Below, in pieces: positions 1-64,000 of a stretch of DNA of 64,000 bases. Location: NCBI GenBank assembly GCA_037141195.1, contig JBAXCZ010000008.1, forward strand, positions 2,525 through 66,524. The letters are read 5' to 3'. The position numbers were made by a program, and so were the translations under genes. Within the stretch, counting starts at the first letter, position 1. Each line of letters begins with the position of its first letter. This stretch comes from Clostridia bacterium. Its GTDB lineage: Bacteria > Bacillota > TC1 > JBAXCZ01. The notes beneath the pieces were generated by a model. That model did not search any database. It was given only the letters and a program-made list of their open reading frames with translations, and was not told the origin of the DNA.

Positions 1-1
1 T

Positions 2-799
2 ATAGGCGGGGTCAATTTGGAAGATATAGCTTCACCAAACTGTTTTATAATTGAAAGAAAACTAAAGGAACTCTGTAATATTCCGATTTTTCATGATGAT
101 CAACATGGTACAGCAATAGTTACAGCAGCAGCCTTAATTAATGCTTTAAAGTTGGTGAAAAAATCTTTAAGCGAAATTAAACTTGTCTTAAATGGTGCAG
201 GTGCAGCAGGTATTGCAATTACCAAACTTTTAAGTGATTTAGGTGTAAAGCATATTATTGCCTGTGATCGCAGTGGAGCACTCTACGCAGGAAGAGCAGA
301 AAATATGAATGCAGAGAAAAATATGCTAGCGGCAATAACCAACGATAGTAAGCTTAGTGGTAGTCTAGCAACTGTAATGATAGGTGCTGATGTTTTTGTG
401 GGAGTTTCAGCAGCTAATTGTGTAACTCCAGCAATGGTCGCAAGTATGAATGAGCATCCTATTATTCTTGCTATGGCTAATCCTGATCCAGAAATTATGC
501 CAGATTTGGCAAAAAGCGCCGGGGCACGAGTAGTTTGTACTGGTCGTTCAGATTTTCCAAATCAAGTCAATAATGTTTTGGCATTTCCAGGGGTTTTTAG
601 GGGCGCACTAGATGTGCGAGCAAAGGATATTAACGAAGAAATGAAAAAGGCAGCAGCATATGCTTTAGCAGGACTAATTGCTGAAAATGAGCTATCCGAG
701 GATTATGTAATTCCGAGCCCTTTTGATCCAAGAGTATGTACGGCAGTAGCAAGCGCAGTAGCGGCAGCAGCTAGAAAAAGTGGAGTAGCAAGAATTTAA
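2..799 (+). CDS. NAD(P)-dependent malic enzyme, C-terminal part (5' end outside window)
   Basis: Frame open from position 2 (IGGVNLEDIA); motifs FHDDQHGTA, GAGAAG, AMANPDPEI and TGRSDFPNQVNNVLAFPG. Confidence 0.93.
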   Translation: MGGVNLEDIASPNCFIIERKLKELCNIPIFHDDQHGTAIVTAAALINALKLVKKSLSEIKLVLNGAGAAGIAITKLLSDLGVKHIIACDRSGALYAGRAENMNAEKNMLAAITNDSKLSGSLATVMIGADVFVGVSAANCVTPAMVASMNEHPIILAMANPDPEIMPDLAKSAGARVVCTGRSDFPNQVNNVLAFPGVFRGALDVRAKDINEEMKKAAAYALAGLIAENELSEDYVIPSPFDPRVCTAVASAVAAAARKSGVARI

Positions 800-802
800 G
801 GA

Positions 803-1555
803 GTGAAAGACATGGATTATCCAGGAGTCACTGAATATTTAGTAAAATGGTTGCAGGATAAGGCTATTTCAGCTGGAGCTAAAGGTTATTGTGTTGGTAT
901 TTCAGGGGGGATAGATTCAGCCGTAAGTGCAGCACTTTGCAAAAGAGCATTTCCCCACGCTACGCTGGGTTTATTACTTCCCTGCAACGGAAGCCAAGAA
1001 GATTTAGAGGACGGACTACTGCTAGCAAACAGCTTAGAACTTAAATATAAAATTATTGACCTAAATATTACCTATGAAAGTTTCTTACAAGCCTTTCAGA
1101 CAAGTTGTGATAAAAGTGAAGAATGTCGTATGGCATATGCAAATGTCAAACCAAGGTTAAGAATGGCGGCCCTCTATTTTGCTGCTGGTCAGCGTAATTA
1201 TTTAGTAGTAGGAACTGGTAATAAGGCAGAAATAGAAATTGGTTATTACACAAAGTTCGGTGATGGCGGAGTAGACTTAGAACCAATTGGAGATTTGACT
1301 AAGACCGAAGTTTGGGAGCTTGCAAGCTTTTTAGGTATCCCAAATAAGCTAATTTCTAAAGTACCTACAGCTGGACTTTGGGAAGCACAGACAGATGAGC
1401 AGGAAATGGGTTTTAGCTATCGCACCTTAGATGCTTATTTAACAGGAGCAGAAATTGATCAGGTGAGTAAAGCAAAAATAGAGTTGCTACATCAGTATAG
1501 TGAGCATAAGCGTAATCTGCCAGAAGTACCGATTTTAGCAAAATTTAGAGCGTAA
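803..1555 (+). CDS. nadE: NH3-dependent NAD+ synthetase
   Basis: SGGIDS motif, ANVKPRLRM, GTGNKAE, GYYTKFGDGG and PTAGLW. Confidence 0.93.
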   Translation: MKDMDYPGVTEYLVKWLQDKAISAGAKGYCVGISGGIDSAVSAALCKRAFPHATLGLLLPCNGSQEDLEDGLLLANSLELKYKIIDLNITYESFLQAFQTSCDKSEECRMAYANVKPRLRMAALYFAAGQRNYLVVGTGNKAEIEIGYYTKFGDGGVDLEPIGDLTKTEVWELASFLGIPNKLISKVPTAGLWEAQTDEQEMGFSYRTLDAYLTGAEIDQVSKAKIELLHQYSEHKRNLPEVPILAKFRA

Positions 1556-1566
1556 AAAGGTATTTC

Positions 1567-1595
1567 TTGAAGTAAAAGTAACCCTATGATAAAAT
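1567..1595 (+). promoter_or_regulatory. sigma-A-type promoter for yebC-ruvCAB block
   Basis: TTGAAG-N17-TAAAAT with TG extended -10. Confidence 0.55.
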
Positions 1596-1631
1596 ATTAG
1601 AGGATTATTGATTAAAGGGAGTTGTTAAATT

Positions 1632-2381
1632 GTGTCTGGACATAATAAGTGGTCAACAATTAAAAATAAAAAAGCCAAGACAGATGCCCAAAAGGGTAAA
1701 ATATTTACAAAAATAGGGCGAGAACTAACCGTTGCAGTAAAATCAGGAGGTGCAGATCCAGAGGCAAATGCCAACCTGAAAAATCTTATTGTGAAAGCTC
1801 GCGAAAACAATATGCCCAATGAGAACATTAAGCGGGTAATTGATAAAGCAAGTGGTACAGGAGATAATGTTAATTATGAAGAATTCGTCTATGAAGGCTA
1901 CGGTCCAGCGGGTGTTGCTGTGATTTTAGATATCATGACTGATAATAAAAACCGAACAGCTGGAGAGATTAGACATATTTTCGCTAAAACAGGTGGGAAT
2001 CTGGGAGAAACAGGTTGTGTTGGTTGGATGTTTGATACAAAAGGCGTACTGACCATCGAAGTAGGAAAAAACACAAATTTGGAAGAGATAGAATTAGCTG
2101 CGATTGAAGCAGGAGCAGATGACGTGCAAGCGGAGGATGATATTATTGAAGTTGCCTGTCCTTTAGAAATATTTGAAGAAGTAAAAAAATATTTCAAGGA
2201 AAATGGGATTAATTATCAGCATGCAGAAATTGATAAAGTACCACAAACCAATGTGGAAATTACTGACCTGGATGTAGCTAAACAAGTAATGAGAATGATG
2301 GATCTCTTAGAGGATCATGATGACGTGCAAAATGTCTATGCAAACTTTGATATACCTTCTGAGCTTGCAGAACAGTTATAA
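1632..2381 (+). CDS. yebC: YebC/PmpR family protein
   Basis: MSGHNKWSTIK start, YEGYGPAG, TDNKNRT and DDVQNVYAN; usual position before ruvC. Confidence 0.95.
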   Translation: MSGHNKWSTIKNKKAKTDAQKGKIFTKIGRELTVAVKSGGADPEANANLKNLIVKARENNMPNENIKRVIDKASGTGDNVNYEEFVYEGYGPAGVAVILDIMTDNKNRTAGEIRHIFAKTGGNLGETGCVGWMFDTKGVLTIEVGKNTNLEEIELAAIEAGADDVQAEDDIIEVACPLEIFEEVKKYFKENGINYQHAEIDKVPQTNVEITDLDVAKQVMRMMDLLEDHDDVQNVYANFDIPSELAEQL

Positions 2382-2450
2382 AGTGTTGACGTTTTTGCCA
2401 TAAAAACTCTTTCTTATGTGTAAAAACGCATGGGAAGGAGTTTTCTTATT

Positions 2451-2933
2451 ATGAGAATTATCGGGATAGATCCAGGTACTGCTATCGTTGGTTATGGGGT
2501 TTTAGATTACATTGGTAATCAATTTAAGGTAGTTGCATATGGTGCTATTACAACACCTGCTACGAGTCCCATGTCAGCTAGGCTGAAAACAATCTACCAA
2601 GAGTTACAAGCGGTGATTGAGCTTTATCAACCAGCACATATTGCAGTAGAAGAACTTTTCTACAACACAAATGCTAAAACAGTTATTTCCGTTGGACAGG
2701 CGAGAGGTGTTATTCTCTTAGCAGGAGCAGAGGCAAATTTAGAGGTTGCCGAATATACACCACTACAGGTTAAGCAAGCTGTAGTGGGTTATGGAAGAGC
2801 AGAAAAGAAGCAAGTGCAAGAGATGATAAAGATTTTATTAAAATTAGAAAAGGTACCCAAACCAGATGATGTAGCAGATGCCTTAGCAATAGCTATCTGC
2901 CATGCACATTCATACAAATTGGGTAGATTGTAG
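2451..2933 (+). CDS. ruvC: Holliday junction resolvase RuvC
   Basis: IIGIDPG, AVEELF and DDVADALAIAICH; start taken at ATG 2451 after AAGGAG. Confidence 0.96.
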   Translation: MRIIGIDPGTAIVGYGVLDYIGNQFKVVAYGAITTPATSPMSARLKTIYQELQAVIELYQPAHIAVEELFYNTNAKTVISVGQARGVILLAGAEANLEVAEYTPLQVKQAVVGYGRAEKKQVQEMIKILLKLEKVPKPDDVADALAIAICHAHSYKLGRL

Positions 2934-2940
2934 GTGAAGC

Positions 2941-3555
2941 ATGATAGCGTTTCTAGCTGGAACAGTTGATCTAATTTTAGAGGACAGTGCAATACTCGAT
3001 GTACAGGGAGTAGGTTATCAAGTATTTATGACCGAACAGGAGCTCCTTAGCCTAACCTTTGGTGATAAAATAAAGGTCTACACTCATCATCATCAACGAG
3101 AAGATATAGTGGCACTTTTTGGCTTTTTAAGTCGTGAGACACTAAATTTATTTCAAATTCTTATTGGCGTTAATGGTATAGGACCGAAGATGGCACAAGG
3201 AATTTTCGCCAGAACAAGCAGTCAAGAGTTGACTAGCGCAATCCAAAGAGAAGATGTCGTAAGTTTAATGAAGCTTCCAGGCATAGGTAAAAAAACAGCT
3301 CAGCGTTTAGTCTTAGAACTGAAGGATAAGCTGATAGAATTCGGCTTAGTAGATGCATCACCAAAGATAAGAGAAGATGAGTTAATTAGCTATTACGATT
3401 ATTTCCAAGATGCCAAAGCGGCATTAATTGGACTTGGCTATCAAACCCAAGAAATAGAAAAAGCCTTAAAAGCAATCGTTGTAAATAGTAAAACGGAACA
3501 AACAACAGAAAGCCTAATTCGAGGATTTTTACAAAACGCAGGAAAAAATCGCTAA
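2941..3555 (+). CDS. ruvA: Holliday junction branch migration protein RuvA
   Basis: DVQGVGY, GVNGIGPK, LPGIGKKTAQRLVLEL HhH motifs and ALIGLGY. Confidence 0.95.
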   Translation: MIAFLAGTVDLILEDSAILDVQGVGYQVFMTEQELLSLTFGDKIKVYTHHHQREDIVALFGFLSRETLNLFQILIGVNGIGPKMAQGIFARTSSQELTSAIQREDVVSLMKLPGIGKKTAQRLVLELKDKLIEFGLVDASPKIREDELISYYDYFQDAKAALIGLGYQTQEIEKALKAIVVNSKTEQTTESLIRGFLQNAGKNR

Positions 3556-3570
3556 ACAGGTGGTGGAAAA

Positions 3571-4578
3571 ATGGAAGAACGATTAATGGATTTAGAAGCC
3601 AACTGGGACGAGAGCGAAATTGAACTTAGCTTACGACCAAAAACTTTGCGAGAATACATTGGACAGAATAAAACAAAAGAAAATTTAAGCGTCTTTATGG
3701 AAGCCGCTAAACTGCGCAATGAATCATTGGACCATTTACTTTTATATGGGCCTCCCGGCTTAGGTAAGACAACACTTGCGGGCATAGTAGCAAATGAAAT
3801 GTCAGTACAGTTAAAAATCACCTCAGGTCCAGCAATTGAACGGGCAGGTGATCTTGCAGCAATTCTCACTAATCTTAGTCCCGGAGATGTACTTTTTATT
3901 GATGAAATTCATCGTCTGAATCGTAGTGTAGAAGAAGTCTTATACCCAGCAATGGAAGATTTTGCTCTAGATATTATGATAGGTAAGGGGCCTAGTGCCC
4001 GTTCCATTCGTATTGATATCCCCAAATTCACCCTTGTGGGTGCAACTACCAGAATAGGTATGCTAACAGCACCCCTGAGAGATCGCTTTGGCGTAGTTTG
4101 CCGTTTGGATTATTACACTCAAGAAGAGCTAGAATATATAGTTACCAGAAATGCTGGCTTATTAGCAGTGCCAATAGCCAAGGATGGTGCTGCAGAAATG
4201 GCCAAGCGTTCTCGTGGAACCCCCAGAATAGTTAATCGCTTGCTAAAAAGAGTACGAGATATCGCCCAAATTAAGGGAGATGGTTGTATTACAGCTGAGC
4301 TGGCAGATTTAGCGCTGAATATGCTAGAAATTGATCATTTAGGCTTAGATATTACGGACAGGCGTTTATTAGAAGCGATGATTGATAAATTTGCTGGTGG
4401 ACCGGTAGGATTAGATACCATAGCAGCAATGATTAGCGAGGATTCACTAACAGTAGAGGATGTATACGAGCCATATCTAATGCAGATTGGTTTTCTAGCT
4501 CGCACACCTCGCGGAAGAATAGTTACTAAGGCAGCCTATGAGCACCTAAATAGGCCTTTTACAGATAGCCTATGGTAG
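3571..4578 (+). CDS. ruvB: Holliday junction DNA helicase RuvB
   Basis: [28 protein letters not shown] and RTPRGR. Confidence 0.97.
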
Positions 4579-5172
4579 CAGTCAATGGCATTCTTCTAGC
4601 AGGTGGAAAAAGCAAGCGGATGGGACAGGATAAATTATCCATGCCGTTAGCAAATAAACCTTTGATAGAGCATGCAATAGAGCGTATTCGTCCTCATGTA
4701 GCTAAGCTCTATGTTATTTGTAATGATGTACCGAAATATAAATATTTAGCAAGCACCTATCAAGTAGAACTTATTAAGGATATTTTCCCAGGTAGTGGAC
4801 CCTTAGGCGGTATCTATACAGGTCTTGATTATTCTGATTTGCTTTGTAATTTTGTAGCTGCAGCAGATATGCCATTTATGGATTGGCAACCTGTAGAGTT
4901 ACTCTTGCAGCATGTTTCAGATTGTGATGGCGTAGTTCCCTTAGACGAGTTGGGATTTTACGAGCCACTTTTTGCCATCTATCAAAAAAGCTGTTTAACG
5001 GCTATCAAATCCCAGTTAGACACAGGAGATTATAAAATTTCTCGCTTTTATCCGCAAGTGAAAATTTGCTTTTTGCAGGATGTGCATTTTAGGCACAACG
5101 ACAAGATTTTTTTTAATGTTAATACACAAGCAGATTATCTACAGCTACAAGCTATTGTTAAGGAGCACAAGC

Positions 5173-5183
<11 letters not shown>
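4572..5183 (+). CDS. mobA: Molybdenum cofactor guanylyltransferase
   Basis: [35 protein letters not shown] and FFNVNT. Confidence 0.85.
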
Positions 5184-7331
<2,148 letters not shown>

Positions 7332-7373
7332 TGTATAATACGAGAGTGAGAAATTTCGAAAGGTGGTGAAAAT

Positions 7374-7691
7374 ATGGAATTATTATCAGGTTGGGGCGGT
7401 ACAGTATTGTACCTTGCTTTTTTCTTTGTACTCATCTATTTCTTAATGATTCGTCCACAAAAAAAACAACAGCAACAGCATAAATCCTTAGTAGAGTCTT
7501 TACAAACAGGGGATGAAGTTGTAACTGCCGGTGGTATTCACGGCTTGGTTGTGAAAAAGAAAGAAAAAACAGTTGTTATTTCTGTAGACAGAGATGTAAA
7601 CTTAGAGTTGGAATTAACTGCAGTTGCCCGTATCATTAAAGCAACTACAGCGATTGAAGAAGCAAAGACTGTTGAAAAAGAAGCAGAATAG
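7374..7691 (+). CDS. yajC: Preprotein translocase subunit YajC
   Basis: TM segment + YFLMIRPQKK and GDEVVTAGGIHG; queA-tgt-yajC-secDF synteny. Confidence 0.95.
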   Translation: MELLSGWGGTVLYLAFFFVLIYFLMIRPQKKQQQQHKSLVESLQTGDEVVTAGGIHGLVVKKKEKTVVISVDRDVNLELELTAVARIIKATTAIEEAKTVEKEAE

Positions 7692-7710
7692 TCAGCGTGA
7701 TTAAACAGAG

Positions 7711-7747
7711 AGGCTGTCTCAGCGCATTGTTTGAGATAGCCTTTTTT
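7711..7747 (+). terminator. Intrinsic terminator after yajC
   Basis: AGGCTGTCTCA...TGAGATAGCCT hairpin followed by T-run. Confidence 0.7.
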
Positions 7748-7884
7748 ATGAGTAAGAGTCTAGCGGTAATATGTCAAGTACCGATTTCGAATAAATTGAT
7801 CAGAAAAGCTTAAAAAAGCAAAAAAAATCTTACACCTAAATAAGCCTTTGAAAAACTGCAAATTTTCACAGGCGTTTATGGCAC

Positions 7885-9114
7885 CTACCTCGTAGGTGGA
7901 ATATATAAGCGATTGGTGTCGAGCATGGCATACACCAATCGAACTAGCTTTCTTGCAGTCAATGCGAGAGCACGTTTATGTTGATGCTTCGGTACTTCCT
8001 TAAACTTGGATTGATAAAAGCGTCTGAATTCGGTATCGTGCATGCGTACCTTATTCGCAGCTTCCAAGAAATAGTACTTTAAGTACTTGTTGCCCGAAAG
8101 AATCAACTTTGTATTGGAGGCTTCAAAGCTACCAGACTGGTATCTAGACCAAGTGATGCCTGCATATTTAGCAAGGGCAGCATGGTTGTTAAAGCGATGG
8201 ATATCAGCAATTTCAGCAAGGATACCGGCACTGTATACAGGACCGAATCCAGGGATACTCGATAGAATATCAGGAAATAATTGCATGTAAGAACTGATGG
8301 CTTTGTCTAAGTCTTTAATCTGTTTTTGCAACGATTTTATACCAACTAGCCTAACGGCAAGTAGTTGATTAAGGGAGTCGTTGACAGTTTGAGAAAGACG
8401 ATAAGAGCTTCTAGCAGCAGCTTTGAGTTCTGTGGCAATCTTCTGTGGATCAGTAAAACTGTTTTTGCTCTTTTGAGCAACAAAGTCAGCAAGATTTTCT
8501 AAAGGCATGTCATTTATATCATCAACAGAAAAGAATTCTGAAATGACAGCAATAGAAGTAGCTCCAAAGGTATCTGAAAAAATTTTGGAGGAATCCAAGG
8601 CAGAAAACTTATAGAATAATGTCTCTAAGAACCTTGTTTTTTCTCTACTAAGATTTTGAGCTACTTGAAATCTTGCTCTTGTAAGATTGCGAAGAGCAAT
8701 GTACTTTTCATCCAGATTTACTTCTTTAGCAATGCGACCAAAGCGAAGATAATCAGCAATGATGAGGGTGTCGATGTTATCGTTCTTGGGCAATTCAGGA
8801 TAGGAGTCCTTAAATTTACTAACCTGTTTTGCATTCAGGATATGAACATTAGCATTCCACTTTTTCAAGAAATCATCATTACGAAGAAAAACAGCCAGAT
8901 GATCAGCATAAATGGAAGTGGATTCCATACCGATGGTAACAGAGCTGAAGTCTGTATGTATAATAGTATCTTTTAGCTTTTCAAGAATTTTAACCGCTCC
9001 ATCATGATTGTTAGGAGCATTGAAAAGAGATAAAGTGTCACCGGTTGAATCAGTAAATCGGATGACGTTTGATTTTTTGCTAACGTCAATACCGACAAAG
9101 AGAGTGTTCGTCAT
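7885..9114 (-). CDS. IS110 family transposase/recombinase (RuvC-like DEDD + Tnp20 domains)
   Basis: VGIDVSK (D), GMESTSIY (E), KNDNID (D,D); SIPGFGPVYSAGILAEI; YQSG serine loop; ARKLVRLVYAML. Confidence 0.95.
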   Translation of the reverse strand: MTNTLFVGIDVSKKSNVIRFTDSTGDTLSLFNAPNNHDGAVKILEKLKDTIIHTDFSSVTIGMESTSIYADHLAVFLRNDDFLKKWNANVHILNAKQVSKFKDSYPELPKNDNIDTLIIADYLRFGRIAKEVNLDEKYIALRNLTRARFQVAQNLSREKTRFLETLFYKFSALDSSKIFSDTFGATSIAVISEFFSVDDINDMPLENLADFVAQKSKNSFTDPQKIATELKAAARSSYRLSQTVNDSLNQLLAVRLVGIKSLQKQIKDLDKAISSYMQLFPDILSSIPGFGPVYSAGILAEIADIHRFNNHAALAKYAGITWSRYQSGSFEASNTKLILSGNKYLKYYFLEAANKVRMHDTEFRRFYQSKFKEVPKHQHKRALALTARKLVRLVYAMLDTNRLYIPPTR

Positions 9115-9147
9115 AATATCACCTCACTTTCCGAATGATTTAAGAAA

Positions 9148-9476
9148 CCAATAATACAATGCCCATGGACCTGACGCAACGACACCCTCGCATATATGAA
9201 TAAGCTCCTGTGGAACATGCACGAACCCTCCCTGCAAAAAAGGGATTCCATTTTCAAGAGAAAACAGCTAGCGGTTAGAAGCAAACAATCAGGTATGGGG
9301 AACTGACTTTAGTAGAATATACCCTAGGGTAAAACAAGGAGGAGCAGAACATTCCTTAATGGTTTCTACCATAATTAAACCATAGACATTGTTATTGGTA
9401 TAGCAAAGAAACAATAAAAAAGGATAACAGATTGCAAGGATATTATCCTTTTTTTAGCTATATAATTTCCTTGCTA
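9148..9476 (-). ncRNA. Putative IS110 bridge RNA
   Basis: Lies just downstream of the junction promoter. Stems with G-U pairs on - strand (9476-9466/9411-9401; 9398-9380/9168-9148; 9292-9287/9175-9170). Loop segments match target (9337-9344) and donor (9268-9275, 9187-9194). Confidence 0.75.
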
Positions 9477-9502
9477 AAAACTATTATACGAGGAGGAGAC
9501 AA

Positions 9503-10747
9503 ATGAAAAAGTTAGATGGCATCAAGCTTGCCATAGCTTTAATTTTAATTGTAGCACTTGGTTTTGTGGCATTTCAGCCTTTAATCCAAAGGATTAGCCT
9601 CGGATTAGACTTACAAGGCGGAGTACATGTAGTGTTAAAAGCTTCAGCCACAGAGACTGCCAAAGTAAACACTGAAACTATGAAACAATTACAAGAGGTT
9701 ATGCGAACTCGCGTGGATCAGTTAGGTGTAAGTGAACCACTAATTCAGATTGAAGGTACAGATCGTTTAATTGTAGAATTAGCAGGAGTTCAGGATCCAG
9801 AAAAGGCTGTGGAAGTTATCGGTAAAACAGCCAAGCTCACTTTCGTGGATAGTACTGGTAAGGTAATCTTGTCAGGCACAAATCTGGCAGATGCTGCCGC
9901 CCGTATTGAGTCCAATGGCACTAATGTTGTAACCTTAAAATTTGACAAAGTGGGAACGGCCGCCTTCGCAGCAGCAACTGCCACCGCAGCAGCAGCAACA
10001 AAAGGCAGTCCTGAAAATAAAATTGCTATTATGTTGGATGATAAGGTTATCACTAATCCTCAAGTAAATACATCGATTCCAAATGGTGAAGCAGTAATTT
10101 CTGGTGGCTTTGCAACCTTTGATGAAGCAGCTAGTTTAGCAGCTTTACTTCGTGCAGGAGCATTGCCATTAAATACAGAAATTATTGAAAAAAGAACAGT
10201 AGGACCTACCTTAGGGTCAGATTCATTGACTAAGAGCTTATTTGCAACAGAACTTGCACTGCTTTTAATTGCAATTTTCATGATAATCATGTATCGCTTA
10301 CCGGGTATTATAGCTGTCTTCTCCCTAGTAGTATTTGGTGTAATTGTCCTAGGTATTTTAGTAGGCATTGGAGCAGTACTAACTTTACCAAGTATAGCTG
10401 GGATGCTGCTTACCGTAGGGATGGCAGCAGATGCCAATATTATTATTTATGAGCGGATTAAAGATGAGCTAAAAGCAGGAAAATCAGTTCAGGCTTCCGT
10501 AAAAAGTGGTTTCAAAAGAGCATTTACCACGGTTTTCGATTCAAACTTAACAACAGTTATTGCAGGAGTAGTACTTTTCTATTTAGGGTCAGGTAGTATT
10601 AAAGGTTTTGCCTTAACCTTAATGATTGGTATTGCTATCAATATGATTACAGCTCTTCTAATAACGCGCTATCTTTTGTATTTATCAGTACAGATACCGG
10701 CACTAAGAAAAGCATCCTTCTTTGGCGTAAAAGGAGGTAAAGCATAA
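9503..10747 (+). CDS. secD: Protein translocase subunit SecD
   Basis: LGLDLQGG, RVDQLGVSEP, LLRAGALP, VGPTLG, DANIIIYERIKDE and GFALTL. Confidence 0.96.
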   Translation: MKKLDGIKLAIALILIVALGFVAFQPLIQRISLGLDLQGGVHVVLKASATETAKVNTETMKQLQEVMRTRVDQLGVSEPLIQIEGTDRLIVELAGVQDPEKAVEVIGKTAKLTFVDSTGKVILSGTNLADAAARIESNGTNVVTLKFDKVGTAAFAAATATAAAATKGSPENKIAIMLDDKVITNPQVNTSIPNGEAVISGGFATFDEAASLAALLRAGALPLNTEIIEKRTVGPTLGSDSLTKSLFATELALLLIAIFMIIMYRLPGIIAVFSLVVFGVIVLGILVGIGAVLTLPSIAGMLLTVGMAADANIIIYERIKDELKAGKSVQASVKSGFKRAFTTVFDSNLTTVIAGVVLFYLGSGSIKGFALTLMIGIAINMITALLITRYLLYLSVQIPALRKASFFGVKGGKA

Positions 10748-11631
10748 TGTTCATTCAATTTACAAAACACCGCAAGCTTTGGTATGTCATATCTTCTATT
10801 GTGATTATTGCAGGAATTATTTCCATGCTGATTCCAGGTAGAGGTTTGAACCTAGGAATTGATTTTAAGGGTGGTACATTAATTAATTTAGAATTCGCAC
10901 AAACAGTAAAGATAGCAGATGTGCGAACTGTTTTAGATTCAGCTAAAATCTCCGCACAACTCAACGAAGCCGGTGCCAAGGGCATGTTGATTCGTGTTCC
11001 GGTGATGACAGAAGCTGAAAATACTGCACTAATAAGTAAGCTTGGAACTGAATTAGGTGACTTTACAGTCAAGAGCAATGAAAATGTTAGTGCCATAGTT
11101 GGTAAAGAATTGACAAATAAGGCGATTTTAGCAGTTATCATCGCTTCACTTTTAATGGCGATTTATATTACCTTCCGTTTTGAATTTCTTTTTGGTATCT
11201 CGGCAGTACTTTCACTTTTGCATGATGTACTGATAATGATAGGTCTTTTTTCTATCTTCCAGTGGGAAGTTAACAGCACTTTTATTGCGGCAATGCTCAC
11301 TATTATTGGTTATTCCATCAATGATACAATTGTAAACTTTGATCGTATTCGTGAAAATAGGGGCTATCAGAAAAAAGAAAGTGATGCCGAAGTTGTGGAT
11401 AAAAGTATCAATCAATGTTTGGTGCGGTCCATAACTACTGCAGCAACAGTATGGATAGCTTTAGTTTGTTTACTAGCCTTTGGTGGAGAATCCATTAAAA
11501 TGTTTACCTTGGCTATGCTGATTGGAACAGTGGCAGGAGCATATTCATCAATCTTCGTAGCGGCTCCTTTATGGTTAGATTTTGAACAGCTTTGGGGAAA
11601 TAAGCTGCATAAAAGCAGAAAAAGAAAATAA
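10747..11631 (+). CDS. secF: Protein translocase subunit SecF
   Basis: LGIDFKGG, YITFRFE, GYSINDTIVNFDRIREN and GAYSSIFVA. Confidence 0.96.
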   Translation: MFIQFTKHRKLWYVISSIVIIAGIISMLIPGRGLNLGIDFKGGTLINLEFAQTVKIADVRTVLDSAKISAQLNEAGAKGMLIRVPVMTEAENTALISKLGTELGDFTVKSNENVSAIVGKELTNKAILAVIIASLLMAIYITFRFEFLFGISAVLSLLHDVLIMIGLFSIFQWEVNSTFIAAMLTIIGYSINDTIVNFDRIRENRGYQKKESDAEVVDKSINQCLVRSITTAATVWIALVCLLAFGGESIKMFTLAMLIGTVAGAYSSIFVAAPLWLDFEQLWGNKLHKSRKRK

Positions 11632-11653
11632 ATAAAAATAAATATGGTAAAAT

Positions 11654-11688
11654 AGCAGCTAAGTACTTAACACTTAGCTGTTTTTTTT
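11654..11688 (+). terminator. Intrinsic terminator after secF
   Basis: AGCAGCTAAGT...ACTTAGCTGTT hairpin + T-run. Confidence 0.75.
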
Positions 11689-11760
11689 ATATAATTAAAA
11701 AGTTAAATGTTATTTATTCTTAATGTCACTATGACTGAGCAAAAAAGAGGATGAGAGCAG

Positions 11761-13950
11761 ATGTTAGAAAACTTATTAGCAACGGTAAAGCGCTATAACC
11801 CAGATGCAGATTTAGGGTTGATAGAAAGAGCATTTGCCTTAGCAGAAAAATCTCATAAAGGACAATTGCGCAAGTCTGGAGAAAAATATATTACGCACCC
11901 TTTGGCTGTAGCAGAAATACTAGCAGAAATTGAGCTGGATGCTACCACCGTTGCTAGTGCGCTTTTGCATGATGTGGTGGAGGATACTGAAGTTACCTTA
12001 GCAGAAGTGTCCAAACTTTTTGGTGAAGATGTTGCGAAGCTTGTAGATGGTGTGACAAAGCTCGAAAAAATTGATTTCATTAATCGTGAAGACCAACAAG
12101 TTGAAACTATCCGAAAAATGCTTTTAGCAATGGCAAAGGATGTACGGGTAATTCTTATTAAATTAGCCGACCGCTTGCATAATATGCGGACATTAAAACA
12201 TATGCGGCCAGAAAAACAATATCAAATTGCTAAAGAAACCTTAGAAATCTATGCTCCACTGGCCCATCGTTTAGGCATATTTAAGATTAAATGGGAGTTA
12301 GAGGATTTATCCTTACGCTATATTGATCCAGAAAAATACTATGAGTTAGTTGCTAAAATAGATAAAAAACTTCAAGAGCGTGAAGCATATATTGAAGATG
12401 TAATAGGTGTGTTAGAGCCTGAATTAAGGGCTTTTGAGATATATGCAGATATTCAAGGTCGGCCCAAACATTTTTATAGTATATATAACAAAATGATTAA
12501 ACAGGGCAAAGAAATTAGTGAGATTTTTGATTTGATGGCAGTGCGTATTATTGTGGATTCAGTCAAAGATTGCTATGCTGCTTTAGGGATAGTGCATACA
12601 CTTTGGAAACCTATTCCTGGTCGCTTCAAAGATTATATTGCTATGCCAAAAACAAATCTTTATCAGTCACTGCACACAAGTGTCATGGGGCCAGATGGAG
12701 AGCCTTTTGAGATTCAAATAAGAACTTGGGAAATGCATAGGATTTCTGAGTATGGAATTGCAGCTCACTGGCGTTATAAAGAGGGTAGTATTAGTAAAGA
12801 TGACAATATCGATGAAAAATTTACCTGGATGCGTCAAATTCTTGATTTGCAAAGAGAAACAAGAGATGCTAAGGAATATGTAGATACAATTAAAACTGAT
12901 TTATTCTCCGATAGAGTATATATCTTTACACCTAAGGGAGAAGTTTTAGAATTAGGCGTCGGAGCAACAACTATTGATTTTGCCTACCGAATTCATACAG
13001 ACATTGGGCACCGCTGCATTGGTGGCAAAGTGAATGGGAAGATTGAACCACTAGATTACGAATTGAAAAACGGAGATATAGTAGAAATTGTCACTTCAAA
13101 AATCGCTCATCCCAAACAGGATTGGCTAAATATTGTTAAAACATCTCATGCTAAAAGCTGTATTAAAGCCTGGTATAAAAAAGAAGCTAGAGCAGACAAT
13201 CTTAAAAATGGCAAAGAGATGCTAGAGAAAGAAATTAAGAAACAGCATATGCAACTTGCAGGTAGTGAAAAAGAGCTTTTAGAAAAATGCCTGCCTTTAC
13301 TCAAATTCCAACAATTAGATGAACTGTATGTAGCTATTGGTGATAGCCGTGTTTCTAGCCTGCAGGTAATTTCTAAGCTGAATGAGCTACTAGAACCAAA
13401 AAAAGAAGTTAAACTAGAGCAGGCATTTGAAAATAAATGGGAAGAATTCGGCAAGCCTTGTCAAGGAGTCAGAGTGAAGGGAATTGATAATATTCTAATC
13501 AGACTATCCCAATGCTGTACACCTATCCCAGGCGATGAGATTGTGGGGTATATTACTAGAAATAGAGGAGTTTCAGTTCACCGTAAGGATTGTAGCAATA
13601 TAGTTAGCTTAAGCTCCGAAGAAAAAATGCGGCTAATAGAAGTAGCATGGGATATGAATACAAAAGCAAAATATTTCATTGAGCTGGTAGTAGAAGCAAT
13701 AGATCGTCAAGGATTAGCAGCAGAAATCTTCACGGCTATATCCGAAACTCACGCCAATATCTATTCCTTAAATCTGGGACAACCCAAAAGCGGGAAAGTG
13801 ATTTTTACCATGAAAGTAGAAATTTCCGATGAAATTCATTACAATCAAATCATTAATCGCGTGCTGAAAGTACGAGATGTCTTAGAAGTGTATCGTGGTA
13901 CACCGAAGGTTAAGGGAGAACAGGATGAGAGCAGTAGTACAAAGAGTTAA
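11761..13950 (+). CDS. relA: Bifunctional (p)ppGpp synthetase/hydrolase (Rel)
   Basis: HD motif (LLHDVVED), KLADRLHNMRT, GRPKHFYSI, YQSLHT, TGS and ACT domains. Confidence 0.96.
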   Translation: MLENLLATVKRYNPDADLGLIERAFALAEKSHKGQLRKSGEKYITHPLAVAEILAEIELDATTVASALLHDVVEDTEVTLAEVSKLFGEDVAKLVDGVTKLEKIDFINREDQQVETIRKMLLAMAKDVRVILIKLADRLHNMRTLKHMRPEKQYQIAKETLEIYAPLAHRLGIFKIKWELEDLSLRYIDPEKYYELVAKIDKKLQEREAYIEDVIGVLEPELRAFEIYADIQGRPKHFYSIYNKMIKQGKEISEIFDLMAVRIIVDSVKDCYAALGIVHTLWKPIPGRFKDYIAMPKTNLYQSLHTSVMGPDGEPFEIQIRTWEMHRISEYGIAAHWRYKEGSISKDDNIDEKFTWMRQILDLQRETRDAKEYVDTIKTDLFSDRVYIFTPKGEVLELGVGATTIDFAYRIHTDIGHRCIGGKVNGKIEPLDYELKNGDIVEIVTSKIAHPKQDWLNIVKTSHAKSCIKAWYKKEARADNLKNGKEMLEKEIKKQHMQLAGSEKELLEKCLPLLKFQQLDELYVAIGDSRVSSLQVISKLNELLEPKKEVKLEQAFENKWEEFGKPCQGVRVKGIDNILIRLSQCCTPIPGDEIVGYITRNRGVSVHRKDCSNIVSLSSEEKMRLIEVAWDMNTKAKYFIELVVEAIDRQGLAAEIFTAISETHANIYSLNLGQPKSGKVIFTMKVEISDEIHYNQIINRVLKVRDVLEVYRGTPKVKGEQDESSSTKS

Positions 13951-14374
13951 AAGTGCTAGCGTAGCAGTAGCAGATGAACAGCTAAGCAGAATACAACAGG
14001 GCCTATTAGTACTAGTTGGTATCGGAATAGAGGATACCAAACAAGATGCAGACTATATCTTGCAAAAAATTCTTAACTTGCGGATATTTGAAGATGAAGC
14101 GGCTAAGTTGAATCTCTCTTTGCAAGATATAAAGGGAGAGCTAATGCTCATTTCTCAGTTTACACTTTATGGAGATTGTCGTAATGGCAGAAGACCAAGT
14201 TTTATCAGTGCAGCTAGGCCAGAAGTAGCAGAAGAGCTCTATGAATACCTGCTAGAGCAAGCATCCCAACTTGGAATATCAGTTGCCAAAGGTAAATTCC
14301 AAGCAAATATGCAAGTGAGTTTAATCAATGATGGACCAGTAACAATTTTAATAGATAGTAAGAAAAGTTTTTGA
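13925..14374 (+). CDS. dtd: D-aminoacyl-tRNA deacylase
   Basis: MRAVVQRV, SQFTL and NDGPVT. Confidence 0.96.
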   Translation: MRAVVQRVKSASVAVADEQLSRIQQGLLVLVGIGIEDTKQDADYILQKILNLRIFEDEAAKLNLSLQDIKGELMLISQFTLYGDCRNGRRPSFISAARPEVAEELYEYLLEQASQLGISVAKGKFQANMQVSLINDGPVTILIDSKKSF

Positions 14375-14392
14375 TAAAGGATGGGAAAATAG

Positions 14393-15019
14393 ATGAAATT
14401 CAAGTGTATAAAAACAGGGGAAATCATGGCGAATTGTTATATTTTGGGCTGCGAAACAACTGGAGAAGCAATTATTATAGATCCTGGTTTTGGTTCAGAG
14501 GAAATTGAGCGTTTTATCGCAGAAGAAGAGCTAAAGCCAATTTGCCTGTTAAACACCCATGGACATGTAGATCACATGGTAGCTAATGAGTATTACAAGG
14601 ATAAATATAAAATTCCTTTAACAATTCATCAAGGTGATGAAGATTTTTTAACTGATCCAGCTAAAAATCTTTCTATCCATTTTGGTGAAGGGGTAGTAAG
14701 TCCACCAGCAGACCATTTTTTGCAGGATGGGGACGAAATGAAAATTGGTACTATCAAGCTCAGAGTATTGCATACTCCTGGGCATACACCAGGCTGTGTT
14801 TGTTTAGTTGGAGATACCTTTGTACTTACAGGTGATACCTTGTTTCCTGGCTCTGTGGGTCGCACAGATTTTCCGGCAAGCTCAAATGAAGCAATGCAAA
14901 ATTCCTTACGCAAACTGTTACAGTTAGAGGATAGTCTGATTGTTTACCCAGGACATGGTAATGCTACCACCATTGGGAGAGAGCGAGTTCATAACCCTTT
15001 CTTGAAAAAATTGACATAA
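14393..15019 (+). CDS. MBL-fold metallo-hydrolase (glyoxalase II-like)
   Basis: THGHVDH, HTPGHTPG, TGDTLF and YPGHG. Confidence 0.9.
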   Translation: MKFKCIKTGEIMANCYILGCETTGEAIIIDPGFGSEEIERFIAEEELKPICLLNTHGHVDHMVANEYYKDKYKIPLTIHQGDEDFLTDPAKNLSIHFGEGVVSPPADHFLQDGDEMKIGTIKLRVLHTPGHTPGCVCLVGDTFVLTGDTLFPGSVGRTDFPASSNEAMQNSLRKLLQLEDSLIVYPGHGNATTIGRERVHNPFLKKLT

Positions 15020-15039
15020 AAGAGGGTATTAGGTACAAT
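15011..15039 (+). promoter_or_regulatory. sigma-A promoter of hisS-aspS
   Basis: TTGACA-N17-TACAAT, 44 nt upstream of hisS start. Confidence 0.7.
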
Positions 15040-15083
15040 AGCTGGGGTAAGCTACAAGAAATGTAGCAAAGGAGTGTGAAAAA

Positions 15084-16349
15084 TTGTTAACAACCAAGCC
15101 GCGAGGCACGAATGATATTTTACCAAGCAAGATTGAAAAATGGCATTTTATCGAGCAAACAATCCAAGAACTATGTGCATTATACCTCTACCAAGAGATT
15201 AGGACGCCTATTTTCGAACATACAGAGCTTTTTTTACGGGGTGTAGGTAAGACTACAGATATAGTAGATAAAGAAATGTATACCTTTCTTGATAAGGGTG
15301 AACGCAGCCTGAGCCTAAGACCAGAGGGAACAGCAGCAGTAGTTAGAGCATATATTGAAAATAAAATGCAAGCTAATCCACAACCGACGAAGCTTTATTA
15401 CCTAGGGCCAATGTTTCGCTATAGTAGACCTGCAGCAGGCAGGTATCGACAGTTTCATCAGTTCGGAGTTGAGGTTTTTGGCTCACAGGAGCCAGCAATG
15501 GATGCAGATGTAATTGCCTTCTGTATGAATATTTTCAAAAAACTAGGCTTGAAGAACTTGGCATTACACATTAATAGTGTAGGTTGTGAAAAATGCAGAC
15601 CAGTACATAAAGAAAAACTCATATCCTACCTTGAGAAAAATTTTGCAGAATTATGCACAACCTGCCAAGAGCGATTTGCAACTAACCCACTGCGAATTTT
15701 TGACTGTAAAAATGAGCACTGTCAGGAACTAATTGAAAATGCTCCAACAATTACTCAGTGTCTTTGTGAGGAGTGTGACAATCATCTCCAGCAGGTAGAA
15801 AAATATTTACGCGCCATTGGTTTAGAATATATCTTAGATGAACACTTAGTAAGAGGCTTAGATTATTATACTAAGACAGCTTTCGAAATTATAGTAGAGG
15901 GTATCGGAGCTGGCAGCTCAATTGGCGGAGGAGGTCGTTATGACCGTTTAGTAGAAGAATGCGGTGGCACAGACACCCCCGGTATTGGTTTTGCTATAGG
16001 TTTAGAACGAGTGATCTTAGCGCTAGAAGAGCAAAATATTAGTATTCCTAGTAAGAAAACAAGCAAGGTCTTTGTCATAAATATGGGAGATGAACAAGCA
16101 GAAATAGCTTTTCTCTTACTTGCTAAGTTGCGAGCAGCAGGTATTGTAGCAGATAAAGATTTTCTTGCACGTAGCTTTAAAAATCAAATGAAGTATGCTA
16201 ATAAGCACGAATTTACCTATGTTATTATCATCGGTGAAACAGAAATAGAAACTGGTAACGTACCAATAAAAAATATGATTACAGGTACACAAACTATAGT
16301 TGCCATAATAGATGTGGTAGAATACCTCACAAGGTTAGAAGGAGAATAA
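15084..16349 (+). CDS. hisS: Histidine--tRNA ligase
   Basis: PRGTND, LRPEGTA, GRYRQFHQ, LVRGLDYY and GGGRYD. Confidence 0.97.
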   Translation: MLTTKPRGTNDILPSKIEKWHFIEQTIQELCALYLYQEIRTPIFEHTELFLRGVGKTTDIVDKEMYTFLDKGERSLSLRPEGTAAVVRAYIENKMQANPQPTKLYYLGPMFRYSRPAAGRYRQFHQFGVEVFGSQEPAMDADVIAFCMNIFKKLGLKNLALHINSVGCEKCRPVHKEKLISYLEKNFAELCTTCQERFATNPLRIFDCKNEHCQELIENAPTITQCLCEECDNHLQQVEKYLRAIGLEYILDEHLVRGLDYYTKTAFEIIVEGIGAGSSIGGGGRYDRLVEECGGTDTPGIGFAIGLERVILALEEQNISIPSKKTSKVFVINMGDEQAEIAFLLLAKLRAAGIVADKDFLARSFKNQMKYANKHEFTYVIIIGETEIETGNVPIKNMITGTQTIVAIIDVVEYLTRLEGE

Positions 16350-16355
16350 AAGCAG

Positions 16356-18158
16356 ATGGAATATTTGGAAAGTATGGAAGGAATGCAGCGAACTAATCGT
16401 TGTGCAGAGTTATCATTAGCAGATACAGGAAAAACCGTTACCCTCATGGGCTGGGTAAATAAAAGGCGGGACCATGGTAGCTTAATTTTTATCGATTTGC
16501 GAGATCGTACAGGTATAGTTCAAGTAGTTATGGATATTGATGCAAACAAAGATTTTTTTCATAAAGCAGAGCAAGTACGTAGTGAATATGTAATTGCTAT
16601 AACAGGCATAGTAGCAGCAAGAGCTGAGGCTGCAGTTAACCCTAATATTTTGACTGGTCAAATTGAAATTAATACGAGCGAATTTAGAATTCTCAGTAGA
16701 GCTAAAACGCCTCCCTTTATCATCTCAGATGAGAGTGATGTAGATGAAAATGTGCGCTTAAAATATCGCTATCTAGATTTGCGTAGACCAGCAATGCAAA
16801 GATCGTTGATGCTTCGTAGTCAAGTTACCAAAGCAATGCGTGATTTCTTAGCAGAAAATGGTTTTCTCGAAATAGAAACACCAATACTTACCAAGAGTTC
16901 GCCGGAAGGTGCGAGAGATTATCTCGTGCCTAGTCGTGTTCATCCTGGTGAGTTTTATGCACTTCCACAATCACCCCAAATTTTCAAACAAATATTGATG
17001 GTTGCTGGAATGGATCGCTATTATCAAATTGCTCGCTGCTTCCGTGATGAAGATTTACGAGCAGATCGCCAACCAGAATTTACCCAGCTAGATATGGAAT
17101 TATCCTTTGTTACACAAGAAGAAATTATTTTGTTAATGGAAGATATGATGCGTTATCTTTTTCAAACAACTTTAGCGAAAACATTACCAGCTAAATTTAA
17201 ACGCATAACCTATGCAGAATCTATGGAAAAATATGGCAACGACCATCCTGATTTGCGCTTCGGATTAGAAATGGTAAATATTGAGCCATGCCTCAAGTCT
17301 TGCGAGTTTAAGGTGTTTGCAAATGTTTTAGCAAGTGGAGGGCAAATTAAGGCTATCAATGCTAAAGGCTGTCTGAGCTTTACTCGTCGTGAAATAGATG
17401 AACTAACTGCTTTTGTAGCTAATTTTGGCGCCAAAGGCTTAGCATATATCCAAGTGACAGCCGAAGGCTTGAAATCTCCAATCGCCAAGTTTCTAAAGCC
17501 TGAGGAGCTACAAGCAATAGCAACAAGTCTTCAAGCAGAAACTGGAGATTTACTCTTCTTTGTAGCAGACAAGCCAAGCATTGTAGCAGATGCCTTAGGG
17601 CGCTTAAGGATAGAAATAGCTAAACGTCAAGGTCTAATAGATGCAAACGAGCTTAATTTTGTCTGGATAACCGAGTTTCCATTATTTGAATATGATGCAG
17701 TGGAAAAACGCTATGTAGCAATTCACCATATGTTTACAGCACCAATGGATGAAGATTTAGCGCTTTTAGAAAAGGATCCACTCTTAGTTCGGGCAAAAGC
17801 TTATGACCTAGTCTTAAACGGAACAGAATTGGGTGGAGGAAGTATCCGTATACACCAACAACCAATGCAAAAGAAAATCTTTGATTTAATTGGTTTTTCT
17901 GATGAAGAGGCAAAAGAAAAATTTGGTTATATGTTAGAAGCCTTTGAGTTTGGAGCACCACCTCACGGTGGGCTAGCTTTTGGACTAGACCGTATAATCA
18001 TGTTGATGACAGGAGCCGAGAGTATTCGTGATGTTATCGCCTTTCCTAAAACACAAAGTGCCAGCTGCTTAATGACAGATGCTCCTTCTCCAGTAATCGA
18101 GAAGCAATTAAATGAACTATTTATCAAAACTAACCTACCAGTAAAGAACAATAAATAA
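16356..18158 (+). CDS. aspS: Aspartate--tRNA ligase
   Basis: FIDLRDR, ALPQSPQ, CFRDEDLRADRQPEFTQ and GAPPHGG; RDHG (His) suggests the non-discriminating type. Confidence 0.97.
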   Translation: MEYLESMEGMQRTNRCAELSLADTGKTVTLMGWVNKRRDHGSLIFIDLRDRTGIVQVVMDIDANKDFFHKAEQVRSEYVIAITGIVAARAEAAVNPNILTGQIEINTSEFRILSRAKTPPFIISDESDVDENVRLKYRYLDLRRPAMQRSLMLRSQVTKAMRDFLAENGFLEIETPILTKSSPEGARDYLVPSRVHPGEFYALPQSPQIFKQILMVAGMDRYYQIARCFRDEDLRADRQPEFTQLDMELSFVTQEEIILLMEDMMRYLFQTTLAKTLPAKFKRITYAESMEKYGNDHPDLRFGLEMVNIEPCLKSCEFKVFANVLASGGQIKAINAKGCLSFTRREIDELTAFVANFGAKGLAYIQVTAEGLKSPIAKFLKPEELQAIATSLQAETGDLLFFVADKPSIVADALGRLRIEIAKRQGLIDANELNFVWITEFPLFEYDAVEKRYVAIHHMFTAPMDEDLALLEKDPLLVRAKAYDLVLNGTELGGGSIRIHQQPMQKKIFDLIGFSDEEAKEKFGYMLEAFEFGAPPHGGLAFGLDRIIMLMTGAESIRDVIAFPKTQSASCLMTDAPSPVIEKQLNELFIKTNLPVKNNK

Positions 18159-18159
18159 G

Positions 18160-18882
18160 ATGAACAACAAAGCATTGTGGACTGATCGCACTGAACTATT
18201 AGTGGGTAAGAGTGGGTTGGAAAAATTGCAAGAGGCAACAGTGGCAATTTTTGGTATTGGCGGCGTAGGCTCCTATGTAGCAGAAGCCCTTTGTCGGAGC
18301 GGTGTTGGAAAATTTGTGCTAGTTGATTTTGATATTATTTCACTAACCAATATCAATAGACAGCTTCATGCTTTGCATTCTACAGTAGGAGCAGCAAAGG
18401 TAGATGTGATGCGAGCTAGGATGTTAGATATTAATCCAGCAGTAGAGATACAAGCTATCTCAGCAAGGTATGAAGCACTAAACAGCGCTGAATTTTTTGC
18501 TGAAGATTATAGCTATATAGCAGATTGTATCGATATTATCAGCAGTAAAGTGCATCTAATAATCACAGCAAAACAGAAAAACATACCCATTATTTCAGCT
18601 ATGGGAGCTGGAAATCAGTTAGACCCAACAAGCTTTCAAATTGCAGATATCAGTAAAACATTTGGCTGCCCGTTGGCAAGAGTAGTTCGCAAGGAGCTAA
18701 AAGCAGCAGGAATTAGCAAGGGTGTTGAGGTAGTTTTTTCAGGCAAAGAACGAAATAATGTGACAACTATCACCGATGACTCTGCTCCGGGTAGGAATAT
18801 GCCTGGAAGCATAGCCTTTGTGCCAGCAGTAGTAGGACTTTACATGGCTGGATTTATTGCAAATCAGATCTTGAAAGCATAG
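18160..18882 (+). CDS. tcdA: tRNA threonylcarbamoyladenosine dehydratase (ThiF family)
   Basis: GIGGVGS, TNINRQ, SAMGAG, CPLARVVRK and GSIAFVP; after aspS as in Bacillota. Confidence 0.88.
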   Translation: MNNKALWTDRTELLVGKSGLEKLQEATVAIFGIGGVGSYVAEALCRSGVGKFVLVDFDIISLTNINRQLHALHSTVGAAKVDVMRARMLDINPAVEIQAISARYEALNSAEFFAEDYSYIADCIDIISSKVHLIITAKQKNIPIISAMGAGNQLDPTSFQIADISKTFGCPLARVVRKELKAAGISKGVEVVFSGKERNNVTTITDDSAPGRNMPGSIAFVPAVVGLYMAGFIANQILKA

Positions 18883-18891
18883 GGAAATAAG

Positions 18892-19542
18892 ATGGAATAT
18901 GGTAAGACAGTAATCGTAGATATTGTTCAGCATCAGCAACTAGCAAGTAGATTAGCAGAGTTAGGATTAGATTCAGCATTTTTTGATGAAATATTCTGGC
19001 TTGCAGGTCAAAGCGCAGCCTGGCAAAAAAAATGGCGGGAAAGCATCTGTCTGCCGAGCTTTATCCCTAGCTTTTCCTTACAGGAGGGAGAACTGTATGC
19101 TTTAGGTCTGGTAAAAAAATCTATTTTTGCCAAAGATTCTGAGCTCTTCTTTTTGGTTGGATTAGAGCAGACAATTATTGTCATGCATAATAAAAAATCA
19201 GAGCTTTTACACCTGCCTGTTTTAGCTGAGCTTGCCAGTTATGCTTTTGCGGGAGGCAAAGCAAGTGATCCTTGTGCTGGAGCAGTCAGTGCTATAAAGA
19301 AAACTCTCTTTAAGGAAGAAATATCTCAATCTCAACTAACACAGATTTACCAGAATGGTTTAATAGCAGAAAATTTACAACAAAAATTAAACTTTTTTGG
19401 AAAAATAATCACAGAATATACAGAGATGAACCTTGTAGCAGCAAGTATTAAAGATATTAAAGGCTTTAGCTTAGCTCTGAATAAAAGAGCAGATGGACAG
19501 TGCTTTGCCATGCTTTTTGCCAAGGATAACCAAAATGCTTGA
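18892..19542 (+). CDS. Hypothetical protein (weak resemblance to RACo/ASKHA middle region)
   Basis: 216-aa ORF 9 nt after tcdA, co-oriented; function uncertain. Confidence 0.6.
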   Translation: MEYGKTVIVDIVQHQQLASRLAELGLDSAFFDEIFWLAGQSAAWQKKWRESICLPSFIPSFSLQEGELYALGLVKKSIFAKDSELFFLVGLEQTIIVMHNKKSELLHLPVLAELASYAFAGGKASDPCAGAVSAIKKTLFKEEISQSQLTQIYQNGLIAENLQQKLNFFGKIITEYTEMNLVAASIKDIKGFSLALNKRADGQCFAMLFAKDNQNA

Positions 19543-19648
19543 CTAATAACTATCTTTAGCTGATTACGCTAAACTATAGCAAGAAAAACTTGTTTTTTAC
19601 CTAAATATGTTTTTGAAGAAGATTACCAAAATATATTTTTAAATACTA

Positions 19649-19677
19649 TTGACGAATTTTTATAGATATGAGATAAT
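19649..19677 (+). promoter_or_regulatory. sigma-A promoter P1 upstream of c-di-GMP-I riboswitch
   Basis: TTGACG-N17-GATAAT with TG extension. Confidence 0.6.
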
Positions 19678-19711
19678 CTAAACAAATAAATATAAGTATG
19701 TGAAATATTAA

Positions 19712-19792
19712 GACAAAGGCAAACTTGTTGAAAAGCAAGGACGCAAAGCCAAGGATCTAAGGTTGCAAAACTATGATAGCCGGCTACCGAAA
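19712..19792 (+). promoter_or_regulatory. c-di-GMP-I (GEMM) riboswitch aptamer
   Basis: AAAGGCAAAC-TTGTT-GAAA-AGCAAG-GACGCAAAGCC...TCTAAG...TATGATAGCCGGCTACCGA. G at the position equivalent to G20 favours c-di-GMP over cGAMP. Confidence 0.92.
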
Positions 19793-19814
19793 CTGTTTCA
19801 TTATGTAAGTAATG

Positions 19815-19859
19815 AGAAGCTCTCTTTGGTAGCCAAAGTGGTGCTTCTTTTTGGTTTTT
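19815..19859 (+). terminator. Expression-platform terminator of the c-di-GMP-I riboswitch
   Basis: AGAAGC..CTTTGG-TAG-CCAAAG..GCTTCT + T-run. TTTGGTAGCC (19825-34) can alternatively pair with aptamer GGCTACCGAA (19782-91). Confidence 0.7.
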
Positions 19860-19944
19860 AATCAGGATTAAGTGCTTATGGAAACAAATATGAGTACACT
19901 GGTACTGATTTCTTGAAAAACAGATATATATCTTGGGAAATCCG

Positions 19945-19973
19945 TTGACATTGCAAATAAAAGAGCATAGAAT
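19945..19973 (+). promoter_or_regulatory. sigma-A promoter P2
   Basis: TTGACA-N17-TAGAAT. Confidence 0.6.
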
Positions 19974-20179
19974 AACGAATCATAAGCTATTGTTATAAAG
20001 AAAAATTAATCATAATAGTAGTGATTCACAATTTGCTAAATAGAAAAACATTGGCGATTTTGCAAATTTAAGCCAATTAAGTTTTAAGTTGAATTATGGG
20101 GATAAATCAGATATTCACTTTTTATGTGGTCTGAAGAAGCTATGTTGTTTGATATTAATCGATACATGCACTAAATCCA

Positions 20180-20208
20180 TTGAAAGTAGTGTTATCAAGT
20201 GCTATAAT
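20180..20208 (+). promoter_or_regulatory. sigma-A promoter P3 upstream of c-di-GMP-II riboswitch / pil operon
   Basis: TTGAAA-N17-TATAAT with TG extension. Confidence 0.7.
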
Positions 20209-20237
20209 TTAAAAAGGGAAAAAAATTAAACAAAAAT

Positions 20238-20333
20238 TTTGGAGGTGCAGATACCTTAGACGTCAATTTGGACGCTTAGTCTATGGAGGAGCCAGTAGCG
20301 TAACCGGCCATCCATGGTTAGGTGCGCTTTTTT
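20238..20333 (+). promoter_or_regulatory. c-di-GMP-II riboswitch with overlapping terminator
   Basis: GG..GA kink-turn region, TAGAC/GTCTA stem, pseudoknot ACGC/GCGT (compensatory variant of the usual GCAC/GTGC), GAGCCAGTAGCGTAACCGGCC 3' motif. Hairpin 20297-20328 + T-run overlaps the aptamer 3' end. Confidence 0.8.
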
Positions 20334-20430
20334 AGCATTTAAAATCAGCAGTTAGTACCACATTAAGCAACGGATGCTTAAAGTATCTTAATAATTCATT
20401 AGCAAATTGGAGCATAAAGGCGGAATAGAC

Positions 20431-22110
20431 ATGGCAAAAGCGCGTGAGAAACTTGGTAATATTCTGCTTGCTGCAGGAAAAATAACCGAATTAGAGTTGA
20501 ATCAAGCAGTTAAAATTCAAAATGAAACTCACCAGCAACTTGGGGATGTCTTAAAAATCATGGGAGCAGTTTCCGAAAATGAAATTATTGATGTGCTAGC
20601 CGAACAGCTAGGCGTGGAAAGAGTTTTTTTAACAAAAATATACATCGATCCAATCATTGCACAATCAATCCCCAGGGAGATAGCTAAAAAATATAGTTTA
20701 ATACCAATTTACGAAAAAAATGGTCAACTTGTGGTAGCCATGAGCAACCCTATGAATATTAATGCTTTAGATGATGTGCGTTTTATCTCTCAAAAAAAGA
20801 TAATCCCAGTAATTACAGATTCCACCTCTATTGAACAAGCAATTGAAGTATATTATAGTAAACAAACTACAGATAAAGCAATTGAGGACTTGAAAAGAGA
20901 GTATAGCGAGCGTACCGGAGACAGGATTGATCAATCAGTGATTGATGAAATTCAGAATGCTCCAGCAGTGCGACTGACCAATGCTATTATCACTCAGGCA
21001 ATCACTATTCGTGCCAGTGATATTCACATTGAACCCTTCGATTCGGAAATTCTCGTACGTTACCGAATTGACGGAGTCTTGGTAGAAGGACCAAAAATCC
21101 CACCTAATCTTTATTCAGCAGTATCAACGCGGATTAAGATTATGTCAGGGATGAACATCGCAGAAAAGCGTATTCCCTTAGATGGACGCATAGAAATGGA
21201 ACAAAGTGGCAAGATTTATGACTTCCGAGTTTCTTCACTTCCAACGGTGTTTGGTGAAAAAATTGTAATCAGGATTTTAGATAGAAGTAAAGCACTCTTT
21301 AACCGAACATCTATTGGTTTTTCGGAGGAAGAGAATCACTTAATTGATAAGCTAGTAAAAGTACCGCATGGCATTATTCTCTTAACAGGTCCAACTGGTA
21401 GTGGTAAGACAACTACCCTCTATACCTTTTTAAGTGAACTTAATCAGCCGGATAGAAATATTGTTACCGTAGAAGATCCTGTGGAATATATGATGCATGG
21501 TGTCAATCAAGTGCAAGTTAATCAAAAAGCAGGTATGACCTTTGCAGTAGGGCTGAGAAGTATTTTAAGACAAGATCCAGATATTATCATGGTAGGAGAA
21601 ATTAGGGACGAGGAAACAGCCCAAATAGCTGTTCGTGCTGCTATCACAGGTCACCTAGTATTATCAACCCTCCATACTAATGATGCTCCAGGCGCAGTTA
21701 CAAGATTAGTAGATATGGGAGTTCAGCCTTATCTAGCGGCAGATGCCATGGTAGCGGTTATCGCTCAAAGGTTAGTCAGAAAGCTTTGTACAGCTTGTAA
21801 AGAAGCCTATCAGGCGGAAGAAGTAGACTTAAAAATGCTGAAAATGGAAAATTCAGTAACTCTTTACCGAGCAGTTGGCTGTCCATTATGTGGCAACACA
21901 GGCTATGCTGGCAGAACTGCAATTCATGAAATCTTAATGTTAGACAATGAAATGCGAAGCTTAATTGAAAATGGTGGCAATGCTGAACAACTAAGAAATC
22001 TTGCTTTAGCTAAAGGCATGGTTAACTTATATGAAAATTGCAAATCAATCCTACTAAAAGGAGTCACCTCAATGTACGAAATGGTGAAGACAGTTTATGC
22101 GCGAGATTAG
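20431..22110 (+). CDS. pilB: Type IV pilus assembly ATPase PilB with N-terminal MshEN-like domain
   Basis: ASDIHIEP, GPTGSGKTTT, TVEDPVEY, LRQDPD, LSTLHTN and Zn-binding CTAC/CPLC. Confidence 0.93.
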   Translation: MAKAREKLGNILLAAGKITELELNQAVKIQNETHQQLGDVLKIMGAVSENEIIDVLAEQLGVERVFLTKIYIDPIIAQSIPREIAKKYSLIPIYEKNGQLVVAMSNPMNINALDDVRFISQKKIIPVITDSTSIEQAIEVYYSKQTTDKAIEDLKREYSERTGDRIDQSVIDEIQNAPAVRLTNAIITQAITIRASDIHIEPFDSEILVRYRIDGVLVEGPKIPPNLYSAVSTRIKIMSGMNIAEKRIPLDGRIEMEQSGKIYDFRVSSLPTVFGEKIVIRILDRSKALFNRTSIGFSEEENHLIDKLVKVPHGIILLTGPTGSGKTTTLYTFLSELNQPDRNIVTVEDPVEYMMHGVNQVQVNQKAGMTFAVGLRSILRQDPDIIMVGEIRDEETAQIAVRAAITGHLVLSTLHTNDAPGAVTRLVDMGVQPYLAADAMVAVIAQRLVRKLCTACKEAYQAEEVDLKMLKMENSVTLYRAVGCPLCGNTGYAGRTAIHEILMLDNEMRSLIENGGNAEQLRNLALAKGMVNLYENCKSILLKGVTSMYEMVKTVYARD

Positions 22111-23182
22111 TTATTTTGGAATCGACCCTTTTCTCCAATATGTTTGTGATAAAAATGGAACAGATTTGCATATTAATGTGCATACCAAACCTAGAATTCG
22201 TCTTAATTCCGTTTTATGCGAAATTGAAAATGCAGAAGTCTTAAATGCAATTGATACCGAGAATATTGTGCATCAGCTCTTAGACGATGCTAAGAGCAAA
22301 TATTTAGAAGAAAATGGCGACGTGGACTTTTCCTTCTCGCGTTTTGGCTTAGGAAGATTTCGTGTGAATGTCTATAAGCAGCGTGGCACCTATTCTATTG
22401 CCGTACGGAGATTGCCCTTTGATATTCCGCCTTTTAGCGATTTGCGTTTGCCAGATGTGATTAAAAGCTTTGCCAAAAAGAACAAAGGTTTAGTTTTAGT
22501 TACAGGACCTACCGGTAGTGGAAAATCCACAACCCTAGCAAGTATGATTGATATGATTAACAAAGAGCGTAAGGCACATATCATAACCATCGAAGATCCC
22601 ATTGAGTATCTACACCAGCATAAAGAAAGCCTCATTGACCAAAGAGAAGTTGGCTCAGATACAAAATCCTTCGCCTCAGCGCTTAGGGCAACATTAAGAG
22701 AAGATCCTGATGTTATTTTAGTAGGGGAAATGAGAGATCCAGAAACTATTTCTATTGCACTAACAGCAGCAGAAACAGGGCATTTAGTGTTTTCCACCCT
22801 CCATACAATTGGAGCAGCCAAAACAGTAGATAGAATAATTGACTCTTTCCCACCTAACCAACAAAATCAAATAAAAAGCCAACTAGCAACAGTGCTTGAA
22901 GGGGTGGTATCTCAGCACCTTATCCCCAAGATGAACGGTAAGGGAATCGTTGCAGCTAGTGAAGTGATGGTAGTAAATTCAGCTATTCGGAATTTGATTC
23001 GGGAAGGAAAATCCTTTCAAATTAATAGCGTTATCCAAACTAGTGCCAATGTAGGCATGCAGACCATGGATACAAGTCTTGCCCAGCTTTATACCTCAGG
23101 TGTTATTGCCCAAGAAGAAGCTGTTGCAAGAGCACAAGACCCTAAAATATTTTCCCAATTAAGTAATACAAGGTGGAGTTAG
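22097..23182 (+). CDS. pilT: Type IV pilus retraction ATPase PilT
   Basis: GPTGSGKSTT, TIEDPIEY, LREDPDVILVGEMRD, AIRNLIRE and GMQTMD. Confidence 0.95.
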   Translation: MREISYFGIDPFLQYVCDKNGTDLHINVHTKPRIRLNSVLCEIENAEVLNAIDTENIVHQLLDDAKSKYLEENGDVDFSFSRFGLGRFRVNVYKQRGTYSIAVRRLPFDIPPFSDLRLPDVIKSFAKKNKGLVLVTGPTGSGKSTTLASMIDMINKERKAHIITIEDPIEYLHQHKESLIDQREVGSDTKSFASALRATLREDPDVILVGEMRDPETISIALTAAETGHLVFSTLHTIGAAKTVDRIIDSFPPNQQNQIKSQLATVLEGVVSQHLIPKMNGKGIVAASEVMVVNSAIRNLIREGKSFQINSVIQTSANVGMQTMDTSLAQLYTSGVIAQEEAVARAQDPKIFSQLSNTRWS

Positions 23183-23183
23183 C

Positions 23184-24386
23184 ATGGCGACATATGTCTA
23201 TAAAGCAAAAAACTTAAAAGGTGAAGAATTGGCTGGCACCTTCGATGGTGTCTCAACGGAAGCTTTAGAGCTGATGCTAAAGGAAAAAGGTTATTTTATC
23301 GTTAAAGCAAGCAAACAAAGCCCCCAGATATCCTTGGGAAATTTCTTTGGTAAAATTACTGTTAAGCAATTAGCAGTATTTTGTAGGCAATTTTCCGTAC
23401 TAATTAATGCAGGTGTAACCATTGTGGAAGCTGTAGGTATCCTGCGTGAACAGATGGACAATAAGCAGCTACAAAAGGTTTTAGGGGAAATGCATGAGGA
23501 GTTACAAAAAGGCCGCGTGCTTTCTGAATCCATGAGTGGCTTTCCGGAAGCCTTTCCAGATTTTATGATGAATATGATTAAAGTGGGAGAAGCCAGCGGC
23601 TCGTTAGATACAATTCTCAATAGGCTAGCAGATTTTTATGAAAATGATGCACGTATTCGCCGCAAGGTGAAGGAGGCAATGACCTATCCTATCATCTTAG
23701 CAGTCATGACAGTAGGGGTAGTAATCCTACTTTTAGTGAAGATTATCCCCATGTTTTCTGGTATTCTCAGTGAGCTAGGAGGACAGTTGCCCCTGATAAC
23801 AAAAATTTTAGTAGGGTTAAGTAATTTTCTCACAAGCAACTTCTTAATACTGACTTTAATCATTGTAGGACTTGTAGTAGGTTTTAATGCTTGGAAAAGA
23901 ACCGAATCAGGCACCTTAGAAATGGACCGCTTAATCTTACGGCTACCAGTAATTAGTGGCTTAACCAAAAAGGTTATTACAGCTCGCTTTGCCCGTAGCT
24001 TAGCAGTGCTATTGCAGAGTGGGATAGCTATTATCGAATCTATGGACATTATCAGTGACTTGATTGGCAATAAAGCCATTGAAGAAAAATTTGTGGCTTG
24101 TCAAGAGGAAATAAGAGAAGGCAAAGGGATTTCAGAACCATTGAAAAACATCAACATTTTCCCCCCACTCCTAATCCATATGGTGGCAGTGGGAGAATCT
24201 ACTGGGGAGCTAGATGATATGCTCTTTAGGACAGCCGGTTTCTTCGATGATGAGGTAGAGGAAGCAATTGTGCGAATGACTACCCTCATTGAGCCAGCTA
24301 TGATAGTAATTATGGCAGCAGTGGTTGGGATAGTAATCTTATCAGTAATGCTGCCAATGATTTCAGTCTTAAATGCGGTACAATAA
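23184..24386 (+). CDS. pilC: Type IV pilus platform protein PilC (T2SS F family)
   Basis: FCRQFSVLINAG, GEASGSLD, AMTYP, GESTGELD and LIEP. Confidence 0.93.
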   Translation: MATYVYKAKNLKGEELAGTFDGVSTEALELMLKEKGYFIVKASKQSPQISLGNFFGKITVKQLAVFCRQFSVLINAGVTIVEAVGILREQMDNKQLQKVLGEMHEELQKGRVLSESMSGFPEAFPDFMMNMIKVGEASGSLDTILNRLADFYENDARIRRKVKEAMTYPIILAVMTVGVVILLLVKIIPMFSGILSELGGQLPLITKILVGLSNFLTSNFLILTLIIVGLVVGFNAWKRTESGTLEMDRLILRLPVISGLTKKVITARFARSLAVLLQSGIAIIESMDIISDLIGNKAIEEKFVACQEEIREGKGISEPLKNINIFPPLLIHMVAVGESTGELDDMLFRTAGFFDDEVEEAIVRMTTLIEPAMIVIMAAVVGIVILSVMLPMISVLNAVQ

Positions 24387-24450
24387 GTAAACAAGAAGCT
24401 ATGCTCTTGCCTACTATTGATATAAAAAAAATAATGAAAAGAGGATGAGA

Positions 24451-24903
24451 ATGATGAAAAAAATCAAAAATCAACAAGGCTTTACACTAATCGAATTGAT
24501 TATTGTAATTGCTGTCATCGCAATTCTAGCGGCAGTATTATTACCAAGGTTCTTAGGCTTTACAGAGGATGCTAAATTTAGTGCAGCAAAATCCGATGCC
24601 AAAAATCTTGCGACTGCAGTAGAGGCAATAAAGGCTCAGAACTATACATTTAGTGCAACAGATACAACAGCTGATAATACTATTTGTGGACCTGGAGAAG
24701 CTATGGGTTACGTTGGTAAGCAATTGCCAGGAAGTTTAGCATTTACTGTTGCAAGTGGAGATATAACAAGTTTTCTTTATACAAGGAATAATGGTACAAG
24801 TGCTTATCCTGTGACATATACTCTGAGTACAGGTTTAATAACCTTAGGAACTGTTTCTCCAACTAATGTTTCTGAAACCGCAATTCTAATTCAGAAGCCT
24901 TAA
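24451..24903 (+). CDS. pilA: Major type IV pilin
   Basis: Class III signal QQG|FTLIELIIVIAVIAILAAVLLP; followed by a strong hairpin. Start may be 24445, 24451 or 24454. Confidence 0.85.
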   Translation: MMKKIKNQQGFTLIELIIVIAVIAILAAVLLPRFLGFTEDAKFSAAKSDAKNLATAVEAIKAQNYTFSATDTTADNTICGPGEAMGYVGKQLPGSLAFTVASGDITSFLYTRNNGTSAYPVTYTLSTGLITLGTVSPTNVSETAILIQKP

Positions 24904-24918
24904 ATATTATTTATTTTT

Positions 24919-24968
24919 ATATCCAAACCGCCCTTTCGGGCGGTTTGGATATTACTATTTTTATTTTC
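24919..24968 (+). terminator. Stem-loop after major pilin (terminator/mRNA stabiliser)
   Basis: Perfect 15-bp stem ATATCCAAACCGCCC-TTTC-GGGCGGTTTGGATAT followed by a T-rich tract. Confidence 0.75.
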
Positions 24969-24993
24969 AACTCTCTACTAAGCGAGGTGTGCT

Positions 24994-25338
24994 ATGAAAA
25001 ATAAAGGCTTTACCTTGATTGAAATGATTATTATTATTACAGTCATCGGTATTATGGTTTCTGTAGCAGTGCCTAGCTTAAGGGATTATCGAGTCAGACA
25101 AATAGAGGCTGATAGAGCAGTGCAAGAACAGGTGCTGAACAAATCACTACGTCAGTATTATGCATTAGAAGGGCACTATCCGAGTAAAACAAGTTTTCTC
25201 TCTGGAGGAGCACTCAATGTAGTAGCTTTTGCTCAGGAAATGGCTAAAAAAACAGGTACTATCGTTAATACTAATGATTATCTTATTGATTATATTCAAA
25301 CAACCACTGAAATTGCAGTTACTGTAGCATTAAAGTGA
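24994..25338 (+). CDS. Minor type IV pilin
   Basis: KG|FTLIEMIIII prepilin motif; YYALEGHYP. Confidence 0.85.
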   Translation: MKNKGFTLIEMIIIITVIGIMVSVAVPSLRDYRVRQIEADRAVQEQVLNKSLRQYYALEGHYPSKTSFLSGGALNVVAFAQEMAKKTGTIVNTNDYLIDYIQTTTEIAVTVALK

Positions 25339-25363
25339 AAAAAGTGAGCGAGGATGATGCTCC

Positions 25364-25912
25364 ATGAAAAAAGAAAATTTCGTGTTATGTCCAGCAAAAG
25401 CTAAAAAGAACTTCATAGGTGGCTTCTCTTTAATAGAAACACTTATTGTGATGGCGATGCTAGCTCTTTTAGGCACGGTGCTAGTTTCCTTAGTAGCTTC
25501 TGGTGGCAAGCAGTTTCAACATCTCCAAAAAAACTATCAATCAGAAAATGAAGCGCGTATTGCGCTATCCTATATTACGGTCAAAATTAGACAAAATGAT
25601 GTTGTCTTAACAGGTGATATTAGAGGAGTACAAATTATTGGGACTGAACTCCAAATCTACCGGCCTGTGTCTGATGATGGCTATTGGCGAATATACTATA
25701 ATTCTACCAGTGGAGAGCTGAGAGAAAAGCTCTTTGCACATAATGGTGATTTACTTCCAATAAGCGATAGTTTAATTTCAGAAGGCTTAAGTGGAATAGC
25801 ACTAGATTACGATCTTGCTAGTCAAATACTCTCTGTAGCTATTAGCTATCAGTCGGATATTGGAGAAAGAACTTTAAGTGAGCAGGTTCACCTGCGCTCT
25901 GAATTGGAGTAA
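25364..25912 (+). CDS. Minor type IV pilin (PilW/J-like)
   Basis: GG|FSLIETLIVM prepilin motif; RIALSYITVKIRQND. Confidence 0.8.
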   Translation: MKKENFVLCPAKAKKNFIGGFSLIETLIVMAMLALLGTVLVSLVASGGKQFQHLQKNYQSENEARIALSYITVKIRQNDVVLTGDIRGVQIIGTELQIYRPVSDDGYWRIYYNSTSGELREKLFAHNGDLLPISDSLISEGLSGIALDYDLASQILSVAISYQSDIGERTLSEQVHLRSELE

Positions 25913-25938
25913 GGCAAAAAAAGTCAGGAGGATTTTCC

Positions 25939-27438
25939 ATGAGCGTATTAGGCATTGACATTGGCATTCACCATATTAAAGTGGTAGAGGCAAAACAAAA
26001 CAAAAAAAACACACCTATTAAAGCCTATTTATTAGACACACCACTAGGTGCAGTGCAGGGTGGAGAAATTAAAGATGTGCAGGCAATTGGAGCCTTACTG
26101 AGAGCTTTAATCGCTAAGCATGATATTAGAGCAAAAGAACTCTATTTTGCTATCAATTCGCCAAAAATGCTTAATCGTGATATTAGTCTTCCTCCGATGA
26201 AGGCTGAAGAGGTGGAGGCTGCCGTAGATTTTGATATCTCCCAGTCTTTCCCAGGTATTTTGCAAACTCATTTTATTAGCTATTTGCTTTATTCCAAATT
26301 AAAACAACCTTTAAATGGTGTTGCTGTTTTTTGTCCATCACGCATTGTGGAAAGCTACCAACAGCTAGCAGTGCAAATTGGAGTGCCAATTGCCAGAATT
26401 GATGCAGGTTTTAATGCCGCTACGAGAGCACTTTATCAATTTACCCAACCAGATAAAAATGAAGAAACTGTGATGCTTGCAGACATTGATGTAGAAAGTG
26501 CGCAAATCACCCTCATTGCCCGTGGAAAGATTCTCTTTAGTAGGCATACTGAGTTAACCTTACCTCAGATTTCTGAAGCAGAGGCAACAGAAGAGCAGTT
26601 TGCTGAAATTCTTAAACAAAAACACATGGCAGTGTTAGAGCAAATAAGACAAACCCTAGATTTTTATCATTTCAATAATAAGCAATCAGACAATGTGGCA
26701 AAAATATTTTTAACAGGCGAAAGTAGTAGAGAAACAGGTCTTGCAGATTATCTTGCTAATGCTTTAGCCGTTCCTGTGCAAAATGTTGGTAGTCTGGTGA
26801 AAAATCTTGATGATTTGCAAGGTGATTTATATCTTAGCGCAGCAGGGGCACTGCTCCAAAGCAAGCAGTTTACTGTGGACATTAATCTTTTACCTCTACA
26901 AGGCAATAAAGAGGGGCAAAGGAGTAAGGCTAAGTATCAAGCAATAGCTTTTGCAACTGTAGGTGGTTTTTTACTCGTCTTTGCCTTGTGTTATGGCTTG
27001 CTCTTGTTTGGGAGCATGACGGAAACTAACCGCAAAGCAGATTTGCAAGCTGAGATGAAAACATACTCTGCTTTAGATGAGGTTAAATTAGCTACTACAG
27101 CGGCAAAAAATCGTACTGCTAGTATCCAGCAGGTGAGTCAGACTGCCGAAGCCCAGTCTTTAATGAATATTAAACTTCTTAATAATTTAGCTAAGGTGAT
27201 GCCGGAGGGAATATTCGTGCAGACTTTCTCGGTGGATAGTGGTAATCGCATAGCACTTTTAGGCTCTGCTCAAACTCGTAAGGATATTGCAGAATTTGTC
27301 AATCGCTTAAGAAGTATTCCAGGATTTACGGAAATTTCTGTAGGTAGCATTAATACAAGCCAGTTTGCTGATGGTACAATTAAAGATTTTAGTTTTAATA
27401 TGAATATTACTATGGATCGGCAGGTGACAGGGGAATGA
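25939..27438 (+). CDS. Fused PilM-PilN alignment protein
   Basis: Actin-like N-terminus LGIDIG..IKVV and IFLTGE; then the PilN signature INLLP, a TM helix and a PilN-type C-domain. Confidence 0.8.
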   Translation: MSVLGIDIGIHHIKVVEAKQNKKNTPIKAYLLDTPLGAVQGGEIKDVQAIGALLRALIAKHDIRAKELYFAINSPKMLNRDISLPPMKAEEVEAAVDFDISQSFPGILQTHFISYLLYSKLKQPLNGVAVFCPSRIVESYQQLAVQIGVPIARIDAGFNAATRALYQFTQPDKNEETVMLADIDVESAQITLIARGKILFSRHTELTLPQISEAEATEEQFAEILKQKHMAVLEQIRQTLDFYHFNNKQSDNVAKIFLTGESSRETGLADYLANALAVPVQNVGSLVKNLDDLQGDLYLSAAGALLQSKQFTVDINLLPLQGNKEGQRSKAKYQAIAFATVGGFLLVFALCYGLLLFGSMTETNRKADLQAEMKTYSALDEVKLATTAAKNRTASIQQVSQTAEAQSLMNIKLLNNLAKVMPEGIFVQTFSVDSGNRIALLGSAQTRKDIAEFVNRLRSIPGFTEISVGSINTSQFADGTIKDFSFNMNITMDRQVTGE

Positions 27439-28619
27439 AAACTAATACCTCAGAAAAAAGTATAACCAGCCGAGTTTCTGGTCGTGAATTGATTTTGCTA
27501 GCTGCTTTTTTAGTATTTTTAGAGTTATACTTCTTGTTTTTTCAAATTCTTGTGCCTAAATATCAGGATTATCAAGCTCAGAGAACTATCAATACAGCTC
27601 TTAGCCAAACAGTAGCAGATCTCAAAGTGGAGTTTGGTAAGATGGATCAATATTTGGCTACATTAGCTACAGCTCAAGAAGAAGAACAAGTGATGAAGTC
27701 GATGATACCTCCATATACGGCTCATGAAGAAGTAATCTTGTTTTTAGATAAACTACTAACAGATGCTCAGTTGATGGTTAATGTAATATCTTTTGATACA
27801 CTTACAACTGTGGAACAAGGGGTGTTTTTAACACCAACTCCAGAGCAACAGGCTGCAACTTCAACTGAGGCGGCTACTGCTGTAGCTCCTGTTGTTGCTC
27901 CTACTGGGACAGGCTACTTGGTAGCAGACCAAGAAATGAGTCTGAGTTTTTCCGGTAGCTATGGTTCGATTTATAGCTTTTTGAATCTTTTAGAAACCAG
28001 CAATAGAAAAGCTTTTGTGAAAAGCCTTTCCTTGTCTGCTGATGAGAAGGGAATGCTAACTGGCAACATGAATATTTCCATGTTAAGCCTAGTAGATGCA
28101 GCAAAAATGGAGCAATATAAACTGGATTTAGCAGCCATCGCTGGTAAAGATTCACCTTTTACACCGTATCAAGGATATGGGGTAAGTAAAGATTCAGCTA
28201 CCCCAGTTGCAGCACTTTTAATTCCAGATTTTACCATGCTCCTCAATACCTACTTAGATAATGCACCTAAGGTTATTCTCAGTGATTATCAAAGTGCTGC
28301 TGCTCAACTTACGGCAGATGCAAACCGTAGCTTTGCTGCACGGTTGAGCTTAAATAGAAGTGGTAGCGGCTATAGTTATACGATGTCGTTAGACGGGAAG
28401 AATCTCTCTTCTGCTGCACCGCTTACAGTACGCAACGGTAGAATAGTATTAGAGGTAATTTCTCAAACTCGCAGCAGTAACAAAGATTTAGCAGGAGCAA
28501 CTTTAGATATTATTAATAACACTAATGTTCCCATGCGGGTGGTAGTAACCAAAGATGATGCAAATATTCCTCGCTTTAAGCTAGGCAACATCAGCGGGGA
28601 TGTAAAGATAGGATTGTGA
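27435..28619 (+). CDS. PilO-like alignment protein with C-terminal extension
   Basis: REL+TM, coiled coil, SFSGSYGSIYSFLNLLETSNR. Confidence 0.72.
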   Translation: MKTNTSEKSITSRVSGRELILLAAFLVFLELYFLFFQILVPKYQDYQAQRTINTALSQTVADLKVEFGKMDQYLATLATAQEEEQVMKSMIPPYTAHEEVILFLDKLLTDAQLMVNVISFDTLTTVEQGVFLTPTPEQQAATSTEAATAVAPVVAPTGTGYLVADQEMSLSFSGSYGSIYSFLNLLETSNRKAFVKSLSLSADEKGMLTGNMNISMLSLVDAAKMEQYKLDLAAIAGKDSPFTPYQGYGVSKDSATPVAALLIPDFTMLLNTYLDNAPKVILSDYQSAAAQLTADANRSFAARLSLNRSGSGYSYTMSLDGKNLSSAAPLTVRNGRIVLEVISQTRSSNKDLAGATLDIINNTNVPMRVVVTKDDANIPRFKLGNISGDVKIGL

Positions 28620-29419
28620 TGAAAATGAAAAACGGGCAAAAGGGCTTTACCCTAATTGAAGTTGCCATTGCTTTTGCGGTTTTGGCTTTAGTTTCTGGTA
28701 CTCTTTTGCAGATGTTTATTGTTTCTGCTAAGGTAAATCATCAAGCCTACGAAATTGATAAAGCTAATGCGCTTGCTGTGAAAATTCAGGAAGTTTTCAA
28801 GGAAAATCCTGGGCAGGTAGATGTTATTGCAGAACTAGTAGGCGCAACTAAATCAACTAATGCTACAACTACAGCTATTAGTGCTTATTTAGATAAGAAT
28901 TGGCAAGCAACAGCTACTACTGCAACAGCTTTCTATCAAGTGGATTTGGTGGTAGCTACAACTGGAACAAGTGTCCTAGAAAATAGCGGTTATTTCCCAG
29001 CTAATGGAGAAATTTGGAATTTAACTGCAGATACAGTCTATAATTTGCAAATAGTGCAAAATACAAGTAACAGTGGACTACTTGTAGTGCAATTACCCAA
29101 TGGTTTGCCAGCTCAGCAAATAAATATTGCTGTAGGAACACCAATTATCATAGGTAATAATGGGACTCCAATTGTGAATCATACAGATATAACTATCAGT
29201 AATAACTCGGATATTCCTGTAGACATCTACGTATTAGATGCGGCAACTACAACAAGCGTATCAATTATAGTAGCACAAGGAATTTGCAATTATTCTATCC
29301 TACCATCCAGGTCGGTTGAGATAAAAAATCAATTAATACAATTAATTATCAACAGAATGTCTGATGGAATGCTTTTAGCAACCAGTACAGGTTCTGCCTA
29401 CGGGTCCACACATCCATAA
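28616..29419 (+). CDS. Minor type IV pilin (PilV-like)
   Basis: QKG|FTLIEVAIAFAVL. Confidence 0.82.
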   Translation: MMKMKNGQKGFTLIEVAIAFAVLALVSGTLLQMFIVSAKVNHQAYEIDKANALAVKIQEVFKENPGQVDVIAELVGATKSTNATTTAISAYLDKNWQATATTATAFYQVDLVVATTGTSVLENSGYFPANGEIWNLTADTVYNLQIVQNTSNSGLLVVQLPNGLPAQQINIAVGTPIIIGNNGTPIVNHTDITISNNSDIPVDIYVLDAATTTSVSIIVAQGICNYSILPSRSVEIKNQLIQLIINRMSDGMLLATSTGSAYGSTHP

Positions 29420-29438
29420 GGAAAGGGAGTGAGAGTTG

Positions 29439-31751
29439 ATGAAAGAGCAAAATATTAGTAACAATAGTTTTTGGAAGATTTTTAAGAACGAGAAAGGCAA
29501 TGCTACTATTATGGTGCTAAGTGTCATTCTCATCCTCACAGCTTTTGGTACGGTATCACTTTTTGCTTCACTAGCAAATGTAAAAATGGGTAGCCGTTAT
29601 CGGGTTTGGAGTACGGGTTATTACAATGTAGATACTGTTGCTGAGGAGAAAATCATCCAAGTTGATGAAGTTTTAAGACAGGCTGAGGATACTACGAATT
29701 TTTATATGACAGGCAAGTATTATAATGAAAGTGATTATGGAGTAATTTTAAGCAATCCTAGATTTGTTAATATTACTAGTAATGCTCAAGCTCTTTTTTA
29801 TGCCAATAGATGGACCTGGAGCTTGGCTTCTTACCTTGTCGCCTATCCTACATTAAGTGAGTCGGATTATCAGACAGCAATGTTAGCTCATAATACACAG
29901 CTCTATGAAAAAATTTATCTATATCTAGCCAATAATTTATTATCTTCTGCCTTTGTTCTAACCACAGACGATATCGAATTTACTGAAGTACCTGTATTCA
30001 AGATACCTGTGGGTACTCTTTGGTCAGATTTAGTATACGAACCAACAGACTGGCAAGTGCTAATAACTGCAAAAGCTACTCTTGCAGGAGGCGAAACAAG
30101 AAAACTTCGTGTTGAACTTCAGGTGAAGCCTCCAGATAATCAAGCCGTAGTTCAAGTAATTAGCCAACCATTAAGGAGCAATCCACTTTGGGGTTATGCA
30201 CTAGCTGCAGAGGGCTCTATTAACTTTACAGCTGGGGCTACAGTCTATGGTGATGTCTATGCTAATAGTGGTACAAATGGTGGAGTAAAAGCATCTAATA
30301 GCGCTAATGTAGATTTGTATGGCAATCTTTATACGAGTGGTGATTTATCAGCAACGACAAATTCTAGCTTAACAGTGCATAAATATAACAGTACAGTAGC
30401 CTATCCTAGCAATTTTAGTTCTGCCTATGGTAATAAAACAAAAATATATAGTGAAACTAACGCCTTGGCACCTAATTTATTTATGGAAACATCTAATAAT
30501 TCTTTGTATGAGTCTGGCTTTGTGAATTATACAGAAGGTACAATCGCTACCACAGGACTTCTTCCTTTCTTTTATCAAGATAAGAACTGGGGAAATGTCT
30601 ACTGTAACAACCTGCAAGTTGGTGATGGCATAACAAATGCGCATCTAACAGTTGGCGGAATTGTGCAAACCAAAGATGATGTTGAGATGAATGGTGATAA
30701 TTCGAGCATTTCCATTATTGGCAATTTTTTAGGTATCACCTCTGATGCAAACGAAGCTGTTCGTGATCCTAATGCCTCTAGCTCCATTATCAATAATAAA
30801 CCACTTAATGCTTTGCAAAATCCTAATAGCAGTATTAATTTAGGTGGTGGCATGATTGTTCCTGGTATCGCCTTTGGTGAGTACGATTCAAGTGAGGAAA
30901 CCGGTACCTTTGCTAAATATTACATGACGGCTGAATCTGTATCAGCGAGGATTTATGATACTTTTGCAGCTTATCTCTATCCGGAAAATATTTCGCCAGC
31001 AGCTGTAAGCTATGGTTCAATCATCTACGAAAAGGATGGTTCCCAATATTTTTTGAAAAAATTCGCTTCTAACGCATATACAGAAAAACTTGCAGATTTT
31101 GTTAGTTCGGTCACCAGCGGTGGAATTAATAGCAGAATTTATGTTCAGCCGGTTGGTAATCTAGATGGCTATGCATTAGGTGTTATAGTGCCAAATCAAA
31201 CTGGAATAATTAACCCCATCAGTGATATTGCCTCTTATAATGCTAACCAAAGTGCTTACGGTGCAACTAAAGCTAAATTAACCAATAGCTTTATTGCGAA
31301 GACAGAGCATTTTGGGTTAAGTGGAACAAAATTGATGGCTAATTTAGTAAATACTGCTGCAGGAAATGGGCTAGGTGTACTTAGTACAGACCCTAATAAC
31401 CCAAGAGCTTTTTATAGGTCAGGCAACTATACATTGAATCTTAGTGGCCCTACAAGTGGAATAATTTATTGTGGAGGAGATTTAACTATCTCCGGAAGTG
31501 GAAGCTTTAGTGGAGTTATTTTATGTGAAGGTGACATCACGGTAACAAGTAATAATGTTACAATTTACTATAATGAAACAGTGATTGAAGCTGTGCTTTC
31601 AAGACCTAGAAATATTCTCGACCGCGCATTTTTTGCACCAGGTGCTATATACGGAGCAGATTATACCCGCTACGAAGATTATGGTACAGATAGCGGAACA
31701 AAGACGGAAATGAAACGTTATCGTGTGATTAGTTGGCAGGAGGGGATGTAA
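29439..31751 (+). CDS. Large PilX/PilK-like minor pilin
   Basis: NEKG|NATIMVL.. (no Glu5), large C-domain with GxIxxxGD/I beta-helix-like repeats and terminal SWQE. Confidence 0.7.
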   Translation: MKEQNISNNSFWKIFKNEKGNATIMVLSVILILTAFGTVSLFASLANVKMGSRYRVWSTGYYNVDTVAEEKIIQVDEVLRQAEDTTNFYMTGKYYNESDYGVILSNPRFVNITSNAQALFYANRWTWSLASYLVAYPTLSESDYQTAMLAHNTQLYEKIYLYLANNLLSSAFVLTTDDIEFTEVPVFKIPVGTLWSDLVYEPTDWQVLITAKATLAGGETRKLRVELQVKPPDNQAVVQVISQPLRSNPLWGYALAAEGSINFTAGATVYGDVYANSGTNGGVKASNSANVDLYGNLYTSGDLSATTNSSLTVHKYNSTVAYPSNFSSAYGNKTKIYSETNALAPNLFMETSNNSLYESGFVNYTEGTIATTGLLPFFYQDKNWGNVYCNNLQVGDGITNAHLTVGGIVQTKDDVEMNGDNSSISIIGNFLGITSDANEAVRDPNASSSIINNKPLNALQNPNSSINLGGGMIVPGIAFGEYDSSEETGTFAKYYMTAESVSARIYDTFAAYLYPENISPAAVSYGSIIYEKDGSQYFLKKFASNAYTEKLADFVSSVTSGGINSRIYVQPVGNLDGYALGVIVPNQTGIINPISDIASYNANQSAYGATKAKLTNSFIAKTEHFGLSGTKLMANLVNTAAGNGLGVLSTDPNNPRAFYRSGNYTLNLSGPTSGIIYCGGDLTISGSGSFSGVILCEGDITVTSNNVTIYYNETVIEAVLSRPRNILDRAFFAPGAIYGADYTRYEDYGTDSGTKTEMKRYRVISWQEGM

Positions 31752-31814
31752 AATGCATAGTTTTACTGTAATAACTGATTTTTACCAAATGTGTTATCTA
31801 AGGGAGGGATTAAG

Positions 31815-34800
31815 ATGAAAAAACAAGTGAATAAAACACTTTCACTACTGATTGTACTTTCGTTATTGGTTTCCATGTTTTCAGGGTTAATAGTTAGTGC
31901 AGCAACTATTTCAAACCCTAGTTTTATTACATTTAGTCCATCTAGTTTTGAAGAAGCAATAGCAAATGATGGAAGCATTAGTAATAGCCCAGTAACTATA
32001 AATATTACATCTGGTACTATTAGGAGCGCGTCAAGATTAACAACATACTCAACTGTTACAGCTCCCAATGGTATTGTTGCGACTTTAACATATATAAATT
32101 CTACATCGGCGCAGCTTTCTCTTTCTGGAAAAGCTGTTAATAATACAAGTGGAGTCCAAAATGTTGCTGTAAGATTTAATTCTGGTATGCTTAAGGACAG
32201 TAATGGAAATAATCGAACTGATGACTATACATTTAATGTACCCATTAATTTTTATGATGCACCAAACTTAACATATAATGGTAACATCTTTACTGAGGCC
32301 TTGGCAAATGATGGTTCATTTGATGCCACTAATCCAATTGCAGCTAATATTGTTGGAAACCCTGCAGTACAGTTTAAAACTGGCAATTTTGTAAACGGAA
32401 CTGACTATTCTGTTGCAAATATTCCTGCTGGATTAACTGTTGTGTTAACTAGAGTTAATTCTCAAAAAGTGAATATAACTTTATCCGGAAATGCAACTAA
32501 CCATACCTACGCTAATGATGTTAATAATGCTACCATTATATTTAATAATTCTGCATTCTCAACTGGTGGCAGTACAATGCAAAATAAAAACTTTGTTTTT
32601 TCCATTGAATTTTTGAATTATCCTAATTTAGATTTTAGTAGTAGCAGTTTTACCGAGACTGATGCTAATAATGGATCGTTTGATGTCAATGCTCCAATTT
32701 CAGTAACTATTTTAGGGACTTCTGCTGTTAAATTCAAAACTGGTACTTTTACTCGTGGTACCGATTTTTCTACAACAAATATCCCTGCAGGACTTAATGT
32801 TACTATAACTAGAATAAATGATAAAGAAGTTGCCATGAAAATTAGTGGAAACGCTACGAATCATGCTCAAAGCAATAGTATTAATAATGCTTCAATTACC
32901 TTTAATGCTGTAGCATTTTCTCCAAATAGTGTTGTTTTGAATAATGCTTTAACTTTTGGTATTCAATTTATAGATATTGCTTTAAGCTATGTTGGAAATA
33001 GCTTCTCAGAGGCTGCCGCTAATGATGGAGCTATTGATGCTAATTCAAAAATCATAGCTAGTATTGATGGAAGTGCTACTCTCAAGTTTAAAACTGGAAC
33101 TCTAATTCCAAGTACAGACTATACTGTTGTTGGATTACCTACAGGTTTAAGTGCTGTAGTCAGCAGTGACAATGGTTCTGAGGCAATTATCACATTAAGT
33201 GGCAAGGCAAGTGCCCATTTAGCTGCTAATAGTGTTGCGAATGCAACTATTACTTTTAAGTCTACCGCATTTTCTCCAGCAAGCAATAATCTTACAAATT
33301 TAGTTCAAGCATTTTCAGTGAATTTTAATGATCCTGGTAAGATTACCGCCGACACAAATGCTTTTGTAGAGTCAGATAGTAATGATGGATCTATTGCAGG
33401 ACAAAGAGCGATATTACTTACTAATGCAAGCTTTGTAGATGTGCCCTTTGTCTCCACTACATATTATGCTATCACCGGAGTACCAGCAGGTCTAACTGCA
33501 AAGGTTACTCGTGAATCAGCAAATAGACTTGGACTATCCTTTGAAGGAAAGGCTACAACGCATGCGAGCATCAACAGTGCTAATGTGACTTTAACGTTGA
33601 AGGATGCTGCTTTTATTAGTGGAGCGTCGCAAATAACAGGCAAAATACAAAATTTCCAGCTTAACTTTGCTGATAATACTCCAATTAGGGTGCTTGAGGT
33701 TTATCCTAGCAGTGTTACTAGCACCGGAGATGGAAATTTTAGAGATGCTGTTACACAGTTAACCGCATCTAACTATGTAGTTACTTCTATTACCATGAAT
33801 CGATTTATCTCAATTATTGATGATGTTAACGGAAATTATGATGTTGTTTATTTTGGTCGAGGCCGTTATATGAAAGGCAGCCCATCGGACAGCTATTTTG
33901 GTAATGATATTACTTCAAAAGCTGCCGTTAAGGTTCTGGAATTTATTAATTCCGGGCAACTTTGTATCTTCCACACTGATGCGCTTACATCTAATACAAT
34001 TATTTCAGGTCTGCCAACATCAATAATGCAATCAAAATTCAATGTGGCAGCAGTAACTGGTAAAGCTAATGTGAAAACCGTATCTGGTACAAATCCAGCT
34101 TTAGCCACTACTATTACAAATGGTCTTGCTGCTAGTACAACAAATAGAAGACCTATTATGGATATGGTTGAGAATCCTTATTCTTACAGAGCTTTAGGTA
34201 CAGCTTTCGATAGTAGTACCTTGAAATTTACACTACGGGCTACGGATAAAGAAAGCGCAACATTAGCTGCAATTCTCTATATAGATAAGAACAATGATGG
34301 GCTCTTCTCAACTACTGAGGCTGTTGATAGACACACGGTAAATAAGGATATGTTTGACAGTTTTAGTTACCGTATGCCAAATGGATTAACGGGAGTTTAT
34401 TTTTGGAAGCTAGAGTTAAAAGATGCTAGTGGAGCTAAGGATAGCTTTACTGATGTATTTTATCTTAAAGGTGATGAAGTACAGATTAATGTGCTCCAGG
34501 TTATTCCAACCGGTAATAATTTAGACTTATCAGTTAAACTAAATGATCTTGTTAGTGGAACAACTGACAAGCTTGGAACTAAAGCTGGAGAGTATAAAAT
34601 TAATGTGACAAAAGTTACGATTGACAGCTTTAATAATCCACCAGCCAATGATACTTTGGGATTAATGAATCTTAATGGTAATTATAATATGATAATCTTG
34701 GGATTTGCCGATGAATATGGTCTTGCAGATTTAGATGCAGATGCTAGTACTAGACTTCAAAGCTTTATTAATACTGGGCAAAGTGTAATGTTTACCCATG

Positions 34801-36872
34801 ATACTATCGAATATAGCGGGTATAGAAGTTCTAATCTTTTAACTAATTTTCGTAGTGTTGTTGGACAAACAAATCAATTAACAGCGACACAACTGGTGAG
34901 AAACAACTCTAGTGATACAGTTGTTACAAATTTTGGCTTAAATAACACAGCTACGAATAATATGTATAGTAAACTTATGCCAAATAATCCAGGTGCTGTT
35001 TTAGTAAAACAGGTTAACTCTACGGCGCTTACGCTGTATCCGTTTAATTTGGAAGTAATTCCACAAAATAGTATGAGTGTGGCAAATACACACTACCAAT
35101 ACTATAAATTAGATCTTGAGGATCCAACAATTATTCCAGTGTACAATTATTATGCTGATGTTAGTGGTCGTTTATTAGATGATTCGATGAACAATTATTA
35201 TACATATTCTAAAGGAACTATTACTTATTCTGGAACAGGGCACTCTAACAATTATCCAGAATTTGAGCTTAAGCTTTTTGTTAATACAATCCTTAAAGCA
35301 TATGCTGGAGCAAACCATGCTCCAACTTTAGAAGTATCTCAGCCACTTAACAATGCAAAGCTAGACTTAAATACTTCTAGTGTTGCACTTTCTTTCCGTG
35401 GCTATGATTATGATTTTGATGATGATATTCTCTATTACAAGGTTTACTTGGATAATGGTAGTGGTACATACGTATTGCAAGGTAGTGAGACTCAAATGAA
35501 CAATGGTCAAACTATCAATCTCTCTATTCCTAAAGGTTTTAGCGATGCGAGAACATTTAAGCTAAAGGTTGAATTAAGAGATAAACCAACAGCTCAAAAT
35601 GGTGCAATGACCTTTACCGAATTAACGCTTTATAATACAGAGTTGCCATTATTAACTCCTATTATTACAACTGATAAAACGGCATATCTAGTAGGAGAAT
35701 CAATTAATGCAACTGTTACACTACAACCAAGTGGTAAGGTGACACCTAATGTTACTATTACTCCTTCAACTCTTAAGCTTACTGTTCCTACTGGTTTAGG
35801 AGGAGCTACTACTAACTTTACAACTGTGGGAGGATTTATCTTTGGTAGTACAGGTCCAATCTCAGCTGCATACCTAGCCAACAAGGCAATCTTAGCTGCT
35901 TTACCTGCAGGTGTTGCTCTAGCCAACTACACGCTACAAGCAGAGTGCAACTACAGTCTCTACGGAGCTTCAGTACAGCAGTTAGCTAGTAAAAATATTA
36001 CTGTTAAAAATGGTACTGTTGAGCTTTGGGTTAAAGATGATCAAGGAAATCCACTGAAGGATGTAAATGTTAGTGATTATGCTATTGCTACAGGCATGAA
36101 AACCAATGCAGGGGGTAGATACCTCTTCGAAGGTGTTTCAGCAGGTAGTCATAATTATAGAATTGCGATGCCTAAAGGCTATGCTCTTGATAAAGTTTTG
36201 GTGAATAAAAAAGGTGGAGCAGTAATTACTTATACAGATCCTGAGGCTGCAATACTAGCCATGAGCGCTACTAACTCTGAGTGGGAAGTCACCTATGTAC
36301 TTAAGTTTGGAACGGCAATAGAGGTGGTTTACTTAAATGTTCGAGCTGATAAATCTTTAGCAGCAATCCCTGCTCCAGGTGGTATCTATACATTAAGAGT
36401 TGCAAAGAAATCTAAGGTATCTATTGTTGCTTTCTTCCAGATTCCTGATGTTGAAAGTACCAATGTTAATACTGTACAGCTTACTATGCATACGAAGCTG
36501 ATGGATGGAACGGAAACCTACTATACACAAGATAGTGATAGTGCGATACTAACTATTCCAGGTTCGAGCACTCCAGTAACTTTAGTTGCTAGCAATCCAC
36601 GAATTGGTGGAGCAATTACTGATAAGAGTAAGTGGGCAACACCAGGAGCAATATATATGGATTTGTTTAATAACAATCCAACTGCTGGGTTCACTTACGC
36701 TGGCGCTACTAAATGGTATTATACAGTGATTGTGATTGAACCAACTGAAAATCAACAATTCCGAATTGATAAGATTAAGCTTGTGATGGATAATGGATCA
36801 CTATATGCGATTCCAAATAGCAATGCACAGCTTATCAATATTATGGAGCTTTTACCACCAGTACTTAGATAA
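31815..36872 (+). CDS. Large secreted repeat protein with two DUF5057-like domains; putative pilus-associated adhesin
   Basis: Sec signal peptide (MKKQ...VSA), five ~118-aa FxExxxNDG repeats, RVLEVYP..YDVVYFG and NVLQVIP..YNMIILGFAD..VMFTHDT domains; last gene before the terminator of the pil operon. Confidence 0.65.
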   Translation: MKKQVNKTLSLLIVLSLLVSMFSGLIVSAATISNPSFITFSPSSFEEAIANDGSISNSPVTINITSGTIRSASRLTTYSTVTAPNGIVATLTYINSTSAQLSLSGKAVNNTSGVQNVAVRFNSGMLKDSNGNNRTDDYTFNVPINFYDAPNLTYNGNIFTEALANDGSFDATNPIAANIVGNPAVQFKTGNFVNGTDYSVANIPAGLTVVLTRVNSQKVNITLSGNATNHTYANDVNNATIIFNNSAFSTGGSTMQNKNFVFSIEFLNYPNLDFSSSSFTETDANNGSFDVNAPISVTILGTSAVKFKTGTFTRGTDFSTTNIPAGLNVTITRINDKEVAMKISGNATNHAQSNSINNASITFNAVAFSPNSVVLNNALTFGIQFIDIALSYVGNSFSEAAANDGAIDANSKIIASIDGSATLKFKTGTLIPSTDYTVVGLPTGLSAVVSSDNGSEAIITLSGKASAHLAANSVANATITFKSTAFSPASNNLTNLVQAFSVNFNDPGKITADTNAFVESDSNDGSIAGQRAILLTNASFVDVPFVSTTYYAITGVPAGLTAKVTRESANRLGLSFEGKATTHASINSANVTLTLKDAAFISGASQITGKIQNFQLNFADNTPIRVLEVYPSSVTSTGDGNFRDAVTQLTASNYVVTSITMNRFISIIDDVNGNYDVVYFGRGRYMKGSPSDSYFGNDITSKAAVKVLEFINSGQLCIFHTDALTSNTIISGLPTSIMQSKFNVAAVTGKANVKTVSGTNPALATTITNGLAASTTNRRPIMDMVENPYSYRALGTAFDSSTLKFTLRATDKESATLAAILYIDKNNDGLFSTTEAVDRHTVNKDMFDSFSYRMPNGLTGVYFWKLELKDASGAKDSFTDVFYLKGDEVQINVLQVIPTGNNLDLSVKLNDLVSGTTDKLGTKAGEYKINVTKVTIDSFNNPPANDTLGLMNLNGNYNMIILGFADEYGLADLDADASTRLQSFINTGQSVMFTHDTIEYSGYRSSNLLTNFRSVVGQTNQLTATQLVRNNSSDTVVTNFGLNNTATNNMYSKLMPNNPGAVLVKQVNSTALTLYPFNLEVIPQNSMSVANTHYQYYKLDLEDPTIIPVYNYYADVSGRLLDDSMNNYYTYSKGTITYSGTGHSNNYPEFELKLFVNTILKAYAGANHAPTLEVSQPLNNAKLDLNTSSVALSFRGYDYDFDDDILYYKVYLDNGSGTYVLQGSETQMNNGQTINLSIPKGFSDARTFKLKVELRDKPTAQNGAMTFTELTLYNTELPLLTPIITTDKTAYLVGESINATVTLQPSGKVTPNVTITPSTLKLTVPTGLGGATTNFTTVGGFIFGSTGPISAAYLANKAILAALPAGVALANYTLQAECNYSLYGASVQQLASKNITVKNGTVELWVKDDQGNPLKDVNVSDYAIATGMKTNAGGRYLFEGVSAGSHNYRIAMPKGYALDKVLVNKKGGAVITYTDPEAAILAMSATNSEWEVTYVLKFGTAIEVVYLNVRADKSLAAIPAPGGIYTLRVAKKSKVSIVAFFQIPDVESTNVNTVQLTMHTKLMDGTETYYTQDSDSAILTIPGSSTPVTLVASNPRIGGAITDKSKWATPGAIYMDLFNNNPTAGFTYAGATKWYYTVIVIEPTENQQFRIDKIKLVMDNGSLYAIPNSNAQLINIMELLPPVLR
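31947..33670 (+). repeat. Five tandem ~118-aa Ig-like protein repeats
   Basis: Units start at 31947, 32289, 32649, 33003 and 33363: F(E/T/S/V)E(A/T/S)xxN(D/N)G...P(A/T/N)G(L/I)...(L/I/F)(S/E)G(K/N)A. Confidence 0.85.
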
Positions 36873-36887
36873 AAAGTTAAGTATAAG

Positions 36888-36930
36888 CAGAGCCAATGAG
36901 TGTTAAAACTCATTGGCTCTGTTTCATTTG
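36888..36930 (+). terminator. Intrinsic terminator after adhesin gene
   Basis: CAGAGCCAATGAGT...ACTCATTGGCTCTG + TTT. Confidence 0.75.
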
Positions 36931-37039
36931 CAGAATAATTTATAAAAATAGCATTATGCTGTTTAAAAACTTAGATTTCTGTGCTAGTCTTGACAAGTGA
37001 GAAAAATTTATAATCAGAAGTAGAGGAGCTGAACTTATT

Positions 37040-37807
37040 TTGGATTTTTTGACTAATAGTGTAATATACGCTTTTATATTTTTGTATGGTATTGTGATAG
37101 GTAGTTTTTTGAATGTAGTAATTTACCGAGTGCCGTTAGGTATTTCTATTGCCAAGGGCAGATCATATTGTCCCAGCTGTAATACACAGCTGAAAAACTA
37201 TGATTTAATACCTATTTTTAGTTATCTTTTTTTGCGGGGGAAATGCCGAAAATGTGGTAGTAAAATTTCTCTACGATACCCATTAGTTGAGTTAGTGACT
37301 GGTATATTGGCAGTGTTCATCTTTTTGATTGTGGGATTTAGCTGGCAAGCTGTGTTGATTTTTGCTGTTACAGCAATTATGCTAGCAATTTCCTTGATAG
37401 ATTTAGATACTATGACTATACCCAATGGTTTATTAATAGCTCTCATCCCCTTTATTACAGGACTTTTTTTTCTGCAACCAGAGCTTGCATTGCTTGCTAG
37501 AATAATTGGATTTTTAGCGCTAAGCTTACCGATGTTTCTTTTGAATTTTGTGGTTGAGGATAGCTTTGGTGGTGGTGATATCAAGCTGATGGCACTAGCA
37601 GGCTTTATGCTAGGCTGGCAACAAACCCTAGTAGCTTTTTTTATCGCTCTTATGCTGGGCGGAAGTTTAGCTACTTATCTTTTACTGACAAAACAAAAAG
37701 AGAAGGGAAGCCATATACCCTTTGGTCCCTATCTCTGCATTGGTATTTTCTTGGCTTTGCTTTTTGGTGAAAAATTACTAAGCTGGTACTTGAATTTACT
37801 TTTTTAA
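37040..37807 (+). CDS. pilD: Prepilin peptidase (A24)
   Basis: GSFLNVVIYRVP, RSYCPSC, GKCRKC, ID and GGGD catalytic motifs, IPFGPYL. Confidence 0.95.
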   Translation: MDFLTNSVIYAFIFLYGIVIGSFLNVVIYRVPLGISIAKGRSYCPSCNTQLKNYDLIPIFSYLFLRGKCRKCGSKISLRYPLVELVTGILAVFIFLIVGFSWQAVLIFAVTAIMLAISLIDLDTMTIPNGLLIALIPFITGLFFLQPELALLARIIGFLALSLPMFLLNFVVEDSFGGGDIKLMALAGFMLGWQQTLVAFFIALMLGGSLATYLLLTKQKEKGSHIPFGPYLCIGIFLALLFGEKLLSWYLNLLF

Positions 37808-37818
37808 GCGGAATATAC

Positions 37819-37860
37819 AGGAGCGAAACATAGATTACTATGTTTCGCTCCTTTTGGTTT
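37819..37860 (+). terminator. Intrinsic terminator after pilD
   Basis: AGGAGCGAAACATAG-ATTA-CTATGTTTCGCTCCT + TTT. Confidence 0.8.
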
Positions 37861-37862
37861 TA

Positions 37863-38137
37863 AGCCAAGTAGCAAATGTAGGCTAACACATGGAACATGC
37901 TATTATAGCATCAACAAAATCATTATAATTTTAAAAGTAAATCAGCAAGCTAAACCTTACAGGATACAAACCAAGTAGCAAATGTAGGCTGACATATGGA
38001 ACAGGTTACTGCAACACTCAGCAAAAGCGCAGGAATAGAGAAATTACTGCTTGAGCATAGTGAGTTTCATTTCTCCCGCAGCTGAGCGCTTAGTGTTGCT
38101 AGAATGTGTAGTCGAGGTAGCCGATTTGCGCTTGGCT
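37863..38137. repeat. Intergenic element: 37-bp direct repeat plus long nested inverted repeat (MITE/REP-like)
   Basis: CCAAGTAGCAAATGTAGGCT(A/G)ACA(C/T)ATGGAACA at 37865 and 37971; inverted partial copy at 38118-38137; inner IR GCAACACT (38011)/AGTGTTGC (38092-99). Confidence 0.65.
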
Positions 38138-38222
38138 TTTTTAGTAAGCAAAGGGTAGTAGAAGCAACTGGGTTCGACTGTATTTTTATAAGCTTTTCAT
38201 AAATATTTCCATAAAAGATTGG

Positions 38223-38981
38223 CTAGTTTGCGCAATAAACCTCAATAGCAGCTCTTAAAAATAGAGCACAACCTGGTGCTATCTTGTCATAATATTCAGT
38301 AAAACGGGGATCTTCAACATACATTTGAGCTAGTCCTAAATGGGCTTCTTTGCTATAATTTTGCCAGAAATGCATTAACCATTCTTGATGCAAAGCACAA
38401 GCGGCTTGGGCAAGCTCACCTGCAGGACTATCTGTGAGCATTGCAGCTTGCAGAGTTTCATTGACTTGTAGTGATAATGCTTCTACCTTTGCCATATCTG
38501 CTGGGCTCATTTTTTTCAACTTACTATAGGATGCGTCAACCTGCTCTTCACCATATTTTTCTCTGATTTCCGCGCCATATTTTTCTTCATTTTCTGTTAT
38601 CAGCTGATCTTTTAGTCCTGCAAATTTCTCTTCATTTGTCATTTTATTTAGTCCTTTCCTTGCCAAAATGGATTTTTCTGCATTTAAGATCAATTTTTCC
38701 AGCTGCTCCTTTTTTGCTCGTAGAGCTAGCAAATGCTCCTGTAAGGCTTGCTCTTCATTAAAGTCTGGGGAAGAGAGTATTACCTTGATTTTTTCTAAAG
38801 GCAAAGCTAGCTCTCTAAAGAAGAGAATCTGTTGCAAAAGATTTACTTCAGTTTCTCCATAAATGCGGTAGCCAGAAGTAGAGTTTCTGACAGGTCTTAA
38901 AAGTTTGATTTCATCATAGTAACGCAAAGTGCGAGTGCTAATACCAGCTAAAATTGCTAATTTATTGATGGAATATTCCAA
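38223..38981 (-). CDS. MerR-family regulator with TipAS-like antibiotic-recognition domain
   Basis: STRTLRYYDEI, GYRIY, LQQILFFREL; C-terminal EIREKYG and GLAQMYVEDPRFTEYYD. Confidence 0.9.
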   Translation of the reverse strand: MEYSINKLAILAGISTRTLRYYDEIKLLRPVRNSTSGYRIYGETEVNLLQQILFFRELALPLEKIKVILSSPDFNEEQALQEHLLALRAKKEQLEKLILNAEKSILARKGLNKMTNEEKFAGLKDQLITENEEKYGAEIREKYGEEQVDASYSKLKKMSPADMAKVEALSLQVNETLQAAMLTDSPAGELAQAACALHQEWLMHFWQNYSKEAHLGLAQMYVEDPRFTEYYDKIAPGCALFLRAAIEVYCAN

Positions 38982-39002
38982 AATTTTCGCCTCCTTAGCT
39001 TT

Positions 39003-39033
39003 AATATATAGGTTGACGCAAGGTTAATGTCAA
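39003..39033 (-). promoter_or_regulatory. MerR-type promoter with 19-bp spacer and operator dyad
   Basis: - strand TTGACA-N19-TATATT; imperfect dyad TTGAC-GCAAG-GTTAA within the spacer. Confidence 0.72.
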
Positions 39034-39041
39034 GCAGGAAT

Positions 39042-39081
39042 AAAAAAAAGCTGAGACAAGGAAAAAACTTGTCTCAGCTTT
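39042..39081 (-). terminator. Intrinsic terminator downstream of 39083-39394 gene
   Basis: AAAGCTGAGACAAG/CTTGTCTCAGCTTT perfect stem; A-run on + is a U-run on -. Confidence 0.75.
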
Positions 39082-39082
39082 G

Positions 39083-39394
39083 CTAATTTAGAAATTGTTT
39101 ATTACCTTTGGATAGGCGGTATAAGCCTAAGAAGTAGACAATAACAAAAATAACATTTACATAAGTGCCAATACTACTGATACCCAAGAAAGACAGTATG
39201 TTGGGTGAAAAATACTGAAGTGTGATTAAACAACCTAACAGCATCAAATTTGTTCCCATCCACTTACTAAGACCAGCTTTATCCTTAATGCGTTCCGCCG
39301 GATAGCCTAAGAGCCGCAAGTTATCATCCTTGGTTAAAATCATGATGCCTATAATAAAATGCTCAACAATTAAAAATAAAATCAAAACACTCAT
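39083..39394 (-). CDS. Small membrane protein (DUF3784-like)
   Basis: Three hydrophobic segments, LLGY..E.IKDK.GLSK.MG; AAGGAG RBS. Confidence 0.55.
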   Translation of the reverse strand: MSVLILFLIVEHFIIGIMILTKDDNLRLLGYPAERIKDKAGLSKWMGTNLMLLGCLITLQYFSPNILSFLGISSIGTYVNVIFVIVYFLGLYRLSKGNKQFLN

Positions 39395-39442
39395 TTAGTT
39401 GCTCCTTCTCAATTTATAGCGCTATTGTATCATAAAATATGC

Positions 39443-40372
39443 TTATCTACGAGGTGCAAATGTGCTAATACTCGCAAGCTGTTCTATTAAAGCGTGTTCT
39501 TCAGGGCTTAATTCTTTGGGAACAACGATTTTTGTAACTACATAAAAATCGCCTAAACCACTTTTTTTAGGCCACCCTTTACCACGTATCCGGAACTTTT
39601 GACCTGTTTGTGTTCCTGGAGGAAAGGAAAGGCTAAGTTTACCATCTAAGGTAGCAACTTCAAGCTTCACTCCTAGCATGGCTTCCCATGGAGAAAGGTG
39701 AAAGGTAAGGTAGATATCATCATTCTCTAAGCGATAAGTATGGGAGGGGTGGACTGTTACTTGTATATGAATATCACCTTGTTTACTATTTTTACTACGA
39801 AGTTTGATTTTTCTGCCATCTTTAGTGCCTGCAGGAATTTTAACTTCTATTTCACTATTATTAACTGAGAGGGTGCGGCTAGTACCATGATATGCTTCTA
39901 AAAAGCTAATAGCGATATCTGCGCTCATGTCTCTCGGCGGAGCCTGTTGTTGCTGTCCACCAAAACCACCAAAATCAAAGCCTCTAGTCTGATTTGTAGA
40001 AGTGTAACCCCTGCCTTGTCCACTAGCGCCGTAGCTACTGCCATTGCCAAAAAGTGATTCAAAAAAATCACTAAAGCCACTACCACCAAAGCTTCCACCA
40101 CTAAAACCACCTTGAAAACCGCCAAAATCACCTTGATTTGCTCCAGCCTGCCAATTGCTGCCGAGCTGATCATAGCGTGTTCTTTTTTCAGGATCTTTTA
40201 GCACCTCATTAGCTTCGTTTAACTCCTTGAATTTTGCCTCAGCTTCTGGACTTTTATTAAGGTCAGGATGATATTTTTTTGCAAGCTTTTTATAAGCTTT
40301 TTGCAAATCTGCAGGGCTAGCATTCTTATCAATACCTAGAATTTTATAATAATCTTTATATTCGACACTCAT
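39443..40372 (-). CDS. cbpA: DnaJ class B / CbpA-like co-chaperone
   Basis: J-domain KDYYKILG..HPD, G/F-rich linker, no Zn finger, LSPWEAMLG and C-terminal FAPR. Confidence 0.8.
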   Translation of the reverse strand: MSVEYKDYYKILGIDKNASPADLQKAYKKLAKKYHPDLNKSPEAEAKFKELNEANEVLKDPEKRTRYDQLGSNWQAGANQGDFGGFQGGFSGGSFGGSGFSDFFESLFGNGSSYGASGQGRGYTSTNQTRGFDFGGFGGQQQQAPPRDMSADIAISFLEAYHGTSRTLSVNNSEIEVKIPAGTKDGRKIKLRSKNSKQGDIHIQVTVHPSHTYRLENDDIYLTFHLSPWEAMLGVKLEVATLDGKLSLSFPPGTQTGQKFRIRGKGWPKKSGLGDFYVVTKIVVPKELSPEEHALIEQLASISTFAPRR

Positions 40373-40388
40373 GTTCATCACTCCTAAT

Positions 40389-40405
40389 AGTCAGAAAAGG
40401 TCAAC
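40389..40405. promoter_or_regulatory. CtsR-like heptad direct repeat between cbpA promoter and RBS
   Basis: AGTCAGA-AAA-GGTCAAC vs consensus RGTCAAA-NAN-RGTCAAA; - strand promoter TTGACG(40447-42)-N16-TATAAT(40425-20). Confidence 0.6.
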
Positions 40406-40586
40406 TTGCTTATAACTTAATTATATACAAATTCTTTTCTGCGTCAATAGGAGATTAAGAGATACAGGCAAGGCACTTCTTGACAATCTTTTGTAAAACA
40501 TTTCACATTGATTAAAGAATATGTTATAATTTAAAAAGATATTCCAAAAGAATTTTGGAAATGGTAAAAATATAATTATAGTAGGA

Positions 40587-41117
40587 GTGTTGTTTAAGAT
40601 GGTAAAAAGCTCAAAAATGCAGGTTCTTGTAGATCAAAGCTTCTTAACAGTAGAGATGGCAGAATATTTAGAAGCATGCTTTGAAAAAAAAGTCAATGTA
40701 ATTATTGCAGGTCATCGCGGACACGGTATTATTCCACTTTTGGCTACTTGCATGACTTGTATCGACAAAAGCGATCTAAAAATGATTAAAAATGTAGAAG
40801 CAGATTTAGCTGTTGAAGTTGGCTATTATGTGTTAGGAGATTTGAAGGATGTTGATTTTGGTGCAGTCCTGACAAAAATATTTGTGGAAAAAAATGGGTC
40901 TGTAATCGCTATTAAGGATCCTGAACACGGATATTCACTGATGAAAATTTTAAGAGATGTTTACAATGCTAACAATGATAGTAAAAAAGAGTATATTATG
41001 GTGGAATGCAAGAAGATTGGTGAAGTTAAGAAAGTATGCAAAATTACCCATTTTGAGTTAGGTGAAAAAGGTAAAGTGGCCAAGCAAGATATTTTCAACG
41101 AACTTACTGCTGAATAG
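40587..41117 (+). CDS. Hypothetical protein, degenerate CpaF/TadA-like ATPase fragment
   Basis: FLTVEMAEYLEACFEKKVNVIIAGHRGHG resembles the TadA pre-Walker A segment but lacks GKT. Confidence 0.55.
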   Translation: MLFKMVKSSKMQVLVDQSFLTVEMAEYLEACFEKKVNVIIAGHRGHGIIPLLATCMTCIDKSDLKMIKNVEADLAVEVGYYVLGDLKDVDFGAVLTKIFVEKNGSVIAIKDPEHGYSLMKILRDVYNANNDSKKEYIMVECKKIGEVKKVCKITHFELGEKGKVAKQDIFNELTAE

Positions 41118-41144
41118 TGCGTCTATAATATTACCTTATAGTAC

Positions 41145-41282
41145 GGGGCTGTTGCAGAATAAGAGGGTGCAATTATGCACCGCTACATAAGGCTAAAGAG
41201 TTTAGCTAAGCAAATCCTGCATGGATTTGCTGTGTGGAAGTTGCCATTTCGGCAACCTTTATTTTGCAATATCCCTTTTTTT
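41145..41282 (+). other. Highly structured intergenic element (multi-branched RNA or IS1182-type MITE)
   Basis: Closing stem GGGGCTGTTGCAGAATAAGAGG/CCTTTATTTTGCAATATCCC enclosing four hairpins; followed by T-run. Confidence 0.55.
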
Positions 41283-41337
41283 GTTGTATGATACTCTTAT
41301 AGTTTTTGCTACAAAATCTACTGGTGAGGTGATACTA

Positions 41338-42744
41338 TTGTTAAAAATAAAAAAAGTAATTGCCAGCATCATACTCCTCTCTCTTGTTAGCACTTCAATT
41401 TTTGCAACTTCTCCCTTTACTGATGTCCCCGAGACACAGTTAAATGCTAAATCTATTTTACAGATGAACGCCAAGGGAATTGTCACCGGAAATACCTTAA
41501 CTAGCTTTGGCTTAAGTGGAACTGTTACTAAGGAGCAGGCTATAATTTTTTTAGTGCGAGTTTTAGGAGCTGAAGGTTTGGTTGGCAATTATAAGCTTCC
41601 TAGTGATTTTATCAACCCTCAAAATGTTGCAAGTTGGGCGACTGGATATCTTGCCTACGCTATCGATAAAAAAATAGTAATGGGAATCAATCAAATTGAT
41701 TTTCAACCGAAGCGTGCTATCTTTAGGTTTGAGTTAGCAGTATATTTAGCCAGGGCTTTGGGATATTCTTTAGCTGCTGGGAATACAGTTGATCTTCCTG
41801 TCTTTGTGGATGAAACACTTAACCGTGATTTAGCCTATAGCGCAAAGCTAGCTATAGGACTGCTTGTAAAAAACAAAATAATAACAGTGGAAAAAACAAC
41901 CACTGGTAAATTTAATTATGCGGCTACTGGATTAGTCACTAGAGAAGAAATTGCTGTTATTATGAAAAATGTAGATAAACAGCTAGATAAATTTGCAAGC
42001 AGAGCATTTGTGGGAACGGTTACTTATATCAATACAGGGAATCCTCGTGAATTCCGCTTAAATACTGCTGATGGATTATTTAAGGATTATATTTTAGCTG
42101 ATAATACGCCGTTTTTTGTAGGAAATATGCTTGTTGAAAATGCTCTTCTCTATCAGGCGCTGCGTGTTATTGAAGGTAAAGACAAAACACTTGCCTATGC
42201 AGAAACTATTACAAGCACAGAACCAGGGCTAGCTTTAAGTACTGTAACTGGAAGGATTACTGCTATTCCCAATCTTTCCCCAATGGCTATTAAATTGCAA
42301 AATTTACAAGGCAAGGAAACGATGTTTTTGGTAGATAAGTCTGCTAGTTATACCAATGCAGGCGTCGTTACAGCTATTGATAAGCTGAAAATAAATCAAG
42401 AAGTGAGCTTTAACTTACAAGGACCTTTTATCATGAAAGTAAAGAGTGGATTAACCACTATCAGTGCAGTTACCACTGCCCCTGCAGTTACCACTGCCCC
42501 TGCAGTTACGATACCAACTAATACTGAAGTTTGGAAAGATTTTCAGGTTGTCGCTGTTCAATCATTAGAAAACAATTACATTAAAGTAAGCTGTTTAGAT
42601 TTGGGCAACAACAAGAAGAAAACTATAGTTGTTTATAATAAATTGAATATTTCCTTAGAACTACGCGTAGGTGGAATCTTCAAGGCATTAGGTATAAATG
42701 TGGAAAACACACTTTACGCAAAGCTCTTACAAAAAGTAGAGTAG
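41338..42744 (+). CDS. S-layer homology (SLH) domain surface protein
   Basis: Signal peptide, FTDVP, VTKEQ, WATGYL, IFRFE and VTREE SLH-type motifs; TTG start after GAGGTG. Confidence 0.8.
   Translation: MLKIKKVIASIILLSLVSTSIFATSPFTDVPETQLNAKSILQMNAKGIVTGNTLTSFGLSGTVTKEQAIIFLVRVLGAEGLVGNYKLPSDFINPQNVASWATGYLAYAIDKKIVMGINQIDFQPKRAIFRFELAVYLARALGYSLAAGNTVDLPVFVDETLNRDLAYSAKLAIGLLVKNKIITVEKTTTGKFNYAATGLVTREEIAVIMKNVDKQLDKFASRAFVGTVTYINTGNPREFRLNTADGLFKDYILADNTPFFVGNMLVENALLYQALRVIEGKDKTLAYAETITSTEPGLALSTVTGRITAIPNLSPMAIKLQNLQGKETMFLVDKSASYTNAGVVTAIDKLKINQEVSFNLQGPFIMKVKSGLTTISAVTTAPAVTTAPAVTIPTNTEVWKDFQVVAVQSLENNYIKVSCLDLGNNKKKTIVVYNKLNISLELRVGGIFKALGINVENTLYAKLLQKVE
42465..42509 (+). repeat. 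18-bp tandem repeat (2.5 copies) encoding AVTTAP
   Basis: TGCAGTTACCACTGCCCC x2 + TGCAGTTAC. Confidence 0.85.
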
Positions 42745-42792
42745 GAATAATTGGAATTATTACATTAATAAATGGCGTAAGGAGGTAATGAC

Positions 42793-45700
42793 ATGCTTAA
42801 GATTGCTTGGCGAAAATGGAGTCAAATAATCTTACTTGTTATCGCCTCCTTTTTGTGTATATTTAGAGTAGATGCAGTAACTATAGCCGATGGCTGGGCA
42901 AAAGCTGAAATTGAGGCAACAGTTGCCTTAGGAGTGATGCAAGGTTATCCAGACCAGAACTTCTATGCTGAAAAAAATATTACTAGAGCAGAGTTAACTG
43001 TAGTTCTGACTAGGATGTTAGATGTAAATGCCTTGTCTAAAGAGCTAATGAAAACAGAAACACAATTTAAGGATGTGCCTGTAACCCATTGGGCTACTGG
43101 AGAAGTTCAGCTTTTGTATGAAATGGGCTATGTAAAAGGCTATTCTAATTCTAGCTTTCTGCCTAAGAAGAATGTTACTAGGGAGGAACTTGCTGCCTTT
43201 TTTGCCAGAATTTTAACTTCTTACAATGATGTTGGTCAGCAAAGAGCTATCGCAGATGAAACAGCTCTTGCTTCTTGGTCTAGCTATGGTGTACAAAGGA
43301 TGGTAGACTTAGGCGTATTAATTCTTAACAAAGAGCAAATGTTTTTACCAAAAGTAGCAGCAACTAGAGCAGATGTTGCTTATGGTGCTTTGCAAGTTCT
43401 TAGCTTGCTTGGTAAAAACTACCATTTAGCTGGTGAAGTTCTTTCTTATGATAGAATTAATGGAAAACTAAAGTTGTTTGTCCAAGGTGAAACCTGCACC
43501 ATTACTCTAGAAAGTGGTTACTTAGTAAGAGGTCTTGTGAATAAATTTGCTAAAGTGCTGCTAAGCCCTGATGGCAAAGGATTGCAGGTGGAGTTTACTA
43601 AAGATTTTGTAAATGTACAAATAAGAGAATTACTAACAGCAAAAACAATTCAAAGCACTCAAGAAGAGCAGACTGCTGGGAAACTTTCTATGGATTTGCC
43701 ACAGGAGAATAATTCTTATAGCAAGGCAGAGATTCAAAAAGGTATAGCCTTAAATAAAAGTATCTTAGGAACGGACACCTTTGCTAAAGCGAATGGGGTA
43801 GATGGTAAGGGACAATTAGTTGCTGTTTTAGATAGTGGAATTGATCTTTTGCATCCAGATTTACAGCTTACTACGGATGGAAAAACGAAAATTAAAAATG
43901 TTATTGATTTAACTGATGAAGGACTAATTGAGCGTCAAGGATTTTTACAGTTTAATGCTACTAGTATGCTCTACAGTGCAGCAGGTAAAAATATTGAGCT
44001 AGGTTCTCTGATAAGCGTTAGTGGTAAACCTGCTTATGGAACTTTAAGTGAAGCAAAGTTGGGTCTTGATATAAACTTAAATGGCAATAAGCTAGATGAA
44101 TTTATGGTGCTTTTTTTAGATAGCAAACAGGCTGGGAAATATGATACTGTTGCCATTGATACTAATCAGGATTTTAATTTTGCACAAGAAAAGCAAATAG
44201 GAAATTATGCTACTACTAAAAATAAAATTGCCTGGCAAAAAGGCGAGAAAAGTTTTGCGCTTTGCCTTACAGAATTATGGGTAAGCGGCTTGCAAGCTAA
44301 ACTCAGCTTTGACGGTGATGGACATGGTACTAAGGTGGCCGGTATTATAGGTGCCAATGGAACTTTAAGTGGTATTGCCCCTGGTTCACAGCTCTTAGTT
44401 ATCAAAATAGTCGATAAGAATGGACAAATTAGCTGGAATAATTTAGAGCAAGGTATTAAAATTGCCGTTGAGCAAGGTGCAACCATTGTTAATTTAAGCG
44501 TAGGTGCTTACGGGAGAGCAGATTTTGGAAGTAATTCACTAAATTATTTAGTAGATAAATATAGCCAAGAAAATAAAGTTTACTTTGCTATTGCTGCAGG
44601 AAATGAAGGACCAGGCTTAAATTCTTTGGCTACACCTGGGGACGCAAAATCTGCTTTTAGCGTAGGCGCATATATTAGTGCTAGTATGTGGAGGCAAAAC
44701 TATGGCTTGAATATTTTAAGTGATAGTATGTGGTATTATAGTTCAGTAGGTAGTAGGGGAGATGGCTATATAGCGCCAACTATTGTAGCCCCTGGTTCAG
44801 TGATTACCACGGTACCAACTTGGCAAGGTAGCTATTTAAGGACTGAAGGGACTAGTGTGGCAACTCCACATATTGCTGGTGCACTTGCGTTGATTTTAGA
44901 ATGTGCAGAAAAAAATCAGGTGCGGCTTTCTCCGGAGCTATTGAAAAGGGCAGTGATTAATAGTGCTAGAGTAATGCCCAATTTTTCGGTTTATGAAACT
45001 GGTTTTGGCACATTAAATATCTTTGGGGCTTGGGAAAATACACTAAAGCTTTCCCCTTATTTATATCTAAGAAATAGCCAACAAACAAACGAATTTCCAC
45101 ATGCCTATGGAATTATAGCTAGAGAATATGAACCGAAAACTGTAGCCTTTGAAATTAGTAATGTGGGTACTAAAGTGCGTAACTTGTTCTGGTATAGCAA
45201 GGATGCTTGGGTGAAACCTAATATGAACGCCATGCGCATCGCTGGGGGAGCTAAAAGAACACTCTTGGTAGATTATAATTTGCCCGCTAAGCCAGGAATT
45301 TATGCTACAACTCTCAGTGGGAGAATGTTAGATTCCTATGCTCCAGAGGTGTCAATTTTTTCTCTAGCAGTGCAGCCATATCGTTTTTCTTTTGGTCAGC
45401 AAAATCAATCAATTAGTGAAAGTGCACCTGCTGCTCAATATAAGCGCTATTATTTTGCTGTTGAAGAAGGAACTACTAACTTGCTCTTAAAGCTAGCTGT
45501 GATTAAGACCAGCAGTTATTTTCAAGGAAGGGTGAGGATGCAGATTTTTGCTCCAGATGGTAGTTCTTATGCAATTAGTGATTTTACTGGCTTAAGCTTT
45601 CAAGATGAGAAGTTAGGAACTCTAGTTGAGCAAAATATTCTCAGGCCTCAGGCAGGAGCATGGGAAGTTGTTGTTTACAGTTCACCTATGATTGCAGAGT

Positions 45701-45975
45701 TTGGTTTGTTAAAATCTGATTATCAACTAACCGCAGAGGTCGGAACTATTACTAAGCCGATACTTAGCTATAATAAGCATTTCATCATTACATTTGTGGA
45801 AAATAGGGATGCTCTTATGACTGAAGGCTTCTCCTTACATTTGCTTAATAAGGCTACATTAAAACCAGTAGCTGGGTATGTTGTAATCAATAAAAAATTA
45901 TATTATATCAAAAATGGCTGGGTATCATTACCTGCCACAGCGAGAGCAGAGGAGTATGAGGTGACCCTATGGTAG
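42793..45975 (+). CDS. SLH-anchored S8 (subtilisin/TPPII-like) serine protease
   Basis: Three SLH motifs (ITRAE, VTREE, ATRAD); catalytic VLDSG, HGTKVAG and GTSVATP; AAGNEGP. Confidence 0.9.
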   Translation: MLKIAWRKWSQIILLVIASFLCIFRVDAVTIADGWAKAEIEATVALGVMQGYPDQNFYAEKNITRAELTVVLTRMLDVNALSKELMKTETQFKDVPVTHWATGEVQLLYEMGYVKGYSNSSFLPKKNVTREELAAFFARILTSYNDVGQQRAIADETALASWSSYGVQRMVDLGVLILNKEQMFLPKVAATRADVAYGALQVLSLLGKNYHLAGEVLSYDRINGKLKLFVQGETCTITLESGYLVRGLVNKFAKVLLSPDGKGLQVEFTKDFVNVQIRELLTAKTIQSTQEEQTAGKLSMDLPQENNSYSKAEIQKGIALNKSILGTDTFAKANGVDGKGQLVAVLDSGIDLLHPDLQLTTDGKTKIKNVIDLTDEGLIERQGFLQFNATSMLYSAAGKNIELGSLISVSGKPAYGTLSEAKLGLDINLNGNKLDEFMVLFLDSKQAGKYDTVAIDTNQDFNFAQEKQIGNYATTKNKIAWQKGEKSFALCLTELWVSGLQAKLSFDGDGHGTKVAGIIGANGTLSGIAPGSQLLVIKIVDKNGQISWNNLEQGIKIAVEQGATIVNLSVGAYGRADFGSNSLNYLVDKYSQENKVYFAIAAGNEGPGLNSLATPGDAKSAFSVGAYISASMWRQNYGLNILSDSMWYYSSVGSRGDGYIAPTIVAPGSVITTVPTWQGSYLRTEGTSVATPHIAGALALILECAEKNQVRLSPELLKRAVINSARVMPNFSVYETGFGTLNIFGAWENTLKLSPYLYLRNSQQTNEFPHAYGIIAREYEPKTVAFEISNVGTKVRNLFWYSKDAWVKPNMNAMRIAGGAKRTLLVDYNLPAKPGIYATTLSGRMLDSYAPEVSIFSLAVQPYRFSFGQQNQSISESAPAAQYKRYYFAVEEGTTNLLLKLAVIKTSSYFQGRVRMQIFAPDGSSYAISDFTGLSFQDEKLGTLVEQNILRPQAGAWEVVVYSSPMIAEFGLLKSDYQLTAEVGTITKPILSYNKHFIITFVENRDALMTEGFSLHLLNKATLKPVAGYVVINKKLYYIKNGWVSLPATARAEEYEVTLW

Positions 45976-47900
45976 AAGAAAAAAATATTAAGAAACCAAT
46001 TTATCTTATAATCACAATTTTAATTATTGTGGCAATTATTGCTGCAACATTACAAATCGGTCTAAGAATTAAGTCTGAGAATGCTAATGGAAATATTGAA
46101 ACAGTCATTGATATGACAGAAATAAACTGGTTAGCTGATACATTAAATATTAGTCAAAAAGAAATACTAACACAATTCAAGACTCATCAAGCTACTACTG
46201 TGCTCTTAAAAGAACAGTTAATTAGCGATATTGATAAACAGGCAAGTGTGCGTAGCGGGTCTGATTTGTTAATGTTTGGAAATATAGCGGTAGATTTACA
46301 ACAAAAAATCAAACCTGATTATAATTATCTCGTAATAAGTGATAAAGAAACTTATTTGCGTATTGCTGAACAGCTACAAATAAAAACAAAAACAGTTGAA
46401 CTATTGCCAGCACTTGAAGATAGTCAAATGAATTTGATTGGCACACCATTGTCTTATGCTAACCTTAATATTATTGGGATTGGTTTTGATACAAAGGAGT
46501 TTAAGCTTGCCAAAAGCCTTGGGTTTGAGGTGGTACTACAGGTTCGTAGTTTTAGTATTTTAGATGATATTTCTTTGGAAAAATATTTTATGAGTATTAG
46601 AAACTTAGGTGACGTACATAATTTAATGTTTAGTGATGAGACTATTCTAGGTTATCCACAAAATATGGATAAATTGGTTGAAGCATTTACTAAGCATGAT
46701 TTTAACCTTGTGTCAGTAGAGTTTTACAAGCAAAAAGGCATTGATGCTCTAGCCAATAAATTAGATGGAAGAGTTATTCGCCTGCATACAGTTCCTATAG
46801 AAGAGATGAAAAAAACTTCAGTCAACATGGCTTATGACCGTTTTCTTTTAGGGGCAAAGGATAGAAACATGCGTATGCTTTTAGTGCATTTTTACTTTGA
46901 TAGCGACCAATTAGTTTTAGAAAATAATTTGAAACTAGTTGATGATATTGCTAAGGGTGTTCAGGATTATGGGTTTACGCTTGGAGCTGCTAACCCAGTG
47001 CAGCTAAAGCCAATTGCCAATTGGCAAGCCTTATTAATTGGATTTGGAGTAATTGCTTTTTCTTATCTTTTGTTTGTTTACTTGCATTGGAAAAGAGTGG
47101 GATTTTTCCTCTGTAGTTTGGGTTTACTAGCTTGGTTAGTCTTGTTTTTTATTGGCTATAGTAGCATGCTCAGAAATCTAATGGCTTTAGCTGCTGGAAC
47201 TATAATTCCGACTGTAGGTATGCTAAATATGCTCAAGCAAGACCACCCAAGTCTTGCAATAGCACTGAAGCGCTTTTTGAAAATGACACTTTGCACAAGT
47301 ATTAGTATTGCCTTTTTGGTCGCATTAGTATCTAATGATGATTATATGTCTATGACTAATGAATTCTCAGGTATTAAAATTATTTTGTTAGCTCCGGTAA
47401 TGCTAACCTTCCTAATGATGTTTTACAAACATGAAAAAGAACATTTATCATTTTATGTGCGTACTATTTGGAAGAAACCATTAACTATTGGGCTAACCTG
47501 TTTAGGAATTGCCTTACTCGGAGTAATGGCAATTTATCTCTTGCGCAGTGGCAACGATGCGCTGCAAGTCTCTAATTTAGAACTCAGTTTTCGCAGGGGA
47601 TTAGATAAATTACTTTTGGCAAGACCACGCACAAAAGAGTTTCTTTTGCATCCATTTATGTTATTTGCTTTATACTATGGTAGCACAAAGAGTAAAATTA
47701 TTTTAGTATTATTAGGTTCAATTGCTCAAGCTTCGATGGTTAATACTTTTTGTCATTTTCATACTCCGCTGTTTATTTCTGCTTTAAGGACGGTACATGG
47801 ATTGTGGATAGGCTTGCTCCTTGGGGTAGTGGCTATTTTAAGCTTCGATTTTCTTTGGAAAAAGTATGGTAAGGAAGTGAAGCGCTATTTTGTGGAATAA
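45969..47900 (+). CDS. DUF5693-like membrane protein
   Basis: N-terminal TM, soluble domain (VEF..QKG, RLH, DRNMR), multi-TM C-terminus with RSGN, RPRTKEFL and NTFCHFHTP; upstream of csaB. Confidence 0.7.
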   Translation: MVEEKNIKKPIYLIITILIIVAIIAATLQIGLRIKSENANGNIETVIDMTEINWLADTLNISQKEILTQFKTHQATTVLLKEQLISDIDKQASVRSGSDLLMFGNIAVDLQQKIKPDYNYLVISDKETYLRIAEQLQIKTKTVELLPALEDSQMNLIGTPLSYANLNIIGIGFDTKEFKLAKSLGFEVVLQVRSFSILDDISLEKYFMSIRNLGDVHNLMFSDETILGYPQNMDKLVEAFTKHDFNLVSVEFYKQKGIDALANKLDGRVIRLHTVPIEEMKKTSVNMAYDRFLLGAKDRNMRMLLVHFYFDSDQLVLENNLKLVDDIAKGVQDYGFTLGAANPVQLKPIANWQALLIGFGVIAFSYLLFVYLHWKRVGFFLCSLGLLAWLVLFFIGYSSMLRNLMALAAGTIIPTVGMLNMLKQDHPSLAIALKRFLKMTLCTSISIAFLVALVSNDDYMSMTNEFSGIKIILLAPVMLTFLMMFYKHEKEHLSFYVRTIWKKPLTIGLTCLGIALLGVMAIYLLRSGNDALQVSNLELSFRRGLDKLLLARPRTKEFLLHPFMLFALYYGSTKSKIILVLLGSIAQASMVNTFCHFHTPLFISALRTVHGLWIGLLLGVVAILSFDFLWKKYGKEVKRYFVE

Positions 47901-48933
47901 AGTAGTAATAGCGGGATATTTTGGTTTTCAAAATATGGGTGATGAAGCAGTGTTATATAGTGAAATAAAAATGCTAAGAGCGTTGCAACCTAACATAGAA
48001 ATCCAAGTTTTATCAAATGAACCAGTTGTAACAAGTGCAATTTATCAAGTTAAGTCTGTTAATCGTTGGAAGCTTATACAAGTAATATCTGCGTTAAGCA
48101 AAACTGATGTATTCATCTTAGGTGGTGGCAGCCTCTTTCAAGACGTTAATAGTTTGAAAAGCATCATCTATTATTATGGAATTACGCAGCTTGCCCTCTG
48201 GCTACATAAGCCTGTCATTTTTTTCGGACAAGGGTTTGGTCCATTAAATAGTAAAATAGCCCAAAAGCTTGTAAAACGTATCTGTAATAAAGTGAGTAGT
48301 ATTAATTTGCGTGATGAGGATTCACTAAGGCTTTTACAAAAAATCGGGGTTACTGCTAAAATGAAAGTTACAGCAGATTCTGTTTTCGCGCTTGCAAAGC
48401 CTAATGCTTGCAAGCCTAGAACCAGTCGCATTGCTTTCGTGATGAGAAGTTGGAAAAATAAAGAGAGCTATTGTGCAAGCATAGCAAAATTAGCGGATAA
48501 ACTAATAGTTGAGGGTTGGACTGTAGAATTTTTAGCTTTTCATTTACCACAAGACGAAGAAATTGCTAAATATATTATGGGGCTGATGAAACAGACAGCA
48601 GTTTTGAGAGAACGAATTACAAGTGTAGCTGCAATGGAAATAGCACTTGCAGAATATGATTTAGTAATTGGCATGCGGTTACATGCCCTAATTATGGCTG
48701 CAAATGTGCATACGCCTTCTATTGGAATAAGCTATGACCCTAAAGTTAGTAGCTTAATGGACAACCTGCAACTGCCATATTATAATTGTGAAACAGAGCT
48801 TTGTGTAGCTGATTTAATGTCAACAATAGCTGACATGATGAACAATTATGAAAAAATAGTTACTGAATTATCCATTCGAGTAGCAAAATTCGCAAACATT
48901 GCAAAAATTGCCATGCAAGATAATTTTGAATAA
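47890..48933 (+). CDS. csaB: Polysaccharide pyruvyl transferase CsaB
   Basis: GYFGFQNMGDEA, GGGSLFQD, QGFGPL, LRDEDS, GMRLHALI and SYDPKV. Confidence 0.9.
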   Translation: MWNKVVIAGYFGFQNMGDEAVLYSEIKMLRALQPNIEIQVLSNEPVVTSAIYQVKSVNRWKLIQVISALSKTDVFILGGGSLFQDVNSLKSIIYYYGITQLALWLHKPVIFFGQGFGPLNSKIAQKLVKRICNKVSSINLRDEDSLRLLQKIGVTAKMKVTADSVFALAKPNACKPRTSRIAFVMRSWKNKESYCASIAKLADKLIVEGWTVEFLAFHLPQDEEIAKYIMGLMKQTAVLRERITSVAAMEIALAEYDLVIGMRLHALIMAANVHTPSIGISYDPKVSSLMDNLQLPYYNCETELCVADLMSTIADMMNNYEKIVTELSIRVAKFANIAKIAMQDNFE

Positions 48934-48948
48934 AGTGGAGGAGATAAG

Positions 48949-50076
48949 ATGCAGGATTTTTTTCAAAATTTACTACCATATTTCACGTTAGTGTCTTTGG
49001 TTAAACGATTGATTTTACCATTAGCTTTAGGGCTAGTCTTAACACCATTGGTCAAAAAATTTGCTTTTTTTGTTGGAGCAGTAGATAAACCAAACCAAAG
49101 GAAGGTTCATACCAAAATTATGCCTCGCATGGGAGGCATAGCTATCTATTTGGCTTTCGCAATCACGCTAATCCTAACAGAAGTGCTTACACCAAAACTG
49201 ATTGGGTTACTACTTGGTAGCTCGGTGATTATTCTTGTTGGGGGATTAGATGATACTTTAGATTTATCACCAAAAATAAAAATATTTGGACAAATGTTTG
49301 CTGCTTTAATTTTAGTAGGTTATGGGTATCAGGTAACTTATTTACGTTTACCTTTTGTGGCTGGTGTTATTGATTTAGGCTATTGGTCTATTCCATTTAC
49401 GGTATTTTGGTTGATTGGGGTAACTAATGCGATTAATCTGATTGATGGACTTGATGGTTTAGCAGCAGGAACTTCTGGTATAGCAATTCTTACTATGGGC
49501 GTTATTGCTATGGGGCAAGGTCTCTATCCAATTGCAATTGTCTGCATGATTCTATTTGCAAGCATTTTAGGGTTCTTACGCTATAATTTTAATCCTGCTT
49601 CTATTTTTATGGGAGATAGTGGATCTTTATTCTTGGGTTTTGTTTTAGGAGCAATTTCCATCGCAGGACTTACCAAAATTACAACTCTGCTTTCGGTCTT
49701 CTTACCTATTGTTGTACTAGGTGTACCTATTGTAGATACCCTAAGTGCAATTTTGCGAAGAAAGCTAGCAGGTAAGCCAATTTCAGTGGCAGATAAAAAA
49801 CATTTACACCACCGACTGTTAGAGCTTAATTTAAGCCATAGGCAGGTAGTGCTAGTGATTTATGCCATGGATGCAACTTTAGGGATTATAGCTATTGGTA
49901 TTTCCTTGATACGCTCCTCCTATAGTTATCTAATCATCGTTCTAACCTTCGTTTTAGTGGCTTTTGCCGCCTACAAATTTGGTATTATCGTAGACCATAA
50001 CCAAGGCGTCGAACACACGGAAATAATTGAGGAACAGACACTAACTGATGCTCACAAAGCTGATGAAAGTTTATAG
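48949..50076 (+). CDS. tagO: Undecaprenyl-phosphate GlcNAc-1-phosphate transferase (TagO/WecA, MraY family)
   Basis: DKPNQRKVH..MPRMGG, NAINLIDGLDGLA, FNPASIFMGDSGS and HLHHRL. Confidence 0.88.
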   Translation: MQDFFQNLLPYFTLVSLVKRLILPLALGLVLTPLVKKFAFFVGAVDKPNQRKVHTKIMPRMGGIAIYLAFAITLILTEVLTPKLIGLLLGSSVIILVGGLDDTLDLSPKIKIFGQMFAALILVGYGYQVTYLRLPFVAGVIDLGYWSIPFTVFWLIGVTNAINLIDGLDGLAAGTSGIAILTMGVIAMGQGLYPIAIVCMILFASILGFLRYNFNPASIFMGDSGSLFLGFVLGAISIAGLTKITTLLSVFLPIVVLGVPIVDTLSAILRRKLAGKPISVADKKHLHHRLLELNLSHRQVVLVIYAMDATLGIIAIGISLIRSSYSYLIIVLTFVLVAFAAYKFGIIVDHNQGVEHTEIIEEQTLTDAHKADESL

Positions 50077-50148
50077 TTTTGTATTGTAAGCAGAAAGTAT
50101 TTAGTGTATGATGTTTGCAAGAAATAGTTTGATGGAGAGGGTGATCAT

Positions 50149-50439
50149 ATGGAAAAGAAAAAAATAATTGGAGTTGTTGCTATAGCAATTTCTGCAGTGT
50201 CTGCAATAGGAGCGGCTATTTATGCAGGAACTAAGTTTTTGCGCAAGAAGAAGCAAGATGAACTAGTGGATGACTTCGACATCAATAACGAAGATATTGT
50301 GCTGAATCCTGATGTAGCAGATGTTGATAATGAAGTAGAAGCAGATTTAGCCTCAGTAAATGAAGCTGAAGCTGTAGTGGAAGAACAGGTTGAGGAAGAT
50401 GCAGAGGAAGTTCTTGCCTTCGAAAAGGCTACAGAATAA
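50149..50439 (+). CDS. Small membrane-anchored, highly acidic protein
   Basis: N-terminal TM, RKKK, then D/E-rich tail; own RBS and terminator. Confidence 0.7.
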   Translation: MEKKKIIGVVAIAISAVSAIGAAIYAGTKFLRKKKQDELVDDFDINNEDIVLNPDVADVDNEVEADLASVNEAEAVVEEQVEEDAEEVLAFEKATE

Positions 50440-50451
50440 AATAGATTGAGC

Positions 50452-50482
50452 AAAGGTTATTGCTTATGCAATAACCTTTTTT
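50452..50482 (+). terminator. Intrinsic terminator
   Basis: AAAGGTTATTGC-TTAT-GCAATAACCTTT + T-run. Confidence 0.8.
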
Positions 50483-50542
50483 ATGCACAAATACGAAGCT
50501 ATAAGTCTATACATGCTATTGCTTTAAGCATGATTGCTGAGG

Positions 50543-50571
50543 TTGACATAATTGCAAGAAATGTCTATACT
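50543..50571 (+). promoter_or_regulatory. sigma-A promoter for yczE-like/tyrS
   Basis: TTGACA-N17-TATACT; GACAT...ATGTC dyad overlaps it. Confidence 0.65.
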
Positions 50572-50606
50572 AAAATGGTTTAGTATGAATAATGACAGGA
50601 GAAAAA

Positions 50607-51254
50607 ATGCAGTATTTTCAAAGATTTTGCAAGTTGCTTATTGGATTATTCGTTATGTCCTTGGCTATAGTACTTTTGATGCAAGCTAATGTTGGCTATG
50701 CACCTTGGGAGGTATTTAGCGCTGGGGTTGCCAGTCTAACAAAGTTGCGTGTTGGCACAGTAACAGTTATAGTTGGCTTAGTGATTGTGCTGATTGATTA
50801 TCTAGCAAAAGAAAAAATGGGGTTTGGTACTATTCTCAATATGCTACTGCTTGGTGGCTTTATGAATTTGATTAATGGTATGCAAATAATTCCTCTTGCG
50901 GTTGATGTTTGGCAAAGTGCGCTGATGCTTTTTATTGGACTAGTACTTATTGGCATAGGCTCTTTTCTTTATATGACAGCAGGATTTGGAGCAGGACCTA
51001 GGGATACATTTATGGTTATGTTGATGCGTAAAACTGGGTTATCACTAGGTATTTGCCGTGGTATTGTGGAATGTACAGTTGCGTTAATTGGATATTTACT
51101 CGGTGGACAAGTGGGAATAGGCACAATTGTTATTGCGCTTAGTATAGGTTATTTCGTGCAAATTACTTATTTTTTAATGCAGCAAGATCCCAAAGCAATC
51201 CAGCATGAAACATTTAATACCACTATGAAAAAAATGTTATTTATAAATAAATAA
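50607..51254 (+). CDS. YczE/YyaS/YitT family membrane protein
   Basis: ANVGYAPW, GFGTILN, GAGPRD and GGQVGIGT; ATG 50607 after AGGAG. Confidence 0.85.
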   Translation: MQYFQRFCKLLIGLFVMSLAIVLLMQANVGYAPWEVFSAGVASLTKLRVGTVTVIVGLVIVLIDYLAKEKMGFGTILNMLLLGGFMNLINGMQIIPLAVDVWQSALMLFIGLVLIGIGSFLYMTAGFGAGPRDTFMVMLMRKTGLSLGICRGIVECTVALIGYLLGGQVGIGTIVIALSIGYFVQITYFLMQQDPKAIQHETFNTTMKKMLFINK

Positions 51255-51274
51255 GAATTAGGAAGTGATGATAG

Positions 51275-52543
51275 GTGGAAAAGCTAGATGATGTCTTAAA
51301 AGAACTAAGTTGGAGAGGTCTAATTTATCAACAAACCGATGAAGAGGGTTTAAGAGAATATTTAAGAGAAAATAAAATCACTCTTTATTGTGGTGTAGAT
51401 CCAACAGCAGATAGCCTCCATATTGGTCACTTAGTGCCATATTTAGTCTTGCGCCGTTTTCAATTAGCTGGACATCAGCCTATTGTAATTGTTGGTTGCG
51501 GTACTGGGATGATTGGTGATCCAAGCGGTAAACGCTCAGAACGCACGCTGCAGGATGTGGAGATAATTTTAGCTAATGGAGAAAAACTTAAAGCTCAGAT
51601 TAGTAATGTGCTCTCTTCAGAAGGCAATAACGGGGTAATTTTTGCTAATAACTACGATTGGCTTAGTAGAATAACTTTGATTGAACTCTTAAGAGATTAT
51701 GGTAAATATTTTAATCTTGGTACAATGCTCGCCAAAGAAAGCGTAGCTTCTAGACTGGAAAGTGGAATTTCATTTACTGAATTCACCTATCAGATTTTGC
51801 AATCTATCGACTTTCAAGTGCTGTTTAAGCAGTACAATTGTCGTTTGCAGGTAGGTGGAAGTGAGCAGTGGGGTAATATCACTGCCGGGATAGATTTAAT
51901 TAGAAAAACTGTAGATGAAAACTCTAAAGCTTTTGGGCTGACAATTCCCTTAGTGACTAAAGCTGATGGCACAAAATTTGGCAAAACAGAGGCAGGGGCA
52001 ATTTGGCTAGATCCACTAAAGACTACTCCTTATGAATTTTATCAGTTTTGGTTTAACGCAGCTGATAGTGATGTGATAAAGTACTTAAAGCTTTTCACCT
52101 TTCTGCCTGAAAATGAAATTTCTGTACTTGCCATTGCTGTTGCAGAAGAGCCACACTTGCGGCAGGCGCAGCAAAAGTTAGCTGCAGAGGTTACTGGCTT
52201 CATTCATGGTACTGAAGCACTAGAGCAGGCATTACGGGTGTCTGAGGCTCTCTTTAGTGGAGATATCAAGGGCTTATCTTTAAGTGAAATAGAACTGGGC
52301 TTCAAGGATGTACCTTCTTGTGAAATTAGTGAGGAGCTAAAGTTAGTGGATGTTTTAGTCTATGCTAAGGCAGCTGCTTCAAAGAGAGAGGCTAGAGATT
52401 TTATCCAGAATAAGGCAATTAGTATTAATGGAGAAATTGTCACTGATGTTGATACTGTGCTAACTAAAGCTGCGGCTATTGCAGGTAAGCTTACAGTTAT
52501 TAGACGCGGCAAGAAGAAGTATTTTCTCGTGAAACATCTCTAA
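51275..52543 (+). CDS. tyrS: Tyrosine--tRNA ligase
   Basis: YCGVDPTADSLHIGH, QVGGSEQWGNI, KFGKT and S4 domain with RRGKK. Confidence 0.97.
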   Translation: MEKLDDVLKELSWRGLIYQQTDEEGLREYLRENKITLYCGVDPTADSLHIGHLVPYLVLRRFQLAGHQPIVIVGCGTGMIGDPSGKRSERTLQDVEIILANGEKLKAQISNVLSSEGNNGVIFANNYDWLSRITLIELLRDYGKYFNLGTMLAKESVASRLESGISFTEFTYQILQSIDFQVLFKQYNCRLQVGGSEQWGNITAGIDLIRKTVDENSKAFGLTIPLVTKADGTKFGKTEAGAIWLDPLKTTPYEFYQFWFNAADSDVIKYLKLFTFLPENEISVLAIAVAEEPHLRQAQQKLAAEVTGFIHGTEALEQALRVSEALFSGDIKGLSLSEIELGFKDVPSCEISEELKLVDVLVYAKAAASKREARDFIQNKAISINGEIVTDVDTVLTKAAAIAGKLTVIRRGKKKYFLVKHL

Positions 52544-52548
52544 TAATA

Positions 52549-52577
52549 TTGACAAAATATTACGGAGCACATATAAT
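52549..52577 (+). promoter_or_regulatory. sigma-A promoter of tRNA-Trp
   Basis: Perfect TTGACA-N17-TATAAT. Confidence 0.8.
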
Positions 52578-52595
52578 AAATCTTGTGCTTCACAT

Positions 52596-52671
52596 AGGGG
52601 AGTAGCTCAAATGGTAGAGTAGTGGTCTCCAAAACCATTGGTCGCAGGTTCGACCCCTGTCTCCCCTGCCA
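52596..52671 (+). tRNA. tRNA-Trp (CCA)
   Basis: 76-nt cloverleaf AGGGGAG.../CTCCCCT-G-CCA, anticodon loop CTCCAAA, T-loop GTTCGAC. Confidence 0.96.
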
Positions 52672-52678
52672 GATTATT

Positions 52679-52721
52679 AAAATAGCATCAATCCTAAACA
52701 AATAGGGTTGATGCTATTTTT
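52679..52721 (+). terminator. Terminator after tRNA-Trp
   Basis: AAAATAGCATCAATCCTA...TAGGGTTGATGCTATTTT. Confidence 0.8.
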
Positions 52722-52881
52722 GTATCTTTTTCTTGAATTATGTTGTTATATTTTGAAATTTTTGTGTCTTTACTCATTTTAGTTAGATTGTGGTTTATAA
52801 TATGTTTAATTGTCTAACTATTTAACTAGGCTTATATACCTAATAAATTATGGATAGAATTTTAGAGTTGGAGATGAATTT

Positions 52882-53583
52882 ATGCCTTTTATTCAAATGA
52901 TTGAAACTCATAAAAGCTACAAAATGGGTAACACAACTATTGTGGCAAATAATGGGATTAATTTTGAAATTGAGCAAGGTGAGTTTGTAGTAATTGTTGG
53001 CCCATCAGGAGCTGGTAAGTCTACTGTACTCAATATCCTCGGAGGTATGGATACCTGTGACGAGGGGCAGGTGCTAATTGATGGTAGAGACATTGCAAAA
53101 TTTACCGATAGAGAGCTAACTACTTATCGGAGACTAGAGATTGGTTTTGTCTTTCAGTTTTACAATTTGGTTCCTAATTTAACTGCGCTAGAAAATGTAG
53201 AATTAGCAGCACAAATTGTACCTCATGCTAAGGATGCCCAAGCGGTTATGGAGAGTGTAGAGCTGGGGAATAGATTAGATAATTTTCCTGCGCAGCTTTC
53301 TGGTGGTGAACAGCAAAGGGTGGCAATTGCTAGAGCTCTAGCCAAGAATCCTAAAATGCTCTTAGCTGATGAGCCAACAGGGGCTTTAGACTATAAAACT
53401 GGTAAGGCAATTTTACAGCTTTTACAGGATACCTGCAAAAATACTGGAACAACGGTGATTGTGATTACCCATAACCTAGCGATTGCACCGATTGCCGATC
53501 GTGTAATTGAGATTAATGATGCTAAGGTGAGGAAAATTAAGCTCAATGCACACCCTGTTTCTATCGATGAGATAGAATGGTAG
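52882..53583 (+). CDS. ABC transporter ATP-binding protein (LolD/MacB-type)
   Basis: [23 protein letters not shown] and [10 protein letters not shown]. Confidence 0.93.
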
Positions 53584-53595
53584 GTGCTATTTATC

Positions 53596-56500
53596 ATGGG
53601 TAAAAAAGCTTTAAGCAAAGATATTTTCAAAGAATTTTCAAAATCAATTACTCGCTTTATCTCAATTATGTTGATGATTGCTTTGGGTTCTTTTATCTTC
53701 GTCGGTCTTTATGTCACTGGACCAACTATGCGCAATACGCTACTTTCCTACACTGACAAGTACCAACTGGAAGATTTAACTGTGAGTTCCCCTTTTGGGT
53801 TGGAAATTGAGGATGAAGCTATACTTGCTTCTGTGCCAGGTGTTCAAATACTAGACTATAGCTATCGCTCAGATTTAATCATTCAGAATTCTGACGTGAT
53901 TGTGCGGGCTGAATCTCTTGGTAAGTTACCAAACTATGAAATCATCCAAGGCAGACTACCTAGCATGGCAGGCGAAATTGCTTTAGATGGCATAATGCTA
54001 GAAGATGGCTACAAGCTGGGTAATAAAATTACCTTTGAACCTAAAAAAATACAAGACAGCTATCCTTTGAATAATTATGATTTCTTGGTAGTTGGCTTTG
54101 TTAATTCACCAGAATATTTGATGAAAAGAGATAAAGGATCATCTTCTATTGGTGATGGTAAGGTTGATGGCTTTGGTATAATAACAAAAAACAATTTTGC
54201 GCTGGATAAAAGCAGTTTAGCAAGACTGACCTTTAGCGATGTGTACGGTCTTGATGCCTATTCTCATGAGTACAAAGCGAAAATGCAAGCACATAGTGCT
54301 GAAGTAGAACAAGCATTTGCTGCTCGTCCAGAAATTAGGCTCGCTGGGTATCAGCAAGAGGGTACAATTAAAATTTCTGATGCTGAGCTTAAAATTTCTG
54401 ATGCCCAGCAACAGCTGCTTGATGCAAAAGCTAAGCTTGTAGCAGCTAATACGAAGCTGCAAGAGGCTTGGGCTAGCTACCGTGCTGGGAAGGTTACTTT
54501 TAATCAGGAAATAGCTAAAGCCAAGGCAGAGCTTACCAAAGGACAGGAAGAACTACTAATTGCAAAAGATAAGCTTGCCAGTGGCTATAGCTTATTCGCT
54601 GCGGGAGAAAAAAAACTTGCTACTGCTCAAGCAGAATTTACGACTTCTGAGGCTGAGCTAATCGCTGCTAAAACTAAGCTTGACGATGGGCAAGCACAGC
54701 TAGATATTGCCCAGAAGAAACTGAATGATGGTAAAATTGAGCTTGCTGCAAAAACTGACGAACTAAATGCTGGATTAGTAAAGATAAGTGATGGCCTGAG
54801 TAAAATTAGTGCTGGTTATGCAGAAATAGATGCGGGTATTGCAGAAATAACTGCTGGTCTAGCTCAACTTGCAGTTGGTCTGCAACAGAATGATGCAGGT
54901 ATTGTAGCTTTAGCTAATTCTCTTGCAGATATAGATAGCCAGCTGCTAGTTATTGAGGGAGAGCTTGCTTTAACCGAGCCCGGTGCAGAGCGGGATCAGT
55001 TACTACTAACTAAATCCACTCTTGAACAACAAAGGGCAGAGTTTGCAGCACAAAAAACGCAGCTAGAAGCTACAAAGGTAGCACTATTTTCGCAGCAGGC
55101 TGGTTTGTTAGCTAAACAAGACTTGGCACTGAGCAAAAAAACCGAATTACAAGTACTTGAGAGTTCACTACTTGCTCAAAAACAAATAGCTCTAGCTGCC
55201 ATTCCTCTGCTAAATGATGCACAAATACAGCTAAGTATTGGACAGCAACAGTTGGATGGTGAACGGGCAAGTTTTAATACTAGCAAAGTAGAATATGAGA
55301 ATGGGCTAAGTAAGTTAGAAGCTGGGCGCATAGAGCTTGCCAAAGGAACTGCTGATGTGGAAAAAGCCCGTCTAGATTTAGTGGACGGACAACTTAGCTA
55401 TGACGCAGGCGTGACAAAGCTAGCAGCTGGAAGAACAAAGCTTGCGGCTGAACGTCTAGCAGGAGAAAATAAATTGCGGTCTGCTTATAGTAAGCTTTTA
55501 ACTGGAGAGCAGGATTATCAAGAAGGTACTTTGGAGTATACAAATAAGCTGCCAACTGCAGAGCTTGATATTGCTAAGGGCAAGGAAGAACTGATAAAAT
55601 CCAAGAATCAGCTAGCATCGCTGAGGGTACCAGACTATACTATCCATGATAGATATATGGAAAGGGGCTTTAATCAGTTTATTCAAAACTCTGAGAGTAT
55701 GGATTTACTTTCGTTATTTTTCCCAGTTTTCTTTTTTTTAGTTGCACTTTTACTTTCTCTTACTACGATGACGCGTATGGTAGATGAACAAAGGTTACTG
55801 ATTGGCACCCTAAAATCCCTCGGTTATTCGAATTGGGATGTTATTAAAAAATATCTAGCATATGGGAGTCTTGCTAGCTTATTTGGGAGCATGCTTGGCA
55901 TTGTTGCAGGACAGAAAATCCTCATGCCTGTAGTTTTCCGTGCCTATGCTTCAAATTTTCTCTTTAAGCATGAGCTGCCTCTACTTTCTCCTGTATTCAG
56001 TTTCATAGCAGTATCTATTAGCTTGCTCTGCACAGGTTTTGTAGCATATCTTACAACGAGGGCTTCGCTACAAGACAATGTAGCTGCTCTACTTAGACCA
56101 AAAACACCAAAATCAGGTAATCGGATTTTTTTAGAGCGCTTAACTCCAATATGGAAAAGGATGTCCTTTAATTATAAGGTGACTGCCAGAAATATTTTCC
56201 GCTATAAAAAGCGTATGCTGATGACTATTCTCGGTGTAGCAGGCTGTAGTGCCCTGATTTTTTTGGGTTTTGGCATCCGTGACTCTGTCAGTACTATTTT
56301 GGGTAAACAGTATACTGAACTTTTTCGTTATGATTCTATTGTGATTTTTGATGAAAATAGCACGCCAAATGAGCTGGCTGATTTTCAAAAGAGATTACAA
56401 TTAGATAATCGTATTGCTGAAAATTATTCTGTGCGGTTTGAAGCAGGAATTGTAAAAATACCGGGACAGCTAGATCAAAATGTTGCTGTAGTAGTTCCAG

Positions 56501-57306
56501 AGGATGCAAAAGCATTCAGCAAAGTTAATCAACTTAGATCACGTAAAAGCATGACCATAATTCCCTTGGAGCATGGTGCAGTAATCAGCGAAAAGCTGGC
56601 GCATATGCTTGGACTGGGCGTGGGGGATAAGTTGGATTTTAAGGATAACGATGGTAATTATAAGACGATTAAAATTGCAGGGATTACTGAGAATTATGTT
56701 GGACATTACATTTATTTACCTGCTGGCTATTATGAAGAAATATTTGGAAAGGCATATCGCGCAAACAGTAATTACATTTTACTCCATGATGAGAGCGATG
56801 CAAGCATAAGCCTTTTTTCTGAAAGCATGTTGGAGCAAGAGGTGGTGCTAAGCACCTTAAATACCAATGTCACTGGTAAGGCTATAGTTGATTTGACAAA
56901 ATCCTTAAATATTGTAGTGCTGGTAATTGTGCTAGCATCTTCAATGTTGGCAATGGTTGTGCTGTATAATCTAACAAACATCAATGTTTCAGAACGCATT
57001 CGTGAATTATCTACTATTATGGTGCTAGGCTTTTATCCAAGAGAGGTTACTGGCTATGTTTATCGAGAAACTATGTTTTTAACGACTATAGGAATTTTTG
57101 TTGGCTATATTTTTGGACTAATGCTCCATAGTTTCATTGTTACATCACTGCCTCCTGCAAACATCTTATTAGATCCAGCAGTCAAGCTGACCAGTTATAT
57201 TTTTGCTGCGGCTTTTACTCTGGCATTTTCTCTAATTGTTATGCTGATAATGCATCAGAAACTCAAAAATATTGATATGGTAGAAGCTTTGAAAGCTATT
57301 GAATAA
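53596..57306 (+). CDS. FtsX-like ABC permease with long extracellular coiled coil
   Basis: RFISIMLM, FPVFFFLVA..TTMTRMVDEQR, VVLYNLTNINVSERIRE; ~400-aa heptad-repeat region. Confidence 0.9.
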   Translation: MGKKALSKDIFKEFSKSITRFISIMLMIALGSFIFVGLYVTGPTMRNTLLSYTDKYQLEDLTVSSPFGLEIEDEAILASVPGVQILDYSYRSDLIIQNSDVIVRAESLGKLPNYEIIQGRLPSMAGEIALDGIMLEDGYKLGNKITFEPKKIQDSYPLNNYDFLVVGFVNSPEYLMKRDKGSSSIGDGKVDGFGIITKNNFALDKSSLARLTFSDVYGLDAYSHEYKAKMQAHSAEVEQAFAARPEIRLAGYQQEGTIKISDAELKISDAQQQLLDAKAKLVAANTKLQEAWASYRAGKVTFNQEIAKAKAELTKGQEELLIAKDKLASGYSLFAAGEKKLATAQAEFTTSEAELIAAKTKLDDGQAQLDIAQKKLNDGKIELAAKTDELNAGLVKISDGLSKISAGYAEIDAGIAEITAGLAQLAVGLQQNDAGIVALANSLADIDSQLLVIEGELALTEPGAERDQLLLTKSTLEQQRAEFAAQKTQLEATKVALFSQQAGLLAKQDLALSKKTELQVLESSLLAQKQIALAAIPLLNDAQIQLSIGQQQLDGERASFNTSKVEYENGLSKLEAGRIELAKGTADVEKARLDLVDGQLSYDAGVTKLAAGRTKLAAERLAGENKLRSAYSKLLTGEQDYQEGTLEYTNKLPTAELDIAKGKEELIKSKNQLASLRVPDYTIHDRYMERGFNQFIQNSESMDLLSLFFPVFFFLVALLLSLTTMTRMVDEQRLLIGTLKSLGYSNWDVIKKYLAYGSLASLFGSMLGIVAGQKILMPVVFRAYASNFLFKHELPLLSPVFSFIAVSISLLCTGFVAYLTTRASLQDNVAALLRPKTPKSGNRIFLERLTPIWKRMSFNYKVTARNIFRYKKRMLMTILGVAGCSALIFLGFGIRDSVSTILGKQYTELFRYDSIVIFDENSTPNELADFQKRLQLDNRIAENYSVRFEAGIVKIPGQLDQNVAVVVPEDAKAFSKVNQLRSRKSMTIIPLEHGAVISEKLAHMLGLGVGDKLDFKDNDGNYKTIKIAGITENYVGHYIYLPAGYYEEIFGKAYRANSNYILLHDESDASISLFSESMLEQEVVLSTLNTNVTGKAIVDLTKSLNIVVLVIVLASSMLAMVVLYNLTNINVSERIRELSTIMVLGFYPREVTGYVYRETMFLTTIGIFVGYIFGLMLHSFIVTSLPPANILLDPAVKLTSYIFAAAFTLAFSLIVMLIMHQKLKNIDMVEALKAIE

Positions 57307-57312
57307 TGCAAA

Positions 57313-57362
57313 AAACAAGCAAAGGAGCAATAATCATTTGATTGTTGCTCCTTTGCTTGTTT
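57313..57362. terminator. Bidirectional terminator between convergent genes
   Basis: AAACAAGCAAAGGAGCAATAATC/GATTGTTGCTCCTTTGCTTGTTT. Confidence 0.8.
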
Positions 57363-57382
57363 CTATAAGATAGATATATGCT

Positions 57383-58150
57383 TTACTTGAATACATAGCT
57401 TGTCATGGACATTGAACCCAGTATGCAAGCATCATTATATATACTAAGCTGGTCATCTGCTCTAGCTGCGCCTAGCACATATAAAAGTGGTAGGTAATGT
57501 TCTGGGGTAACGAAGGCAATCTCTGCTGATTTTCCTGCGGCTTGATAATTTACTACTTTCTCATATGCTTGATTTTTAATTGAATTTTCGATATAACTAT
57601 CAAACTCAATTGCCCAAGGATAACCCTGATCCATTTCCCAGTTAATCTTTGCTAGGTTATGGACTACGTTACCGCTTCCTAAGATTAAAACACCTTGGTC
57701 ACGCAAAATGCTGATTTCTTGCCCTATTTGAAAATGTGCTTCAGCACTAGCCTGCCTATCGAGGCTAAGTTGATAGACTGGAATATCAGCTTCTGGATAC
57801 ATTTTACAAAGTACAGACCAAGTACCATGGTCATAACCCCAACTATTATCAATTTCTACCTTTGCTTTAATTAAATTTTTAGTTTCATGGGCAAGTTTGA
57901 GGCTACCCATTGCTGGGTATGCTATTTCATATAATTCTTGGGGGAAACCATACATGTCATAAACCATTTTAGGTTGGGTAGCGTCTGTAATTCTACTGCC
58001 TAATGTATACCAATGTGCTGAAATTGCCAAGATTGCTGTTGGTTTAGGAATTTCATTAGCTATCTTCTCCCAATTTTTGGTAAAATAATTATCTTCAATA
58101 GCATTCATAGGTGAACCATGTCCGATAAATAAGGCTGGCATTCTTTGCAC
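57383..58150 (-). CDS. ygiD: 4,5-DOPA dioxygenase extradiol-like protein (LigB family)
   Basis: PALFIGHGSPMN, ISAHW, YDMYGFP, DHGTW, GSGNVVHNL and TPEHYLPL. Confidence 0.88.
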   Translation of the reverse strand: MQRMPALFIGHGSPMNAIEDNYFTKNWEKIANEIPKPTAILAISAHWYTLGSRITDATQPKMVYDMYGFPQELYEIAYPAMGSLKLAHETKNLIKAKVEIDNSWGYDHGTWSVLCKMYPEADIPVYQLSLDRQASAEAHFQIGQEISILRDQGVLILGSGNVVHNLAKINWEMDQGYPWAIEFDSYIENSIKNQAYEKVVNYQAAGKSAEIAFVTPEHYLPLLYVLGAARADDQLSIYNDACILGSMSMTSYVFK

Positions 58151-58179
58151 TTAAATCACCGACTTTCTTTGTTTGACTT

Positions 58180-59673
58180 TTATGGCAAATCTAATAATTG
58201 ATTATCAGGTAGTGTTCTACTAGCATTCTGTTTAAAGCTTTCAACTGCTTTTATAGCTTTATTTTCTGGGATGATAGTTCCAGCTCCACCAATACAACCT
58301 CCGGGACAGGCCATCCCCTCTAAAAGATAGCCATTGCGTTTGCCAGCTTTAGCCAAGCTAAGCATTTTCCTACACTCAGCAAGACCTTCTGCCCTATCTA
58401 GGGGAATATCCTCATGATAATAGGCTTGAACACATTTTTGGATAGCATCAGCAACTCCACTGGCAATGGCATAGCCACGACCACTTGCGGTAGCCGCTCC
58501 AGTTAAGGGCATGCTAGGCAGTTCACTAAATTCTACTTCTTTGGCTACAAACATTCCCATTAGCTCTTCAAAGGTAACAACAAAGTCCACATCACTCCTG
58601 ACACTGGTGCGGGAAGCCTCTAGTTTTTTTGACGAACATGGTCCAATAAAGACTACTTTGGCTGAGGGATGGTGCTGTTTAATAAGGCGTGCAGTTGCAA
58701 CCATTGGTGTTAATGAATCAGAAATGCAACTTACTAGCTCAGGAAAAGTATTTTTTGCCATACTAGACCAAGATGGACAACAAGATGTTGCTAAAAAAGG
58801 TAATCGCTCCGGAACATTTTTCATAAAATGATGGGCTTCCTCAATAGCACCTACATCTGCACCCACAGCTACTTCATAAACATCACTTATGCCTAACATT
58901 TGCAGGGCTGGTTTTATTTTGTCTGGGGTGGCTAAAGGTCCAAACTGACCTACGAAAGCAGGAGCGATTGCTGCAATTACCTGATTACCAGCGTTGATTG
59001 CTTGAATCAATTGATAAAGCTGAGATTTATCTGCAATGGCAGAAAACGGACAATTTACAATACACATGCCACAAGAAACACATTTTTCATAGTCTATTTT
59101 TGCTCGACCAAGGTAGTCACTACCAATTGCATTTACACCACAAGCTACAGCGCAAGGACGCTCACGCTTGACTATTGCAGAGTATGGGCAAGCTTCTTTG
59201 CAACGACCACATTTAATGCACTGCTCTAAATCTATTTTTGCACAACCGTTTTTTTTCGAACGGTGCACTGCTTTTACTGGACAAACAACTGTACAAGGGT
59301 GTCCTAAGCAGCCACGACAGTTGTTTGTGACGAAATAAGACTTTTCTGCACAAGCATCGCAGGCAAAGGGAATAACATTAACTAATGGTGGTTCATAATA
59401 TTTTTCAGCTATATCTGCTTTTTCTATATCTTTAGAGATTACAGAAGGTTTATTTACAGGGCGTAAGGGGAGTCCCAAGGCAAGACGGAGCCGCTCCCCT
59501 ATGATAGCTCTTTCCTTAAAGATGCTTTCTCGGTAGGTTGGCGCTTCACCTGGAATAATTTTATATACTAAATCTTCAATCATGCTTAAAGGTTTTTGTT
59601 CATAGGCAAGCTTGGCAATTTCCGTAAAAACTTGTCTGCGAATTTTAGTAACTGGAGTATAAATTCCTCGCAT
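58180..59673 (-). CDS. Monomeric [FeFe]-hydrogenase (group B-like) with N-terminal ferredoxin domains
   Basis: H-cluster motifs TSCCPSW, GPCSSKKLE and EGMACPGGCIGGAG; several CxxCxxCxxxCP clusters. Confidence 0.9.
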   Translation of the reverse strand: MRGIYTPVTKIRRQVFTEIAKLAYEQKPLSMIEDLVYKIIPGEAPTYRESIFKERAIIGERLRLALGLPLRPVNKPSVISKDIEKADIAEKYYEPPLVNVIPFACDACAEKSYFVTNNCRGCLGHPCTVVCPVKAVHRSKKNGCAKIDLEQCIKCGRCKEACPYSAIVKRERPCAVACGVNAIGSDYLGRAKIDYEKCVSCGMCIVNCPFSAIADKSQLYQLIQAINAGNQVIAAIAPAFVGQFGPLATPDKIKPALQMLGISDVYEVAVGADVGAIEEAHHFMKNVPERLPFLATSCCPSWSSMAKNTFPELVSCISDSLTPMVATARLIKQHHPSAKVVFIGPCSSKKLEASRTSVRSDVDFVVTFEELMGMFVAKEVEFSELPSMPLTGAATASGRGYAIASGVADAIQKCVQAYYHEDIPLDRAEGLAECRKMLSLAKAGKRNGYLLEGMACPGGCIGGAGTIIPENKAIKAVESFKQNASRTLPDNQLLDLP

Positions 59674-59687
59674 AATTACCTCCTGTT

Positions 59688-59954
59688 TTATTTGCTTGCC
59701 AAGATTGCTGACATAATATTTTGACTTTTTGCTTTCACATAAACTTGGCTATTGATTTTTATTTTAGGACATTCATGGCTGTGCTTTGGCTCGCCGATAC
59801 ATTTATTGGTGATAATTTCAATTTCCCTTTGTTCAAAATCATTATCCTCATGCTGAAAAATCTCTGTAAGATTTTCTACAGACTCCATTAAATCCATTGC
59901 ACCATGCATTACACACTCTGTACAGATACAAATTTCCACAATGATTTTTTCCAT
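59688..59954 (-). CDS. Small thioredoxin-like [2Fe-2S] (NuoE-like) protein
   Basis: ICICTECVMHGA...KCIG...CPKIKIN; 14 nt upstream of the hydrogenase. Confidence 0.65.
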   Translation of the reverse strand: MEKIIVEICICTECVMHGAMDLMESVENLTEIFQHEDNDFEQREIEIITNKCIGEPKHSHECPKIKINSQVYVKAKSQNIMSAILASK

Positions 59955-60033
59955 AGCTTCACACCATTTCTCTTAGTATTAAGTTAAATTTTAGCCCTCT
60001 TTACTTCTACAGTCAAGCCAGATATTTAACTGG

Positions 60034-60083
60034 ACTATAGAAATAAAGCCACTCCTATTGAGAAGTGGCTTTATTTCTATAGT
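60034..60083 (-). terminator. Stem-loop downstream of tRNA-Sec
   Basis: ACTATAGAAATAAAGCCACT/AGTGGCTTTATTTCTATAGT perfect 20-bp stem. Confidence 0.65.
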
Positions 60084-60113
60084 TGGTAAAAATGCAAAAC
60101 CAACTCTTTGCTT

Positions 60114-60211
60114 TGGCGGGAGTACATGCGAATCGAACACACCCACGACAGGATCGCTGCCGCACAGCCAGATTTGAAGTCTGCGTGAGCCACCAGGCCC
60201 AATCTACCCCC
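60114..60211 (-). tRNA. selC: tRNA-Sec (UCA)
   Basis: - strand: GGGGGTAG acceptor, 6-bp D-stem TGGGCC-TGGT-GGCTCA, anticodon loop CTTCAAA, long variable arm GCGGCAG/CTGTCGT, TTCGATT, G discriminator + CCA; 98 nt. Confidence 0.93.
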
Positions 60212-60362
60212 ATCGATGAAAATTATAGCATATTCTATTTGTTATAGCTAGCAAAAATCAGTCGATAAATATAGCTTTTATGCGCTAAAATGGAAACAAA
60301 AAAGTATTGAAAACATAAAAAGATTAGTTAGAAATATAAAGTTTCATGCTCTTGTAATATTC

Positions 60363-60396
60363 TTATCACATAGCCATCACAAAATACTCATATAAT
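60363..60396 (+). promoter_or_regulatory. htrA promoter with ATCACA direct repeat (OmpR/CssR-type box)
   Basis: ATCACA at 60365 and 60376 (11-bp period) occupying the -35 region of TATAAT (60391-96). Confidence 0.55.
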
Positions 60397-60441
60397 GCAA
60401 GTGTAAAGTTTTTCATTAGATGATAAAAAGGAGCGATTAAG

Positions 60442-61641
60442 ATGCATGATAGTAAATATGAAGAATATGAAACAAATGGAGAAGTAGAGAAAAAAGTTGA
60501 GCAATTAGCTATAGTAAAACAAGAAAAGCAAAAAATGCCGTCCTATTTGAAAAAAGCTATGGCGGTAACTATTATTAGCTCTATGCTCTTAGGTGGATTT
60601 GGTGGTTATTTAGTAGGGTTCGGTAGCAATGGAAAGGCAAGTCTTAGTGCGGGAGCTGTTGCCTATACTGATAATGCCAGCAACGTAGCACAGACTATGC
60701 AGGTGGTAGGTAGCAATTCGCTTGCTAGTATGGTTGCTAAAGCAAAGCAAGCTGTAGTGGCTATTGATGTAGAAGCTACAAATAGTAATACGGCTTTTGG
60801 CAATGAGACATTAAAGGGTAGTGGATCAGGGGTGATTATTTCCAGTGATGGTTACATTATTACCAATAATCATGTAATTCAGGACACTAGCAGTATTAAG
60901 GTTTATCTCGCTAGCGGCAAGGAATACAAAGCAAAACTTATAGGAACAGATAGTAAAACTGATGTAGCTCTTTTAAAAATTGATGCTACTAATTTAACGG
61001 TTCTTCCACAAGGTGATTCTTCTAAGTTGCATGAGGGAGATATGGCAATAGCTATTGGAAATCCTTTGGGTATGCTTAGCGGAACCGTAACTTCAGGAAT
61101 TATTAGTGGTCAGGACCGAGCAATTGTTATTGACGGTAAGAGTATGAATCTTTTACAAACAGACGCAGCTATTAACCCTGGTAATTCTGGTGGTGCACTT
61201 GTAGATGCTAATGGTAATTTAATTGGACTTGTTGTAGCTAAAAGCGGTGGAGTAAATGTCGAAGGGTTAGGTTTTGCAATTCCAGTTAATGATGTGAAAC
61301 TTGTCTTGAACGATTTACAAAAATATGGTTATGTCAAAGGTAGACCAGTAATGGGGATTTCCATTGTTGAGGTAAATGATACTATTACAGCTCAGCAATA
61401 TGGTGTGGAAAAATTTGGAGTTTATATTGCTAACATTGCCATAGGTAGTGGGGCAGAAAAAGCTGGCTTAAAAGCTGGAGACTATATTTCTAAAATTGAT
61501 GGTAAAGTAATTTCTAGTTACGCTGATATTGATAAGGTTATAAAAACCAAAAAAGTAGGAGAAACAATTATCATTGGAATTGAACGCAATGGCACAGCAG
61601 AAGATGTGAATGTAACATTACAAGAACAAGGTAAAATTTAA
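60442..61641 (+). CDS. htrA: HtrA/DegP-family membrane serine protease with PDZ
   Basis: GSGSGVI, TNNHV, DVALLK, QTDAAINPGNSGG and PDZ AEKAGL. Confidence 0.95.
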   Translation: MHDSKYEEYETNGEVEKKVEQLAIVKQEKQKMPSYLKKAMAVTIISSMLLGGFGGYLVGFGSNGKASLSAGAVAYTDNASNVAQTMQVVGSNSLASMVAKAKQAVVAIDVEATNSNTAFGNETLKGSGSGVIISSDGYIITNNHVIQDTSSIKVYLASGKEYKAKLIGTDSKTDVALLKIDATNLTVLPQGDSSKLHEGDMAIAIGNPLGMLSGTVTSGIISGQDRAIVIDGKSMNLLQTDAAINPGNSGGALVDANGNLIGLVVAKSGGVNVEGLGFAIPVNDVKLVLNDLQKYGYVKGRPVMGISIVEVNDTITAQQYGVEKFGVYIANIAIGSGAEKAGLKAGDYISKIDGKVISSYADIDKVIKTKKVGETIIIGIERNGTAEDVNVTLQEQGKI

Positions 61642-61648
61642 GATATGC

Positions 61649-61680
61649 GGGCTATTCCTCTAGGAGTAGCCCTTTTTTTT
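61649..61680 (+). terminator. Intrinsic terminator after htrA
   Basis: GGGCTATTCCT/AGGAGTAGCCC + T8. Confidence 0.8.
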
Positions 61681-61900
61681 GTGAAATAAATTAAAATATT
61701 TTAGCGACTTTTTTTGTACAATAGCAGAAGATGTGGTACAATAAGTCTGCTATATATAAATTTTATATAGTCGTGTTTCGTTGAAGATTTCTATTTGCAT
61801 CTGTGTAGCTGTTATTTGGATTTTTAAGCAGTCTAGATGCTTTTTTTGTTTGATTACAAGTAGTTCTAAAACATAGCCAAAAAATAGTTGGAGGATATAC

Positions 61901-63160
61901 ATGGCAGAAAGATTAGTTATTCGCGGAGGAAAAAGACTCAGTGGTACAGTAACGGTAAGTGCTGCAAAAAATGCTGTTTTACCGATTATGGCGGCTACAC
62001 TATTATCAAAGGAAAAATCGAAATTATTGGATATACCATATTTAGCTGATGTTGAGAATCTTTGTTCAATCTTTGAAAGTATTGGTGTGAAAACTGGTCA
62101 TGAGCAAGGAGATTTACTCATTGATCCATCAAAATTAGCTACAACAGAAGCAATAGATGAAAGAGCAAGTGAAATGCGCGCTTCTTGTTTATTAATGGGG
62201 CCGCTTTTAGGACGCTTTGGTAGAGTGACGTTAGCCTTGCCTGGAGGTTGTGCTATCGGTGCTAGGCCTATTGATTTGCATATCAAGGGCTTGACTGCTA
62301 TGGGTACGAGTTTTGAAAAGCAGTCCGGCTATATCATTGGCAATTGCCAGGGAAGATTGCAGGGTGCTAGAATTTATCTGGATTTTCCTAGTGTAGGTGC
62401 TACAGAAAATCTAATGATGGCTGCTGCGCTAGCAGAGGGGCAGACAATTATTGAAAATGCTGCAGAAGAACCAGAAATTGTAGACTTAGCAATTTGCTTA
62501 AATAATATGGGTGCCAAGGTACGAGGTGCTGGTACAAATATTATTAAGATAGATGGTGTCGATGAGCTGCACGGTGTTATTCACTCTGTCATTCCAGATC
62601 GTATTGAAGCAGGAACCTATATGGCATTAGCTGCAATGACCAAGAGCGATTTAACTGTTAAAAATGTTATTGTGGATCATTTGAAGCCTGTAGTAGCAAA
62701 ATTAAGAGAAATGGGTGTAAATATCGAGGAAAGTGAAGATGGTGTAAGAGTTATTGGGCCGGAAGAATTATTGCCTGCAGATATTAAAACTCTTCCTTAT
62801 CCTGGTTTTCCGACAGATATGCAAGCACAAATTATGGCAGTCTTAACTTTAGCAAATGGAACAAGCCTAGTAACTGAAACTGTTTTTGAAAATCGATTTA
62901 TGCACGTTGATGAATTTCACCGTATGGGCGCAGAAATTTTAGTAGAAGGTCATAGCGCAATGATTAGGGGAGTTAAAGAACTGCATGGTGCGAGTGTGCG
63001 GGCAACTGACCTACGGGCAGGAGCTGCTTTGGTTATTGCTGCACTTGCTGCTGATGGTGTTTCGGAAATTGGAGCTTTGTATCATATTGATAGAGGGTAT
63101 AGCAAATTAGTAGAAAAATTGCAAAAATTAGGCGCAGATATTAAGCGCATCAATGTTTAA
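61901..63160 (+). CDS. murA: UDP-N-acetylglucosamine 1-carboxyvinyltransferase
   Basis: AKNAVLP, LPGGCAIGARPIDLH (catalytic Cys), PGFPTDMQ and TDLRAGA. Confidence 0.97.
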   Translation: MAERLVIRGGKRLSGTVTVSAAKNAVLPIMAATLLSKEKSKLLDIPYLADVENLCSIFESIGVKTGHEQGDLLIDPSKLATTEAIDERASEMRASCLLMGPLLGRFGRVTLALPGGCAIGARPIDLHIKGLTAMGTSFEKQSGYIIGNCQGRLQGARIYLDFPSVGATENLMMAAALAEGQTIIENAAEEPEIVDLAICLNNMGAKVRGAGTNIIKIDGVDELHGVIHSVIPDRIEAGTYMALAAMTKSDLTVKNVIVDHLKPVVAKLREMGVNIEESEDGVRVIGPEELLPADIKTLPYPGFPTDMQAQIMAVLTLANGTSLVTETVFENRFMHVDEFHRMGAEILVEGHSAMIRGVKELHGASVRATDLRAGAALVIAALAADGVSEIGALYHIDRGYSKLVEKLQKLGADIKRINV

Positions 63161-63183
63161 ATTTGAAGGGAGCTTATAAATTT

Positions 63184-64000
63184 ATGTTTGGAACAGATAT
63201 TGGGATTGACTTAGGGACAGTTAGTATTATTGTATATGCAAAGGGTAAAGAGGGATTAATCAATGAACCATCGGTTGTTGCTGTAGATTGTAATACTAAT
63301 GAGATTATTAGTATTGGCGAAGAAGCACGAAAAATGATTGGTAAAACACCAGGAAATATTAAAGCAATAAGACCTTTACGAAAAGGTGTAATTGCTGACT
63401 ATGATACAACTGAAAAAATGATGCGTTATTTTATTGCTAAAGCAGGGGGTAAGGGCTGGTTTTTTAAGCCTAGAGTTGTTATTTGCATTCCTTCCGGTGC
63501 TACAGATGTAGAAGAAAGAGCAGTAAAGGAAGCAACCCTCTCAGCAGGAGCTAGAGAAGCCTATATCTTAGAAGAGCCAGTTGCTGCTGCTCTAGGGGCA
63601 GGAATTGATATTTCTCAAGCAGAAGGAAACTTGGTAGTAGATATTGGTGGTGGAACAACAGATATCGCTGTACTTTCCTTAGGTGGAGTGGTTAACTCTT
63701 TATCTCTCAGAGTTGGCGGAGATGATTTTGATGAAGCAATTGTAAGATTTATCAGACGCGAATATAATATGATGATTGGTGAAAGAACAGCAGAAGATGT
63801 TAAAATCAAAATTGGCAGTGCTTATCCAGAACGTAAAGATGGTGAAAGCACTATGGCAATCAGAGGAAGAGATCTTTTAACTGGGTTGCCCAAGTCCCTA
63901 GAAGTAACTACTGCAACAATTTATCGTGCACTTTTAGAGCCAGTTGAGGCGATTATTGCAGCAGTAAAAGAAGTACTGGAATGTACTCCCCCAGAACTAG
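63184..64000 (+). CDS. mbl: MreB-like rod shape-determining protein (Mbl), 3'-truncated by window edge
   Basis: Not in the ORF track (no stop in window). MFGTDIGIDLGT, NEPSVVA, RPLRKGVIADY, EEPVAAALGAG, VDIGGGTTDIA and TPPEL. Confidence 0.88.
   Translation, partial: MFGTDIGIDLGTVSIIVYAKGKEGLINEPSVVAVDCNTNEIISIGEEARKMIGKTPGNIKAIRPLRKGVIADYDTTEKMMRYFIAKAGGKGWFFKPRVVICIPSGATDVEERAVKEATLSAGAREAYILEEPVAAALGAGIDISQAEGNLVVDIGGGTTDIAVLSLGGVVNSLSLRVGGDDFDEAIVRFIRREYNMMIGERTAEDVKIKIGSAYPERKDGESTMAIRGRDLLTGLPKSLEVTTATIYRALLEPVEAIIAAVKEVLECTPPEL

What the first reader, a model, noticed from the sequence alone, without database searches (positions are those of the whole stretch)
9148..9476. IS110 bridge RNA apparently programmed to target Shine-Dalgarno sequences
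Seen: the ~360-nt region upstream of the transposase folds on the - strand, supported by G-U pairs. It has a 5' stem-loop and a large domain closed by 9398-9380/9168-9148. The first internal loop carries CUCCUCCU (9344-9337), identical to the target flank read on the - strand (AGGAGGAG, 9491-9498, the secD RBS), ending in the CT core. The second loop, closed by CCUGAU/GUCAGG, carries ACCGCUAG-CU (9275-9266), matching the element's own right end ACCGCTAGaCT (7767-7757). It also carries UAUGCGAG (9194-9187), complementary to the left-end junction CTCGTATA with one G-T wobble. Established: IS110 elements such as IS621 encode a bridge RNA with target- and donor-binding loops in this order. Inference: the target guide is an anti-SD-like sequence. 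If UAAAG (9311-9307) is the right target guide, the programmed site is TAAAGGAGGAG, a canonical Bacillota RBS, so this would be an RNA-guided recombinase aimed at translation start sites genome-wide. The right target guide matches this particular site only imperfectly.
Basis: partly seen in the sequence, partly recalled or inferred. Interest (0 to 1): 0.88.

Follow-up and report, generated by a model that had tools for sequence, protein, structure and literature searches.

The report
Insertion sequence that targets ribosome-binding sites
A mobile element of the IS110 family carries a guide RNA whose targeting segment resembles the ribosome's own recognition sequence, and it and its relatives sit just in front of genes' ribosome-binding sites.

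Summary
Window 7757-9492 (minus strand) is a 1.7-kb IS110-family element lying between yajC and secD, at the 5' edge of the secD Shine-Dalgarno (SD) sequence.

Its 376-nt left end has the layout of an IS621-type bridge RNA:
- target guides CUCCUCCU and CUAAAG;
- donor guides ACCGCUAG-CU and UAUGCGAG.

About 60 homologous copies were fetched from other genomes and metagenomes. They gave 43 distinct left flanks of at least 16 nt:
- 38 read AGGRG on the neighbouring gene's strand;
- 35 also have a start codon 10-14 nt on, always in the same orientation.

The variable guide positions match each copy's own flank (100 of 215 against 62.8 expected; 0 of 20000 shuffles reach this). Donor guides change together with the element's right end. 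Copies with identical guides sit at different genes' ribosome-binding sites.

One detail is not: the inner part of its closing helix loses to another pairing.

Expression and activity are inferred, not shown. The mechanism was published in 2024. Targeting of translation signals by the IS110 relatives IS900 and IS901 dates from 1997-2003. I found no paper linking the two. This is a new variant of a known kind.

The parts
7757..9492 (-). Whole IS110-family element, including the CT core copy at each end (9492-9491 and 7758-7757)
   Evidence: Homology to L005-L011 begins and ends here. The flanks rejoin to hairpin - short spacer - SD - ATG, the layout found in 6 related genomes.
7885..9114 (-). 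Recombinase/transposase gene, 409 aa (DEDD RuvC-like domain plus Tnp domain)
   Evidence: PF01548 6e-30 and PF02371 1e-21. Distant match to ISCro4 (9t56, 1e-10) and IS621 (8wt6, 1.6e-9) transposases.
9483..9490 (-). Right donor arm CGTATAAT at the start of the left end. It contains the -10 box TATAAT (9488-9483).
   Evidence: Conserved in nearly all left ends identified. With the right end it rebuilds TTGACA-17-TATAAT in 30 of 35 loci.
7772..7777 (-). -35 box TTGACA in the right end. It becomes functional only when the right and left ends are joined in a circle.
   Evidence: Direct reading. Counted across loci.
7759..7767 (-). Left donor arm ACCGCTAGA (right-end terminus)
   Evidence: Matches the left donor guide. 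Changes in step with it in L008/L016/L028, L026, L027, L048, L050 and L051.
9337..9346 (-). Left target guide (LTG) UGCUCCUCCU. 8 of its 10 nt, 9344-9337, equal the flank plus core.
   Evidence: Permutation tests.
9307..9312 (-). Right target guide (RTG) CUAAAG
   Evidence: Position -5 matches the flank in 22 of 33 pairs. L019 has GACAG against a flank reading TACAG, and L011 has GGAAAG in both. The window's own right flank fits only if one C is bulged.
9320..9331 (-). Distal hairpin of the target-binding loop (UACCC/GGGUA)
   Evidence: Helix 4. The pair at columns 177/188 reads AU 9, UA 7, CG 2.
9266..9275 (-). Left donor guide (LDG) ACCGCUAG-CU
9187..9194 (-). Right donor guide (RDG) UAUGCGAG
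   Evidence: Complementary to CTCGTATA with one G-T. The right donor arm hardly varies, so no covariation test was possible.
9285..9299 (-). 5' strand of the basal stem of the donor-binding loop. It pairs with 9177-9162.
   Evidence: Helix 5: 10 of 14 pairs change on both sides, 94.6% paired.
9162..9177 (-). 3' strand of the basal stem of the donor-binding loop
9412..9474 (-). 5' leader with alternative hairpins: GCAAGG/CCUUGC (9474-9469 with 9439-9434), and AAGGAUAA/UUAUCCUU (9450-9443 with 9427-9420) followed by a U tract
   Evidence: Helices 1 and 2 (95.8% and 89.9% paired, with double changes). Function unknown.
9491..9505 (+). secD Shine-Dalgarno sequence and start codon (AGGAGGAGACAAATG), left intact beside the element
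   Evidence: SecD domains.

Best explanation
This is an IS110-family insertion sequence that chooses its insertion site with a bridge RNA encoded in its left end. The target guide of that RNA is built around the complement of the Shine-Dalgarno (SD) sequence.

Proposed mechanism:
1. Excision joins the right and left ends through the CT core. That junction creates a consensus promoter, TTGACA-17-TATAAT.
2. The promoter drives the left-end RNA and the recombinase gene.
3. The donor loop of the RNA holds the circle junction. ACCGCUAG-CU matches the right-end terminus, and UAUGCGAG pairs with the left-end terminus.
4. The target loop pairs ..CUCCU with the DNA strand that carries AGGAG. This is the pairing that the 16S rRNA tail makes with mRNA.
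5. The target loop also pairs ..AAAG with CTTT on the other strand.
6. Recombination at the CT/AG core places the element at AAAG|GAGG. Its left end faces the gene, and the recombinase gene points away from it.
7. The core is present at both junctions, so the gene keeps a complete SD and start codon but is cut off from upstream transcription.

The invariant guide core aims the whole clade at ribosome-binding sites. The 3-5 variable guide positions bias each lineage toward particular ones.

Shown by sequence comparison: the boundaries, the insertion sites, the guide-flank and guide-end covariation, and conserved RNA helices.

Inferred from the IS621 family: that the RNA is made, that it binds the recombinase, and the chemistry of recombination.
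For: Family. Both IS110 Pfam domains are present.

Boundaries and CT core..

Junction promoter. 30 of 35 loci with both ends rebuild TTGACA-17-TATAAT. The other 5 differ by 1-3 bases at the same spacing.

Insertion sites. 43 distinct left flanks were counted:
- 38 read AGGRG on the gene strand;
- 35 also have ATG, GTG or TTG 10-14 nt on.
In the first 34 flanks, 28 had a start codon at offset 11-13. 26 of those 28 reading frames run 50 or more codons or run open to the end of the flank.

Background in the window's own genome. Only 34.3% of 5594 AGGRG sites have such a start codon, and 17.6% also have 50 open codons.

Guide-flank matching.
- The five distal positions of the left target guide match in 100 of 215 cases against 62.8 +/- 6.2, with 0 of 20000 shuffles reaching this.
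- Exact runs: L008 9 nt, L007 8, L018 8, L068 8, window 8.
- Where the site reads GGGGG instead of GGAGG (L052, L057, L072, L073), the guide reads CCCCC.
- Right target guide: 106 of 198 against 90.4 +/- 4.8, 25 of 20000 shuffles.

Donor covariation.
- ACCACTAG in both guide and end: L008, L016, L028.
- ACCGATAG in both: L026.
- CCGATTG in both: L027.
- ACCGCTGG in both: L048.
- ACCACTGG in both: L050.

Same guides at different genes. L008, L021, L028 and L031; L006 and L018.

RNA structure..

Geometry agrees with IS621 (passages of PMC11208160).

Pre-insertion state. 6 of 6 related genomes holding secD have yajC - hairpin - SD - secD uninterrupted.

A contig from another study. A 1746-nt contig covers exactly 7757-9498 and then stops. 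This is as expected if several copies there share the CTCCTC flank.
Against: No direct evidence of expression or activity.
- The only RNA trace is one 182-nt contig (9258-9439) in a metatranscriptome library, which may contain DNA.
- No circle junction or empty site was seen in the four runs laid.

The element is single-copy in this genome. Four TAAAGGAGGAG sites are unoccupied there.

The window's own right flank (CT|CTTAC) fits CUAAAG poorly unless a C is bulged.

8 of 43 left flanks are not SD plus start codon:
- 4 abut another IS;
- L026, L046 and L074 are SD-like without a start codon;
- L085 has no SD.

Donor guide and right end disagree at 1-2 positions in L010, L011, L024 and L025.

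The right donor arm hardly varies, so its guide is untested.

No convincing basal stem for the target loop was found. Only a GG/CC pairing is conserved.

The loci are related to one another, so the shuffle tests overstate independence.

The excess of true ribosome-binding sites over bare AGGAG motifs could come from selection against insertions inside genes rather than from recognition.
Confidence: 0.85

Rival explanations
1. The guide specifies only a short purine-rich word of about 7-9 nt around AAAG|GAGG. The element has no relation to translation signals as such. Copies are seen at real ribosome-binding sites because that is where the word is commonest and because insertions inside genes are lost by selection.
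For: Only CTC-CT-TT is nearly invariant across sites. Copies with the same guide tolerate mismatches at positions -7 to -10 (L008, L021, L028, L031). In the window's genome 31% of 458 AAAGGAG sites already meet the RBS test (a start codon at the right spacing and 100 open codons).
Against: 35 of 38 SD-like sites have a start codon at the right spacing, against 34.3% for the motif alone. That leaves a large gap for selection to close. Conservation of the CUCC guide core down to 42% protein identity suggests the choice is maintained. It recurs in a second lineage at 23% protein identity. This rival changes why the sites are ribosome-binding sites, not the mechanism.
Confidence: 0.3
2. CUCCUCCU is not a DNA guide. 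It is an internal anti-SD segment that masks the recombinase's own ribosome-binding site (GAGGUG near 9125) to control translation. On this reading its identity with the secD flank is coincidence.
For: The segment is complementary to SD-like sequences in general. The recombinase gene has an SD about 210 nt downstream on the same transcript.
Against: This does not explain why positions 5' of CUCC track each copy's flank (0 of 20000 shuffles). It does not explain the CCCCC guides at GGGGG sites. It does not explain the parallel behaviour of the right target guide and the donor guides. Neither RNAalifold nor the single-sequence fold pairs this segment with the recombinase SD.
Confidence: 0.03
3. 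The element is an inert relic in this genome. The guide-flank identity records an old insertion by a now inactive copy, so nothing is 'aimed' at present.
For: Single copy. Better-matching sites are unoccupied. No circle or empty-site joints in the 4 runs.
Against: The reading frame is intact at 409 aa. Both ends, the junction promoter and all four guides are intact. A 99%-identical unit-length contig occurs in a different study's metagenome. None of the other 14 genomes of the window's class carries the element, which points to recent acquisition rather than old decay.
Confidence: 0.15

Closest known systems
IS621 (E. coli) and its bridge RNA (Durrant et al. 2024, PMC11208160; structures 8wt6-8wt9)
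   Same: Recombinase with a DEDD domain plus a Tnp domain. CT core. Non-coding RNA upstream of the gene with a target loop and then a donor loop. Same strand rules for all four guides. The core is included in each pairing. The -35 box is supplied by the right end (passages read).
   Different: Only a distant sequence relative: 1.6e-9, C-terminal domain only, and 409 aa against 328. The left end is 376 nt, with an extra 5' leader and a long-range closing helix. The target is the SD sequence. That IS621 targets REP sequences is recalled, not read. The left donor arm has one nucleotide before the core with no counterpart in the guide.
IS900 / IS901 of Mycobacterium avium (IS110 family)
   Same: Family members reported to insert at translation initiation signals upstream of genes. 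[quoted passage not shown] IS900 is placed in the IS110 family in PMC7823733.
   Different: There the insertion lies between the SD and the start codon. Here it lies at the 5' edge of the SD, so the SD stays with the gene. A host-dependent 'hed' reading frame on the opposite strand was proposed for IS900; no such frame spans this element. I did not read the primary IS900 and IS901 papers, which are not in the library. No bridge-RNA explanation of their target was found.
CazIS110-1 of Caloranaerobacter azorensis (bioRxiv 10.1101/2025.10.25.684509)
   Same: An IS110 element of a Clostridia-type anaerobe. It has a roughly 170-nt bridge RNA with target and donor loops and is shown to be active (section 5 read).
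   Different: Its target sequence is not given in the text held. The terms 'ribosom', 'GGAG' and 'CTCC' occur 0 times. Its relation to this clade was not tested.
IS1111-group elements (IS4321/IS5075 and the like)
   Same: IS110-family members that target conserved sequences of other mobile elements (reference list of PMC11208160). The second element found here ('ISx') has its long non-coding region 3' of the gene and sits against the end of the first family.
   Different: The window's element has its RNA 5' of the gene, which is the IS110-group layout.

Membership tests
IS110 family (bridge-RNA recombinases, IS110 group) | Recombinase with an N-terminal DEDD RuvC-like domain and a C-terminal Tnp (IS116/IS110/IS902) domain | tested here: met
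   PF01548 104.5 bits (cut-off 29) and PF02371 77.5 bits (cut-off 21.3). GIDVSK, MESTS and YQSGS align with the same motifs of ISCro4. Which residues are catalytic is recalled, not tested.
IS110 family (bridge-RNA recombinases, IS110 group) | No terminal inverted repeats, and a short shared core at both junctions instead of a longer target duplication | tested here: met
   The ends CTCGTATAAT... and ...CCGCTAGACT are not inverted copies of each other. CT is at both junctions in all loci where the ends were found.
IS110 family (bridge-RNA recombinases, IS110 group) | A promoter assembled across the joined right and left ends | tested here: met
   TTGACA-17-TATAAT in 30 of 35 loci. The other 5 are near-consensus at the same spacing. 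By sequence only.
IS110 family (bridge-RNA recombinases, IS110 group) | Left-end RNA with a target loop (LTG 5', RTG 3') followed by a donor loop (LDG 5', RDG 3'). LTG/LDG equal the top strand and RTG/RDG are its reverse complement. The core is included. | tested here: met
   Order and strand rules hold. LTG, RTG and LDG covary with their DNA partners. The RDG could not be tested because its partner hardly varies.
IS110 family (bridge-RNA recombinases, IS110 group) | The RNA is expressed and bound by the recombinase, and recombination depends on it | not testable with these tools
   Only one RNA-library contig over 9258-9439. No Rfam family matched.
IS900/IS901-type targeting of translation signals | Insertion between the Shine-Dalgarno sequence and the start codon | tested here: not met
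   The junction lies 5' of GGAG, and the SD and its 7-nt spacer to ATG stay together. The outcome is alike (insertion at ribosome-binding sites in one orientation), but the position differs.

The most novel reading that the evidence does not exclude
A large clade of IS110 elements in Bacillota has fixed the core of its programmable target guide as an anti-Shine-Dalgarno mimic. The clade extends down to 42% protein identity. A second lineage, at 23% identity, does the same in the opposite gene orientation. On this reading the ribosome-binding site serves these elements as a universal landing pad that travels with them across hosts.

The SD is regenerated at the junction, so the site stays targetable. 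This produces stacks of elements at one ribosome-binding site. The second lineage (ISx) appears to carry guides for exactly the junction 'SD::left end of the first family', which would make it a mobile element aimed at another mobile element's insertion scar.
Probability: 0.35. Interest if true: 0.7.

Novelty: new variant of a known kind. Interest (0 to 1): 0.6.

Why it matters
It gives a base-pairing explanation for an old observation, that some IS110 relatives land at translation signals. It does so with natural covariation rather than one example.

It shows how a programmable recombinase can be kept on a target present in front of most genes of most bacteria. That fits the element's presence in a genome whose 14 sampled class relatives lack it.

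There are practical uses if the system proves active. A natural bridge recombinase that lands at AAAG|GAGG in a fixed orientation and leaves the SD intact would be a ready-made tool. It could uncouple genes from their promoters, or place cargo in front of them, across a Gram-positive genome. The variable guide positions show which bases can be retuned.

It also flags a cost to the host. Here secDF is separated from yajC by 1.7 kb of antisense element, and no outward promoter is predicted.

Tried and rejected
Searches that gave little.
- Rfam scan of 7500-9700 at E <= 1: only a chance snoRNA hit inside the coding region, and no bridge-RNA family.
- DNA search of the element in the own genome: one copy.
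- DNA search in 61 relatives: only fragments of 96 nt or less, in 3 other genomes.
- PLSDB plasmids, distant mode: only 4-17% of the query covered, all inside the coding region.
- Recombinase search in the window's class: 1 of 15 genomes, the window's own.
- Copies in five genomes that hold homologues: essentially one each.

Reads. All runs were held as contigs. No joint, circle or empty site was seen. Stretches without cover in X3, X5 and X11 are not evidence of anything. The RNA contigs do not show a start, an end or a strand.

Promoter scan. No promoter-like site faces secD inside the left end. The one plus-strand hit, 8936-8964, lies inside the coding region and was not pursued.

A basal stem for the target loop (GGAAU/GUUCC) is not conserved and was dropped.

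I first read the recurring left flank ..ACAGGAAG|CT (L005, L024, L059) as a terminator hairpin or a 95-nt miniature element. I rejected both once the flank proved to be the end of a second IS110-family element.

I counted L019 and L020 as exceptions until their left flank turned out to be a 102-nt internal duplication of their own left end. A normal CAT-N8-CCTC|CT site lies beyond it.

The host's 16S rRNA tail could not be read, because the assembly holds no SSU rRNA.

Literature. Searches found no paper linking bridge or seek RNAs with ribosome-binding sites. One search led to the IS900 citations. The CazIS110-1 preprint gives no target sequence. Supplementary files were not opened. The extended data and supplements of PMC11208160, which bin natural targets by guide, could already contain this target class.

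I did not use structure prediction, fold search, complex prediction, the atlas search or the representative search, because no open question needed them.

Rows dropped before the counts:
- L048: left-end terminus not identifiable.
- L030: same site as L008.
- L020: same flank as L019.
- L067: flank masked.
- All loci with under 16 nt of left flank or with no left end found. These include L009, L012-L015, L022, L023, L025, L029, L055, L056, L058, L060, L061, L063, L065, L070, L071, L082 and L083.

Full report
WHAT IS THERE

On the minus strand of the window an intact 409-aa reading frame (9114-7885) carries both Pfam domains of IS110-family recombinases. It is a distant relative of the structurally solved ISCro4 and IS621 enzymes.

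The neighbouring genes are tgt and yajC upstream and secD and secF downstream, all on the plus strand.

Alignment with seven full-length relatives from other genomes fixes the element's ends. Homology starts at CT|CGTATAATAG (9492) and stops at ..ACCGCTAGA|CT (7757), and the flanks are unrelated between loci. The only sequence shared by the two junctions is the dinucleotide CT, which is the core.

Joining the two flanks rebuilds this sequence: hairpin - TTTTTT - ATGAGTAAG - AGGAGGAGACAAATG. Six related genomes show the same arrangement uninterrupted: yajC, a hairpin with a T tract, a short spacer, an SD, then secD. So the element is an insertion at the 5' edge of the secD SD, and the SD and start codon are left intact.

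RELATIVES AND THEIR INSERTION SITES

Where the relatives came from:
- one scan of species-representative genomes gave 11 loci;
- one scan of metagenome contigs gave 17;
- a protein search of 401 genomes of the order that holds the L010 genome gave matches in 35;
- 15 further copies were cut out by coordinates.

They fall into two groups:
- a close clade at 69-93% protein identity, with outliers at 47-56%;
- a second clade at 42-45% identity. It has the same left-end start (CT|CGTATAAT) and a different right-end terminus (..ACCAGATTG|CT).

After removing duplicates and loci with too little flank, 43 distinct left flanks remained. Read on the strand opposite to the recombinase:
- 38 begin AG|GRG;
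- 35 also carry ATG, GTG or TTG 10-14 nt from the core, most often at offset 12.

In the first 34 flanks examined, 28 had such a start. 26 of those 28 frames run at least 50 codons or run open to the end of the available flank.

The orientation is always the same: the left end faces the gene's SD and the recombinase points away.

The right flanks begin with T in 36 of 46 cases and TT in most. The consensus site on the gene strand is therefore wAA-AG-GAGG-N7-ATG.

For comparison, in the window's own genome only 34.3% of 5594 AGGRG sites have a start codon at that spacing. Only 17.6% also have 50 open codons.

GUIDES

The published rule for IS621 has two parts. The left target guide equals the top-strand left target plus core. 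The right target guide is the reverse complement of core plus right target. The donor guides are analogous (passages of PMC11208160). The window's element obeys it.

Left target guide. UGCUCCUCCU (9346-9337) compares with the flank ..TCTCCTC-CT. Across homologues the guide core CUCC is nearly invariant. The bases 5' of it differ between copies and follow each copy's own flank. Exact matches run to 9 nt in L008 and to 8 nt in L007, L018, L068 and the window. Over the five distal positions, 100 of 215 match against 62.8 +/- 6.2 when guides are dealt out at random. No shuffle in 20000 reaches the observed value (the first set of 34 gave 77 of 170 against 49.5). The signal sits at positions -6 to -8 and -10, not at -9.

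The core itself can covary. Four copies at GGGGG sites carry CCCCC guides.

Right target guide. 106 of 198 positions match against 90.4 +/- 4.8, and 25 of 20000 shuffles reach this. Telling cases are GGAAAG in both guide and flank (L011) and GACAG against TACAG (L019).

Donor guides. The left donor guide follows the right-end terminus through changes in at least five separate variants. It is mismatched at one or two positions in L010, L011, L024 and L025. In all copies the DNA has one nucleotide next to the core that has no partner in the guide. The right donor guide is complementary to the left-end terminus with one G-T. That terminus hardly varies, so nothing can be said from covariation.

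Copies with identical guides sit in front of different genes. L008, L021, L028 and L031 share one guide pair, and L006 and L018 share another. So a given guide reaches several ribosome-binding sites and tolerates mismatches distal to CCTC-CT.

A 1746-nt contig from an unrelated study covers exactly 7757-9498 at 99% identity and then ends. This is what an assembler produces when several copies share only the six flank bases CTCCTC.

RNA STRUCTURE

The 349-nt RNA folds better than all 100 shuffles, with z = -4.16.

On 21 left ends, a model of 55 pairs is 93.4% paired against 83.8% when shuffled and 34-44% when slid. 30 pairs change on both sides.

Well supported helices:
- the distal hairpin between the two target guides;
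- the distal stems of the donor loop;
- two mutually exclusive hairpins in a 5' leader.

I found no conserved basal stem for the target loop.

HOW IT MOST LIKELY WORKS

The right end carries TTGACA 13 nt before the core. The left end carries TATAAT 2 nt after it. Only the joined ends therefore give TTGACA-17-TATAAT, which is conserved in 30 of 35 loci.

By analogy with IS621, the excised circle switches on the RNA and the recombinase. The donor loop holds the circle junction. The target loop pairs with an AAAG|GAGG site. Recombination then occurs at the core.

The guide pairs with the DNA strand that carries the SD, in the same register as the CCUCC core of the 16S rRNA tail pairs with mRNA. 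That motif is recalled, because the assembly has no 16S gene.

All of this beyond the sequence relations is inference. The only RNA trace is one contig in an RNA library.

The element is single-copy here, while better-matched sites are free. It was not found in the other 14 genomes of the window's class, which suggests recent arrival by transfer.

The insertion cuts secDF off from yajC, and no outward promoter is predicted in the left end. How secDF is expressed is open.

COMPARISON AND NOVELTY

The element passes every sequence-level test for an IS110-group bridge-RNA element. Expression and activity cannot be tested here.

Landing at translation signals is not new for the family. A passage in PMC2942039 cites IS900 and IS901 as inserting between SD and start codon. 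The title of Doran et al. 1997 says the same; I saw it only as a reference. The position differs here, with the SD kept on the gene's side.

In seven full-text searches I found no paper that connects a bridge-RNA guide with the SD. I could not open supplements, and the primary IS900 papers are not in the library.

I therefore call it a new variant of a known kind and put interest at 0.6. It is a clean natural demonstration with practical appeal, but it would not surprise a specialist in kind.

SIDE FINDING

In seven loci the left end does not touch a ribosome-binding site (L005, L024, L059, L078, L080, L081). It touches the end of a second IS110-family element, here called ISx, lying head to head with it. 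An eighth locus, L023, appears to carry a scar of this arrangement. ISx is 1827 nt with a 429-aa recombinase at 23% identity.

ISx itself borders an SD plus start codon on its far side in 6 of 7 copies examined.

Its long 3' non-coding region contains UUCCUCCA, a hairpin, then CAUACGAG. Read with the IS621 rules, these specify ..CCTC-CT-CGTAT... That is the junction between an SD and the left end of the first family.

All three copies in one genome have TATTATACGAG on that side, one of them without the first element. A copy in another genome does not (L092).

In L079 the reverse has happened: a copy of the first family sits at the ribosome-binding site of the ISx recombinase gene.

This suggests that regenerated SDs attract stacked insertions. 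The ISx sample is small and its guide regions showed no variation to test.

Noticed in passing
L086:705-2531 (minus strand); second copy in L087; third copy L094; related ends in L005, L024, L059, L078, L089, L092, L096-L099: A second IS110-family element ('ISx') lies head to head against the left end of the first family, between it and the ribosome-binding site. It is 1827 nt with a 429-aa recombinase at 23% identity to the window's, and its long non-coding region is 3' of the gene. Its far side is an SD plus ATG in 6 of 7 copies. Its 3' RNA has UUCCUCCA - hairpin - CAUACGAG, which would specify the junction SD::CGTAT of the first family.
   Followed up: partly
L079 (G126:C6, about 284728-286621): A copy of the 42-45% clade is inserted at the ribosome-binding site of the ISx recombinase gene itself. 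ISx nt 1-90 and 89-148 flank it.
   Followed up: partly
L019:627-730 and L020:4-107: These two copies carry a 102-nt internal duplication of the first part of their own left end, joined at ..CAATAC-CT-CGTATAAT. They have different right flanks, so the longer form seems to have moved as a unit.
   Followed up: partly
L023, about 380 nt upstream of its recombinase start codon (start of the left end): The first 10 nt of the left end are replaced by 15 nt identical to the ISx terminus (CTTTAAATCAAGTAG). This looks like a deletion scar of an ISx/IS stack.
   Followed up: partly
Left ends of L048, L053, L055, L058, L066: The 5' part of the left end is interrupted or replaced by a shared insert containing AGGAGGCGTAGCCGAC.GGAG followed by a GC-rich hairpin. 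Its nature is unknown.
   Followed up: no
window 9474-9412 (minus strand): The 5' leader has two mutually exclusive conserved hairpins. The second is followed by a U tract, like a terminator or attenuator placed between the junction promoter and the guide loops. In the window only, the palindrome AAGGATAATATCCTT followed by T7 on the plus strand would also look like a terminator facing secD.
   Followed up: partly
Right-end terminus, window 7767-7757 and all homologues: The left donor arm has one nucleotide next to the core with no counterpart in the left donor guide. That nucleotide is A or T in the close clade. The left target has no such extra base.
   Followed up: no
L052, L057, L072, L073: Copies inserted at GGGGG-type ribosome-binding sites carry CCCCC in the target guide. 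So even the SD core of the guide can be retuned.
   Followed up: partly
window 7757-9498 against run X4: A unit-length contig of 1746 nt with 16 differences, from a microbial-mat metagenome of another study, ends 6 nt into the CTCCTC flank. This suggests a multicopy state there.
   Followed up: no
Whole assembly G000: The assembly has no SSU rRNA gene. It belongs to a class with only 15 sampled genomes, and none of the other 14 has this element.
   Followed up: no

Follow-up and report, generated by a model that had tools for sequence, protein, structure and literature searches.

In Clostridioides difficile, c-di-GMP riboswitches of class I act as OFF switches and those of class II as ON switches (PMC6200980, PMC6366702, excerpts). 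As is predicted for the locus described here, the class II element Cdi-2-4 at pilA1/pilB is an ON switch that controls termination 5′ of type IV pilus genes (PMC6200980, PMC6366702, excerpts), and the reference of an earlier note on this DNA to such a pilus switch agrees with these sources. In the window, i.e. the whole stretch of 64,000 nucleotides that was analysed, the class II element differs from Cdi-2-4 in that it stands directly before pilB, scores below the Rfam cut-off and has a class I element and two more promoters upstream. Both classes also occur side by side in C. difficile, where the class II ON switch of the adhesin CD2831 lies beside the class I OFF switch of the protease zmpI/PPEP-1 (PMC6200980, PMC6366702, excerpts); each of those switches owns a gene, whereas class I in the window has none. 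A class I doublet is described ahead of transglutaminase-like genes of COG1305 (PMC12452182, excerpt). In contrast to that cassette, the gene is missing in the window and class II comes next.

Tandem arrangements are well represented, with 347 class I doublets, 59 class II doublets and bi-mechanism pairs of SAM-II/SAM-V listed in the available part of PMC9481103. As in the same-class tandems, one leader of the window holds more than one complete switch for the same ligand; unlike these, which act in one direction with a steeper response, it combines two classes with predicted opposite directions. Compared to the pseudo-cooperative tandem of the same excerpt (PMC9481103), the two complete switches and the gene-free leader are present and the directions are predicted to be opposed, and the different ligands of its two-input logic gate are not found either, as both pockets here belong to the c-di-GMP type. 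Tables 1 and 2 of PMC9481103, in the form available, contain no pair of class I with class II. All one-ligand tandems that we found described act in one direction. Bc3-5 is reportedly a triplet of c-di-GMP riboswitches of the same class. Neither a mixed class I/class II tandem nor a natural band-pass riboswitch was found in the literature searched, though the tables of PMC12452182, seen as an excerpt, pool both classes and may hold unremarked cases. Each part of the locus is of a known kind, while the OFF-then-ON combination of class I and class II was not found described in that literature.

The sequence belongs to the 2.2-Mb assembly of an uncultured member of the Bacillota, the only genome in its family, whose DNA occurs in freshwater runs. 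Genome-wide, 5 class I matches, 2 class II matches and 15 GGDEF domains were counted. The parts of the leader and of the pilus operon all lie on the plus strand. A gene-free leader (19543-20430) extends from the end of a 216-aa gene (18892-19542), which belongs to no Pfam family and whose thiolase matches are weak and partial, to the start of pilB at 20431. No open reading frame of more than 46 codons lies wholly within it, and no Shine-Dalgarno match of more than 4 nt precedes any plus-strand frame of at least 10 codons. The pilB frame itself can be extended into the leader by a TTG at 20407. The description in the earlier note of an ORF-free leader of about 890 bp with sigma-A promoters at 19649, 19945 and 20180 was thus recovered in full, with a longest inner frame of 46 codons, and so was its view that the class I switch has no gene of its own.

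The three sigma-A-like promoters are predicted from consensus matches. P1 (19649..19677; 10/12, extended −10 with TG) has its predicted start at about 19684, P2 (19945..19973; 11/12) lies downstream of class I and P3 (20180..20208; 11/12, extended −10 with TG) directly 5′ of class II, P2 and P3 being closer to the consensus than P1. With all promoter-like sites counted, the leader holds 8 compared to 5.4 ± 2.3 in shuffled sequences, which is no clear excess. The intergenic background of the genome amounts to 0.73 sites of at least 10/12 per 890 nt on one strand, and three such sites on one strand occur in 4 of its 68 intergenic regions of at least 500 nt. The AT-rich spacer between the class I terminator and P3 (19859..20179) is devoid of a credible reading frame, a stable fold (z-scores from −1.7 to +0.8), a transglutaminase remnant among the tblastn matches listed and a detectable terminator. 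It showed no Rfam match near any cut-off and matched the DNA of none of 40 other genomes; leader matches to 40 relatives were confined to the aptamers and pilB. In its length, its c-di-GMP riboswitch and its several promoters the leader resembles that of cmrRST in C. difficile (bioRxiv 10.1101/2021.10.06.463453, excerpt), which in contrast contains an invertible DNA element. The window leader has a single perfect 11-bp inverted repeat, no more than chance would give (275 of 500 shuffles), and 19687-20693 reads the same in a DNA contig of a second sample. At 19574, just 5′ of P1, one second-sample DNA contig diverges, either as a strain variant or as a chimera.

The class I aptamer, placed by the earlier note at 19712-19792, matched RF01051 at 19708..19791 with 84.1 bits, well over the gathering cut-off of 35. 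Class I aptamers of the cGAMP-variant type carry A where the c-di-GMP type has G20. The pocket found here has G20 (G19718) together with A19745 and C19787/8, corresponding to A47 and C92 in the numbering mapped in this analysis. The roles of these three residues follow PMC3764141 (excerpt). Directly behind the aptamer a competing expression platform is predicted. Without ligand, TTTGGTAGCC (19825-19834) pairs with the 3′ end of the aptamer (19782-19791) at a probability of 0.82-0.97 in folding, giving an antiterminator at 19782..19834 with a predicted −22.1 kcal/mol. A complement of this kind arises in 33 of 5000 shuffles. The antiterminator takes up the 5′ arm and the loop of the terminator, the pairs of which then form at a probability of at most 0.03. 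Once the aptamer helices are enforced, the terminator hairpin (19814..19858, −16.0 kcal/mol, interrupted U tract) folds. Class I is thereby predicted to be a transcriptional OFF switch, and the OFF logic that the earlier note derived from a terminator complementary to the aptamer end gained support from folding and from the C. difficile precedent.

For class II the covariance check recommended in the earlier note turned out otherwise. The element that had been located at 20241-20309 extends over 20232..20318 and matched RF01786 with 44.8 bits (E 2.2e-8) compared to a gathering score of 53.5; a curated Rfam search thus misses it, and we file it as class II-type, not as a member of RF01786. The bit loss is due to a P1 helix of only 3 bp and to a changed pseudoknot, and P3 contains one U-U mismatch. 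The aptamer is nevertheless regarded as real. All 7 of 7 pseudoknot pairs (20270-20276 with 20297-20305) can form, the GA letters of the kink-turn are present, and the pseudoknot change is compensatory, the same type being the commonest, with 7 cases, among 49 class II elements that were aligned. In this set the pseudoknot cells are paired to 99.4% and 4 of 7 pairs covary, statistics that are partly circular since the members were chosen by the Rfam model. Residues A20243, A20294, A20302, A20303 and G20306, mapped here to A13, A61, A69, A70 and G73, carry the majority letters of the alignment. The ligand contacts A69, A70 and G73, with A61 and A13, are taken from PMC13715770 (excerpt). The class II terminator (20271..20333) is predicted as a long (about 20275-20322) or a short (20298-20327) ligand-free hairpin ending at or just before a U6 run (20328-20333). 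In folding both hairpins use the 3′ half of the aptamer, as the earlier note had suggested, including the pseudoknot strand and pocket residues; in line with C. difficile this would make class II an ON switch by termination.

Behind the leader follow pilB with an MshEN domain (20431..22110, ribosome site 20416-20423), pilT and pilC (22097..24386), a major pilin candidate (24445..24903), over which an RNA-run contig reaches a depth of 19.5, and, likely in the same operon, minor pilins, a pilM-like gene, more pilus genes and a 1693-aa DUF5057 protein (24994..36872). With PilB, PilT, PilC, PilM and pilins bearing the type IV signal, a type IVa pilus operon is recognised; the PilT and pilin N-terminal models passed their cut-offs, while PilB, PilC and PilM gave strong matches below the equivalog cut-offs. 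PilB (20431-20625) also passes the model of a c-di-GMP-binding motif with 51.1 vs 38 bits, and its repeats read KLG and QLG compared to RLG in close homologues. The arginine of RLG has a role in c-di-GMP binding by this motif, so that binding may be weakened here. A second pilus cluster of this genome carries a class I aptamer (C10:57661-57744, L005) ahead of its leading pilin gene, and the two pilus systems may thus answer c-di-GMP differently. A third pilus-like cluster with pilC-like, pilin and pilT-like genes (C17:30064-36689) lies near a transglutaminase gene that has no switch. The other class II element of the genome (C27:18495-18579, L002; 44 bits) is followed by a 1311-aa PAS hybrid histidine kinase, which is uncommon as a class II target. 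Elsewhere in the window lie a selenocysteine tRNA (60118-60211, minus strand) and an ordinary tRNA (52596-52668).

The switch logic is derived from equilibrium folds. A strict terminator scan returned 0 hairpins and missed both class I and class II, the stems of which are bulged, so that the efficiency of termination is uncertain. Only P1 transcripts have both switches in series, as P2 and P3 start 3′ of class I. Since every transcript passes class II and those from P2 and P3 bypass class I, the operon as a whole is likely under an ON switch. At low c-di-GMP, P1 transcripts would pass class I and halt at class II alongside those from P2 and P3; at middle levels pilB could be transcribed from all three promoters; high levels would end P1 transcripts at about 174 nt and let P2/P3 transcripts continue. 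The pilB output would then be an ON curve with a boost in the middle range, short of a full band-pass. A simple product model, the constants of which are invented, gives a peak over the high-signal level of at most 10-fold for P1 alone, at most 2.8-fold if P2 and P3 together reach a quarter of P1 and at most 1.55-fold if they equal it. A true band-pass would therefore require that P1 dominates over P2/P3, and the band-pass gate considered in the earlier note holds for P1 transcripts only, fading in the model once P2 and P3 together match P1. Two short RNA-run contigs with a depth of 2.7-3.3 extend across the U tract of class I (19814-19975) and the start of P3 (20094-20261); they are unstranded, stem from one study and may originate from DNA. 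As to whether one transcript spans the leader, these low-depth contigs bridge parts of it only, and two inner promoters are present. Over 19.9 kb, 2 of 7 RNA-run contigs fall into the leader; as the runs were available as contigs only, missing cover over pilB and pilT carries no weight.

We lean towards the interpretation that the pilus operon is switched ON via class II and that class I is an intact OFF switch left behind by a lost transglutaminase-like gene. Class II stands directly 5′ of pilB elsewhere in the phylum, too (7 of 70 locus records in a sample of 151 genomes, one contig-end match left out), and in the Clostridium order (2 of 124 records from 144 genomes, without the weakest matches and 7 unscored genomes). 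No class I was found within 1.6-2.0 kb upstream of the former, nor in the upstream DNA examined at the latter, with an nhmmer profile that we built from 22 sequences and that distant members may escape. This recurrence without class I speaks for the leftover. The nearest pilB genes occur at 11 loci outside this order with 63-66% identity, full-length matches within the order reaching at most 49%. No riboswitch lies within 1.5 kb of the pilB homologues of the order. Metagenome loci offered no closer comparison, with nothing above 57% identity and no riboswitch. Nine of the ten closest loci with upstream DNA have one or two class I elements, a transglutaminase-like gene (PF01841) and then pilB, and class II was found at none of the ten. 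At one of the nine, in genome G262, the transglutaminase gene shows an internal shortening that leaves about 150 codons. Outside the order, class I upstream of class II occurred at three places (G138, G201, G250) among 221 class II locus records, 213 of them with at least 600 nt upstream and some overlapping, and each time a transglutaminase gene lies between, resembling the CD2831-zmpI/PPEP-1 arrangement. The first class I elements of G138 and G201 have, by inspection, the same antiterminator design as the window. At L308 (G201:C72) a class I doublet and a transglutaminase gene are followed by two class II elements in series, apparently with their own promoters.

These loci make a loss from a cassette of class I, transglutaminase and class II or pilB the simplest origin, and by comparison the class I-transglutaminase cassette is the likely source of the extra switch. 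In the genome studied here the transglutaminase gene lies on another contig (C17) without a switch, whereas all four orthologues in the sister family f2 keep class I arrays, which also argues for the loss. The flattened model peak at equal promoter strength and the OFF and ON directions known from C. difficile (PMC6200980, PMC6366702, excerpts) speak for the reading as a whole. Among the four ideas of the earlier note, that of a deleted-gene relic has the best comparative support. Against it, no transglutaminase remnant appeared in the spacer among the tblastn matches listed (best E 0.05), and aptamer, platform and promoter of class I are all intact, which is unexpected of a long-dead relic. 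Class I of the window is only 55-63% identical to the aligned pilB-adjacent elements and has a different platform. Furthermore, the nine pilB loci form one family and do not count independently, and L056, with 66% pilB identity, has neither switch nor transglutaminase gene upstream. In a tree of 21 transglutaminases with little resolution overall, the gene of this genome is sister to that of G250 (92/93, long branches) and is not placed among the pilB-adjacent ones.

A further argument against the lost gene comes from a survey of 15 genomes of the order. In family f2 we found gene-free arrays of one or two class I elements, a spacer of 165-300 nt and two class II elements ahead of a surface-protein gene in G003, G005 (twice) and G007 (L043:4296-4711; L044:4557-5201; L045:9802-10482, minus strand; L046:1-355). 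The targets are of the LPxTG type in the three intact copies, one G005 gene being frameshifted, and class I of G007 is truncated where the contig begins, so that only the 3′ end and the U tract identify it. A U tract directly 3′ of the class I P1 helix suggests an OFF switch. In each of the three copies that were folded, the 3′ strand of the second class II makes a hairpin that covers the ribosome site and has a stem varying from copy to copy, which points to translational ON control. All three complete copies have a strong promoter 5′ of class I, and the spacers score 7-8/12 in three of four cases, the exception being G003 with a perfect extended −10. The spacers share a motif ending in a Shine-Dalgarno-like run, and in G007 a short reading frame follows it and reads into the first class II. 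Four class I aptamers precede a transglutaminase gene in G007 (L046:1707-2340), directly 3′ of the class II-controlled LPxTG gene and beside a sortase. The arrays span two genera, and the transglutaminase of the family retains its own class I array; they probably share one origin, separate from that of the window stack. Their persistence means that mixed stacks need not be relics. As grounds for abandoning the proposal the earlier note had named a failure of either element in covariance scoring or binding and a gene between the switches in relatives that explains class I; class II does score below the cut-off and relatives do have a gene after class I, but the gene-free arrays recur as well.

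The f2 arrays fit a band-pass better than the window leader does and would respond only at middle c-di-GMP. That the window leader, too, was selected as a band-pass, with P1 as the principal promoter under some circumstances, class II opening at less c-di-GMP than is needed to close class I, pili made mainly at middle levels and the history of gene loss secondary, appears doubtful to us, although it is the most serious of the alternatives. It is favoured by the intact class I parts, by the two short RNA-run contigs, according to which upstream transcripts may reach class II, and by the arrays before LPxTG genes with at most 8/12 in three of four spacers. On the other hand, P2 and P3 are closer to the consensus than P1 and bypass class I, and the model demands that together they stay well below P1 and that class II opens no later than class I closes. 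The contigs concerned are shallow and possibly DNA, the G003 spacer has its perfect extended −10, and as the only genome of its family this one has no close relative in which conservation could be seen.

It is improbable that P1 and class I serve to make a non-coding RNA of about 650 nt or to occlude P2/P3 at low c-di-GMP and so sharpen the OFF state. A 649-nt RNA does follow from the predicted logic, and the two RNA-run contigs in the leader are compatible with it, but the spacer holds no structured RNA, near-cut-off Rfam match or DNA match in the 40 genomes, and interference would add little because class II already halts P2/P3 transcripts at low signal. Very unlikely is an unrecognised small protein in the spacer under class I control: 58-aa proteins follow five C. 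difficile class I switches, two of them previously without a coding sequence (PMC13724677, excerpt), but no counterpart occurs in the window, where the first frames past the terminator have 12-14 codons and a 4-nt ribosome-site match and the longest, with 46 codons, overlaps P3 and has a match of 3 nt. Just as little is to be said for a class II element that is degenerate or made for another cyclic dinucleotide, which would undo the one-ligand OFF/ON pair; its low score, short P1 and U-U mismatch are outweighed by the five majority-letter pocket residues, the common and covarying pseudoknot, albeit from a model-selected set, and the 15 GGDEF domains.

If the OFF-then-ON stack indeed responds to one messenger in this way, it would represent a natural RNA circuit of a new kind. 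Rather speculatively, the order may then have built a one-ligand band-pass twice, in the pilus leader and in the LPxTG arrays of family f2, so that attachment structures would be made only at middle c-di-GMP. The plainer reading is that such stacks can arise by losing the gene between two neighbouring cassettes. The stack gives a direct route to asking whether cells read middle c-di-GMP as a state of its own, and the f2 arrays are short and suited to a laboratory reporter strain.
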